Assembly (NCBI GenBank): GCA_946628865.1
Contig: CAMOXE010000097.1
Coordinates: 1 to 59,421 of the forward strand
DNA from: an uncultured Clostridia bacterium
GTDB lineage: Bacteria > Bacillota > Clostridia > Christensenellales > Borkfalkiaceae
Reading direction: 5' to 3'
DNA length: 59,421 bases
Each line of letters opens with the position of its first letter. Within the stretch, counting starts at the first letter, position 1. The notes beneath the pieces are model-generated. The model ran no database searches, had not been told where the DNA came from, and saw nothing but the letters and a program-made list of their open reading frames with translations. This document shows, one piece after another, positions 1-59,421 of the stretch. The position numbers and the translations under genes were made by a program.

Positions 1-1
1 C

Positions 2-736
2 GTCGGCAAGACGACGACGTGCGTAAACATGTCGGCGTATCTTGCCAAAGCCGGCAAGAAAGTGCTTTTAATCGACGCCGACGCGCAGGGCAACGCGACT
101 ACGGGTCTCGGTTTCGATAAGAGCAAACAGCAGAAATCTCTTTACAATGCGCTTATAGGCGGCGAAAGCCTGAGCGCCGTAACGTTAAAGACGGGCGTTG
201 AGAATTTATATCTCGTGCCGTCGAGCATAGATCTTGCCGGCGCGGAAGTCGAACTGGTCGAACTCAAAAACCGCGACAAGCGTCTTTCGGATCTCGTGGA
301 AGAAGTTCGGGGAGAGTACGATTACATAACTATCGACTGTCCGCCGTCTTTGGGGCTTTTGACTATAAACGCGCTGATAGCCTCGGACGAGGCGATGATT
401 CCTATACAGTCCGAGTATTACGCGTTAGAGGGGCTGACGCAACTCGTCAACACCATAAAACTCGTTTCGCGGGTTAATAAGCGATTGACGATCGGCGGGG
501 TGATCCTCACGATGTACGACGGCAGAGCGATAGTGTCGAGACAGATTTCCGAAGAAATACGCAAGTTTTTCGGCAAAAAAGTGTTTGAAACGGCTATTCC
601 GAGAAACGTGAGGGTATCCGAAGCGCCGAGCCACGGTGTGCCAGTAATGCTGCACGACGCGAAATGCGCGGGTGCGAGAGCGTATTTTGCCATAACCGAA
701 GAATTTTTACGGAGGGAAGAAAATGAAAGTAAATAA
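2..736 (+). CDS. parA: ParA/Soj-type chromosome-partitioning ATPase, 5' end cut by the window edge
   Basis: The frame is open from nt 2 (VGKTTTCVN is the tail of the deviant Walker A KGGVGKTT), so the Met at 29 is internal. ParA/MinD motifs LLIDADAQGNAT, ITIDCPPSLG and SEYYALEGL are present. Overlaps the parB start by 14 nt. Confidence 0.93.
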   Translation, partial: VGKTTTCVNMSAYLAKAGKKVLLIDADAQGNATTGLGFDKSKQQKSLYNALIGGESLSAVTLKTGVENLYLVPSSIDLAGAEVELVELKNRDKRLSDLVEEVRGEYDYITIDCPPSLGLLTINALIASDEAMIPIQSEYYALEGLTQLVNTIKLVSRVNKRLTIGGVILTMYDGRAIVSRQISEEIRKFFGKKVFETAIPRNVRVSEAPSHGVPVMLHDAKCAGARAYFAITEEFLRREENESK

Positions 737-1628
737 GGGACTCGGAAAAGGTTTATCGGCGTTATTTGCCGAAACCGAAGAAGATTACGGCGAAATTCTG
801 GCTGCGGCGGACGGCGCGGGAAAAACCGCGGGCGTAACCGAACTCAAGTTAGACGACGTTTACCCCAACCCTGACCAGCCCCGAAAAGTTTTCGATCAGA
901 CAGCGCTCGAAGAACTTGCCGAATCCATAAAAAAGCACGGCGTGATAATGCCGATTGTGGTAACCAAGACCGGCATAAGGTATATGATAATCGCGGGCGA
1001 GCGCCGCTACCGTGCGAGCAAGATCGCCGGCAAGACGACTATACCCGCGGTGATAAAAGAATATACCGAGCGCGAGATAAAAGAGATTTCGCTTATCGAG
1101 AACTTGCAACGCGAGGATTTAAACCCGATAGAGGCTGCGGTTGCGATGAAACAACTGATGGACGAGTTCAAACTTACGCAGGAAGAACTCTCCGACAGAA
1201 TCGGCAAGAGCCGTTCGGCGGTAGCGAACACTTTAAGACTGTTGACGCTGTCTAAAGAAGTCGTCGCTCTGATTTCCGAGAATAAACTCTCCGCGGGTCA
1301 CGCGCGCGCGATGATAACCCTGCCCCAAGCCGAGCAGGAAAAACTCGCCGAAAAAACGGTGGCAAACGGATTGAGCGTTCGCGACGTGGAAAAGGCGGTA
1401 AAGGAGTATTTCAACCCGACCGAAAAGAAACGTCCGAAGAGGACTTTAAGCATAGAACTCAAGGACATGGTGGAGCGCATGCAGCGCGCATACGGGACTA
1501 AAGTATCGGCGATCGGCAACGACAATAAAGGCAGAATATATATAGATTATTACACTCGCGACGATTTGGACAGACTGTGCGAGATTTTAGAACTCGTCGA
1601 GGCGGAGAACGAGAAAAATCGCCGTTGA
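723..1628 (+). CDS. parB: ParB/Spo0J chromosome-partitioning protein
   Basis: N-terminal GLGKGLSALF, ParB box IIAGERRYRAS, HTH QEELSDRIGKSRSAVANTLRLL, and position directly after parA. Confidence 0.93.
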   Translation: MKVNKGLGKGLSALFAETEEDYGEILAAADGAGKTAGVTELKLDDVYPNPDQPRKVFDQTALEELAESIKKHGVIMPIVVTKTGIRYMIIAGERRYRASKIAGKTTIPAVIKEYTEREIKEISLIENLQREDLNPIEAAVAMKQLMDEFKLTQEELSDRIGKSRSAVANTLRLLTLSKEVVALISENKLSAGHARAMITLPQAEQEKLAEKTVANGLSVRDVEKAVKEYFNPTEKKRPKRTLSIELKDMVERMQRAYGTKVSAIGNDNKGRIYIDYYTRDDLDRLCEILELVEAENEKNRR

Positions 1629-1745
1629 TTGCACTATAGGCAGACTTGTGAAAACCGAGCCGAAAATTTGGCGGGTACTTGACATAAATTTTGCGGAAAA
1701 CGAGAAAAACCGCCGTTAATCGAACTATAGGCGGACTTATGAAAA
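1602..1745 (+). repeat. 53-nt imperfect direct repeat (1602-1654 and 1693-1745) that echoes the parB 3' end
   Basis: gcggagaacgagaaaaatcgccgttgattgcactataggcagacttgtgaaaa versus gcggaaaacgagaaaaaccgccgttaatcgaactataggcggacttatgaaaa, 46/53 identical by hand alignment. Both copies translate as AENEKNRR-stop. Confidence 0.85.
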
Positions 1746-1887
1746 AACAAGACGGAAACGTGTCGGACAAAACCGTGCGGAGCGATTTCCCGAAAAGGCG
1801 GTAATATGGCAATGACGGGCGTAGCGCCGATAGGCAAAGTCGGCAATTCGTGTTTGATAGACGTCGACGCTTTATAAACGCGTATAA

Positions 1888-1919
1888 AGACCGATTTGCA
1901 AAAATCGGTCTGAACTTTT
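1888..1919 (+). terminator. Stem-loop, probable parAB terminator
   Basis: 10-bp stem agaccgattt / aaatcggtct (1888-1897 / 1902-1911) followed by gaactttta. The T-run is weak. Confidence 0.45.
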
Positions 1920-2034
1920 ACCCACGGTAGGGCGACAGCCGAAAAGGCTTGAACGAAGGTTTTCGACGAGACGATTTATCGTCCGAACGCGCCTTAAACG
2001 AGCGATTTGTGTTCTTTTTCGTTCGGTAGTAACC

Positions 2035-2076
2035 TTTGTAATAAATTTGTAATATAAATAATGATAAGATGTAAAT
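2035..2076 (+). promoter_or_regulatory. 11-bp-phased direct repeat TTTGTAAT-AAA-TTTGTAAT plus an in-phase TGTAAAT two turns later; candidate operator, site A
   Basis: TTTGTAAT at 2035-2042 and 2046-2053, TGTAAAT at 2070-2076, about 70-110 nt upstream of the 2144 start. The same motif occurs at 7028 and 27695. Confidence 0.6.
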
Positions 2077-2143
2077 AGCAAAGCACATTATTTTAGCGAA
2101 CGGCAGTCTATTTAGATATATAAAATAACGACGGAGGATCGAT

Positions 2144-5100
2144 ATGGCGAAAGATCAGGAAAACAAGGAAAACGAGCAGAAACAACCCGAGTTTACCGGA
2201 GAATGGTTTCAGCCGGGGCAGGAAGTGACGAAAGCGGACCTTCTTGCAAAACTTGCGAGCGTTGAAGAACGCTTTGCAAGCGAGATAAAAGGCGAAAACT
2301 GGTGGGTGGAAAGGCAGGAGTACGAAGCCAGAGAAAACCAAAAGAAGGCATTGAAAGACCTGTTCGACGCAGGCATGCAAAAGATGACGCCGGAGGGTAA
2401 GAGGCGCGTATACGAATCTATAAGCGATAAAGGCAGAGAGGCTGCGAACAAAGAAGCCCTCAAGGACTACGCTCGCCTTCTTAACGGAAAAGACAAGTCG
2501 GCGGAGAGCAAAAAACTTTCCGATAAAATCTGGGACGAGATAGACACCATAACCGTCAATGAAGTCAAAGAGATGGCTGCCGGGTTTTTAACGGAAGAAG
2601 AAAAGAAGGATCCCAAGATCGATCCCTCCGAGAGGATAAAATTTGAGGAGTTAGGCTCGACGGATATGAAACTTTGGTCGGCGTTCGTGGAGGCTTTGCC
2701 CGAAGACGCGGTAAAAGACGCGGCGCTTGCGGCGGACAATCACGTCGACCAACTCAAAAGACCTTTTGAAGAGGTCAGAATTTTAAATTACTCGAAAGAA
2801 GTCGAGGAAACGAAAGGATTTATCGATACTCTCGAAGAGTATAACGGCGAAAAACTTACTCCCGAGCGCAAAGAAGAACTCAAAGAGGCGCTCGACCGCG
2901 CCAACGAAATGACGGCGAGTACCGACGAAAAGTATGAATCCGCGCTGAGCGCCGTCAACATCGCGAGGTCGGAGTATTCGTACAGCGCAACTCTTTGGAG
3001 AAAAAAAGTAGCCGAGGAGACCTTGAAAAAAGACGGGATCAACGTCAGCAGGGACGGCAAGGGCATCAAATTTTTGGAAGTCGAGATTACTCCCGGGGGA
3101 TATTTAGCCGACAATAATGAACCGATAAAGCTTAAAACGGTTCCGGAAAAGGGAAAGGCTCAATTCGATAAGATGAAGGAATATAATTTCCAAATGCGCC
3201 CCGAAACCAAACAGGCTATCAAGGATATTTTTGCGAAATTCGATAAATACGGCTTTGATAGTAACGTGTTTGTCCCCGAAGAAGGGACTAAAGTCTACGG
3301 TTTTCACAGATTCGTAAGCGCCTCGAAGGAGTTCAAGAATGCGATTACGAGCAAGGATCCGGCAGACAAACTCAAAGCGGTCGAAGCCGCAGAAAAACTT
3401 CAAGTAGAGACGAACAGGGTAAAAGAACTAATGTCCGACGCGCGCAAGATTTTCGGCGTCGACAACGGAGGTTTTTACCCCGGCAACCTCGACCTTCAAA
3501 GAGAGGGCAGACTATATCCCCCGGAACTGCGCGCCGACATTGCCGGCACGTCCTGCATGAACGGCTTATACATACTGTACCGTACCGTAAAAGAAGAAAA
3601 GTTAGACCTCGACACCTTCCTTGACAACCCGAGAATCTATGTAAGAGGGAAGATGCAAGAAAAGATCGAAAAACTCGACGTAAACAAGACGATCAAAGGC
3701 AAATCCGGCGCGGAAGCCATTTTCGAGTTGGCAATACCCGACTACGCGATAGATCCTATCGGCGGAATGTCTCTCGGCAGAACGATGGAGACCATCGCCA
3801 AGGCGGAAACCGATCCGGAGATGCAAAGGCACAATATGGGCGTCGAATACGCGCACGACCTGTCAGACGAGTTCGTCCTTAACGCCACCGCTCAGCGCCG
3901 CACACTTTTGCACGGCGGTATGGAGCATTTAGATCGTTATCTGATGGTAGACGAGCCGCAGGAGGACGCGTCGCTTTTAGGACTGCGCCTGTACGATTAC
4001 GATACGATGACGCTTAAACCCGCGCGCGAGTTTGACGAGGTCGGTTATCTTTCGGAAAAACGCGAGCCGCCCGAGCAATACGCCGATCGCATAACGAACG
4101 AGTGTACGAAACTTATAACCATGTTGCTGCAAGACGGACAGAAACCGAAAGATCAAAGAATGATCGACTCTTCGGAAATGCCGGTCGACGCGGTTTTGTG
4201 GGCTGCGCATAACGCGGCGGCGAAATACCTTGCGGTTTTCCCCGACATCGACAAAAAGAGCGAGGCGTACAAGACTCTTCACGAACTGACGTATAACAAC
4301 GTGGAGTACTTCAAGAATAAAATAGAACAAATAAACGAGGAAAACGGTTACGATTTCGATATCGAAGAAGCGTTTGAATCTGCCAAAAAGCGCAAGACCA
4401 AACAGACGATAGACGAATTCAAAAAATCCAACGCTATTCGTCGTCTGGGCGACGGCGAGAGAGCGGCGGACAAACAACTCAACGCTAAATTGAAAGGCTT
4501 AAGCTCCGAACTTGAAAAAGCGAAGAAAGACCTCGATAAAGCCAAAGGCGGCGCCGTAAAGGAGCAAGCGCAAAAGCGCGTTGACGAAGCGCAGAAAAAA
4601 CTCAACGAAGCCGTCGCCGAACGGAAAAAACAACTGCTTGAGAGTTTCCATCGCGGCGACATCAGCGAAGAATATCTTAATAGGCGCGGCGCGCAACTTG
4701 ACGACGGACTAAAAACCGGCAAATTCGACAACAAAGTTCCCAAGATGTTCGAGGCCGACGAGTTGCTTGGCAAAAACGACTACCTCAAAAAGCAGTTCCC
4801 CGACGATTACGCGGATTTCAGCAAAGAAGAAAAAGAGGAATTGTACAATCGTTATGTAGAGCGCGCAAAACTCGCAAAAGACGACTTTATCGCAAGAAAG
4901 TATCTGCGGAACGAGGGAACGGTTTCGGAAAAGACTTTCATGACGAAAGAGGAGCGTATCGCCGAAGAGGACGCAAGACTTCTGAGAAACGATCCGAATG
5001 CCGTGCAGAAACCGAAAGGAAAGGAAGAAGTAAATAAAAACGAAAAAGACGCAGAGCAAATCGAAATCGATCCGGAACAGGAAGAAAAGGAAGTAGCGGA

Positions 5101-5290
5101 AGAAAAAACCGAGCAGAAAGATAATGTCGAGGCGGAAAAACAGATTGACGGAGAAAAAGCGGATCTCGATAAAGACGTAGTACCCGTGGTCGTCGACCTC
5201 GATGAAGAAGAAGTTGCAATAGGCGACGACATGTTGTCATTCGGCAAGGAAAAGACGGTTGAAAAGGATTCGCCCAAAATAGACGTCTGA
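2144..5290 (+). CDS. 1,048-aa highly charged, predicted all-helical protein with no signal peptide or TM; standalone member of the T4SS-associated giant-protein family; function unknown
   Basis: Long ORF with GGAGGA RBS at 2131-2136. Collinear similarity to each of the three modules of the 33053-41770 protein (anchors EVTKADLLAKL, ETKQAIKDIFAKFDKYGF, YPGNLDLQREGRLYPPELRADIAGTSCMNGLY, KGKSGAEAIF, MFEADELLGKNDYLKK, DDMLSFGKEK). Confidence 0.9.
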   Translation: MAKDQENKENEQKQPEFTGEWFQPGQEVTKADLLAKLASVEERFASEIKGENWWVERQEYEARENQKKALKDLFDAGMQKMTPEGKRRVYESISDKGREAANKEALKDYARLLNGKDKSAESKKLSDKIWDEIDTITVNEVKEMAAGFLTEEEKKDPKIDPSERIKFEELGSTDMKLWSAFVEALPEDAVKDAALAADNHVDQLKRPFEEVRILNYSKEVEETKGFIDTLEEYNGEKLTPERKEELKEALDRANEMTASTDEKYESALSAVNIARSEYSYSATLWRKKVAEETLKKDGINVSRDGKGIKFLEVEITPGGYLADNNEPIKLKTVPEKGKAQFDKMKEYNFQMRPETKQAIKDIFAKFDKYGFDSNVFVPEEGTKVYGFHRFVSASKEFKNAITSKDPADKLKAVEAAEKLQVETNRVKELMSDARKIFGVDNGGFYPGNLDLQREGRLYPPELRADIAGTSCMNGLYILYRTVKEEKLDLDTFLDNPRIYVRGKMQEKIEKLDVNKTIKGKSGAEAIFELAIPDYAIDPIGGMSLGRTMETIAKAETDPEMQRHNMGVEYAHDLSDEFVLNATAQRRTLLHGGMEHLDRYLMVDEPQEDASLLGLRLYDYDTMTLKPAREFDEVGYLSEKREPPEQYADRITNECTKLITMLLQDGQKPKDQRMIDSSEMPVDAVLWAAHNAAAKYLAVFPDIDKKSEAYKTLHELTYNNVEYFKNKIEQINEENGYDFDIEEAFESAKKRKTKQTIDEFKKSNAIRRLGDGERAADKQLNAKLKGLSSELEKAKKDLDKAKGGAVKEQAQKRVDEAQKKLNEAVAERKKQLLESFHRGDISEEYLNRRGAQLDDGLKTGKFDNKVPKMFEADELLGKNDYLKKQFPDDYADFSKEEKEELYNRYVERAKLAKDDFIARKYLRNEGTVSEKTFMTKEERIAEEDARLLRNDPNAVQKPKGKEEVNKNEKDAEQIEIDPEQEEKEVAEEKTEQKDNVEAEKQIDGEKADLDKDVVPVVVDLDEEEVAIGDDMLSFGKEKTVEKDSPKIDV

Positions 5291-5399
5291 CGAACTCCCG
5301 CAAGTTAGACCTGCAATTATTAAAGAGTAAAAGAGGGGCTATAAGTCGATTAAACGCGTTTTAAGATAGACCGCCTCGTCTTTTGCCATCGATAGAATA

Positions 5400-5446
5400 C
5401 GCCCGAGGCGGCGCTTTAAGCGCCGCCTCGGGCGTGTTTTGCGTTC
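5400..5446 (+). terminator. Intrinsic terminator after the 1,048-aa gene
   Basis: 15-bp GC-rich stem cgcccgaggcggcgc / gcgccgcctcgggcg (5400-5414 / 5420-5434), loop tttaa, followed by tgttttgcgttctt. Confidence 0.8.
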
Positions 5447-5565
5447 TTGATTTGGCGGATTCCGCGATTTGTGATATAAAATATATAATATCATTTGACG
5501 ATGACGTAATACGGCGCTCGAATAATTGCGAAAATCGCTTATTCTCGCTTGTATTAGAAATAAAT

Positions 5566-5594
5566 TTGACAAACTCTGTCGGATATAATATAAT
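5566..5594 (+). promoter_or_regulatory. Sigma-70-type promoter of the kinase gene (TTGACA-17-TATAAT)
   Basis: TTGACA at 5566-5571, a 17-nt spacer, and TATAAT at 5589-5594. The -10 ends 6 nt before the ATG at 5601 and no Shine-Dalgarno is present. Confidence 0.6.
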
Positions 5595-5600
5595 AAAAAT

Positions 5601-6893
5601 ATGGAACTGACGTATCTGAACCTTATACTCTCTTGCGCGGTTGGGGTGTCCTCGCTTGCGGGGGTTATAGGCGTCGCCGTTTTCTCAAATAGGGCGAAGA
5701 AAGAAAAAATTGCCACGGCGGCAATACTTTTTCTGTTTTTCGCGGTTTCCGTTTTCGGCGGAGCGGCGCGTTTTTACGGCGCTAAAGAAGGGAACGCGGC
5801 TTTGGCTTTTACGCTTGAAAGCGTAAAAGCGGCGGCGAGCGTCTATTTGGCATTCGGTCTCGTTTTCGGCGGAGCGGCGATTTGTCTCCCCAAAGACAAA
5901 AAATTATTTCCGTGGCACGCCGCGGGCGGTGTCGCCTGCATAGCGGCGACCGTCATGCTTATAATAAACCGCTTTACGCGCTTTTTGTTCGACTATGAAA
6001 GCGGCCGACCGATATATAACGCCGCTTATTTTTGGATTTTGGCTATATTTGCGGCTATACTTGCAGAGGGATTTGCGCTATTATTCATAAACCGAAAGGC
6101 GATTTCAAAGTACGATAAAATAAAGTTTTCGGCTTTATTTTGCCTGTTCGCTTGCGCCGCGGCGCTCGACGCAATTTTCCCGAAATACCCGATTTATGCG
6201 CTTATAGGCGTACTTTCCGCATTGATTACCGAAGGTTTGGAGCGCATAAAAAGCGAGGACCGCTATCAAAAAGCAAAACGCGAGGCGGACGAATTGCGCA
6301 GAGACGTTTCGCTCGCGCAGGCTCAGATAATCCAAAGTCAGGTTTCGCCGCATTTTATCTACAACGCGCTGACGGCGATTCAGGCTCTGCCGAACAATCC
6401 GTATATGACGAAGAAAGCGATAGGCGATTTCGCGAAGTATTTAAGGCAGACGCTCTCGTCGGGCAACGAGAACAAACTTATACCTTTTGAGAAAGAACTC
6501 GAAAACGTGCAGGCGTATTTTCGGCTGGAGAAGATACGTTTCGGCGACGAACTGAATATCGTATACGACGTCGGCGTAACGGATTTCTCCGTACCCGTTA
6601 TGAGCGTGCAGATCCTCGCCGAAAACGCCGTTAAGCACGGCGTGTCGGTAAAGAGGGGCGGCGGCACGGTAAAAATTTCCGCCAAGCGCACGGGCGACGC
6701 CGTTGCGGTAACGGTCGAGGACGACGGCGTCGGTTTCGACCCTGCAAAGGCGCTCGACTCGTCGCACGTCGGGATAAACAACGTAAAAAGCAGAATAAAG
6801 TCGCTCACGGGCGGAGACGTTGAGATAGATAGTAAAATAGGCTACGGAACTAAAGCTACGATAACGATTCCGATACGGGCGGGCGAGGAGTAA
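5601..6893 (+). CDS. LytS/YehU-type sensor histidine kinase with a multi-TM N-terminus
   Basis: About 6 hydrophobic helices at the N-terminus, H-box SQVSPHFIYNALTAI (His_kinase PF06580 type), N-box ILAENAVKHG, and G-boxes EDDGVGFD and GYGT. Confidence 0.88.
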   Translation: MELTYLNLILSCAVGVSSLAGVIGVAVFSNRAKKEKIATAAILFLFFAVSVFGGAARFYGAKEGNAALAFTLESVKAAASVYLAFGLVFGGAAICLPKDKKLFPWHAAGGVACIAATVMLIINRFTRFLFDYESGRPIYNAAYFWILAIFAAILAEGFALLFINRKAISKYDKIKFSALFCLFACAAALDAIFPKYPIYALIGVLSALITEGLERIKSEDRYQKAKREADELRRDVSLAQAQIIQSQVSPHFIYNALTAIQALPNNPYMTKKAIGDFAKYLRQTLSSGNENKLIPFEKELENVQAYFRLEKIRFGDELNIVYDVGVTDFSVPVMSVQILAENAVKHGVSVKRGGGTVKISAKRTGDAVAVTVEDDGVGFDPAKALDSSHVGINNVKSRIKSLTGGDVEIDSKIGYGTKATITIPIRAGEE

Positions 6894-6923
6894 AATTCGG
6901 AAAACCGCAAAATTTCAATAAAA

Positions 6924-6953
6924 CCGAGCTCGGCTTGCAGCCGAACTTTTTAT
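6924..6953 (+). terminator. Terminator-like hairpin after the kinase gene
   Basis: Stem tcggct-tgc-agccga (6930-6944) followed by actttttatt. Overlaps the palindrome ccgagctcgg. Confidence 0.5.
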
Positions 6954-6989
6954 TATATAAAATAATTTATATTATATAAAATAATTTAT
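6952..6989. repeat. Perfect 19-bp tandem repeat x2 made only of A/T (attatataaaataatttat)
   Basis: Unit 1 is 6952-6970 and unit 2 is 6971-6989. They are identical and are followed by a partial third copy, atatta. Confidence 0.9.
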
Positions 6990-7000
6990 ATATTAAATTG

Positions 7001-7030
7001 TGGCAACGCGGCGCGCGTTGTCATATTTTT
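7001..7030 (+). terminator. Strong GC-rich hairpin plus T-run immediately upstream of operator site B
   Basis: Stem tggcaacgcg / cgcgttgtca (7001-7010 / 7014-7023) with a 3-nt loop, then tattttt. Confidence 0.6.
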
Positions 7031-7047
7031 GTAATAGTTGTTGTGTT
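7028..7047 (+). promoter_or_regulatory. Candidate operator site B: TTTGTAAT-AGT-TGTTGTGTT, with a degenerate second half-repeat
   Basis: TTTGTAAT at 7028-7035 and GTTGTGTT at 7040-7047, 40-60 nt upstream of the 7087 start. Shares its first repeat with sites A and C. Confidence 0.5.
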
Positions 7048-7086
7048 ATTATTTAGGGGAGAAATTATAAGGGGGCTGAGCGACAA

Positions 7087-8364
7087 ATGGGTTTTTTAAA
7101 GAAACTCTACGAATTGATAAAGACCGAATTCGATACGAATAAGACCCATTTGCAAGCGCAAGGGCAGAGCGGAGCGCCTACGGAAATCGTAAGGCGGGAA
7201 CTGACGGACGAGATTTTTCTTTTGGAGCGCGCGCTTTTAATGAATCCGAAACAGTTATCTGAATTCGACTTGACCAAAAGCCGCGAATTATACCGCGACG
7301 CGCCCTTTGACGAACTCGAATTCATAGTAAAAAACGATCTCGTATCCGGGCAGTACGTTGCAAACGCTCGGGAATGCGTTTTGGACCTTTACGAGATTTC
7401 CACGGTCGAAAACGAAAACGAGAGCGAGAAATATCTCGGCGACGACCTTGCCAAAGCGACGCTTAATCTGTTGCACAGGCAGGCGGCGCAAGTGCTTTTA
7501 TTGTCCGGGGACGACGATAACGGTCGCCTTGCTTGGCTGACGAAACAACCCGAATCTTTCGTTCAGGCGGCGCTTATAGAGGAAGGAAAGCCCGCGGACG
7601 CGTTCGACAAAGTCGGATACGACGAGGATCTGTCGGCTTTGGACATCGACTATAACGAATTTTTACATAAGACCTCGTCCGAATACAGAAAAAACGCGGA
7701 GTACGCGGCGGACAAGGCGTTCAATAAACAGGCTACAAGGCAGAAAAGGCTTATAAAGAAGTGGGAGAAGAGACTGTTTTCGGCGAAAGGCGAATACCGC
7801 ATGGAATGCGAATATCAAAAATCGCGCGCGGAGAAGAATCTTTCCCGCGCGACGGAGGCTCGGCGCGAGGCTTTGGCGGACGCGTTCAGGCTCGGCGAAA
7901 TAAGCGAGTATTATTACCGTCAGCGTACTGAGCAGTTGTCGTCGGGGGATTATTCGCGGCTTCCGGGGCTTTTCGAGGCGGACGACTTAAAAAACAAATC
8001 GGCGTATCTGAAAAAACACGACTTGCAGGATTTAAGCAAGGCGGAGGCGGACAACATACTGCTGCTTGCGAAAAGGCGGGCAAGCGAAGATAAGCGGGTA
8101 TTTTTCACGAAGAAGTTTTTAAGCGAGCGCAAAATATCCAGCGCTACGCGGTTCACCATTTCCGAAATGAGGATAGACACCGAACTTTTCTACCGCGGGT
8201 TTTCCGAGGGCGGGGAACTTGCGGGCGGAGTTGTCGAAGAAATAGAAGAAGAGCCGACGAAGATCACGATCGACGTGAGCGAGCCGCTCCCCAAAGGCGA
8301 CGGGTCGTTCGCGTTAGGCGGCATAAAATACGTCGAGCCGTTCGACAGGAGGATCGATAAATGA
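7087..8364 (+). CDS. 425-aa short member of the giant-protein family; keeps only the C-terminal module; function unknown
   Basis: RBS AAGGGGG. YYRQRTEQLSSGDYSRLPGLFEADDLKNKSAYLKK...VFFTKKFL aligns with YLNRRGAQLDDG...PKMFEADELLGKNDYLKK...FIARKYL (2144 gene) and with FYAARMEQLNKGD...PPFFRADDLPKRDKYIE...TFLTKKYM (33053 gene). ATGA overlap with the next gene. Confidence 0.85.
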   Translation: MGFLKKLYELIKTEFDTNKTHLQAQGQSGAPTEIVRRELTDEIFLLERALLMNPKQLSEFDLTKSRELYRDAPFDELEFIVKNDLVSGQYVANARECVLDLYEISTVENENESEKYLGDDLAKATLNLLHRQAAQVLLLSGDDDNGRLAWLTKQPESFVQAALIEEGKPADAFDKVGYDEDLSALDIDYNEFLHKTSSEYRKNAEYAADKAFNKQATRQKRLIKKWEKRLFSAKGEYRMECEYQKSRAEKNLSRATEARREALADAFRLGEISEYYYRQRTEQLSSGDYSRLPGLFEADDLKNKSAYLKKHDLQDLSKAEADNILLLAKRRASEDKRVFFTKKFLSERKISSATRFTISEMRIDTELFYRGFSEGGELAGGVVEEIEEEPTKITIDVSEPLPKGDGSFALGGIKYVEPFDRRIDK

Positions 8365-9155
8365 TAGTAATTGCCGTCGACGACGAGGCGCTCGCGTTAA
8401 AATCTTTGGTCGACACGATAAAAAACGTAAAGCCGGACTGCGAGATATATCCGTTCAGAGACCCGATGCAAGCGCTCAGACTGCTTGAAAGCGGAGTAAA
8501 GCCGGACGTGGTTTTCAGCGACGTCAGGATGTTCGATATGACGGGGATACAGTTCGCGCACCGCGTAAAGGTAATTTATCCTCGCACGAACATAGTATTC
8601 GTTACGGGCTATAAAGAGTATATGATGGACGCCATAAGACTGCACGCGAGCGGATATTTATTAAAGCCCGTGGACGAGGAACGTCTTAAAGAACAGTTCG
8701 ACGACTTGCTCTATCCCACGGCGGCAAAGCGCGGCGAGCGCAGGTTTTACGCCCAGACGTTCGGGAACTTCGAGTTTTTCTGCGACAATCTGCCGGTACA
8801 TTTTCCGCGGGCGAAGTCCAAGGAGATCCTCGCGTATCTCATCGACAAAAAGGGTGCGGCGTGTACGCGATCCGAACTGCTCGTCAATTTGTTTGAAAAG
8901 AGCGGTATAGGCAACGACAATCAATATCTCTCGCAAGCCTTTTCGGCGCTTATGAAAACGCTTAAACAGATCGGCGGAACGGATATTATTATAAAATCGC
9001 ACAATTCCTATTCGGTAAACACCGAAAAGTTCGGTTGCGATTATTACGATTATATAGACGGAGACGTTAAAGCGATAAACGCGTATCAAGGCGTATATAT
9101 GGCAAATTATTCGGACTGGTCGGATTTCACGGGCCCGAAAAAAAACAGGTTTTGA
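8361..9155 (+). CDS. Response regulator: REC domain plus C-terminal winged-helix DNA-binding domain of OmpR/SARP (BTAD N-terminal) type
   Basis: REC landmarks DD (VDDE), phospho-acceptor FSDVRM, VFVTGY and YLLKP. C-terminus FGNFEFFCDNLPVHFPRAKSKEILAYLIDKKGAACTRSELLVNLFE. Confidence 0.85.
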   Translation: MIVIAVDDEALALKSLVDTIKNVKPDCEIYPFRDPMQALRLLESGVKPDVVFSDVRMFDMTGIQFAHRVKVIYPRTNIVFVTGYKEYMMDAIRLHASGYLLKPVDEERLKEQFDDLLYPTAAKRGERRFYAQTFGNFEFFCDNLPVHFPRAKSKEILAYLIDKKGAACTRSELLVNLFEKSGIGNDNQYLSQAFSALMKTLKQIGGTDIIIKSHNSYSVNTEKFGCDYYDYIDGDVKAINAYQGVYMANYSDWSDFTGPKKNRF

Positions 9156-9169
9156 CAGGAGTTACTCGG

Positions 9170-12100
9170 ATGAAAAATAAAATAAGAGTATTTTTCATGA
9201 CTTTACTTTTGATTCTTACGTCGGTTTCGGCGTTGGGTCTGATTTCGTGTACGGTGGACGACGTGGAAGAGATTTCGGTCACGCCCGGCGAAATATCCGT
9301 CAGGATAGGCGAATTCGAGTATGCGGATTATACGGTTACGGCGACTTACGGTTCCGGCAAGACCGAATCGGTGGCGTTAAACGCGAGCATGCTCACGGCC
9401 GCGGACAGACTGAAACTTTTAAAAGAGGGCGAACACGAAATAACCGTGACCTACGCCGAAAAGTCGACGGTCGTAAAAGTCAGCGTAAGGCGTAACGTCT
9501 TTGCCGGGGCGGTGTTCGCGGATATCGACGTCGTGTACAGCGGCGAGTTTTACGTTGCGGAAGTAAAGAACGTACCCGAAGGCACTACGGTGACCTATCC
9601 CACGACCAACCGTTTCAGAAACGCGGGCGAATACGAGGCTAAGGCGGTTTTGAGAAAAGACGCCTACGAGATGAAGGAAATGACGGCGAAGATAATAATC
9701 CGCAAAGCCGATTACGATTTTTCGTCCGTAGTTTTCGAGGACAAGACCGAAACCTTCGACGGCAACGTCCATACTCTTGAAATGACGGGCGCTATCCCGA
9801 CGGGCGTCGCCGTGGACTATACCATAATACGCGAGGGCGGAAAAGAAGAAAGGGGCAACGGCGCGAGGAACGCCGGGCAATACGTCGTCCGCGCGAGTTT
9901 TACGGGGGATCCGAACAACTATAACAAAATAGAGCCGAAAGAGGCAAAACTCACGATCGAACAAGCAGTAATCGACCTTTCCGCAATAACTTTTTCGGAC
10001 AAAACCGAAGTCTACGACAGGACGCGTCACTCGGTAAAAATCGACGGCGCGCTGCCGGTAGGCGTATCGGTTACATACGATAACAACGAACACGTCGACG
10101 CAGGCGTGTACAAAGCGACGGCAACGTTCACGGTCGCGGACTTTATAAACTATGCTGCGATCCCGAGCAAGACCGCGGTTCTTACGATAGAAAAAGCCGA
10201 ATACGATATGTCGGACGTACACTATAACGGCAACAGGGTCTACTACGACGGGACCGAGAAAAAAATCGAGATACAAGGCGCGTTACCCAGCGGCGTAAAG
10301 GTAACCTATAATAACAACGCCGGCGTAGACGCCGGGACGTATCAGGCGACGGCGACGTTCGTCGCGGGCGATAAAAACTATAACGACCCCGCGCCGATCA
10401 CGGCGACGCTCATAATCGACCCCGTCGAAGCGCAGATGGACCGCGTGTCGTTTGAAAGGAGCAGGTTCGTCGCGGTCATGAAAAACGAATACTACGACGA
10501 CTTCTACGACGATTTTTACGAGGATGACGAGGACGACGAGGCGGAGTACGACCCGTACTGCGCGGCGATGGCGTATCGCCCGTCGAACGTTCCGACGGGA
10601 CTTAAGATAAAAGACGTCAGATACTGCCAAACGGCAGGCTGGGTAGAGGATCTGACCGCTTATAACGACTTAGACGGGTATAGCGACGCCATAACGGCGG
10701 ACGGATACTACGTCGTCGTGGTAACGTTCGAGGACAATCCGAACTACGTTTCGGTCTCGCCCGTAAGGACGCAGATCCGCACGACCACCGTTACGAGGTT
10801 TAAAACGAGCGAAATCGCCGTTTACGAGGACGAGTGGAAAGACCCGATAAGCGGCAAAAAAATAGGCGTATATCTGGATTACAACTACGGCGCTTGCGTC
10901 AAAGAAAGCGCCAACGCCGTTATGGGAAATCTCGAACTCTCTTATTGCGACTGTAACGTTTTTGCGGATTATAAAAACGGCGGAGCGGACGCTTTATACA
11001 CTCCTTACGACGCCAATTTGTCCGCAGAAACGCTCAAGGCTTTTGACGACCTTGCGTACCATCACGCGATACTTGTAAAGGAGTACGCCTCTTTTGTGGG
11101 CGGCGCGTCCGACTTTATGGGTATGATGTCGAACCCGTATAAAAGCGCGTATGCGAAAATTCTCGAATATTCCGCGGCAGCCTCGAAAGGCTCGGGCGAG
11201 AACACGTTCTCATTTGAAAACAAATCCGTCTATATGACGATAAACGGCGACAAAGTGGGCAGATACGGCGCGACTTTAAAGTTGGCGGACGAAACCAACT
11301 CTTCCGTCGACAAAAAACTTTTGGCGACCTTGTTCGGGTATTCGGACGGGGACGACTTTATCAAGGACGCGACGGGACTTGTAAGATCGCTTTTCAAGTA
11401 TAAGAACAAAGCCGGCGTGAGTATGGCGTCCGCGGCCGCTCGGTGCGGATTCAAAGGCTCGATCTATTCGCTCGCCAAACCGTTCAACGAATCGCACGAC
11501 ATTTTCGTCCTTCCGTTTAAATACGGTTGGAGCAACGACGTCGGCGGCATGACGCAAATTTGCGTATACGCGATCGTGGACGACGTGCAAGGCGGCGGCG
11601 AAATCAGTTTTATAATAAACGACTACGACTTGGCTCTCGAATACCTTTCGCTCTGCGAAACGGGCGGAACGGCAACCATGTACGGACGTTGCAACGCGTT
11701 TGAAAAAGATGGCTGGGAGACCTGGAAGTGGCGTCCGGCGACCGTGACGGTAATCGAGGACGGAAAGGAAACGGAAAAATACCTGACCCGCGGAACCGAA
11801 ATTTCTTTCGTCGAGCCGCTCGGAGATTTGGACGGAATAGAAGAAAACCGCGTGGCTTTCAGATATTGCACGTCGCTCCCCGGCGCTTGTTCGGAAAAGA
11901 CCGCGGGATATAATAAAGAAGATTATATCATAACCGCCAACGGCTTTAAAATAGCGTTTTGCGATTGCAATCTGCTCGGCTCGGTAATAAAGGACGACGG
12001 AAAAACCGACGGCGTGGCTAAGCGCGAGGGGCGAGGCGAACATGCCCAATTGTCCGAAGAGACGGTCACCGCGTTTGACTCTCTCAGCGCGTATTACGCC

Positions 12101-13054
12101 GCGTTCATAGCAAATTATAACTTGGGCGACAGCGTTTCCAACGAGTGGAAACTCGGCACTACGAGCCTTTATTATAAGTCTTATAAAGATTATTTCGACT
12201 TGGCAAAGAGTCTGTTCGCTAAGGCAAACAGGAATTTGAGCCGCGGCGTCGAATACGATACGGCAAACAGCGTAATCGTCGGAATGAATAAAAATTTTAC
12301 CATATCGTTAAACGGCGGCGCGTCTTATACCGGCACGGCGTATCGCGAGATGATTATGAAATTATTCGGCTTTACGGATATGAACGCTTTTACGACTTAT
12401 TCCGAGGCGCTTGCGAACAAGTTGTGGCTTAACGAAAAGAACTCGAGCGCGGAATTTATCACGACGCGTGCTTTATACGACGGCGCGATATACACCCAAA
12501 ACGGCTATTTCGTGATACCTTACGCTATAAAGAGCGAGCGGTCGGCAACTAACGTGTTGGCGTTCGTGTTCGTGGATACGGACGGGAATATGTCCGTCTG
12601 GATAAACGACGCTAAAAACGCTTTTGCCGCGGTTGCCTCCGCCGCCGACGACGAAACGCCGAATCTCGAGATTTTCGGCAGATGCTTGCTCTTCGAGGAC
12701 GACGGATATACGATGCTGGAACAACTCGACCCCGCCGTGCAGGAAAAGATAATCGAACTCAAACAATTCAGTCCGTTCGGCGTGTCCTCGGACGACGAGA
12801 CGCCTATCGCGATAGAGCGTATAAAGAACATGACCGGCACGGGCAGTTTCCTCGTATACACTTCGCTTACGGACGGCTCGGGCGTAAGCGTAAAGTTGAA
12901 TTCGGTATATAACGACGACCCGAGCGGCGACGTCGTCGACGGTTTTTACACGGTGTTGACGGTAATCGATCTCGAGGACGTTAAAAAATATAACGCGGCG
13001 CTCAACTCTCCGGCCGAAGAACAGGGCGGCGACGAGACGGAGGTGAACGAATAA
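9170..13054 (+). CDS. 1,294-aa surface lipoprotein with MBG-like repeats and a duplicated C-terminal domain
   Basis: AGGAG at 9157-9161 lies 8 nt before the ATG at 9170; the track start at 9152 is a TTG inside the regulator stop. Signal peptide with lipobox LGLISC. Three MBG-like repeats (FDGNVHTLEMTGAIPTGVAVDY...AGQYVV, YDRTRHSVKIDGALPVGVSVTY...AGVYKATA, YDGTEKKIEIQGALPSGVKVTY...AGTYQATA). Confidence 0.88.
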   Translation: MKNKIRVFFMTLLLILTSVSALGLISCTVDDVEEISVTPGEISVRIGEFEYADYTVTATYGSGKTESVALNASMLTAADRLKLLKEGEHEITVTYAEKSTVVKVSVRRNVFAGAVFADIDVVYSGEFYVAEVKNVPEGTTVTYPTTNRFRNAGEYEAKAVLRKDAYEMKEMTAKIIIRKADYDFSSVVFEDKTETFDGNVHTLEMTGAIPTGVAVDYTIIREGGKEERGNGARNAGQYVVRASFTGDPNNYNKIEPKEAKLTIEQAVIDLSAITFSDKTEVYDRTRHSVKIDGALPVGVSVTYDNNEHVDAGVYKATATFTVADFINYAAIPSKTAVLTIEKAEYDMSDVHYNGNRVYYDGTEKKIEIQGALPSGVKVTYNNNAGVDAGTYQATATFVAGDKNYNDPAPITATLIIDPVEAQMDRVSFERSRFVAVMKNEYYDDFYDDFYEDDEDDEAEYDPYCAAMAYRPSNVPTGLKIKDVRYCQTAGWVEDLTAYNDLDGYSDAITADGYYVVVVTFEDNPNYVSVSPVRTQIRTTTVTRFKTSEIAVYEDEWKDPISGKKIGVYLDYNYGACVKESANAVMGNLELSYCDCNVFADYKNGGADALYTPYDANLSAETLKAFDDLAYHHAILVKEYASFVGGASDFMGMMSNPYKSAYAKILEYSAAASKGSGENTFSFENKSVYMTINGDKVGRYGATLKLADETNSSVDKKLLATLFGYSDGDDFIKDATGLVRSLFKYKNKAGVSMASAAARCGFKGSIYSLAKPFNESHDIFVLPFKYGWSNDVGGMTQICVYAIVDDVQGGGEISFIINDYDLALEYLSLCETGGTATMYGRCNAFEKDGWETWKWRPATVTVIEDGKETEKYLTRGTEISFVEPLGDLDGIEENRVAFRYCTSLPGACSEKTAGYNKEDYIITANGFKIAFCDCNLLGSVIKDDGKTDGVAKREGRGEHAQLSEETVTAFDSLSAYYAAFIANYNLGDSVSNEWKLGTTSLYYKSYKDYFDLAKSLFAKANRNLSRGVEYDTANSVIVGMNKNFTISLNGGASYTGTAYREMIMKLFGFTDMNAFTTYSEALANKLWLNEKNSSAEFITTRALYDGAIYTQNGYFVIPYAIKSERSATNVLAFVFVDTDGNMSVWINDAKNAFAAVASAADDETPNLEIFGRCLLFEDDGYTMLEQLDPAVQEKIIELKQFSPFGVSSDDETPIAIERIKNMTGTGSFLVYTSLTDGSGVSVKLNSVYNDDPSGDVVDGFYTVLTVIDLEDVKKYNAALNSPAEEQGGDETEVNE

Positions 13055-15546
13055 TGAAAAACAGAAAGACTTTTACCGTTTTATTGTTTTCTATAGCCTT
13101 TGCTCTTTCCGTGATCATAGTCATACCCACGCTTATGATAAGGCACGACCTGACGCTTTCCAACGCGTTCGGGTATACGGGCTTTGCGTTTTTCATACTG
13201 ATAAATTTCGGCGTGATAATCTTCGCGCACAAGATATTGAGCGGCAAGGCGCACGACATAATTTTTACGCTTTGCTCCGCCATAATGATATCGTTTTTTA
13301 TCGCGATAGTGATATTCGGAATTATCGTCAACAAGGGCGATTTCGACAACTTCGACATAAGAGGCGTGTTCGACAGGATTTTCCATTGGGATCTGTTGTT
13401 TTTAGGCTTACAGTTTTCGGTTTTCATCGCGTTTTCCGCCGTATATCTCGGGTTTATCGACCGCGATTTATGGAAGTTTATGCGCTATACGGGCATAGGC
13501 GGCAAGGGCAAACTCAAACAGATGGAAGCCAACCTCGAAAACTCGAGATGGCTGACCGACGAGGAAAAGAACAAGATCTTCAAGCCGCATAAATACAGCG
13601 AACTCTCCGGCGTCAAGAAAGACGGCGTACCCGTCATGGCGCAGATGACGGCGAAGAACAAAGACATGGATATACTGTTTAACTCTCCGTGTCACTCTAT
13701 AATAATAGGTTCTACCGGTAGCGGTAAGACGACGACGTTCGTAAACCCGATGATTCAACTCATCGGCGCGTCGGGCGCAGGCTCGTCGATGATAATGACC
13801 GACCCCAAGGGCGAACTGTTCTCGCTCCACAGCGGATTTTTGAAAGAGCGCGGCTACGACGTAAAAGTCATAGACCTAAGAGATACTTATTCGTCGTATC
13901 GCTGGAACCCGCTCGACTCTATCTGGGACCATTATCAGGACTACGTCAACGCGAACAAGAACGTGTTTATGCACAAAGACGCATACGACAGCGAGAAATT
14001 CCCGAACGCCGACCCGATAGAATCGTTTGAAGAGGGAAAGCCCTGGTACGTTTTCGACGGCAAAGCGTATTCGAGCATGTCGAACTTAAAGACGACGATA
14101 AAGGTATATAAGAAAAAGACCTTCGACGAGGTATACGAGGACTTAAACGACCTCGTTTCGGCGCTCGTTCCCGTCGAGAACGAAAAAGACCCGATGTGGG
14201 AAAAGGGCGCGAGGGCGATAACGCTCGCAACGCTGCTCGCTATGCTCGAGGACAGCGAAGATCCGCGCCTTGGGATGGTAAAAGAGAAATTCAACTTCTT
14301 CAACCTCGCCAAAATACTACAAAACAGTAATAAAGACTATTACGAACTCCGCCGTTATTTCGCGGGGCGCAACCCGTTGAGCAAGGCGCTGTCGCTGAGT
14401 AAACAGGTGTGCGACGCGGCGGAATCGACGCGGGCGAGTTATATGTCCATCGTGTACGAAAAACTCACGATGTTCAACGACTCGGGTATTTGCGCGTTGA
14501 CTTCGGCAAGCGACTTTATTCCCGAAAACCTCGCCGACAGACCCACCGCTTTGTTTTTGAAGATTCCCGACGAAAAGGACACGAGATATAACTTGGCGGC
14601 GATATTTATGCTTTCCATTTATAAAGCGCTGATAAAGATAGCGTCGTCTTACGAGGACCTGTCTTTGCCGAGGAACGTATATTATATATTGGATGAGTTC
14701 GCGAACATGCCTAAAATAGACAAGTTCGACAAGATGATAACGGTCGGCAGAAGCCGTAAGATTTGGTTCAACATGATAATTCAGTCTTACGCGCAATTAA
14801 ACAACGTCTACGGCGACAAGGTTGCGGATATAGTAAAGGGCAACTGCGGAATAAAGATGTTCATCGGCTCTAACGATATGGGAACGTGTAAAGAGTACAG
14901 CGAACTTTGCGGCAACATAACCGTTGCGACTAACAGTTCGTCGGGCAGCGCGAACTCCGCGCGGGATATAAACGTCACCACGCAAATGCAGGTAAGACCG
15001 CTTATATACCCGAGCGAACTTCAGCGCCTTAACCATTCGGGGGATATAGGTCACTCAATCGTGGTAACTTTCGGAAACTATCCGCTGATGACGTATTTTA
15101 CGCCGAGTTTCAAAGTCCCGCTCTATAAACTTGGGAAGATGGACACTTCGGAACTCAACAACAGACTGTTCGATGAAAAAGAGGCGTTTTACAACATAGC
15201 GATAAGGAACGACCTCGTGGAGAAAGACCAGAAAGAACGGGCTGAGGCGAAAGAGCGCGCGGGCGGCGAAACGGGAAGCGTTTCGGGCGGAGTTTCCGTG
15301 AAATCGGAAAATCCCGGCGAAAGCGCTGAGGCTGCGACTGAGGGTCGGACTTCGGCAAGCGCAACAAGCGAATACGCAGAAAACACCGAAAACGCCGAAA
15401 ACGCCGGTGCGGCTGAAAACGACGACGCGAAAGCGGCGCAGGATATAATGAAAATGTGGAAACTCTATAAAGAAAGTCATCCGGACGCGAAAATAGAGGA
15501 TTTGTTCGGACAGACACCCGTTGCGGGCGGAGGAGAGAGACAATGA
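13054..15546 (+). CDS. VirD4/TraG-type type IV coupling protein (T4CP) with N-terminal TM helices and an acidic C-terminal tail
   Basis: N-terminal hydrophobic helices, Walker A IIIGSTGSGKTT, IMTDPKGELF and Walker B YYILDEFANMPKI. TAATG overlap with the upstream gene and ATGA overlap with the downstream gene. Confidence 0.85.
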   Translation: MKNRKTFTVLLFSIAFALSVIIVIPTLMIRHDLTLSNAFGYTGFAFFILINFGVIIFAHKILSGKAHDIIFTLCSAIMISFFIAIVIFGIIVNKGDFDNFDIRGVFDRIFHWDLLFLGLQFSVFIAFSAVYLGFIDRDLWKFMRYTGIGGKGKLKQMEANLENSRWLTDEEKNKIFKPHKYSELSGVKKDGVPVMAQMTAKNKDMDILFNSPCHSIIIGSTGSGKTTTFVNPMIQLIGASGAGSSMIMTDPKGELFSLHSGFLKERGYDVKVIDLRDTYSSYRWNPLDSIWDHYQDYVNANKNVFMHKDAYDSEKFPNADPIESFEEGKPWYVFDGKAYSSMSNLKTTIKVYKKKTFDEVYEDLNDLVSALVPVENEKDPMWEKGARAITLATLLAMLEDSEDPRLGMVKEKFNFFNLAKILQNSNKDYYELRRYFAGRNPLSKALSLSKQVCDAAESTRASYMSIVYEKLTMFNDSGICALTSASDFIPENLADRPTALFLKIPDEKDTRYNLAAIFMLSIYKALIKIASSYEDLSLPRNVYYILDEFANMPKIDKFDKMITVGRSRKIWFNMIIQSYAQLNNVYGDKVADIVKGNCGIKMFIGSNDMGTCKEYSELCGNITVATNSSSGSANSARDINVTTQMQVRPLIYPSELQRLNHSGDIGHSIVVTFGNYPLMTYFTPSFKVPLYKLGKMDTSELNNRLFDEKEAFYNIAIRNDLVEKDQKERAEAKERAGGETGSVSGGVSVKSENPGESAEAATEGRTSASATSEYAENTENAENAGAAENDDAKAAQDIMKMWKLYKESHPDAKIEDLFGQTPVAGGGERQ

Positions 15547-18500
15547 TCGGTAAAAGGAAGATATTAAAACCCATAACGCTGATAACGGCGATAGCGCTGG
15601 CGATAGGCTGTCTGTTTGCGTTCTTGCCGAATAAAGACAACGCCCGCGCTCTCGAAAACCCGACGTGGGTCAATGATAACGAGGTCGGCATATCGTTCAA
15701 CGAAACAAAACTCGACACAACCTATAATACGTCTGCCAACGAGGACACCGTCACGGTAATAATCGCGTGCGGTGTTCCGTCTACGGTCAAAATGAACGAG
15801 GTAAAAGTAAAGATTCGTACCCGTAACGCGACTGCGGTTGCAGGCGTCGACTATACGGCTTTTGACGGAGTGGTATCGCTGAGAAGGTCGAATTCGTGGA
15901 ACGGCGTTTGTTTCGACACTATTTCGATAAAGGTAAACAAAAACGTCGAGAGATTCGTCGTGGACGGCGTAAAGCCGTATTTTGAAATAGAACTTTACGA
16001 GGTGCTTACCGCGGGTTTCAAGATAAAAAGCGCCGCCAAACTTCTTGTCGTGAACCTCACTTCCGTGGCGGATAAGTTACATACTTATTTAACGAACAAC
16101 GAGTTGGGGCATAGGATACTCGGCGAGTACGCCGGTTTCACTTACGGCAATTACGACGGGCTTAAAATTTATCACGAAAACAAGAGCGGGCAGACGCTTA
16201 ACGCGTCTCAAACCTTTAAGGACAAGGACGGCGGAATTATAGGCAGGGACTATCTGGATACGGGTTTTGCGAACCTTTATGCAGGCGGGTATTGCAAACT
16301 CGACGAAAGCGGCGTTACGATGCCGTCCTGGTGTACGCTCAAACTGTACGACGGCAACACTTCGGGTACTCAGGTATATACCGTAAGACTGAGACATATC
16401 GACTACGACGCGCTTTATTTCGGGCAAAGTTACGGCGATATGTTGCACGAGGATGAGGCTTTTGCGACCGACTACGTTTTCAAATCCAAAGGCAACCTCA
16501 ACTGGGGCGATTATTACTATATGAACTTCCAGTCGAGGACGATTTACGAAACGTTCAAGAGCGATTCTAACTGGTACCGTGAAACCTACGATTGGAATTT
16601 GTATTGGATACCGGTAGACGAAAGTCAGCCGAAGATAAAGGGCTGGTACGTCGATCAATCCACCGTCAGAAAAGGCGATAAGATCCGTATCTCCGTCCGT
16701 TTCAACGAGCCGATCAACGTGGCGGCTACGGACGTTCCGAACATAAGGCTCAGAACCAAACTTTCGGGTGCCGGCGGATTCAACAATTACTCCGCGACGT
16801 TTACTTGCGTTTCTAAGGTTCAGACTCAGGGGCATTGCTCGGATACGCTTGTATTCGAGTTCGATCCGTCCAAGGCGCTCGACGCCTACGGCGACCCGCT
16901 CATCGGAACCATAAACAATATCGAAGTGGAAGGCTTTGACAATATCGACAAGGTCCGCGACTACGGCAGAAACAGAGAGGACGAGAACAACCGTTGTAAA
17001 TCTTATGCCACGCTCAGCGCGCTCGAGGCGGACAAATGCGCGCCGAGGCAAGTAAAGAGCAGTCTTACCTTATCTTTCGATAACCGCAGTCCCGTGGTTG
17101 AGGATTCGGAAGATATTCCGAGCGAATACGTCTCCTCTTTCAAGACTCAGGTCACCGCGTCCGGGACGAGTAATATGGAGGGGCTGTACTACCTTTGGTC
17201 TACCGCGCCCGACCTTAACTACGCGAGAATAGTCGACCCGAAAGCCGCCGACCTCGAAGATTATTACGAATTGGACGGCGCGGAATTCCGCAAAACGACG
17301 GATACTGCGATCGACATAGAAAAAGATTATTTCGTCAAGAAAGAAGGGGATGAAGCGATAAATCTTGCGAGGGTATACGAACTCGAGAGGAATTACAGAG
17401 CGTTTAAACCCGACGAATATCTCTATCCGCTGATGTGGTATCGATACTTAACGCCGTATCAGATAGGTTATTCGGCGAACGGCGTTATCGAAACCGAATT
17501 GCAACGCACTTCCGGGACGTATTATCTTTACGTCTTTGCAAAGTCCACTTATTCAGACGAAAACAGTACCATGCGGCGTTTCGGACCCGTTCGCGTGGAC
17601 GCCGCTCCGCCGGAACTCGACGAAATGACGATAGACGGCACCGTTCAAGAAAAAAACGTGTCCGCAAAAATCAAAGATCTGTCCGGGGTCAAAACCGTTG
17701 TTTTATACCTCAGCGAAAAATATTTGGAGTGCGGAAACCCCGATAAGGTCCTTACCGTTTTAGAGCGCAACGCCGACGGAACGTTCTCCGACCCCAACGA
17801 CTTCGGCGTTCAGTTTACAGACGGCGTTCTGACGTTTAAAATTTACGCGGATACTCACGTCGGACTTAAAGACGCGGAGGGCGAGAAATCTTTCGGAGAT
17901 TATTACGTCGGCTTGACGGCAACCGACGTCGTGGGCAACGTTTCCGAGATGCTCGCGTCCGAAACCTCTGAAACTTTCGACATGCGCGCCGTATTCGCTC
18001 CGACGGTAAAGATCGGCGGCGAGACCGTAACCGACGATACCGCCGACCGCAATGTCATCTTCGACAAGACGACGTTCTACGCAGAAAACGCATACGTCGT
18101 GGATATATCTTCGGGTCCGGTAAAGATAGTTATCGGTCACCCGGGAAAGAGCGACCCAACAGGTGGCTACCGCTTGGATAAAGCGTATAAAATCGAGCAA
18201 AACACGCGTATCGGGCTAAGACCGTACGACGACAACTCGATAGGTCAGAACGAGATAAAATACTTCACCGATTATCTTGTAGACGACAAGAACGGAAACG
18301 ACGCGGAGATCTCTTTCTTCGCGACGACGGTCGGCTTTTACGAGTTTACGACGATCGCAACTTTAGGCGACGATACGTCCTATTCCAAAACCCAGCGTTT
18401 TTACGTTACCGACGGCAACCAAAACAGCGAAGTCGGCAATTACGGCAAGATATTCGGCGTCGGCGTAAACCTTAAAAACGAGGTGTTTGCGCTGGGCAGC

Positions 18501-21500
18501 GCGAGGTTTTATTCGCGTACCGGTCCGGGCATGGGCTCGTCGGTCAGCGCGTATTACAACGATTCTGTCGAGACGTTGGCGTTTTCAAGCCGCGATAAAG
18601 CCGCCGATTACGTCCGCACGATGGAATACAAAGACCTTTACGCCGTCAGACTTACCGAAGCCGACGTTACCGCGTTCAGCAACGGCGTTCTGAGCGTCGA
18701 GAGAGAGGAGAGCAGGAAACCCGCCAAGGGCGACGTGTGGATACGTTATAAATCCACGACCTGGAATTTCTCCACGGCGCAGCGCGATTGGGCGTATTAT
18801 TATCTGGGCGGAGCGGATAAGTCCGTGAAGTTGGACGTAAACGCGCTGCCGCCGAGGCTCGTGTCCGTCATAGACAAAGTAGTCAGTATAATTATCGGAA
18901 ACGGCTCGGTCATGTACCTCAACTCTATGAACGGAACCAACGAGGGCGGAGCGTTATATCTCGACCCCGCGCGCGTGCCGCAGGCGTTTACCGCGGATAA
19001 GTCCTACGACGGTACTACCGAATTGACTTACGGCGGCGACGGTGAAAATCCGCTTATATATACTTTTGACAGCGATATTTTCTACGACAAATACAACGAC
19101 CGCGACGACGCCACGTTGATATCTTCGTATACGTTTGAATATATCAACACGACAAAGTTATATTACGCGCCCGCTCAATTCGACGAGGAAGGCAAGGTCG
19201 TGTTGACTATGGACGCGTATAAAAACGAGTTCAAACTGCTCGCGACGCCGTATCTGACGCAATCCGCGACCGAGTCCGGGGTTTACGTTATACGCGAACT
19301 CGACGAAAACGGACTGCGCGACTACGCGGTTTACGTCGATAAAGACACGCCGTCGATACTCACGCAGTACAAAGACCTTAACGGAGAAAACCACAACAAC
19401 GTCTGGTGGAACCAAGACAGCGAAGGCGAGATCCTGCATACTACGCAGTTCAACATACAATTCATCGAGGACAAGAAGTTTTCGTCCGGCCTCTCTTACG
19501 ACGATTACCACGAGAACGGCGTTGACGCGGATACTTTCTCTTACGTCGCGGTGTTTAACATAACGAGCGGCGAAAAAGTGCTTGAGGACGAATTCTCGCT
19601 CAAGGATTTGGCGGCTGAAAGCAAGAGTTACGATCTTCCTTACGGAATATTCCTGTTAGAGATATACGACCGCGCCGGCAACTGCTTTACGATGACGGTT
19701 TCGAGGGCGGAAAAGCCGCTCGATACGCGCATAGAAGTAACCGAAAACGACAACGTTACCTATATTATTCCCGACCGCTTGCCGAGCGAGATAGACAGCG
19801 TTTACGTCTCTCGTCCCGGAAGGGCGGCGGAACTCGTCGATTTTGCCGAAGAGGCGGTAACCTTTACCGACGACTACGGCAAAACGCATTACGGACTCGT
19901 CTATACCGACGCGGGCAGATACGAATTTACCGTTACCGACAAATACGGCTATACTATTTCCCCCGCGAACGATCCGGACGTAGGTAAGGGACATTCGCTT
20001 GCGACGCTGACGCGCGTAAACCCTTACGAAACCGTAAAATGGGTAACGCGGACGGACGACGGAAAATTCGTCGACCTCGACGAAAATGACGTCAACTTGT
20101 TCCGCACGGACAATTACTATATAACGAGCGACGATAAACTTTCGTTCGTGCTTGACTCCACCACCGTTTACTCTTACGCCTTTACGGGCAACGTGAAAGC
20201 CACGCCGATCCAAAGGACGATAAACGGCAAGACGTATATCTACGTCAACGTGGATTCGAGCGAACGCTGGTCGGTAAAGATATATTACACTCTCTATCCG
20301 GATATTTGCGTTACTTATAACAGAATAGCGAAGAAATCCGTAGTTCCCGCGGCGATAAATTTAAGGGCGTCCGATAAGGACAGCAAGGGCGTCGCGCAGG
20401 CGGATCTGACTAACAGAATAGTGGTTTACGTCGGCACTCAGGACGAGATAATAGAGCCGATAACCGTAACTCTTCGCACGCGTGACAGAAGCGCGATCGC
20501 GGCGCTCGGCGACTACGACGCATTCGAGAGCGAAGTCACGCTGACGCCTTCCGTAAAAGAACAGATGGTGGTTATACAGACGCACCCGTCGGGGTTCTCG
20601 ACGTATAACAGCGTTACTTACGAATACGGCAACAGGACGTTCGATCTGTTTATCGACTCAATCGAAGGCAACGGCGAAAAGGGTAAGGCGACGTTAGAGT
20701 GCGCGTGTCCCGGCTCGCAGGAACTGAATATAACCGTCAAAGACGGCTTGCAAGTGTTCGACGAGTATTTAAAAGGCGCGAAATTCGGACTTCCGAACGT
20801 CGCATTCGAGAGGCTTTATTCAAACACGCAGACGAACAGATACCAGGAAAAAACCGCCGACTTTTCGATAAACCCGACCTGGATGTCCACGTTCGTGAAC
20901 ACGGGCATAGCCGACGTGTACGTCGGCGCTAAGTTGTCGCTTTCCGCGAGCGATATTTCCGAATACAAGCCGCTCAGGTTGACGCTGAGCGAAACTTCGA
21001 GCAATTCGCAACTTTTCAGAGTATATATAAACGAAATAGAAGAAAACAAGAACGTCGTTTTCGGGTCGAGTTACGACGGCGGGTTAAAGGTAACCGACGA
21101 AACTTACGATAAAGACAGATCCATAGTTTTATCCGAAATGCGCGGCGTCGCCTCGGCGGGAAGATATTTCCTTATGCCGAACGGCGCGAAGGGCAATTTC
21201 AGATTTAACGTTTACGAAGAAGAGGGAATGTATATAACGTACGTTTCCGCGGGTCAAGGCGGCTCGTACCCGGTTTACAACTACGTCGTCCCGGCGAGAA
21301 ACGTAAACGACGCGGTCGCTTCGGGACTGTTGATAGACTCCAAAGCGCCTACGGTTGAGAGTTGGCATATCGACCACAACACCATCCGCGTCGGCGAAAA
21401 TCTGCGCCTATCTCTTCGTTTCTCCGAGCCGGTGTATATTTCGGGCAAAGCGCCCGTCATCACGGCGAACGTTGCGAGCGCGCTCACGAGCATAGACTTC

Positions 21501-24500
21501 ACCTACGCCGGCGGCGCGGGAACGGATACTCTTTATTTCGAGTTCGACCCGTCCGCATACGGCGGCGAAGTCAACGCGGATGCCATTTCTCTCGTTTCTG
21601 TGACGAATTTCGGCTCGATTTGCGACTACGGCTACAACGCGTCTAAGCGCAATAACTATGCCGTAACCCCGACTCTCCCGAAAAACACCGAATGGGATCC
21701 GTCGTGTTCGCTCGATACGCGTCTCCCGGTAATCGACCTCGACGTAAATTACCTCATACCCTCTACGCCGCAGAGAACGGCTTCGGTGCCGATCGCCATA
21801 AGCAAGACCACCGCAGGCGCAAAAATGGAGTATGCCTGGACTATCGAGTCGGCTGCACCCGCGGCTTACGAAAAGTCGCTTACGCTTACCGGTTCGCAAC
21901 AAAAGGTGAATATCGAGGCAAAGGACCTGTCCGGAACGTACTACCTGCACGTCTATATGAAGAGCGTGTACGGAAAGGTCTCCACGAAAACTTTCGGACC
22001 GTTCCTGTTCGACAACACGCCGCCGAGCGTAACCAACCTTATGGTCGAAGAGGCGACGAAAGGACTGAGAGAGCGCAACGTCGTGTTCTACGTCGGCGAC
22101 GAGCCTTACGGCTCCGCGTCCGCGGGCGTCGCGCAGATATACGTTTACTATTCGTTCAAAGGCGGCGAACCGCAGACGAAACTCCTCTACGACAGAAACC
22201 AGGACGAAAAGAAGAATTTAGTCAAAATACCCGAGAATAACCGAGTGACGTTGCTACTGAGTTATGAGGATTTGGGAATAAAAAAGGAAGAACAAAAGGA
22301 CGTAACGCTTGCGTTTTACGCCGTAGACGGGCTTGGCAACGTGGTTAATATGTCCGGCTACACGTTCTGTCCGACCACCGTCAATTTCGACGCGAGATCC
22401 GAAGTCGAAGTCGCGATGACTTGTTCCAAGTCGGAGTTTTTCAACGCCGACGGCACGCCCGTTTACAACGTGCGCGACGGATACCCGAGATTCGACTTCG
22501 CGTTTTCAAGGCAAGCCGACGAATACGATATAAGGGAATTGTATATCAACGGCAATAAAATAGCCGAAGATAAATACGCCGACTATGCGGATTATTATTC
22601 GGACGCTTTCGGCGTGCATATAACCTTTAAAAACACCGTATTCGGCTTTATTCGCGTCAACTTCAAAGCGATCACGGGCTTAAAAGACAACCAGACCGTT
22701 CAAGAGTCCTCTGACGTAACGCTGTACCTTACTTCGGGATCGGACGCCGCCCAGACCGCGAATTACAAAAACACTCAGAGCGGTACTCTGCTTATAAACA
22801 AGGTCTATATGCTCGACACGTCGGTGTACTATTATCATAACGGCGAGGGCGTTCGTCAACTCAACTACAACGACACGACGAGGCTTATGGCGTTTTCATC
22901 CCGCGACAAGGCGGTTGAATTCGTCAGATATTACGAGATGCAAGACCTCGGCGTCTTAAACGTAACCAGCGCGTCCGTGGCGTCGTCGCTCAACACCGGC
23001 GACGGAACTTACCGTAAAGCCTCCGCCGACCCCTCGGTAATGGCGTCGGTAGGACAGGTCTGGCTACGCTATAAACGCGCGACGTGGGACAACGCGACCA
23101 CTCCCGAGGCGTGGGTGTATTATTATTACGGCACCACTTCGGAGATAGACCCCGAACGTCTGCCGTCGTCGCTGTCGGCGGCGATCGCGCAGGTTACCGA
23201 CACCATAGTCGATCGCGGCGGCTACGTCTACCTGACCGGCGGAAACGACGGTTTAGATAAAAACGGTTCGCCGTATCTTCACGAATCGCAGATAGCGCTC
23301 GAGCGGCTCACGTCGTTTATAACCAAGACCGGCGCGGACATGCGCAGCGCCGTAAACTATTCCGGAGACCCGGGAATTTACGACAGTCAGATCGTAACCT
23401 CGGCGGGCGAGACGTGTTCTTTGGTAACGACGTATCAGTTCGAGTACGGAGAATACACGAAGATCTTCTATACCAACCAAACCGACGCGGACGGGAATCC
23501 CATCGTAAAGGAATTCAAACTGCTCCCCGCCGGCACGGTATTCGGAAGCCTGAATATAGACGGCGGAGTGTATTGGCTAAGAGAATGCGACGAAAGCGGC
23601 ATGCGCGACTATAAGGTATTCTTAGACAAGACCGCGCCCACCGTCAACGTTTCGTATGAAAACGCGAGGGGCGATACCGTTACCCGCGAACTCGATTCTT
23701 CCATCGACGGAACGACGGTAAACGGCAAGACCCTCAGAGTAACCGGGTTCAGCACCACCGCGACGGAATTGGATTCCATGGCGTATATAGCGGTATTCAA
23801 GAAAAACGGCGTACTCGTAAACGTATATCGTCAAGAGGATATTCCGCGCACGGGCGTAGAGATTTCGGACGGACAATACTTCCTTGAAATTTCCGACCGT
23901 TCGGGCAACGTGTACAGGGTAAACGTATCGATGAACTCCACGCCGATGACAGTCAAAGTCAACGTGGAAGAAAACCGCCGTATACAGATAACCTGCAACA
24001 GAGACGCGACCGAGATAAAGAATTTCGAGATATATCTCGACGGAAAACTTATCGAATCCAACTATTCGAGCAACCTTACCTATTATCAGGCGGGCGTATA
24101 TTCCATCCGTATCGAGGACTGGTTCGGCAACACCTTTACCTACGACTACGAATTAAAGCGCGAACTTCCCAAAATCAATTGGAACTACGTCGAAAACGAA
24201 GAATATTTCGCATACGACGGCACGCAGTCCTGCCTGAGAATAAGCAAAACGGGCGAGCGCGAGTACCAAATAGTCACCAACAAGGCGCTGATGTTTACGT
24301 TCGACACTCAGGCGGGATACGAGTACGAATTCGACGACAAGTCGCTCGCTTATACCGTCAAAGAGTTCAGCGGCTTAACCCGCGTTCGCATAAACGACGC
24401 CGTGGACTGGACGCTTACGGTACGTTATGCGCGCTATCCCGAAATATACGTCGTATATAACTGCGTGACGGACATGGCTGCGCCGATCATCAACGTAACC

Positions 24501-27500
24501 GCGCGTCAGGACGTCATAAAATACTTCGATATGCAGCAACTCGAAGAGTTGAACGGGACTTTGGGTCCCGATTTGGAACACTACGCTGAGTTCTTCACCC
24601 CCGACAATATATACTTCGAGGTGAGCAAGACCGTTCCCAAAGCCGTTCGCGAGAACTCCACGGTATTTTCCCCGCTTATAACTTTGCAGTTTACCGATAA
24701 ATCCATCTGTAACCACGTCGAAGTCTACTTAGACGGAGTTATGATCCGCGAATTTACCGAAAACGAGGGCGTAAGCAACGTAACCGTAACGCGTTTCGGC
24801 GAATACCGCATAGTGGCGAGGGACGCTTTGGGCAACGAAAGCGAGTTCTGCTTTATCAACGACAAGTCCGACGGCGCGGAGTTTTACGCCGACGGCAAAG
24901 AACTTGCGCCGAAAATATCCCCTGCGGAGTCCATCGTCTTTGAAAACGACGAGTATTCGTATCCGTCCGACGCCTACGCGTACGAAAGCCTTGAAATGGC
25001 TTACGACAGCGGCGCGACGATAGCGATAGCGGTCGAGAAAAACGGCGAGAAGAAGTATTTGCGTTTCGAGAGCATAAACGGCGCTTTATACCAAGTCGCA
25101 TATATGCTTATGCCGCTTACGGACGAACAGGGCAACCCCGTTTACGACGGCAACGGCGACGAAGTCTATTCGTACAGACAGATATACGCCGCCACGATTA
25201 TTTCCGACGTCGCTACGGCGGAAAAAGACAAGACCTACGTCTTGGCGACCGCGCAAGAGGCGGGCGTAGACGTTTACGTCCGTTTCGACGAAGAAGAGCG
25301 TATGTATTACCGCATAGACGCGCCGAAGGACGGCGAGGCGATCGTCGAACTGAGAGTTACTTACAACGAAGAATATCAGCCGTATTTCCTCAAGGCGGTG
25401 ATGTGCGGAAAACTTCCGGAGATCGCGCTGGAAAAGGTCGACGACGGCGAGCGAGTAACGCCCGCGTCCACCGACGAAAAGATTTATTTAAGCGGCGGAT
25501 TCTTTATCGCCGAAACTGCTTTCGACGGCATTACCGAAATCACTGCGGCGTATTCTGAAACCACGGAGTTCGGCGAATATCAGACCGTCTACACCCCGAG
25601 CGACGGCTACGTCAAAATCGTATTCGAGAGCGAAGGTTTCTATTCGATAAAGGTCAAGAACATATACGGGCGCGTCGCCGAATTTACCGTAATCATGGCA
25701 AACGAACTCAGAGTCGTCGTTACCGCGGAGTACGACGACGGCGAGGCGAATCAGTTCTTGGCGTCAAACGGTCAGAGTTTCAAAGCCAACGAGAGCGTTA
25801 CGGTCGACGTGTATTTCGAGCGCATAACTTACGTCTTGACGTATAACGGCGTCGAGCAGACCCCGGTACAACTTTACGATCCGAACGGAACGTGTTCCGT
25901 CAAATGGAAAGACGCGGGCGTATACGCGCTTAAACTCACGGACGGGTTCGGAAACGAAGTCGACGTATCGTTTGAAATAAAAGACCAACCTTTCGCGTTC
26001 AAACAAGACTATTTAATCGGATATAACGAAAAGGCGCTCAGAAAAGACGAGGGCTATACCAACAATAAACTTTCCGTAAACGCGGACAGGATGATCGACG
26101 ACGGCATATATGAAGTCAAGATAATATACGGCGAGGAAGAATACGTCGTGTTCGACGTCCTTAAGACCAACGGCGTGCCGCTTTCCGAGGACAGGTTAAA
26201 CGGCGTAATCGGCAGATTCGGCGACGGAGAATACGTTCTCAAGATGCGCAGCGCCTACGGCAACGTAACCGAAACCGTCTTGCATTACCGCGAAACGGAT
26301 ACCCTTTCGGTAAGTCGGACGATAAGGACTTCGAGAGAGAGCGAGCCTATAGGCATTGCTTACGGCGAAGTGAATAAGATTTATTCCAATTACAGCGTGA
26401 CGTTTGAAACGGTTGCCGGCAGATACGAGATACGGATAGACGGCAACAGGGCGGATATGCCGCTCGTCGTCGCGTACCCGACCGACGGCGAAGAGGCTGG
26501 CGAATACGTCAAGACGGTTACCTATATAGACGAGTACGGTTTCGAGTACGAATTCGAGGTAAACCTCGTCCGCAAGATACTTGAGATAAAATTGTCCGAC
26601 TATATGGACGTATTTACGGTCAACGAGCAGACGGTAACGAAGGGCGACGTCAAAATCGAATTCGATTCCGCCGTAAGTTGCGAGGTTTCGCGCTCGGGCG
26701 GGGAGAGAGTTCCGTATACTTCGGGCGAAGTCCTTACCGCAGACGGCGTATACCGTTTCTATATAACCGACGTAGCGGGCAACGTGTTTACCGCGATGGT
26801 CAAAAAAGACACGCTCGTCGAGTTCACGTTTATAAACGCAGCCACGGACAGGGCGATTGAAAACGGCGGAGTCATCACCGAAGGCAGCGCGAGGTTTACG
26901 CCCGTAAACAGCGATTCGGCGCATATCGACCTTGCGGTCTTAAACGGCGAAGAATACGTTTCTTCGACGAGTACGGCTTTCAACGAAACGGGTAAATGGG
27001 AGTTCATCGTATCCGACGATCTGGGCAACCGCGCGTACTATTATTTCTACGTCGTGGAGCATTCGCTCGCGAGATTCGAGTACGAATCGCCATACGCATA
27101 CAAAATTTCGAGCGTTCAATACGACGGCGGAGACGGAGTTCTCGTTTCTTATAACAGCAGCGTTATCCAGAACGCGCTTAACTCAAGGATGATATTCTCC
27201 GAGTCGGGGACGTATTTCGTAACGGTAGAGTCCTTGGCGTCCGCGGCGCAGTTCGGGTTCAACGTAGCGATAGACAGAACTCCGCCGACGGCAAAACTCG
27301 TCGGCGCGGAAAACGGCGGCTCGACCACGAAGAACGTCACGCTCGCGAATTGCAAGAGCGGAGAGAAGATCGAGATATACAAAAACGGCGATCTTATCCA
27401 GACCACGGCGGTTACGTCGGACACTATGAGAATGCCCGAAATAAAAGAAGAGGGCGAGTACAGAATAGTCGTATCCAACGCCGCGGGGAACAGTCAGGTA

Positions 27501-27623
27501 TTCGAGTTTACGAGAGAATACACGGCGAACTTCGCTACGACGGTAACCGTAATAGTAGTGTGCTTATTGATAGCCGTCGGGCTTTTGGTGGTATTGATTT
27601 TGCGCAAGCGCGTGAAAGTATAA
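15543..27623 (+). CDS. 4,026-aa giant cell-surface protein: N-terminal signal/anchor helix, Calx-beta-like and Ig-like modules, C-terminal TM tail anchor
   Basis: N-terminus KILKPITLITAIALAIGCLFAFL and C-terminus TVTVIVVCLLIAVGLLVVLILRKRVKV, with no LPXTG. Calx-beta-like RTRNATAVAGVDYTAFDG and RTRDRSAIAALGDYDAFE. About 11 modules end in a D-x-x-G-N motif (DRAGN, DRSGN, DWFGN, DALGN, DGFGN, DVAGN, DDLGN, NAAGN and others). Confidence 0.92.
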   Translation: MIGKRKILKPITLITAIALAIGCLFAFLPNKDNARALENPTWVNDNEVGISFNETKLDTTYNTSANEDTVTVIIACGVPSTVKMNEVKVKIRTRNATAVAGVDYTAFDGVVSLRRSNSWNGVCFDTISIKVNKNVERFVVDGVKPYFEIELYEVLTAGFKIKSAAKLLVVNLTSVADKLHTYLTNNELGHRILGEYAGFTYGNYDGLKIYHENKSGQTLNASQTFKDKDGGIIGRDYLDTGFANLYAGGYCKLDESGVTMPSWCTLKLYDGNTSGTQVYTVRLRHIDYDALYFGQSYGDMLHEDEAFATDYVFKSKGNLNWGDYYYMNFQSRTIYETFKSDSNWYRETYDWNLYWIPVDESQPKIKGWYVDQSTVRKGDKIRISVRFNEPINVAATDVPNIRLRTKLSGAGGFNNYSATFTCVSKVQTQGHCSDTLVFEFDPSKALDAYGDPLIGTINNIEVEGFDNIDKVRDYGRNREDENNRCKSYATLSALEADKCAPRQVKSSLTLSFDNRSPVVEDSEDIPSEYVSSFKTQVTASGTSNMEGLYYLWSTAPDLNYARIVDPKAADLEDYYELDGAEFRKTTDTAIDIEKDYFVKKEGDEAINLARVYELERNYRAFKPDEYLYPLMWYRYLTPYQIGYSANGVIETELQRTSGTYYLYVFAKSTYSDENSTMRRFGPVRVDAAPPELDEMTIDGTVQEKNVSAKIKDLSGVKTVVLYLSEKYLECGNPDKVLTVLERNADGTFSDPNDFGVQFTDGVLTFKIYADTHVGLKDAEGEKSFGDYYVGLTATDVVGNVSEMLASETSETFDMRAVFAPTVKIGGETVTDDTADRNVIFDKTTFYAENAYVVDISSGPVKIVIGHPGKSDPTGGYRLDKAYKIEQNTRIGLRPYDDNSIGQNEIKYFTDYLVDDKNGNDAEISFFATTVGFYEFTTIATLGDDTSYSKTQRFYVTDGNQNSEVGNYGKIFGVGVNLKNEVFALGSARFYSRTGPGMGSSVSAYYNDSVETLAFSSRDKAADYVRTMEYKDLYAVRLTEADVTAFSNGVLSVEREESRKPAKGDVWIRYKSTTWNFSTAQRDWAYYYLGGADKSVKLDVNALPPRLVSVIDKVVSIIIGNGSVMYLNSMNGTNEGGALYLDPARVPQAFTADKSYDGTTELTYGGDGENPLIYTFDSDIFYDKYNDRDDATLISSYTFEYINTTKLYYAPAQFDEEGKVVLTMDAYKNEFKLLATPYLTQSATESGVYVIRELDENGLRDYAVYVDKDTPSILTQYKDLNGENHNNVWWNQDSEGEILHTTQFNIQFIEDKKFSSGLSYDDYHENGVDADTFSYVAVFNITSGEKVLEDEFSLKDLAAESKSYDLPYGIFLLEIYDRAGNCFTMTVSRAEKPLDTRIEVTENDNVTYIIPDRLPSEIDSVYVSRPGRAAELVDFAEEAVTFTDDYGKTHYGLVYTDAGRYEFTVTDKYGYTISPANDPDVGKGHSLATLTRVNPYETVKWVTRTDDGKFVDLDENDVNLFRTDNYYITSDDKLSFVLDSTTVYSYAFTGNVKATPIQRTINGKTYIYVNVDSSERWSVKIYYTLYPDICVTYNRIAKKSVVPAAINLRASDKDSKGVAQADLTNRIVVYVGTQDEIIEPITVTLRTRDRSAIAALGDYDAFESEVTLTPSVKEQMVVIQTHPSGFSTYNSVTYEYGNRTFDLFIDSIEGNGEKGKATLECACPGSQELNITVKDGLQVFDEYLKGAKFGLPNVAFERLYSNTQTNRYQEKTADFSINPTWMSTFVNTGIADVYVGAKLSLSASDISEYKPLRLTLSETSSNSQLFRVYINEIEENKNVVFGSSYDGGLKVTDETYDKDRSIVLSEMRGVASAGRYFLMPNGAKGNFRFNVYEEEGMYITYVSAGQGGSYPVYNYVVPARNVNDAVASGLLIDSKAPTVESWHIDHNTIRVGENLRLSLRFSEPVYISGKAPVITANVASALTSIDFTYAGGAGTDTLYFEFDPSAYGGEVNADAISLVSVTNFGSICDYGYNASKRNNYAVTPTLPKNTEWDPSCSLDTRLPVIDLDVNYLIPSTPQRTASVPIAISKTTAGAKMEYAWTIESAAPAAYEKSLTLTGSQQKVNIEAKDLSGTYYLHVYMKSVYGKVSTKTFGPFLFDNTPPSVTNLMVEEATKGLRERNVVFYVGDEPYGSASAGVAQIYVYYSFKGGEPQTKLLYDRNQDEKKNLVKIPENNRVTLLLSYEDLGIKKEEQKDVTLAFYAVDGLGNVVNMSGYTFCPTTVNFDARSEVEVAMTCSKSEFFNADGTPVYNVRDGYPRFDFAFSRQADEYDIRELYINGNKIAEDKYADYADYYSDAFGVHITFKNTVFGFIRVNFKAITGLKDNQTVQESSDVTLYLTSGSDAAQTANYKNTQSGTLLINKVYMLDTSVYYYHNGEGVRQLNYNDTTRLMAFSSRDKAVEFVRYYEMQDLGVLNVTSASVASSLNTGDGTYRKASADPSVMASVGQVWLRYKRATWDNATTPEAWVYYYYGTTSEIDPERLPSSLSAAIAQVTDTIVDRGGYVYLTGGNDGLDKNGSPYLHESQIALERLTSFITKTGADMRSAVNYSGDPGIYDSQIVTSAGETCSLVTTYQFEYGEYTKIFYTNQTDADGNPIVKEFKLLPAGTVFGSLNIDGGVYWLRECDESGMRDYKVFLDKTAPTVNVSYENARGDTVTRELDSSIDGTTVNGKTLRVTGFSTTATELDSMAYIAVFKKNGVLVNVYRQEDIPRTGVEISDGQYFLEISDRSGNVYRVNVSMNSTPMTVKVNVEENRRIQITCNRDATEIKNFEIYLDGKLIESNYSSNLTYYQAGVYSIRIEDWFGNTFTYDYELKRELPKINWNYVENEEYFAYDGTQSCLRISKTGEREYQIVTNKALMFTFDTQAGYEYEFDDKSLAYTVKEFSGLTRVRINDAVDWTLTVRYARYPEIYVVYNCVTDMAAPIINVTARQDVIKYFDMQQLEELNGTLGPDLEHYAEFFTPDNIYFEVSKTVPKAVRENSTVFSPLITLQFTDKSICNHVEVYLDGVMIREFTENEGVSNVTVTRFGEYRIVARDALGNESEFCFINDKSDGAEFYADGKELAPKISPAESIVFENDEYSYPSDAYAYESLEMAYDSGATIAIAVEKNGEKKYLRFESINGALYQVAYMLMPLTDEQGNPVYDGNGDEVYSYRQIYAATIISDVATAEKDKTYVLATAQEAGVDVYVRFDEEERMYYRIDAPKDGEAIVELRVTYNEEYQPYFLKAVMCGKLPEIALEKVDDGERVTPASTDEKIYLSGGFFIAETAFDGITEITAAYSETTEFGEYQTVYTPSDGYVKIVFESEGFYSIKVKNIYGRVAEFTVIMANELRVVVTAEYDDGEANQFLASNGQSFKANESVTVDVYFERITYVLTYNGVEQTPVQLYDPNGTCSVKWKDAGVYALKLTDGFGNEVDVSFEIKDQPFAFKQDYLIGYNEKALRKDEGYTNNKLSVNADRMIDDGIYEVKIIYGEEEYVVFDVLKTNGVPLSEDRLNGVIGRFGDGEYVLKMRSAYGNVTETVLHYRETDTLSVSRTIRTSRESEPIGIAYGEVNKIYSNYSVTFETVAGRYEIRIDGNRADMPLVVAYPTDGEEAGEYVKTVTYIDEYGFEYEFEVNLVRKILEIKLSDYMDVFTVNEQTVTKGDVKIEFDSAVSCEVSRSGGERVPYTSGEVLTADGVYRFYITDVAGNVFTAMVKKDTLVEFTFINAATDRAIENGGVITEGSARFTPVNSDSAHIDLAVLNGEEYVSSTSTAFNETGKWEFIVSDDLGNRAYYYFYVVEHSLARFEYESPYAYKISSVQYDGGDGVLVSYNSSVIQNALNSRMIFSESGTYFVTVESLASAAQFGFNVAIDRTPPTAKLVGAENGGSTTKNVTLANCKSGEKIEIYKNGDLIQTTAVTSDTMRMPEIKEEGEYRIVVSNAAGNSQVFEFTREYTANFATTVTVIVVCLLIAVGLLVVLILRKRVKV
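15660..24470 (+). repeat. Internal duplication within the 4,026-aa gene: unit A about 15660-20340, unit B about 20340-24470 (boundaries approximate)
   Basis: Six collinear protein anchor pairs, listed in the corresponding finding. Divergent at the nucleotide level. Confidence 0.8.
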
Positions 27624-27680
27624 ACCGCACGGGAAAATCTTTTCCGCGCTTACCGCCGTAGGCGCGTGAAAGTACACCGC
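27608..27680 (+). repeat. In-frame echo of the last codons of the 4,026-aa gene
   Basis: gcgcgtgaaagta at 27608-27620 and again at 27662-27674, each followed by (t/c)a..ccgc. The offset is 54 nt, or 18 codons. Confidence 0.7.
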
Positions 27681-27694
27681 CGCGTAATGCGGAT

Positions 27695-27731
27695 ATTGTA
27701 ATAGATTTGTAACACCCAAAAGTGTTATAAT
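27695..27731 (+). promoter_or_regulatory. Candidate operator site C (ATTGTAAT-AGA-TTTGTAAC) overlapping the -35 position of an extended -10 promoter (TGtTATAAT)
   Basis: Repeats at 27695-27702 and 27706-27713. TGTTATAAT at 27723-27731, 37 nt before the ATG at 27768. Confidence 0.6.
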
Positions 27732-27767
27732 AATAGAAAAAATTTTTATAAGGAAGGTAAAAGTACC

Positions 27768-28064
27768 ATGAAATCAATGTTGCTAATGACTTCGGCAGAA
27801 ATGACGAAAATTATCAGCCCCATCCTCGAGGTCTGCAAAGTCCTCGTACCCGCTCTTTTAGCCGTTGTAGGCGCGGTCGGAGCGATCTACTGCATTTTGC
27901 TCGGCGTCAAATACGCGCGCGCAAGCGAGCCGCAGGAACACGAAAACGCGAAAAAAGCGCTTCAACACGCTATTGTGGGATTCGTTCTCATTTTCGTTCT
28001 TCTCATAATGTTACAAGTCGGCATATCGATCTTCACGGATTGGTGGCAAGGATATGCGTATTAA
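27768..28064 (+). CDS. 98-aa two-TM membrane protein, VirB2/TrbC pilin-like topology
   Basis: RBS AAGGAAGG. Hydrophobic helix VLVPALLAVVGAVGAIYCILLGV, charged loop KYARASEPQEHENAKKALQH, then a second helix AIVGFVLIFVLLIMLQVGISIF. First gene of the apparatus operon. The call rests on topology and context only. Confidence 0.45.
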   Translation: MKSMLLMTSAEMTKIISPILEVCKVLVPALLAVVGAVGAIYCILLGVKYARASEPQEHENAKKALQHAIVGFVLIFVLLIMLQVGISIFTDWWQGYAY

Positions 28065-28941
28065 AAAGAAAGACATCTTTCTTTTTATCGCAACCTTAAT
28101 CGCGGCAATAGCCCTATCGGGGTGCTACGAACTCGGCGACGCAACCGAGAACGACGAAGAATATCGCAGTAATTATTCCATCATACGGTTTATAGGCAGG
28201 AAAGGCGAAACCGCATCTTTTGGCATGAAAGATTTTTATACCAAAGAGGCGGTAAACGACTTCGCTTCGCCGATGTCGGAAGAACTGCGTCAAAAATACT
28301 CCTACATCATGATAAAGTCCGAAAACTCGGTGAGTTTGGGCGAACTCGCGATGTATTTTGAATCCGACGTAGCGGCGGAGGTTTTCGTGTCCGTGTTTAT
28401 ACTGAGCGAGGACGAACTCCCCACGAAACTCTACGACGGAGAGAACGGGGAAGTATCGGAGGAGGACTGCGACGAGCCGGAAAACGAAGCGGCGGTGACG
28501 GAACTTTCTTTTCGCGTTACCGGCGCGGAAGCGTCTGCCAAAAAAAGGTGGCAACCCATGTATCTCAAGTCGTGGGCAAAGGCGGGCGCGCCGAAAGTCA
28601 AGAGGTTGAATATCGAAGGCGGGCAATATATCGTTTTTCGCATAAAAAACAACTGTTACGACCCCGCGCTGCGCGTCTTTAACCGCGCAAAAAAAGAGTG
28701 GCAAGCAGTAGTGGACGACTACACGGCAAAAGAGGCTGCGCTAAAAGCGGTTTCAGAGGACTCGTCCGCGACCGCAGACCAAAAAGTCGCCGCCAAGAAC
28801 GCGTTCGACGCCGCCGCCAAAGCGAAAGCCGTCGCCGACGCGTCGTATAGTCAAGCGCTTGAACGCTACGAAAGAGAAAAAGCGCCGGAAATGACAGAGG
28901 TTTCGTTCAGGATCACCGCGGTTTTGATAAACGCGGAGTAA
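28054..28941 (+). CDS. 295-aa lipoprotein, T4SS-associated, function unknown
   Basis: Signal peptide with lipobox IALSGC. 11-nt overlap with the upstream gene. Ala/Lys-rich helical C-terminus. Confidence 0.8.
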   Translation: MRIKKKDIFLFIATLIAAIALSGCYELGDATENDEEYRSNYSIIRFIGRKGETASFGMKDFYTKEAVNDFASPMSEELRQKYSYIMIKSENSVSLGELAMYFESDVAAEVFVSVFILSEDELPTKLYDGENGEVSEEDCDEPENEAAVTELSFRVTGAEASAKKRWQPMYLKSWAKAGAPKVKRLNIEGGQYIVFRIKNNCYDPALRVFNRAKKEWQAVVDDYTAKEAALKAVSEDSSATADQKVAAKNAFDAAAKAKAVADASYSQALERYEREKAPEMTEVSFRITAVLINAE

Positions 28942-28951
28942 AGGAGAAAAA

Positions 28952-30346
28952 ATGTTCGATTGGTTTTGGGAATTTTTATACGGAATTACTAAATCCCTTC
29001 TGCGCCTAATAGACGGGCTTATTTCCTGTGCAAACAAATTGTGCGGAATAGAAACCGTCAACATCGGCGGTACCGAAACCGATTTGGTTTCATACATGAT
29101 GAGGAGCGAAACGCTGTCAAACGCCTTCAGGGTCGCCGCGGTTATCGGGTTTGTCGTTCTGATATTTTTCACGATTGCGAGGATCATAATGGTCATCGTA
29201 AAAGAAAAACCGGATATGTCTCCCGGTCAGGTTGCGGTAAAGGCGTTCAAAACCTTGTTGCTGTTTTTGTTCGTTCCCGCCATAATGATCACCGCCATAT
29301 GGGCGCTCAATACGCTTATGGGCATATTATACAGCGTAACCAGAAACGGCTCGCAAAACCTCGGCAGTTTCCTTTTCGGAATCTTTTCGCAGGACGCGGA
29401 AATCACGAACCCGACGCTGTACGAAGAGATAGTCGCCGGCACTAAGAGTTACGTCGACACCGACCTCGTTTCCGAAGCGATCGACTTGTCCGATTTCGAC
29501 TTCCTCTATTCTTGGGCGGCGGGGCTGGTGCTGCTGTTTACGCTGACCAGCGCCATGGTTCAGTTCGTAGACCGCGCCATAAGCATAGGCGTGTTGTTCG
29601 TGGTGTCTCCGTTTTCGGTCGCGTCGTCCGTTCTTGACGACGGCGGGAGGTTTAAGTTATGGAGAGAGCAGGTGCTTATCAAGTTTATGTCCGGCTACGG
29701 CATAATTCTGTATCTGAACATATACTGCCTGCTCATTTCGATTATAACACCGTCGTCGGTAGTATTTTATCCCGACAGCGGACTTATCAACGGCATTTTC
29801 AAACTACTGATAATAATCGGCGGAGCGTTCGCAATGCAAAGAGGCTCCGCGCTGATAGGCAATCTTCTCTCTGCGGGCGGAGGCTCGAGAGAACTTATGG
29901 ATTCTTCGCTTGGTCGTCTCGGCGCGTCCGCGATAACGGGCGGCGGCAAACTCGTCGGCAAAGGCATTTTTGCGGGCGGCAAAAAACTTTGGGGGAAACT
30001 CTCCTCTAAAGACAAGAAAAGCGACGACGCCAAGAAAGACGAATCAAAATCCGCAGAGGGAGAGGCGAAGGACGATTCTTCCACGGGCGAGAAATTCGAC
30101 AAAGACCCGAAGTACGGCGACAAGAAAGATCTTTCGTCTAAACTCAAGAACGAATCGCAGCCCAAACCCGCGGGCGACGGAGCCGCCAAAAAGGACGGCG
30201 ATAACGGCGGAGCAAAGGACAACGCGAGCGGCACGAAATTCGACAACGATAAAAACGACCTTAACAAATCGCGCAGCGACGCCATAAAAAATTCGCTCGA
30301 CAATTTCGAGAGCCCGGGGAGTATAAACGATCCCGACGAGGATTAA
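28952..30346 (+). CDS. 464-aa polytopic membrane protein, VirB6/TrbL-like, with a ~115-aa K/D/S-rich disordered tail
   Basis: RBS AAGGAGAA. At least 6 hydrophobic helices. Positioned between the pilin-like gene and virB4-like gene, as in Gram-positive T4SS operons. The family call is an inference from context. Confidence 0.5.
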   Translation: MFDWFWEFLYGITKSLLRLIDGLISCANKLCGIETVNIGGTETDLVSYMMRSETLSNAFRVAAVIGFVVLIFFTIARIIMVIVKEKPDMSPGQVAVKAFKTLLLFLFVPAIMITAIWALNTLMGILYSVTRNGSQNLGSFLFGIFSQDAEITNPTLYEEIVAGTKSYVDTDLVSEAIDLSDFDFLYSWAAGLVLLFTLTSAMVQFVDRAISIGVLFVVSPFSVASSVLDDGGRFKLWREQVLIKFMSGYGIILYLNIYCLLISIITPSSVVFYPDSGLINGIFKLLIIIGGAFAMQRGSALIGNLLSAGGGSRELMDSSLGRLGASAITGGGKLVGKGIFAGGKKLWGKLSSKDKKSDDAKKDESKSAEGEAKDDSSTGEKFDKDPKYGDKKDLSSKLKNESQPKPAGDGAAKKDGDNGGAKDNASGTKFDNDKNDLNKSRSDAIKNSLDNFESPGSINDPDED

Positions 30347-30364
30347 GGAGGACGCAAATAACCG

Positions 30365-33025
30365 ATGAGAGTTATACCTAAAACCGCAAAAGTAAAAGTT
30401 CAATTTTTTAAAAACATATCGGTAGCGGATATTCTGTTCGCCTTGCTCGGGCTGGTGCTTGTCGTGGTGATATGTCTGAGCAATATCGGCATATCCCGCT
30501 TTTTCATAGCGCTGGTAGTCGCGTGCGCGGTAGGCTGTCTGTTTCTTCCTTACGACGGGCAGAGGTTTTATCTGTTTTTCAGAACGTTCGTGCGATATTT
30601 GTTTTCGGTCAAGAAATACGTCAAGCAAGACGTCGAAAGCGCGTCGAGCGTCAAGGCGATTTTCGCGTTTAAAAACGTCAAGGACGGCTATATCGAATTC
30701 GGCGATTATTACGCCGGCGTTTTAGAGATAGGCTCGAGAGAGTTCAGGCTGCTCACGGGCTTTCGCCAGGACCAGATAATAAACAACCATTTCGGAAAAG
30801 TCATCCGCGCCATATCGGGCAAAACGCGCGCGTCGCTCGTCAAGATAGACAAGAAAATCAATTTCGAGGACTTTATCGCAAGGGAAGAAGTAAAGCGCGA
30901 AGACTTGAAAAAGACCTTCGACGCAGGCGAACTTACCGAGCAGGAACTGTTTGTCCGCGAACGCGTTTTGCAAGACAGAATAGCGGTGTATAACAATCTC
31001 AATTCGTCCGGCGCGGACAAGATAATGGCGCCGTCGTTTTATCTCGTCGTATACGACGCGCAAAAAAGCGTTATCGACGAAGTGCTTTCAAACGCCGTCG
31101 AAACGTTCGCCGAAGCCGGTATGGAGTCGCACGTTTTAAACACGAAAGAATTATGCGTGTTTTTAAAGTACAACTACACGGATAAGTTCAACGAAGAGGA
31201 CGTCGACGTGATCGACGAGCGCGAATATATGAATTGGATACTTCCCGACGAAGTTTCGTTCACTTCGAGAAGTACCGTCATAGACGGCGAAGAGAGTTTC
31301 TGCTTTACTATCCGCAACTATCCGCTCACGGTCGGCAACGCGTGGGGTTTTCAACTCTTCAACACCGAGGACACGAAAGTCGTGATGAATTTAGAGCCTT
31401 TCGAGAAGGACAAAGCCGTAAGGATGATAGACCGCTCGTTGCAGGAACTGCTTTCTCAAAGCGAGCAGTCATACAGGGCGAGTTCGGTTATCGACAAGAC
31501 CACGCATATCAACACCTTGGTGCAACTTCTCGCTCTGCTTAAAAACGACAACGAAAACCTTTACAAGGTAAACATACACGTTACGCTATATAACCGCGAG
31601 AAACAAAAGAAAAAGGACCTTAAAAAGCGCCTTATGCGCGTGCTGTCCGAGCAAGGTTTTGAACTTTCGGACGATTTTTGCAACCAAAACCGCGCGTTTA
31701 TCTCGATGAACCTTTCCCAAAACGACGTGATGACGGAATTTCAGCGCTCGATACACTCGAATTCCGTGGCGGCGGTGTTCCCGTTCGTGTTGTCGACGAT
31801 AATGGAAAAGGGCGGCGTGACGATAGGTCAAAGCAAGGGTTTCCCGGTAATAGTAGATTTCTTTGCGCGTAACAACGAGAGGGTAAACTCAAATATGGTA
31901 ATAATGGGAAAGTCCGGATCCGGAAAATCCTATTCCACCAAGACATTGCTTACGCATTTGGCGACGGAGAACTGTAAGATATTTATCCTCGACCCCGAGA
32001 ACGAATACGACGTCATGGCGTCGAATCTCGGCGGAAAACTGATAGACGGAGGAACGGCGAGCCACGGCAAACTCAATCCTTTCCACGTCATAACTACGCT
32101 CGACGCCGACGAAGATACGGACGGAGCGAGCAGCGCGTTTTCGGTTCACTTACAGTTTTTGGAACAGTTTTTCCGCGAAATACTTCCCGGCATCGGCGCG
32201 CACGCGCTCGAGACCTTAAACAACCTTATCGTCGAGTTATACGCGAAAAAGGGCATCACCGAAGAATCGGATTTTTCGGCATTAAAGCCGGAGGACTATC
32301 CGATATTCGACGACTTATACGCGTTCATTATGGAAAAATTAGAGGTTGCGGAAGTCGCGTATGACGTTGAAAACCTGAGGATATTGAAAAACTTCATATC
32401 CAAGTTCGCCTCCGGCGGCAGAAACTCGAAACTCTGGAACGGTCCGAGTACGCTGTCGGTCAAAGAGAACTTTGCTGTGTTCAACTTCCAATCCCTCCTC
32501 GCCAACAAAAACGGCGTAATAGCAAACGCGCAGATGCTGCTCGTTTTAAAGTGGCTCGACAACGAGATAATCAAAAACAGAGATTTCAATTTAAAGTACA
32601 ATACTAACAGAAAAATAATCGTCGCAATCGACGAGGCGCACGTCTTTATAGACCCGAAATACCCTATCGCGCTCGACTTTATGTATCAACTTGCAAAGCG
32701 TATCCGTAAATACAACGGTATGCAGATAATAATCACTCAAAACATAAAGGACTTCGTGGGAAGTCAGGAGATAATAAGAAAATCCACCGCGATAATAAAC
32801 GCTTGTCAGTATTCGTTTATATTCGCCTTAGCGCCTAACGACATGGACGATCTTTGCACGCTTTACAGCAAAGCGGGAAATATAAACTCCGCGGAGCAAG
32901 ACCAGATAATCAACAATTCGAGGGGCAGCGCGTTTATAATAACCGGACCGCAGTCGAGAACGAGCATAGACATAATAGCCTCCGAGAGGGTAGCGTCTTT
33001 ATTCGGAGAGAAGAAAGCGCAATAA
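30365..33025 (+). CDS. VirB4/TraE/PrgJ-type T4SS ATPase with an N-terminal two-TM VirB3/PrgI-like segment
   Basis: N-terminus ISVADILFALLGLVLVVVICLSNIGISRFFIALVVACAVGCLFLP, Walker A VIMGKSGSGKSY, FILDPENEY, Walker B VAIDEAHVF and IIITQNIKDF. Confidence 0.85.
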   Translation: MRVIPKTAKVKVQFFKNISVADILFALLGLVLVVVICLSNIGISRFFIALVVACAVGCLFLPYDGQRFYLFFRTFVRYLFSVKKYVKQDVESASSVKAIFAFKNVKDGYIEFGDYYAGVLEIGSREFRLLTGFRQDQIINNHFGKVIRAISGKTRASLVKIDKKINFEDFIAREEVKREDLKKTFDAGELTEQELFVRERVLQDRIAVYNNLNSSGADKIMAPSFYLVVYDAQKSVIDEVLSNAVETFAEAGMESHVLNTKELCVFLKYNYTDKFNEEDVDVIDEREYMNWILPDEVSFTSRSTVIDGEESFCFTIRNYPLTVGNAWGFQLFNTEDTKVVMNLEPFEKDKAVRMIDRSLQELLSQSEQSYRASSVIDKTTHINTLVQLLALLKNDNENLYKVNIHVTLYNREKQKKKDLKKRLMRVLSEQGFELSDDFCNQNRAFISMNLSQNDVMTEFQRSIHSNSVAAVFPFVLSTIMEKGGVTIGQSKGFPVIVDFFARNNERVNSNMVIMGKSGSGKSYSTKTLLTHLATENCKIFILDPENEYDVMASNLGGKLIDGGTASHGKLNPFHVITTLDADEDTDGASSAFSVHLQFLEQFFREILPGIGAHALETLNNLIVELYAKKGITEESDFSALKPEDYPIFDDLYAFIMEKLEVAEVAYDVENLRILKNFISKFASGGRNSKLWNGPSTLSVKENFAVFNFQSLLANKNGVIANAQMLLVLKWLDNEIIKNRDFNLKYNTNRKIIVAIDEAHVFIDPKYPIALDFMYQLAKRIRKYNGMQIIITQNIKDFVGSQEIIRKSTAIINACQYSFIFALAPNDMDDLCTLYSKAGNINSAEQDQIINNSRGSAFIITGPQSRTSIDIIASERVASLFGEKKAQ

Positions 33026-33052
33026 ATCAAATATTGACGAGAGGAACGTTTT

Positions 33053-42326: not shown

Positions 42327-43502
42327 ATGAGAAGTAAGAAATTTTCAGAGGTTATCCGTAAACTGACCGCTTTGGCGTTAACGCTTGCGTCTATAGTCGG
42401 AGTTTTGGCGGGTTGCGTAATTAAATTTGAGTTTGACGACGCGGATATTCTCGCGAAAACCTCGGTTATCGAGATAAAGGAGATCAAAAAGCACGGCAAC
42501 GTCGTTTTAGACGTTACCTTTGCCGAGATGCGCGAGATAGGTCTTGAAACGGGCGACGTAATAACCGTTTCGGTCGGAGAATCGAAGTACGAAATGCCTA
42601 TCGGAACGTCTTTCAGCGACGTGGACAGCGGCGAGATGATCTGTCGTTTCGACGAGGAGGACGACGAAGTGGCGCTTGCCGTCAATATGGGGTCGTTTGC
42701 CGAAAAAACCGGAATAGCCGAAAAACAGACTATAGAAGAAGATCCGGGGTATAAATGGACTGTAAAAATATCCGAACTTATGATAACGCTCAAAGAAAAG
42801 CGCGGCTATCTCGACGAATATCGGGTACGCAATCTTACGCGCAGCAACGCGCGTGAAGATTATCCGAGCCTTACGGACGAGGAATTTGCGAATTTCAGAG
42901 CGGTGCCATTAAGAGGAATAAAAGCAAATACCTTTTACAGGAGCAGTACGCCGATAGACCCGGCGATCGGGCGCAGCGAATACGCGATGAGAGCGATCGA
43001 GCAAGCGGGAATAAAATCTATCTTAAACCTTGCCGACTCCGTCGAGACGATGGAAAGTTACGATGCTTATGTCGGGAGTTATTACGGCGACTGCGCCGTG
43101 ATAAATCCTGAAATGTCCTACGATTTCGAGAGCGCGGAGTTCGGTGATAAGGTAAAGACGTGCGTAGAATTTATCATAAACGGCGAGGGACCTTTTCTGA
43201 TACATTGTAAAGAGGGCAAGGACCGCACGGGAATTTTATGCGCTATTTTGGAGTGCTATGCGGGCGCAAGCGCGGAAGAGGTCTTTTACGATTATATGCT
43301 CACTTATGTAAACTATTACGGGATAGACTCTTCCGATTCGGTTTACAGCGTCATACTCAATAAAAATCTCGTAAAAACGCTATGCGCGCTGTTAAAAGTC
43401 GAAAGCCTTAAAGGCATAAACCTCAAAGAAAAGGCGCGAGAGTATTTGATTTCAATCGGAGTTACGGACGAAGAATTAAAAGCGCTTTCCGAGAAATTGT
43501 AA
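42327..43502 (+). CDS. Lipoprotein with a C-terminal Cys-based protein tyrosine phosphatase domain (Y_phosphatase3-like)
   Basis: Lipobox GVLAGC, FYRSSTP, and the CX5R active-site loop HCKEGKDRTG. The N-terminal ~130-aa beta-rich domain was not confidently recognised. Confidence 0.75.
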   Translation: MRSKKFSEVIRKLTALALTLASIVGVLAGCVIKFEFDDADILAKTSVIEIKEIKKHGNVVLDVTFAEMREIGLETGDVITVSVGESKYEMPIGTSFSDVDSGEMICRFDEEDDEVALAVNMGSFAEKTGIAEKQTIEEDPGYKWTVKISELMITLKEKRGYLDEYRVRNLTRSNAREDYPSLTDEEFANFRAVPLRGIKANTFYRSSTPIDPAIGRSEYAMRAIEQAGIKSILNLADSVETMESYDAYVGSYYGDCAVINPEMSYDFESAEFGDKVKTCVEFIINGEGPFLIHCKEGKDRTGILCAILECYAGASAEEVFYDYMLTYVNYYGIDSSDSVYSVILNKNLVKTLCALLKVESLKGINLKEKAREYLISIGVTDEELKALSEKL

Positions 43503-43528
43503 GGATTGAAACGCTTGCTTTTATTTTT
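43480..43528 (+). terminator. Probable terminator of the second apparatus/luxS operon
   Basis: Stem aagcg(c)tttc / gaaacgctt (43480-43489 / 43508-43516), 9 bp with one bulge, followed by gcttttattttt. Confidence 0.5.
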
Positions 43529-43594
43529 AAACGGGTATATAATAATATCGCAGATAACGTAAATGCAAAATATCTATTTTCAAGGAGAGGCAAA

Positions 43595-44152
43595 ATGTAC
43601 GGAGATAAAATAATTCCCGTAGTAACGTTAAAGACCGTCGAAGAGCGCAACGAAGTACTTCCCGCTTTAAAAAACGACGGAATAATGAACGCGGAGATAT
43701 GTTTCAGGACGGATTGCGCCGAAGAGGCGATACGTCTGTCGGTAAAAGAATATCCCGAAATGAACGTGGGCGCAGGCACGGTAATAAACGGCGAGCAATG
43801 CAAAAAAGCGCTCGCGGCGGGTGCGAAATTCATAGTTTCGCCGGGACTTTCGGAAGAAGTGGCGAAAATTTGCAAAGAAAAGGGCGTGCCGTATTACCCC
43901 GGCTGCGTAACGCCGACGGAGATAATGAAGGCGATAGAACTCGGGTTTACGGTGGTCAAGTTCTTCCCCGCGAACGTTTACGGCGGCTTAAAGGCAATGA
44001 AAGCCTTGTCCGCACCCTTCCCGCAGATAAAGTTTATACCGACGGGCGGAGTAGACGGCGGAAATATCGAAGAATATCTCGCATGGGATAAAATTTACGC
44101 CGTGGGCGGCAGTTCGTTTGTAAAGGAGGCAATGGCAAAATGGCAAAAGTAA
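43595..44152 (+). CDS. eda: 2-dehydro-3-deoxyphosphogluconate (KDPG) / 4-hydroxy-2-oxoglutarate aldolase
   Basis: GAGTVINGEQ, FIVSPG, catalytic-Lys context VVKFFPA and FIPTGGV. RBS AAGGAGAGG. Confidence 0.88.
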   Translation: MYGDKIIPVVTLKTVEERNEVLPALKNDGIMNAEICFRTDCAEEAIRLSVKEYPEMNVGAGTVINGEQCKKALAAGAKFIVSPGLSEEVAKICKEKGVPYYPGCVTPTEIMKAIELGFTVVKFFPANVYGGLKAMKALSAPFPQIKFIPTGGVDGGNIEEYLAWDKIYAVGGSSFVKEAMAKWQK

Positions 44153-45162
44153 TAACTTTCGGAGAATTAATGTTAAGGCTCGCGCCTGAGAATTATCTCA
44201 GGTTCGTTCAGAGCGAGAAATACGAGGCGACTTTCGGCGGAGCCGAGGCGAACGTGGCGGTAAGTTTAGCGAATTACGGCTTAGACGCGGCGTTCGTAAC
44301 GAAACTCCCCGAACACGAAATAGGTCAGGCGGCGGTCAATTCCCTGCGCAAATTCGGAGTTGATACGAGTTTAATAGTAAGAGGCGGAGAAAGAGTAGGC
44401 ATATACTACTGCGAAAAGGGCGCGAGCCAAAGACCGAGCAAGGTAATATACGACAGGGCGTATTCCGCCATATCCAAGGCGAAAGTTTCGGACTTTGCCT
44501 GGGGCAAGATATTTAAGGGCGCGACGTGGTTTCACTTTACGGGCATAACCCCGGCGCTTTCGGACGACGTGGCGAAAATCTGCTTAAAAGCCTGCGAAGA
44601 GGCGAAAAAGAGAGGCATAACTATCTCTTGCGACCTTAACTTCCGCAAAAAACTCTGGAGCAAAGAAAAGGCGAACGAGGTTATGACAAAACTTTGCGGC
44701 TACGTAGATTATTGCATAGCGAACGAAGAGGACGCGAAAGACGTTTTCGACATAGAGGCGGACAACACGGATATAAACAGCGGGAAACTCGATAGAAACG
44801 GATATATCTCGGTAGCGAAAAAACTCACCGACAAATTCGGTTTCAAGGGCGTTGCGATAACCCTTCGCGAGAGCCTTTCGGCAAGCGACAACAACTGGTC
44901 GGCAATGCTGTATACGGGCGGCGAGGCGGTATTTTCCAAGAAATACGCGATGCATATCGTAGACAGAGTCGGCGGCGGCGACAGTTTCGGCGCGGGGCTT
45001 ATCTATTCGCTCGTAAACGGCTACGAGCCGCAAAAGGCGATAGAGTTCGCGGTCGCGGCGAGTTGCTTAAAGCACTCTATCGAGGGCGATTATAATATGG
45101 TTTCCGTAAAAGAAGTCGAGGCGCTTGCAGGCGGAAACGCGTCGGGCAGAGTACAAAGATAA
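44140..45162 (+). CDS. kdgK: 2-dehydro-3-deoxygluconokinase (PfkB family)
   Basis: FGGAEANVAVSLANYG and the PfkB signature DRVGGGDSFGAG. 13-nt overlap with eda. Confidence 0.85.
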   Translation: MAKVITFGELMLRLAPENYLRFVQSEKYEATFGGAEANVAVSLANYGLDAAFVTKLPEHEIGQAAVNSLRKFGVDTSLIVRGGERVGIYYCEKGASQRPSKVIYDRAYSAISKAKVSDFAWGKIFKGATWFHFTGITPALSDDVAKICLKACEEAKKRGITISCDLNFRKKLWSKEKANEVMTKLCGYVDYCIANEEDAKDVFDIEADNTDINSGKLDRNGYISVAKKLTDKFGFKGVAITLRESLSASDNNWSAMLYTGGEAVFSKKYAMHIVDRVGGGDSFGAGLIYSLVNGYEPQKAIEFAVAASCLKHSIEGDYNMVSVKEVEALAGGNASGRVQR

Positions 45163-45210
45163 TTTAATAACTGAATAAAAGCGCCGTGAACGGCGCAAAG
45201 ATGACTGAAT

Positions 45211-45263
45211 AAAACGGCTATGGCGTCTGCAAAATTGCAGACGCCATAGCCGTTAAAATTTTT
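45211..45263. terminator. Bidirectional terminator between convergent kdgK and the minus-strand membrane gene
   Basis: Perfect ~18-bp palindrome aacggctatggcgtctgc-aaaa-ttgcagacgccatagccgtt, flanked by A-run and T-run. A second small hairpin gcgccg-tgaa-cggcgc lies at 45181-45196. Confidence 0.8.
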
Positions 45264-45269
45264 CAAAAT

Positions 45270-45962
45270 TTAAGAGTTTTTCTTTTTGGCGATTCCGGTT
45301 TTGATTTTGAATATGCCCAAGCCGAAGAGATAGGTCGCGCCGAGCAATAAAACCGCGCTGACGGGCGATAGCCAAAGTCTGCCGCCGAAAGTAAAGCCGT
45401 AAAAGGCCGGCCAGCCGCCGTTCTCTTCGCCGATAAAGACGACCATTATTATGTAAACGACGGAATACGCCGCGGTGGGAATAATTCCGAGCAGGGCGTC
45501 TTTCTTTCCGAACTCCTCTATGCTCTCGAAGAATATAAACGTTATAAGCGCGAGTAGGGGAGAAAGAAAATGTAGATATAAATTGTTCCCCGTAAACAGC
45601 GCGAAATATCCTCGTCCCGAAAACGCGCTTATGGGCGCAAGGAAAAATATGACTGTAAGCATCGTAACCGTTACCGAAACTGTCGCGGCGAACTTTACTT
45701 TAAACGCCCAAACGGGGAGTTTATATTCGTCGTGTACGGCGTTTTTAACGTCAAAAAACAGCACTATAGCGCAACTTATCGCTAAAAACACGTTTGAAAG
45801 CACGGTGAAAAAACAGAAACTTCTAACTCCGTCGAAACCGAAAACGAGATCGTTTCGTATAATGTCCGTTCTGAAATTGTAAAGGTTAGCGTCTACCGTA
45901 AAAAATATGATAGCGAGATTGATTATAAGCGACAGAACGTTAAACAGTCTCTTCCGTTGCAT
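45270..45962 (-). CDS. 230-aa polytopic membrane protein (possibly Pr6Pr/FAR-17a-AIG1-like)
   Basis: About 6 hydrophobic helices, including FFTVLSN and HFLSPLL. The family name is tentative. Confidence 0.7.
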   Translation of the reverse strand: MQRKRLFNVLSLIINLAIIFFTVDANLYNFRTDIIRNDLVFGFDGVRSFCFFTVLSNVFLAISCAIVLFFDVKNAVHDEYKLPVWAFKVKFAATVSVTVTMLTVIFFLAPISAFSGRGYFALFTGNNLYLHFLSPLLALITFIFFESIEEFGKKDALLGIIPTAAYSVVYIIMVVFIGEENGGWPAFYGFTFGGRLWLSPVSAVLLLGATYLFGLGIFKIKTGIAKKKNS

Positions 45963-46530
45963 TTTTTCTTCTCCTTACGGCGAGTTCGCCCGTCGTGAGT
46001 TTATATATCGCGGCTACGGGCAGCGCGCAGATAAACGTTATGGCGGCGCCTTTAAGTTCAAACGGCGCGTCGTTTAAAAGATAAGTAAAGAGCGGAAGTT
46101 TCCAAATGAGTACCGTTGCGACGACCGACGTCCAGAAATAGAATATCTCGCCGACGGCGGCGTAAAGCGCGTAGACGAATACGCTCACGTTCTTATGTTT
46201 GGGGTTAAACGCCTTGTAAACTATATAAGGCATGAAATATCCGATGAAAACTTGCAGTAACCACCACTTTGCCTCTATGAGTTTAGCGGGGAACCAGGCA
46301 AGACACGAAAGTTCAAACAAGACGGCGTATAGCGCGATTAACGCGAAGTTTTTCGGGAAATTCATACTTGCCGCGCATATTACGAGAATGGGGAAAACGA
46401 AGTTTTCATACGGCAAGCGTACCAAAAACTGGTCTACGCACATTAATACGAGAAGAGATAAAAGCGCGGCTACGCCTTTTAAGCCTTTTGTTTTTGCAAG
46501 CCTTTCGGCTTTCAATAAAGAATTATTCAT
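45940..46530 (-). CDS. 196-aa polytopic membrane protein, function unknown
   Basis: About 5 hydrophobic helices. Overlaps its neighbours by 23 nt (downstream) and 8 nt (upstream, radA). Confidence 0.7.
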   Translation of the reverse strand: MNNSLLKAERLAKTKGLKGVAALLSLLVLMCVDQFLVRLPYENFVFPILVICAASMNFPKNFALIALYAVLFELSCLAWFPAKLIEAKWWLLQVFIGYFMPYIVYKAFNPKHKNVSVFVYALYAAVGEIFYFWTSVVATVLIWKLPLFTYLLNDAPFELKGAAITFICALPVAAIYKLTTGELAVRRRKNATEETV

Positions 46531-47902
46531 TGCTGACAGTTTCTCCGTCGAATAGTATTTTTACGGTTTGATAAATATGTTTAACGGGTATGATTTTCAT
46601 CTTCCCCGCGAACTTTTCCGCCGCGGACTTGTTCGAGGCGGGAATTATTGCGGTTTTAAAGCCGAGTTTATAACACTCCGACAACCGCTTTTCGGTAAAA
46701 TTGACTCCGCGCACTTCGCCGGTAAGCCCGATCTCGCCGAAAGCGCACAGGTCCTTAGGCACCGCTTTTGAAAAAGCCGAACTTGCAAGCGCTATCGCCA
46801 CCGCGAGATCCGCCGCAGGCTCCGTAAGTTTTATTCCGCCCATCGCCGTAACGTAGACGTCAGACGAATAAAAGGGGATATAGGCGCGTTTTTCGAGTAT
46901 TGCGATGATAAGCGCGGCGCGGTTGTAATCGATGCCGAGCGGCATTCGCCGAGGCAGACCGAACGCGGTTTTAGACACGAGCGACTGAATTTCCACCGCT
47001 ATGGCGCGGTTTCCGGATATTGACGGAGTGACGACGCTCCCCGCGTTTTCGCCCCTGCCGTCGGAGAGGAACAGTCCGCTGTAGTCTTTAACGCCGAAAA
47101 TTCCCTTGTCCGTCATCTCGAAAACGCCCACTTCCTGCGCCGAGCCGAATCTGTTTTTAACCGCGCGGAGAAGTTTACAGTTGTCCTGAGTCTGCCCCTC
47201 GAAGTAAAGCACCGCGTCCATAATGTGTTCCAAAACTTTCGGTCCGGCGATCGCGCCTTCCTTTGTGACGTGACCTATTATAAACACCGTCTTTTTTTCG
47301 GCTTTGGCAAAGCGCATAAGCCTCGCGGCGCACTCCTTGACTTGTCCGACGCTCCCCGCCGAAGAATTCATTTCGGAGAGATACGTCGCTTGTATCGAGT
47401 CCACTATAAGGAAATCCGCGTCCGCGGCGGCGTCGATTATCGCGTTCAATTCGGTTTCGCCGAGCAGCAGCATGTCCGCGCCGCTAAGTGAGAGCCTTTT
47501 TGCGCGCATTTTTACCTGCGCGGGGCTTTCTTCCGCCGAGGCGTATAATACCTTGTAATTCTTCGCGAGGTTGCACGCCACTTGCGTCATTAAGGTCGAT
47601 TTACCTATTCCCGGGTCTCCGCCGATAAGAACGAGGGACGCGGGGACTATTCCTCCGCCGAGAACCTCGTCGAATTCGGCTATGCCCGAACTTATGCGGA
47701 CGAGTTTTTCCTCCGAAACCTCGCTCAAACGCACCGGGCGGGATAAAGCGCTCGGCTTTTTAACCTCTTTGGCGGAAACCTCTTCTATCTCTTCTACGAT
47801 AGTTCCGAATTTTCCGCACGACGGGCATCTTCCGAGCCACCCGGGGCTTACCGAGCCGCAATCCGTGCAGTAGTATCTTGTGTTCGTCTTTACTTTTCCC
47901 AT
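46523..47902 (-). CDS. radA: DNA repair protein RadA/Sms
   Basis: N-terminal zinc finger CTDCGSVSPGWLGRCPSCG, Walker A GGDPGIGKSTL, the RadA motif KNRFG, and a Lon-protease-like C-terminus. Confidence 0.93.
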   Translation of the reverse strand: MGKVKTNTRYYCTDCGSVSPGWLGRCPSCGKFGTIVEEIEEVSAKEVKKPSALSRPVRLSEVSEEKLVRISSGIAEFDEVLGGGIVPASLVLIGGDPGIGKSTLMTQVACNLAKNYKVLYASAEESPAQVKMRAKRLSLSGADMLLLGETELNAIIDAAADADFLIVDSIQATYLSEMNSSAGSVGQVKECAARLMRFAKAEKKTVFIIGHVTKEGAIAGPKVLEHIMDAVLYFEGQTQDNCKLLRAVKNRFGSAQEVGVFEMTDKGIFGVKDYSGLFLSDGRGENAGSVVTPSISGNRAIAVEIQSLVSKTAFGLPRRMPLGIDYNRAALIIAILEKRAYIPFYSSDVYVTAMGGIKLTEPAADLAVAIALASSAFSKAVPKDLCAFGEIGLTGEVRGVNFTEKRLSECYKLGFKTAIIPASNKSAAEKFAGKMKIIPVKHIYQTVKILFDGETVSNE

Positions 47903-49023
47903 AATTTTTCAGTCAAACAATGCGCTTGTACCGCAATTCCCTCTTCTCTTCCGACCGTGCCTATGCCCTCGAGCGTGGTGCAGGTTAGCCCCACGTCGCC
48001 AAGCGGCAAGGCGAGCGCCGCGGCGAGATTTTCGCGTATTCTTAAAACGTATTTTGCGAGTTTCGGCTTTTCCGCCATTATGACCGCGGTGACGTTTACG
48101 GGCTTATAGCCCGACTTTTTTAACAAATCAAGCACTTCGTCAAGGAGTTTCATGCTCGATATTCCCTTATATCTCATATCCGTATCGGGGAAGTGCTTGC
48201 CTATATCTCCGAGCGCCGCCGAGGACAGCAGGGCGTCCATTATCGCGTGGGTAAGAACGTCCGCGTCGCTGTGACCTAAAAGTCCTTTGTCGTGAGGGAT
48301 TTCCACGCCGCCGAGAATCAGTTTTCTGCCTTCGACGAGGCGGTGAAGGTCGAAACCCGTGCCGCAGCGAAGAGACGGCGCGAAGTCTTTTTTATAAGTG
48401 AGTTTCACGTTGTCGTAAGAGCCGTCTATTACTCTGAACTTTCCTATAAACTCCGCAAACAAGCCGGATTCGTCCGTAAAGCGTGAATAATCGTCGGTGG
48501 AAGAGTATGCTTTTTTAATGAGTTCGGTTTTAAAAGTCTGCGGGGTCTGCACGAGGTATTTGCCTTGTCTTGAAGAGTTCCTGCCGAAAACGCCGTCGGG
48601 CGATACTTCGCAATCGCAAATCGTATCCACGGCGGGAATGGCGGCTACGCCCGAGCCGAACTCTTCGGCGGACGAAACGCTCGAACGGATGATTTCGGGC
48701 GAAACGAACGGTCTTGCGCCGTCGTGAATAACCACGACTTCGCCCGTAACCGCGTTAAGCCCCGCCTTTACCGAAAGCGAACGGGTACTGCCGCCCTCTA
48801 CGAATTTCGGGGAAACGCCCAGCCGAAGAGCAATCTCTTTAAAAGCGGATTCGTCCTCTTTGCGGCAGGGTATTATAAATTCGTCTATAACGCCCGATTC
48901 TATAAACGCCGAGAGGCATTTCTCTATCGGAGTAACGCCGCCCAAGTCCTTTAACAATTTATTAAAACCGAAACCTGCGCGCAGCCCCGAGCCTGCGCAG
49001 GCTATGATTGCGGAAACTTTCAT
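47890..49023 (-). CDS. ispDF: Bifunctional IspD/IspF (MEP cytidylyltransferase / MEcPP synthase)
   Basis: IspD N-terminus IIACAGSGLRAG. IspF C-terminus GTGFDLHRL...GHSDADVLTHAIMDALL. Confidence 0.9.
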   Translation of the reverse strand: MKVSAIIACAGSGLRAGFGFNKLLKDLGGVTPIEKCLSAFIESGVIDEFIIPCRKEDESAFKEIALRLGVSPKFVEGGSTRSLSVKAGLNAVTGEVVVIHDGARPFVSPEIIRSSVSSAEEFGSGVAAIPAVDTICDCEVSPDGVFGRNSSRQGKYLVQTPQTFKTELIKKAYSSTDDYSRFTDESGLFAEFIGKFRVIDGSYDNVKLTYKKDFAPSLRCGTGFDLHRLVEGRKLILGGVEIPHDKGLLGHSDADVLTHAIMDALLSSAALGDIGKHFPDTDMRYKGISSMKLLDEVLDLLKKSGYKPVNVTAVIMAEKPKLAKYVLRIRENLAAALALPLGDVGLTCTTLEGIGTVGREEGIAVQAHCLTEKLWEK

Positions 49024-49025
49024 AA

Positions 49026-49265
49026 TTATATAATAGTATAAAGGCTTTCCGCCTCTTCCTTTTTGACGGTTTCTTTTATGGCGTTTACTTTGAATTTCAG
49101 TTCGCCCTCTCCGAAACGGACGGCGACGACGTCGCCGACCTTGACGTTATAGGCGGGTTTAACGGATTTACCGTTTACGGTAACCTTACCGGCGCTCGCC
49201 GCCTCGGCGGCGACGGTTCTGCGCTTTAAAACCCTTGAAACTTTGAGAAATTTGTCGATTCTCAA
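49026..49265 (-). CDS. rqcP: S4-domain RNA-binding protein RqcP/YabO (ribosome quality control)
   Basis: MRIDKFLKVSRVLKRRTVA...VKKEEAESLYTII closely parallels B. subtilis YabO (MRLDKFLKVSRLIKRRTLA...KKEEAANMYTIL) as recalled. Confidence 0.8.
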   Translation of the reverse strand: MRIDKFLKVSRVLKRRTVAAEAASAGKVTVNGKSVKPAYNVKVGDVVAVRFGEGELKFKVNAIKETVKKEEAESLYTII

Positions 49266-49314
49266 GACTTTTCCTCCGAAAATGAAAAAATTTTTCTAAA
49301 CCTCGTAAAAATCC

Positions 49315-49343
49315 TTGACAACTTGTACTAAAGGACGTATAAT
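49315..49343 (+). promoter_or_regulatory. Consensus sigma-70 promoter upstream of rpoB (TTGACA-17-TATAAT)
   Basis: TTGACA at 49315-49320, 17-nt spacer, TATAAT at 49338-49343. Leaves a ~165-nt leader before the rpoB ATG. Confidence 0.65.
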
Positions 49344-49513
49344 TATATAATGCTATAATTTCGTAATAATGTCTTTTTGCGCCCTTTTTTAGGTTTTTTA
49401 ATCTGAAAAAACCGTCAAAAAACGTCAGCGCAACGGCAATTACTATGATATTATACACCTATTTGCAAATTAAAGCAAGGCGTTTTTACAAAATTTTTAT
49501 TAAGGAGAGAATA

Positions 49514-52500
49514 ATGACGCGCAATTTACCGTTAAAGAAATTCGGGAACGTCGAAAGACGCACGTTTTCCAAGACGAAAATAGTGCAACCGATGCCTTAT
49601 CTTATCGAGGTGCAGAGAGATTCTTACGCCGCGTTTATAGAAGAGGGCATAAGCGAAGTTTTCGAGGATTTTTCGCCAATCACCGATTATTCGGACAGAT
49701 TCGAACTTTATTTCCTCGACCACAAACTGTCAGACAAGTCTAAGTACGACGAGAAGGAGTGTCGTTCGCGCGACGCGACGTTTGCCGTACCGCTCAAGGT
49801 AAAAGTAAGGCTCGTAAACAAAGTGACCGGCGAGATAATGGACCAGGAAGTGTTTATGGGCGAACTTCCGAAGATGACGGCGAACGGATCGTTCATCATA
49901 AACGGAGCGGAGAGGGTAATCGTATCCCAACTCGTGCGTTCGCCGGGCGTATATAACGATTTCGCATACGCCAAGACGGGCAGGAAGATGTTCGCGACTA
50001 CGGTAATTCCGAACAGAGGCGCGTGGCTCGAGTTCGAGCAGGACGCCGACGGGGTGCTTTGGGTAAAGGTAGACAGGACGCGTAAACTTACCGCGACCGT
50101 ACTTCTCCGCGCGCTCGGTTTCGGTTCGGACGCGGAACTTGCCGATTTATTCCCCGGCGACCCGATGATTGCGGCTACCTATCAAAAGGACGTGGCGAAA
50201 ACCCAAGGCGAGGGCTTGTTCGAGTTATACAGAAGACTTCGTCCGGGCGAAATTCCGACGGAGGACGCCGTACATCAACATATAAAGAATACGTTTTTCG
50301 ATCCGAGGCGTTACGACTGCGCGAGGGTCGGGCGTTATAAATTCAACAAGCGCCTTAATATGGGCGCGAGACTTGCCGGCTGCAAATTATACGAAGATAT
50401 AATCAGCGAGGACGGCGAACTTTTAGCGAAAGCGGGCGAGATCGTAACCGAAGAAAAGGCGAAAGAGATCCAGAATGCGGGCGTAAACGAAGTATACGTT
50501 TTGACCGCGAGCGGCGAAAAGCACAAGATAATCGCGAACAACGCGGTAGATTTTACGGCGGTAACGGGCGTATCTCCGAGACCTTTCGGGCTTATCGAGA
50601 CCATACATTACCCCAACTACAAATTCGCAAAGCAAATAGCCGAAGAGGTTAAGACTTCCTCCGTCGAAGAGGTAGCCGACGCGCATATAGACGAGATAAA
50701 CGCATTGTTCTATACCGAAGAAGTAGTTGGCGACAACTTAAAGCCCGAGGACGTCAAAAACGCCGAAAAGCGCAAAGAATCGAGAAGAAGATTCGTATTT
50801 GCGTGCCGCGCTTTCTTCGATATTTTAGAGAGCGGCGAGGCTTTGGAGAAACTTACTCCCGAGCAGAAAAAGAACGTTAAACCGCTTATAGACAAACTTA
50901 ATCATAAACATATAACGGTAGACGACATAGTGGCGACGGTGTCTTTGAACTCCGACCTCAACTACGAAATAGGCACTTGCGACAATATCGACCATCTCGG
51001 CAACCGCCGCGTGCGCTCCGTCGGCGAACTTTTGCAAAACCAATTCCGCATAGGTATCGCGAGACTTGAAAGAGTAATAAAAGAGCGTATGTCCACGCAG
51101 GACCCGAAAGAGGTTTCGCCGCAAGGGCTTATAAACGTTCGTCCGGTATCGAGCGCGATAAAAGAATTTTTCGGCTCGTCGCAACTTTCGCAGTTCATGG
51201 ATCAGACGAACCCGATAGCGGAACTCACTCACAAGCGTAAACTTTCGGCGTTGGGTCCCGGCGGACTTAACCGCGACAGAGCGACGTTCGAAGTCAGAGA
51301 CGTTCACTACACGCATTACGGCAGAATGTGTCCGATAGAGACGCCCGAAGGCGCGAACATCGGTCTTATAACTTCGCTTTCGGCTTATGCGAAAGTAAAC
51401 GAATACGGTTTCATCGAATCCGCATATAGGCGCGTTATAAACGGAAAAGTAACGGATATAGTTGATTACCTCACGGCGGACGAAGAGGATAGGCATATCG
51501 TGGCGCAGGCGAACGAGCCGCTCGACGAGAACGACTGCTTTATAAACGAGCGTGTATCCTGCCGCAGAAGAGACGAGATAACCGAACTTCCCAAAGAAAT
51601 GATAGACTATATGGACGTCGCGCCCAACCAACTCGTATCGGTTGCGACGGCGCTCATACCCTTCCTCGAGAACTGCGACACGAACCGCGCGCTCATGGGT
51701 TCTAACATGCAACGTCAGGCAGTTCCGCTCATCAAGCCGGAAACGCCTATCGTCGGTACGGGAATAGAGGCGACCATCGCGCACGATTCGGGCGTAATGA
51801 TACTTGCCGAGAACGACGGCGTGGTAAAATCCGCGTCGGCGGACAGAATAGTGGTAACCGAGGACGACGGCACTACGACGGGAACGGACAGGGTATATAC
51901 CTTAAAGAAATTCGAGAGGTCGAACCAAGGCACTTGCCTTAACCAAAAACCGATAGTAAAAGTCGGGGACAAAGTCCATAAAGACATGATACTTGCCGAC
52001 GGTCCGGCGACTTGCGACGGCGAACTTGCCCTCGGCAGAAACATTTTGATAGGTTTCATGACGTGGGAAGGCTATAACTACGAGGACGCGATACTTTTAT
52101 CCGAGCAACTCGTCCGCGACGACGTGTTCACGTCTATCCATATAGAAGAACACGAGATAGAGTGCCGCGAGACCAAACTCGGCGAAGAAGAGATAACGCG
52201 CGATATACCCAACATCGGCGACGACGCGCTCAAAGACCTCGACAGCGACGGCATCATAAGGATCGGCGCGGAGGTAACCAGCGGCGATATTCTCGTAGGT
52301 AAAGTAACGCCTAAGGGCGAGACCGAACTTACTCCCGAAGAAAGGCTTTTAAGGGCGATCTTCGGCGAAAAGGCGAGAGAAGTAAGAGATACGTCTCTCC
52401 GCGTACCTCACGGCGAAGGCGGAATAGTAGTAGACGTAAAGATATTCACGAGAGAGAACAAGGACGAACTTTCGCCCGGCGTAAACAAACTCGTGAGAGT

Positions 52501-59421: not shown

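Follow-up and report, generated by a model that had tools for sequence, protein, structure and literature searches.

A phased direct repeat is the probable operator of a cluster-encoded response regulator in an uncultured Clostridia bacterium

Introduction

Replacement of the -35 element by a direct-repeat operator of the OmpR/PhoB type is a well-known, textbook class of mechanism. The word repeated in the pho box of Escherichia coli PhoB is CTGTCAT. Operators of the LytTR type (AgrA/ComE-like) go with regulators that contain a LytTR domain and are built from 9-bp repeats approximately 21 bp apart. In the pho box, 4 A/T-rich bp come after each of two 7-bp repeats, and the box takes the place of the -35 element near the -10 (PMC4971064). 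SARPs recognise repeats spaced by 11 or 22 bp near the -10, from which the 3' copy is separated by about 8 bp; the centre of the afs box is at -29.5 and not at -41.5 (PMC10936776).

The DNA analysed here, referred to as the window, is the whole of a 59,421 nt stretch from an uncultured gut or rumen Clostridia bacterium that carries a type IV secretion-like gene cluster. A sequence-only reading of the window had noted a direct repeat with an 11-bp phase upstream of three transcription units, and had proposed that it is the operator of a REC/winged-helix regulator encoded within the cluster and defines a small regulon. A search of the literature on the 'SAPR family', COG3947 and two-component-controlled type IV secretion systems (T4SS) in Clostridia found no description of this regulator family or of its regulon. 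In this study, the repeat, the promoters it adjoins and the regulator were examined in the window and in related loci, which are designated by number (L001 and so on).

Results

The cluster includes two operons and two further genes, all on the forward strand. The operon at 7087–27623 is made up of overlapping genes for a 425-aa protein (7087–8364), the response regulator (8361–9155), a 1300-aa protein, a VirD4/TraG coupling protein and a 4026-aa protein. The second, at 27768–43502, encodes a T4SS pilin, a 295-aa protein, a VirB6-like protein of the MMCAP2_0566 family, a VirB4/TraG-like ATPase, a giant protein of 2905 aa (33053–41770), LuxS and a phosphatase; luxS (41792–42316) and the tyrosine-phosphatase-like gene (42327–43502) are tightly placed at its end. 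Upstream of both operons lie a gene for a 1048-aa protein (2144–5290) and a sensor kinase gene (5601–6893). Neither a relaxase nor an integrase was found in those cluster proteins (7087–43502) that were scanned. The genes flanking related clusters differ between genomes (rhamnose genes or GH36, for example), which suggests that the cluster is a movable island.

No Pfam family was matched by the 1048-aa protein, the 425-aa protein or the giant protein. The 1048-aa protein can be aligned, at 22–27 % identity over approximately 660–960 residues, with the N-terminal part of the giant protein encoded after VirB4 in related loci, and its C-terminal end, approximately 170 residues long, is similar to the 425-aa protein. 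The three form an uncharacterised paralogous set within the cluster. As the 1048-aa protein is a paralogue of cluster proteins, the repeat upstream of its gene (site A, below) would control a relative of the cluster components.

The repeats that had been reported at site A, TTTGTAAT-AAA-TTTGTAAT (2035–2053), and at site C, ATTGTAAT-AGA-TTTGTAAC (27695–27713), are present as described. At site B, TTTGTAAT does occur at 7028–7035, but the downstream partner assigned to it, TGTTGTGTT (the pair spanning 7028–7047), is a poor in-phase match and was rejected; the true partner is TTGTCAT at 7018–7024, upstream, which is kept in L001, L003 and L005, and the stretch 3' of the proximal half contains only a variable spacer and the TG of an extended -10 box. 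Corrected in this way, the motif reads TTGTAAT-N3-TTTGTAA, a 17-bp direct repeat with an 11-bp period at all three sites. When the window was searched with TTGTAATNNNTTTGTAA, allowing at most one mismatch, three matches were found, all on the + strand, which is the coding strand of the downstream units. Site A (2036–2052; TTGTAATAAATTTGTAA, i.e. TTGTAAT-AAA-TTTGTAA) has no mismatch and lies 5' of the gene for the 1048-aa protein. Site B (7018–7034; TTGTCATATTTTTGTAA, i.e. TTGTCAT-ATT-TTTGTAA) has one mismatch and precedes the operon at 7087–27623, and site C (27696–27712; TTGTAATAGATTTGTAA, i.e. TTGTAAT-AGA-TTTGTAA), again without mismatch, precedes the operon at 27768–43502.

Three paired matches with at most one mismatch compare with 0.04 expected, and none of 100 dinucleotide shuffles of the 59-kb window reached three. 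Relaxing the threshold to three mismatches added three matches, each with exactly three, and the total of six is at chance level (6.6 expected). Single words are not enriched in the window, whether TTTGTAAT (4 observed, 2.4 expected) or TTGTAA (30 observed, 28 expected), so that it is the in-phase pairing and the placement that carry the signal. A position weight matrix (PWM) trained only on orthologous sites outside the window scored sites C, A and B at 30.2, 28.8 and 22.6 bits, the next-best match in the window reaching 12.9 and the maxima of shuffled sequences averaging 13.3 with a top value of 19.2; these scores and the p-values are partly circular, as it was with a pattern taken from the window that the orthologous sites were located, and the unbiased support is that from 12 of 12 pilin promoters, the site in L112 and the period-11 scan, all described below. 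The motif scan of the organism's own genome covered the 59 kb of the window. The motif precedes three transcription units, as stated earlier, and no pair occurs in the other intergenic regions of the window, where the sequence-only reading had not noticed one either. The observation of the repeat pair is confirmed and is stronger than first reported. A lone TTTGTGAT that had also been pointed out at 5468–5475 is indeed there; it was rejected as a site, having no partner 11 bp to either side and falling outside the 15 best PWM matches in the window.

Each site is followed by a predicted extended -10 box of the form TGnTAnnnT. At promoter A, the weakest of the three, this is TGaTAAGAT (2062–2070; hexamer 2065–2070), and at promoter B it is TGtTATTAT (7044–7052; hexamer 7047–7052), both hexamers beginning 12 nt after the proximal TTGTAA. 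At promoter C it is TGtTATAAT (27723–27731; hexamer 27726–27731), with a gap of 13 nt. A -35 hexamer is absent, and the canonical -35 position reads TNNNTT. Among 21 non-identical sites, drawn from the window and from related loci (L112 included), the gap between the proximal TTGTAA and TAnnnT is 12 nt in 16, 13 nt in three and 11 nt in two, and TG precedes the -10 hexamer in most. The arrangement is like that of a pho box, in that the repeats abut the -10 at a fixed gap (here 11–13 nt, mostly 12) and no functional -35 hexamer is found. Since a gap of 12 nt is too short, and the distal copy at 23 nt is too far, neither TTGTAA can be a -35 element, and with no usable -35 hexamer the three promoters should depend on an activator. 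If the -10 hexamer is placed at -12 to -7, the repeat pair is predicted to cover approximately -41 to -25. The TGTAAAT at 2070–2076 that had been taken for a third in-phase repeat at site A is present, but it is missing from sites B and C and from L112, and it overlaps the predicted -10 hexamer TAAGAT of promoter A; its reading as a repeat fails.

The intergenic region ahead of promoter B contains further features. An AT-rich tandem repeat at 6947–6991 (19-bp unit TTTATATTATATAAAATAA, 2.4 copies, 96 % matches) lies between the terminator-like hairpin of the kinase gene (6930–6944) and site B. It is followed at 6999–7025 by a terminator-like structure, a GC-rich hairpin of 12 pairs and then a T run, the 3' arm of which (GCGTTGTCA) overlaps the distal half, TTGTCAT, of site B. 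The orthologous locus L001 has the same TTGTCAT without the hairpin. This overlap may be no more than incidental; alternatively, termination and access to the operator may be coupled through it.

Site B is kept 5' of the gene for the 425-aa protein in L001/L002, L003/L004 and L005, where the regulators are 86, 75 and 88 % identical, respectively, to that in the window. The sequences are TTGTCAT-AGA-TTTGTAA in L001/L002, TTGTAAT-AAA-TTTGTAA in L003/L004 and TTGTAAT-ATT-TTTGTAA in L005, each with a 12-nt gap to TGnTAnnAT and with unrelated flanks. For site C, all 12 metagenomic loci that encode a pilin at least 64 % identical and for which upstream DNA was available have the pair in the same place, with no more than one mismatch. 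The one orthologue of site A with upstream DNA, L112 (protein 56 % identical), has ATGTAAT-AGA-TTTGTAA followed after 12 nt by TGtTATAAT; in L113 and L114, which encode distant relatives of the 1048-aa protein, there was either no usable upstream DNA or no motif. Over 20 non-identical sites, information content is confined to the 17–18 bp box and the -10 block, and the flanks are unconserved. The regulator gene and sites B and C are found together on one contig, Ga0256405_10000652. A promoter with the motif in L060 drives a gene for a 1273-aa protein and, after it, the regulator gene, an arrangement that would again amount to autoregulation.

The proposed binding protein (8361–9155, + strand) consists of a receiver domain, a winged helix of the OmpR/PhoB type and a short C-terminal helical stub. 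The receiver is complete, with D7, D8, D54 and K102 invariant and T82 nearly so among the homologues compared, and is closest to the LytR/BtsR type. In Pfam searches, Response_reg was matched with an E-value of 3e-19 and Trans_reg_C weakly, in the C-terminal part (E 0.0046); the latter family was also matched by 12 of 30 homologues. The DNA-binding part of an AlphaFold model (mean pLDDT 84.6) consists of a small beta-sheet, a set of three helices and a wing formed by a beta-hairpin, with two short helices after it. The best Foldseek matches were the full-length structures of DrrB, CosR, PrrA, PhoP, VanR, DrrD, KdpE and PmrA, and a sequence profile aligns the protein across both domains of DrrB, DrrD and PrrA. 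The regulator is accordingly an OmpR/PhoB-type protein with a receiver and a winged helix, the type that had been given to it from the sequence alone. No BTAD was found in the window protein, which ends approximately 45 residues after the wing, in 30 homologues, or in three longer relatives of 418–422 aa, and because of this the regulator is not considered to be a SARP. An operator of the LytTR type, which the LytS-type kinase might suggest, was rejected, as there is no LytTR domain, the fold is that of a winged helix and the period is 11 bp and not approximately 21.

The sensor kinase (5601–6893, + strand) is of the LytS type (His_kinase, PF06580, and HATPase_c). There is no operator at its own promoter (5566–5594), which has a perfect sigma-70-type consensus, TTGACA-17-TATAAT (12 of 12 positions), in contrast to the three promoters that lack a -35. 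When the kinase was used in tblastn searches, matches were found in 75 fetched loci and, among the matches listed, all end just 5' of the regulator gene. The kinase is therefore taken to be the cognate partner; the two genes are adjacent in L001–L004. In L001/L002, which represent an 86 % orthologous locus, a small TfoX_N-like (competence-related) gene at 6738–7025 lies just 5' of the kinase gene; it has no counterpart in the window.

The regulator family is very large in Clostridia. At least 519 genome loci include a relative, and 80 were fetched. A scan for periodicity was made in the 200 nt 3' of the regulator gene at 77 distant loci that had sufficient sequence, where the homologues are 38–47 % identical to the window protein. 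Perfect (8/8) direct repeats of 8 nt with a period of 11 were found at 13 of the 77 loci, compared with 0–2 loci for each of the periods 8–10 and 12–19, and in only four of 395 random 200-nt controls. When 7/8 matches were allowed, 28 loci scored at period 11 and no more than 12 at any other. Anchoring on repeats of the form xTGxxxx placed a TAnnnT hexamer preferentially 11–12 nt further on, and other periods gave almost nothing. The repeated words vary from locus to locus and include TTGTTAT, TTGTCAC, TTGTGGA, TTGATGT, GATGTGC and TTTGCGC; an exact TGTAA or TTGTA at period 11 gave at most a weak signal across 79 distant regulator loci. What members of the regulator family share is the period and the geometry and not the word.

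Distant pilin operons are likewise associated with 11-bp-phased pairs of other words, namely GGTGTA (L097–L100 and L107), TTTGATTT (L108) and GTTGCRC (L075). In L097–L100 and L107, GGTGTA-N5-GGTGTA lies right 5' of the pilin operon in more distant T4SS-like clusters, and in L075 the GTTGCRC pair is found directly 3' of a regulator that is 39 % identical. No clear repeat was seen in L031, where a distant regulator adjoins VirD4. The recognition helix of the regulator starts with YLSQ or YFSQ in the window, L001, L005 and L006, which have TTGTAA(T/C) boxes, and with QSLSQ in L003; this is suggestive of a recognition-helix start that varies with the repeat word. A word that changes with the regulator while the period is kept would indicate a private regulator and operator that co-evolve, and argues against a universal factor.

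The 11-bp repeats follow homologues of the regulator even where no secretion genes are present. In L010, L017, L018 and L026 (Clostridioides difficile HC132), the product of the gene behind the repeats is a diguanylate cyclase of the GGDEF type that has Cache or PAS sensor domains; the C. difficile example has two copies of GATGTGCTTTA. Members of the regulator family may often control c-di-GMP synthesis.

Discussion

The system described here is close to the PhoB pho box, sharing two direct repeats in which a 7-bp word and approximately 4 bp make up an 11-bp period, a position adjoining the -10 and replacing the -35, a similar word (CTGTCAT against TTGTCAT or TTGTAAT here) and a regulator composed of a receiver and a winged helix. 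It differs in that the kinase is of the LytS type (PF06580) and not PhoR, the regulator has a receiver closest to the LytR/BtsR type and an extra C-terminal stub, the -10 boxes are extended, and the targets are secretion-like and not phosphate genes. The sites of SARPs of the AfsR and ActII-ORF4 type are similar in having 11-bp direct repeats near the -10, a box centred near -30 and a poor -35, and homologues of the regulator are labelled 'SAPR family response regulator' by JGI. In contrast to SARPs, however, the regulator has no detected BTAD, carries an N-terminal receiver and comes from Clostridia, not actinomycetes. The distance from the heptamer to the -10 is 11 nt, or 7 nt when counted from the end of the 11-bp unit, so that comparison with the 8 bp quoted for SARPs depends on how the repeat is delimited.

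We consider it probable that TTGTAAT-N3-TTTGTAA is the operator of the two-component response regulator encoded at 8361–9155, and that it acts as an activating element which replaces the -35 at the three promoters of a regulon. The LytS-type kinase, made from its own consensus promoter, would phosphorylate the regulator at D54. The phosphorylated protein would bind as a head-to-tail dimer, its two winged-helix domains each seated on one TTGTAA(T/C) half-site, at a distance of one helical turn. The occupied box, at about -41 to -25, would then stand in for the missing -35 hexamer of the three extended -10 promoters, and the dimer would recruit or position RNA polymerase, in the manner of PhoB at pho boxes and of SARPs at their repeats. 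The proposed regulon comprises the gene for the 1048-aa protein, the operon at 7087–27623 and the pilin/VirB6/VirB4 operon from 27768; as the first of these operons contains the regulator gene, positive autoregulation is also proposed. We infer physical binding, activation in preference to repression, and the positions of the transcription start sites. The operator and small regulon put forward by the sequence-only reading are likewise favoured by the type of the regulator, by the conserved geometry and by the way in which such repeats track the regulator family.

That the same protein acts at the same sites as a repressor, blocking RNA polymerase at -41 to -25 until relieved by phosphorylation or dephosphorylation, seems improbable. 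Though the box overlaps the stretch expected to be occupied by sigma region 4, and members of the OmpR family can repress as well as activate, as reported for Mycobacterium tuberculosis PhoP (PMC11825685), the promoters lack a -35 hexamer able to work unaided and their -10 boxes are of the extended type. In addition, the orientation and the 12-nt spacing are strict across lineages, which is expected where a protein contacts the polymerase and is unneeded for simple occlusion, and the geometry matches that of pho-box and SARP activator sites (PMC4971064, PMC10936776). We think it less probable still that the sites are bound by a housekeeping regulator of the OmpR family encoded elsewhere and not by the cluster's own. 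The chief candidate would be a WalR (YycF)-like protein, as the half-site word and spacing of the WalR box of Firmicutes are nearly the same, and sites A and C (TGTAAT-N5-TGTAAT and TGTAAT-N5-TGTAAC) fit the Bacillus subtilis consensus TGTWAH-N5-TGTWAH exactly (PMC9210968). However, the distal half of site B, TGTCAT, breaks that consensus, and this variant is conserved in L001/L002. The kinase type and genomic context of the cluster regulator also differ from those of WalR, and the word is not universal, GGTGTA, GTTGCRC and TTTGATTT being used at the same 11-bp period by related pilin operons. Moreover, 11-bp repeats accompany homologues of the cluster regulator in loci without secretion genes.

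Least probable of all, in our estimation, is an element that is either the -35-like element of an alternative sigma factor or an AT-rich sequence, arisen by chance or duplication, with no regulatory role. TTGTAA matches TTGACA at four of six positions and is not enriched in the window by itself, and TTGTAA-16-AATAAT is the promoter put forward by a scanner at site C; a domain is common to the 1048-aa and 425-aa proteins, which makes duplication of their promoters conceivable in principle. Use of the proximal TTGTAA as a -35 with a spacer of 16–17 nt was nevertheless rejected, as orthologues keep the 12-nt geometry with the extended -10 but not the 16-nt alternative. A sigma factor needs one -35 element and not two identical in-phase copies, paired matches are expected only 0.04 times, and the 17 bp are kept while the flanks differ both between the three sites and between orthologues. 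An activating operator for the regulator encoded in the cluster is thus the explanation that we prefer.

A broader reading can be offered only tentatively, and as a whole we regard it as doubtful. The regulator would belong to a large, uncharacterised Clostridial family of receiver plus winged-helix ('SAPR'-like) proteins, each with a LytS-type kinase and a private, 11-bp-phased word of the form (T/G)TGnnnn positioned 11–12 nt 5' of an extended -10, the box being centred near -30. This would be a SARP-style 'sigma adaptation' in Firmicutes, placed under phosphorylation control, that in this lineage would turn on a type IV secretion-like machine devoid of a relaxase and equipped with giant surface proteins. 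The luxS gene, located in the same operon, may be connected with the signal.

For the organism, the analysis provides a testable model for regulation of a T4SS-like cluster that includes proteins of 4026 and 2905 aa, and names the promoters that would be co-regulated, the protein that would bind and the bases involved. The most useful by-product is a rule for a widespread and unstudied family of regulators, namely a private word repeated with an 11-bp period, then 11–12 nt, then the -10. Such a rule could allow the targets of family members to be predicted directly from genome sequence, and those predicted include the diguanylate cyclases that adjoin homologues of the regulator in C. difficile and several other Clostridia.
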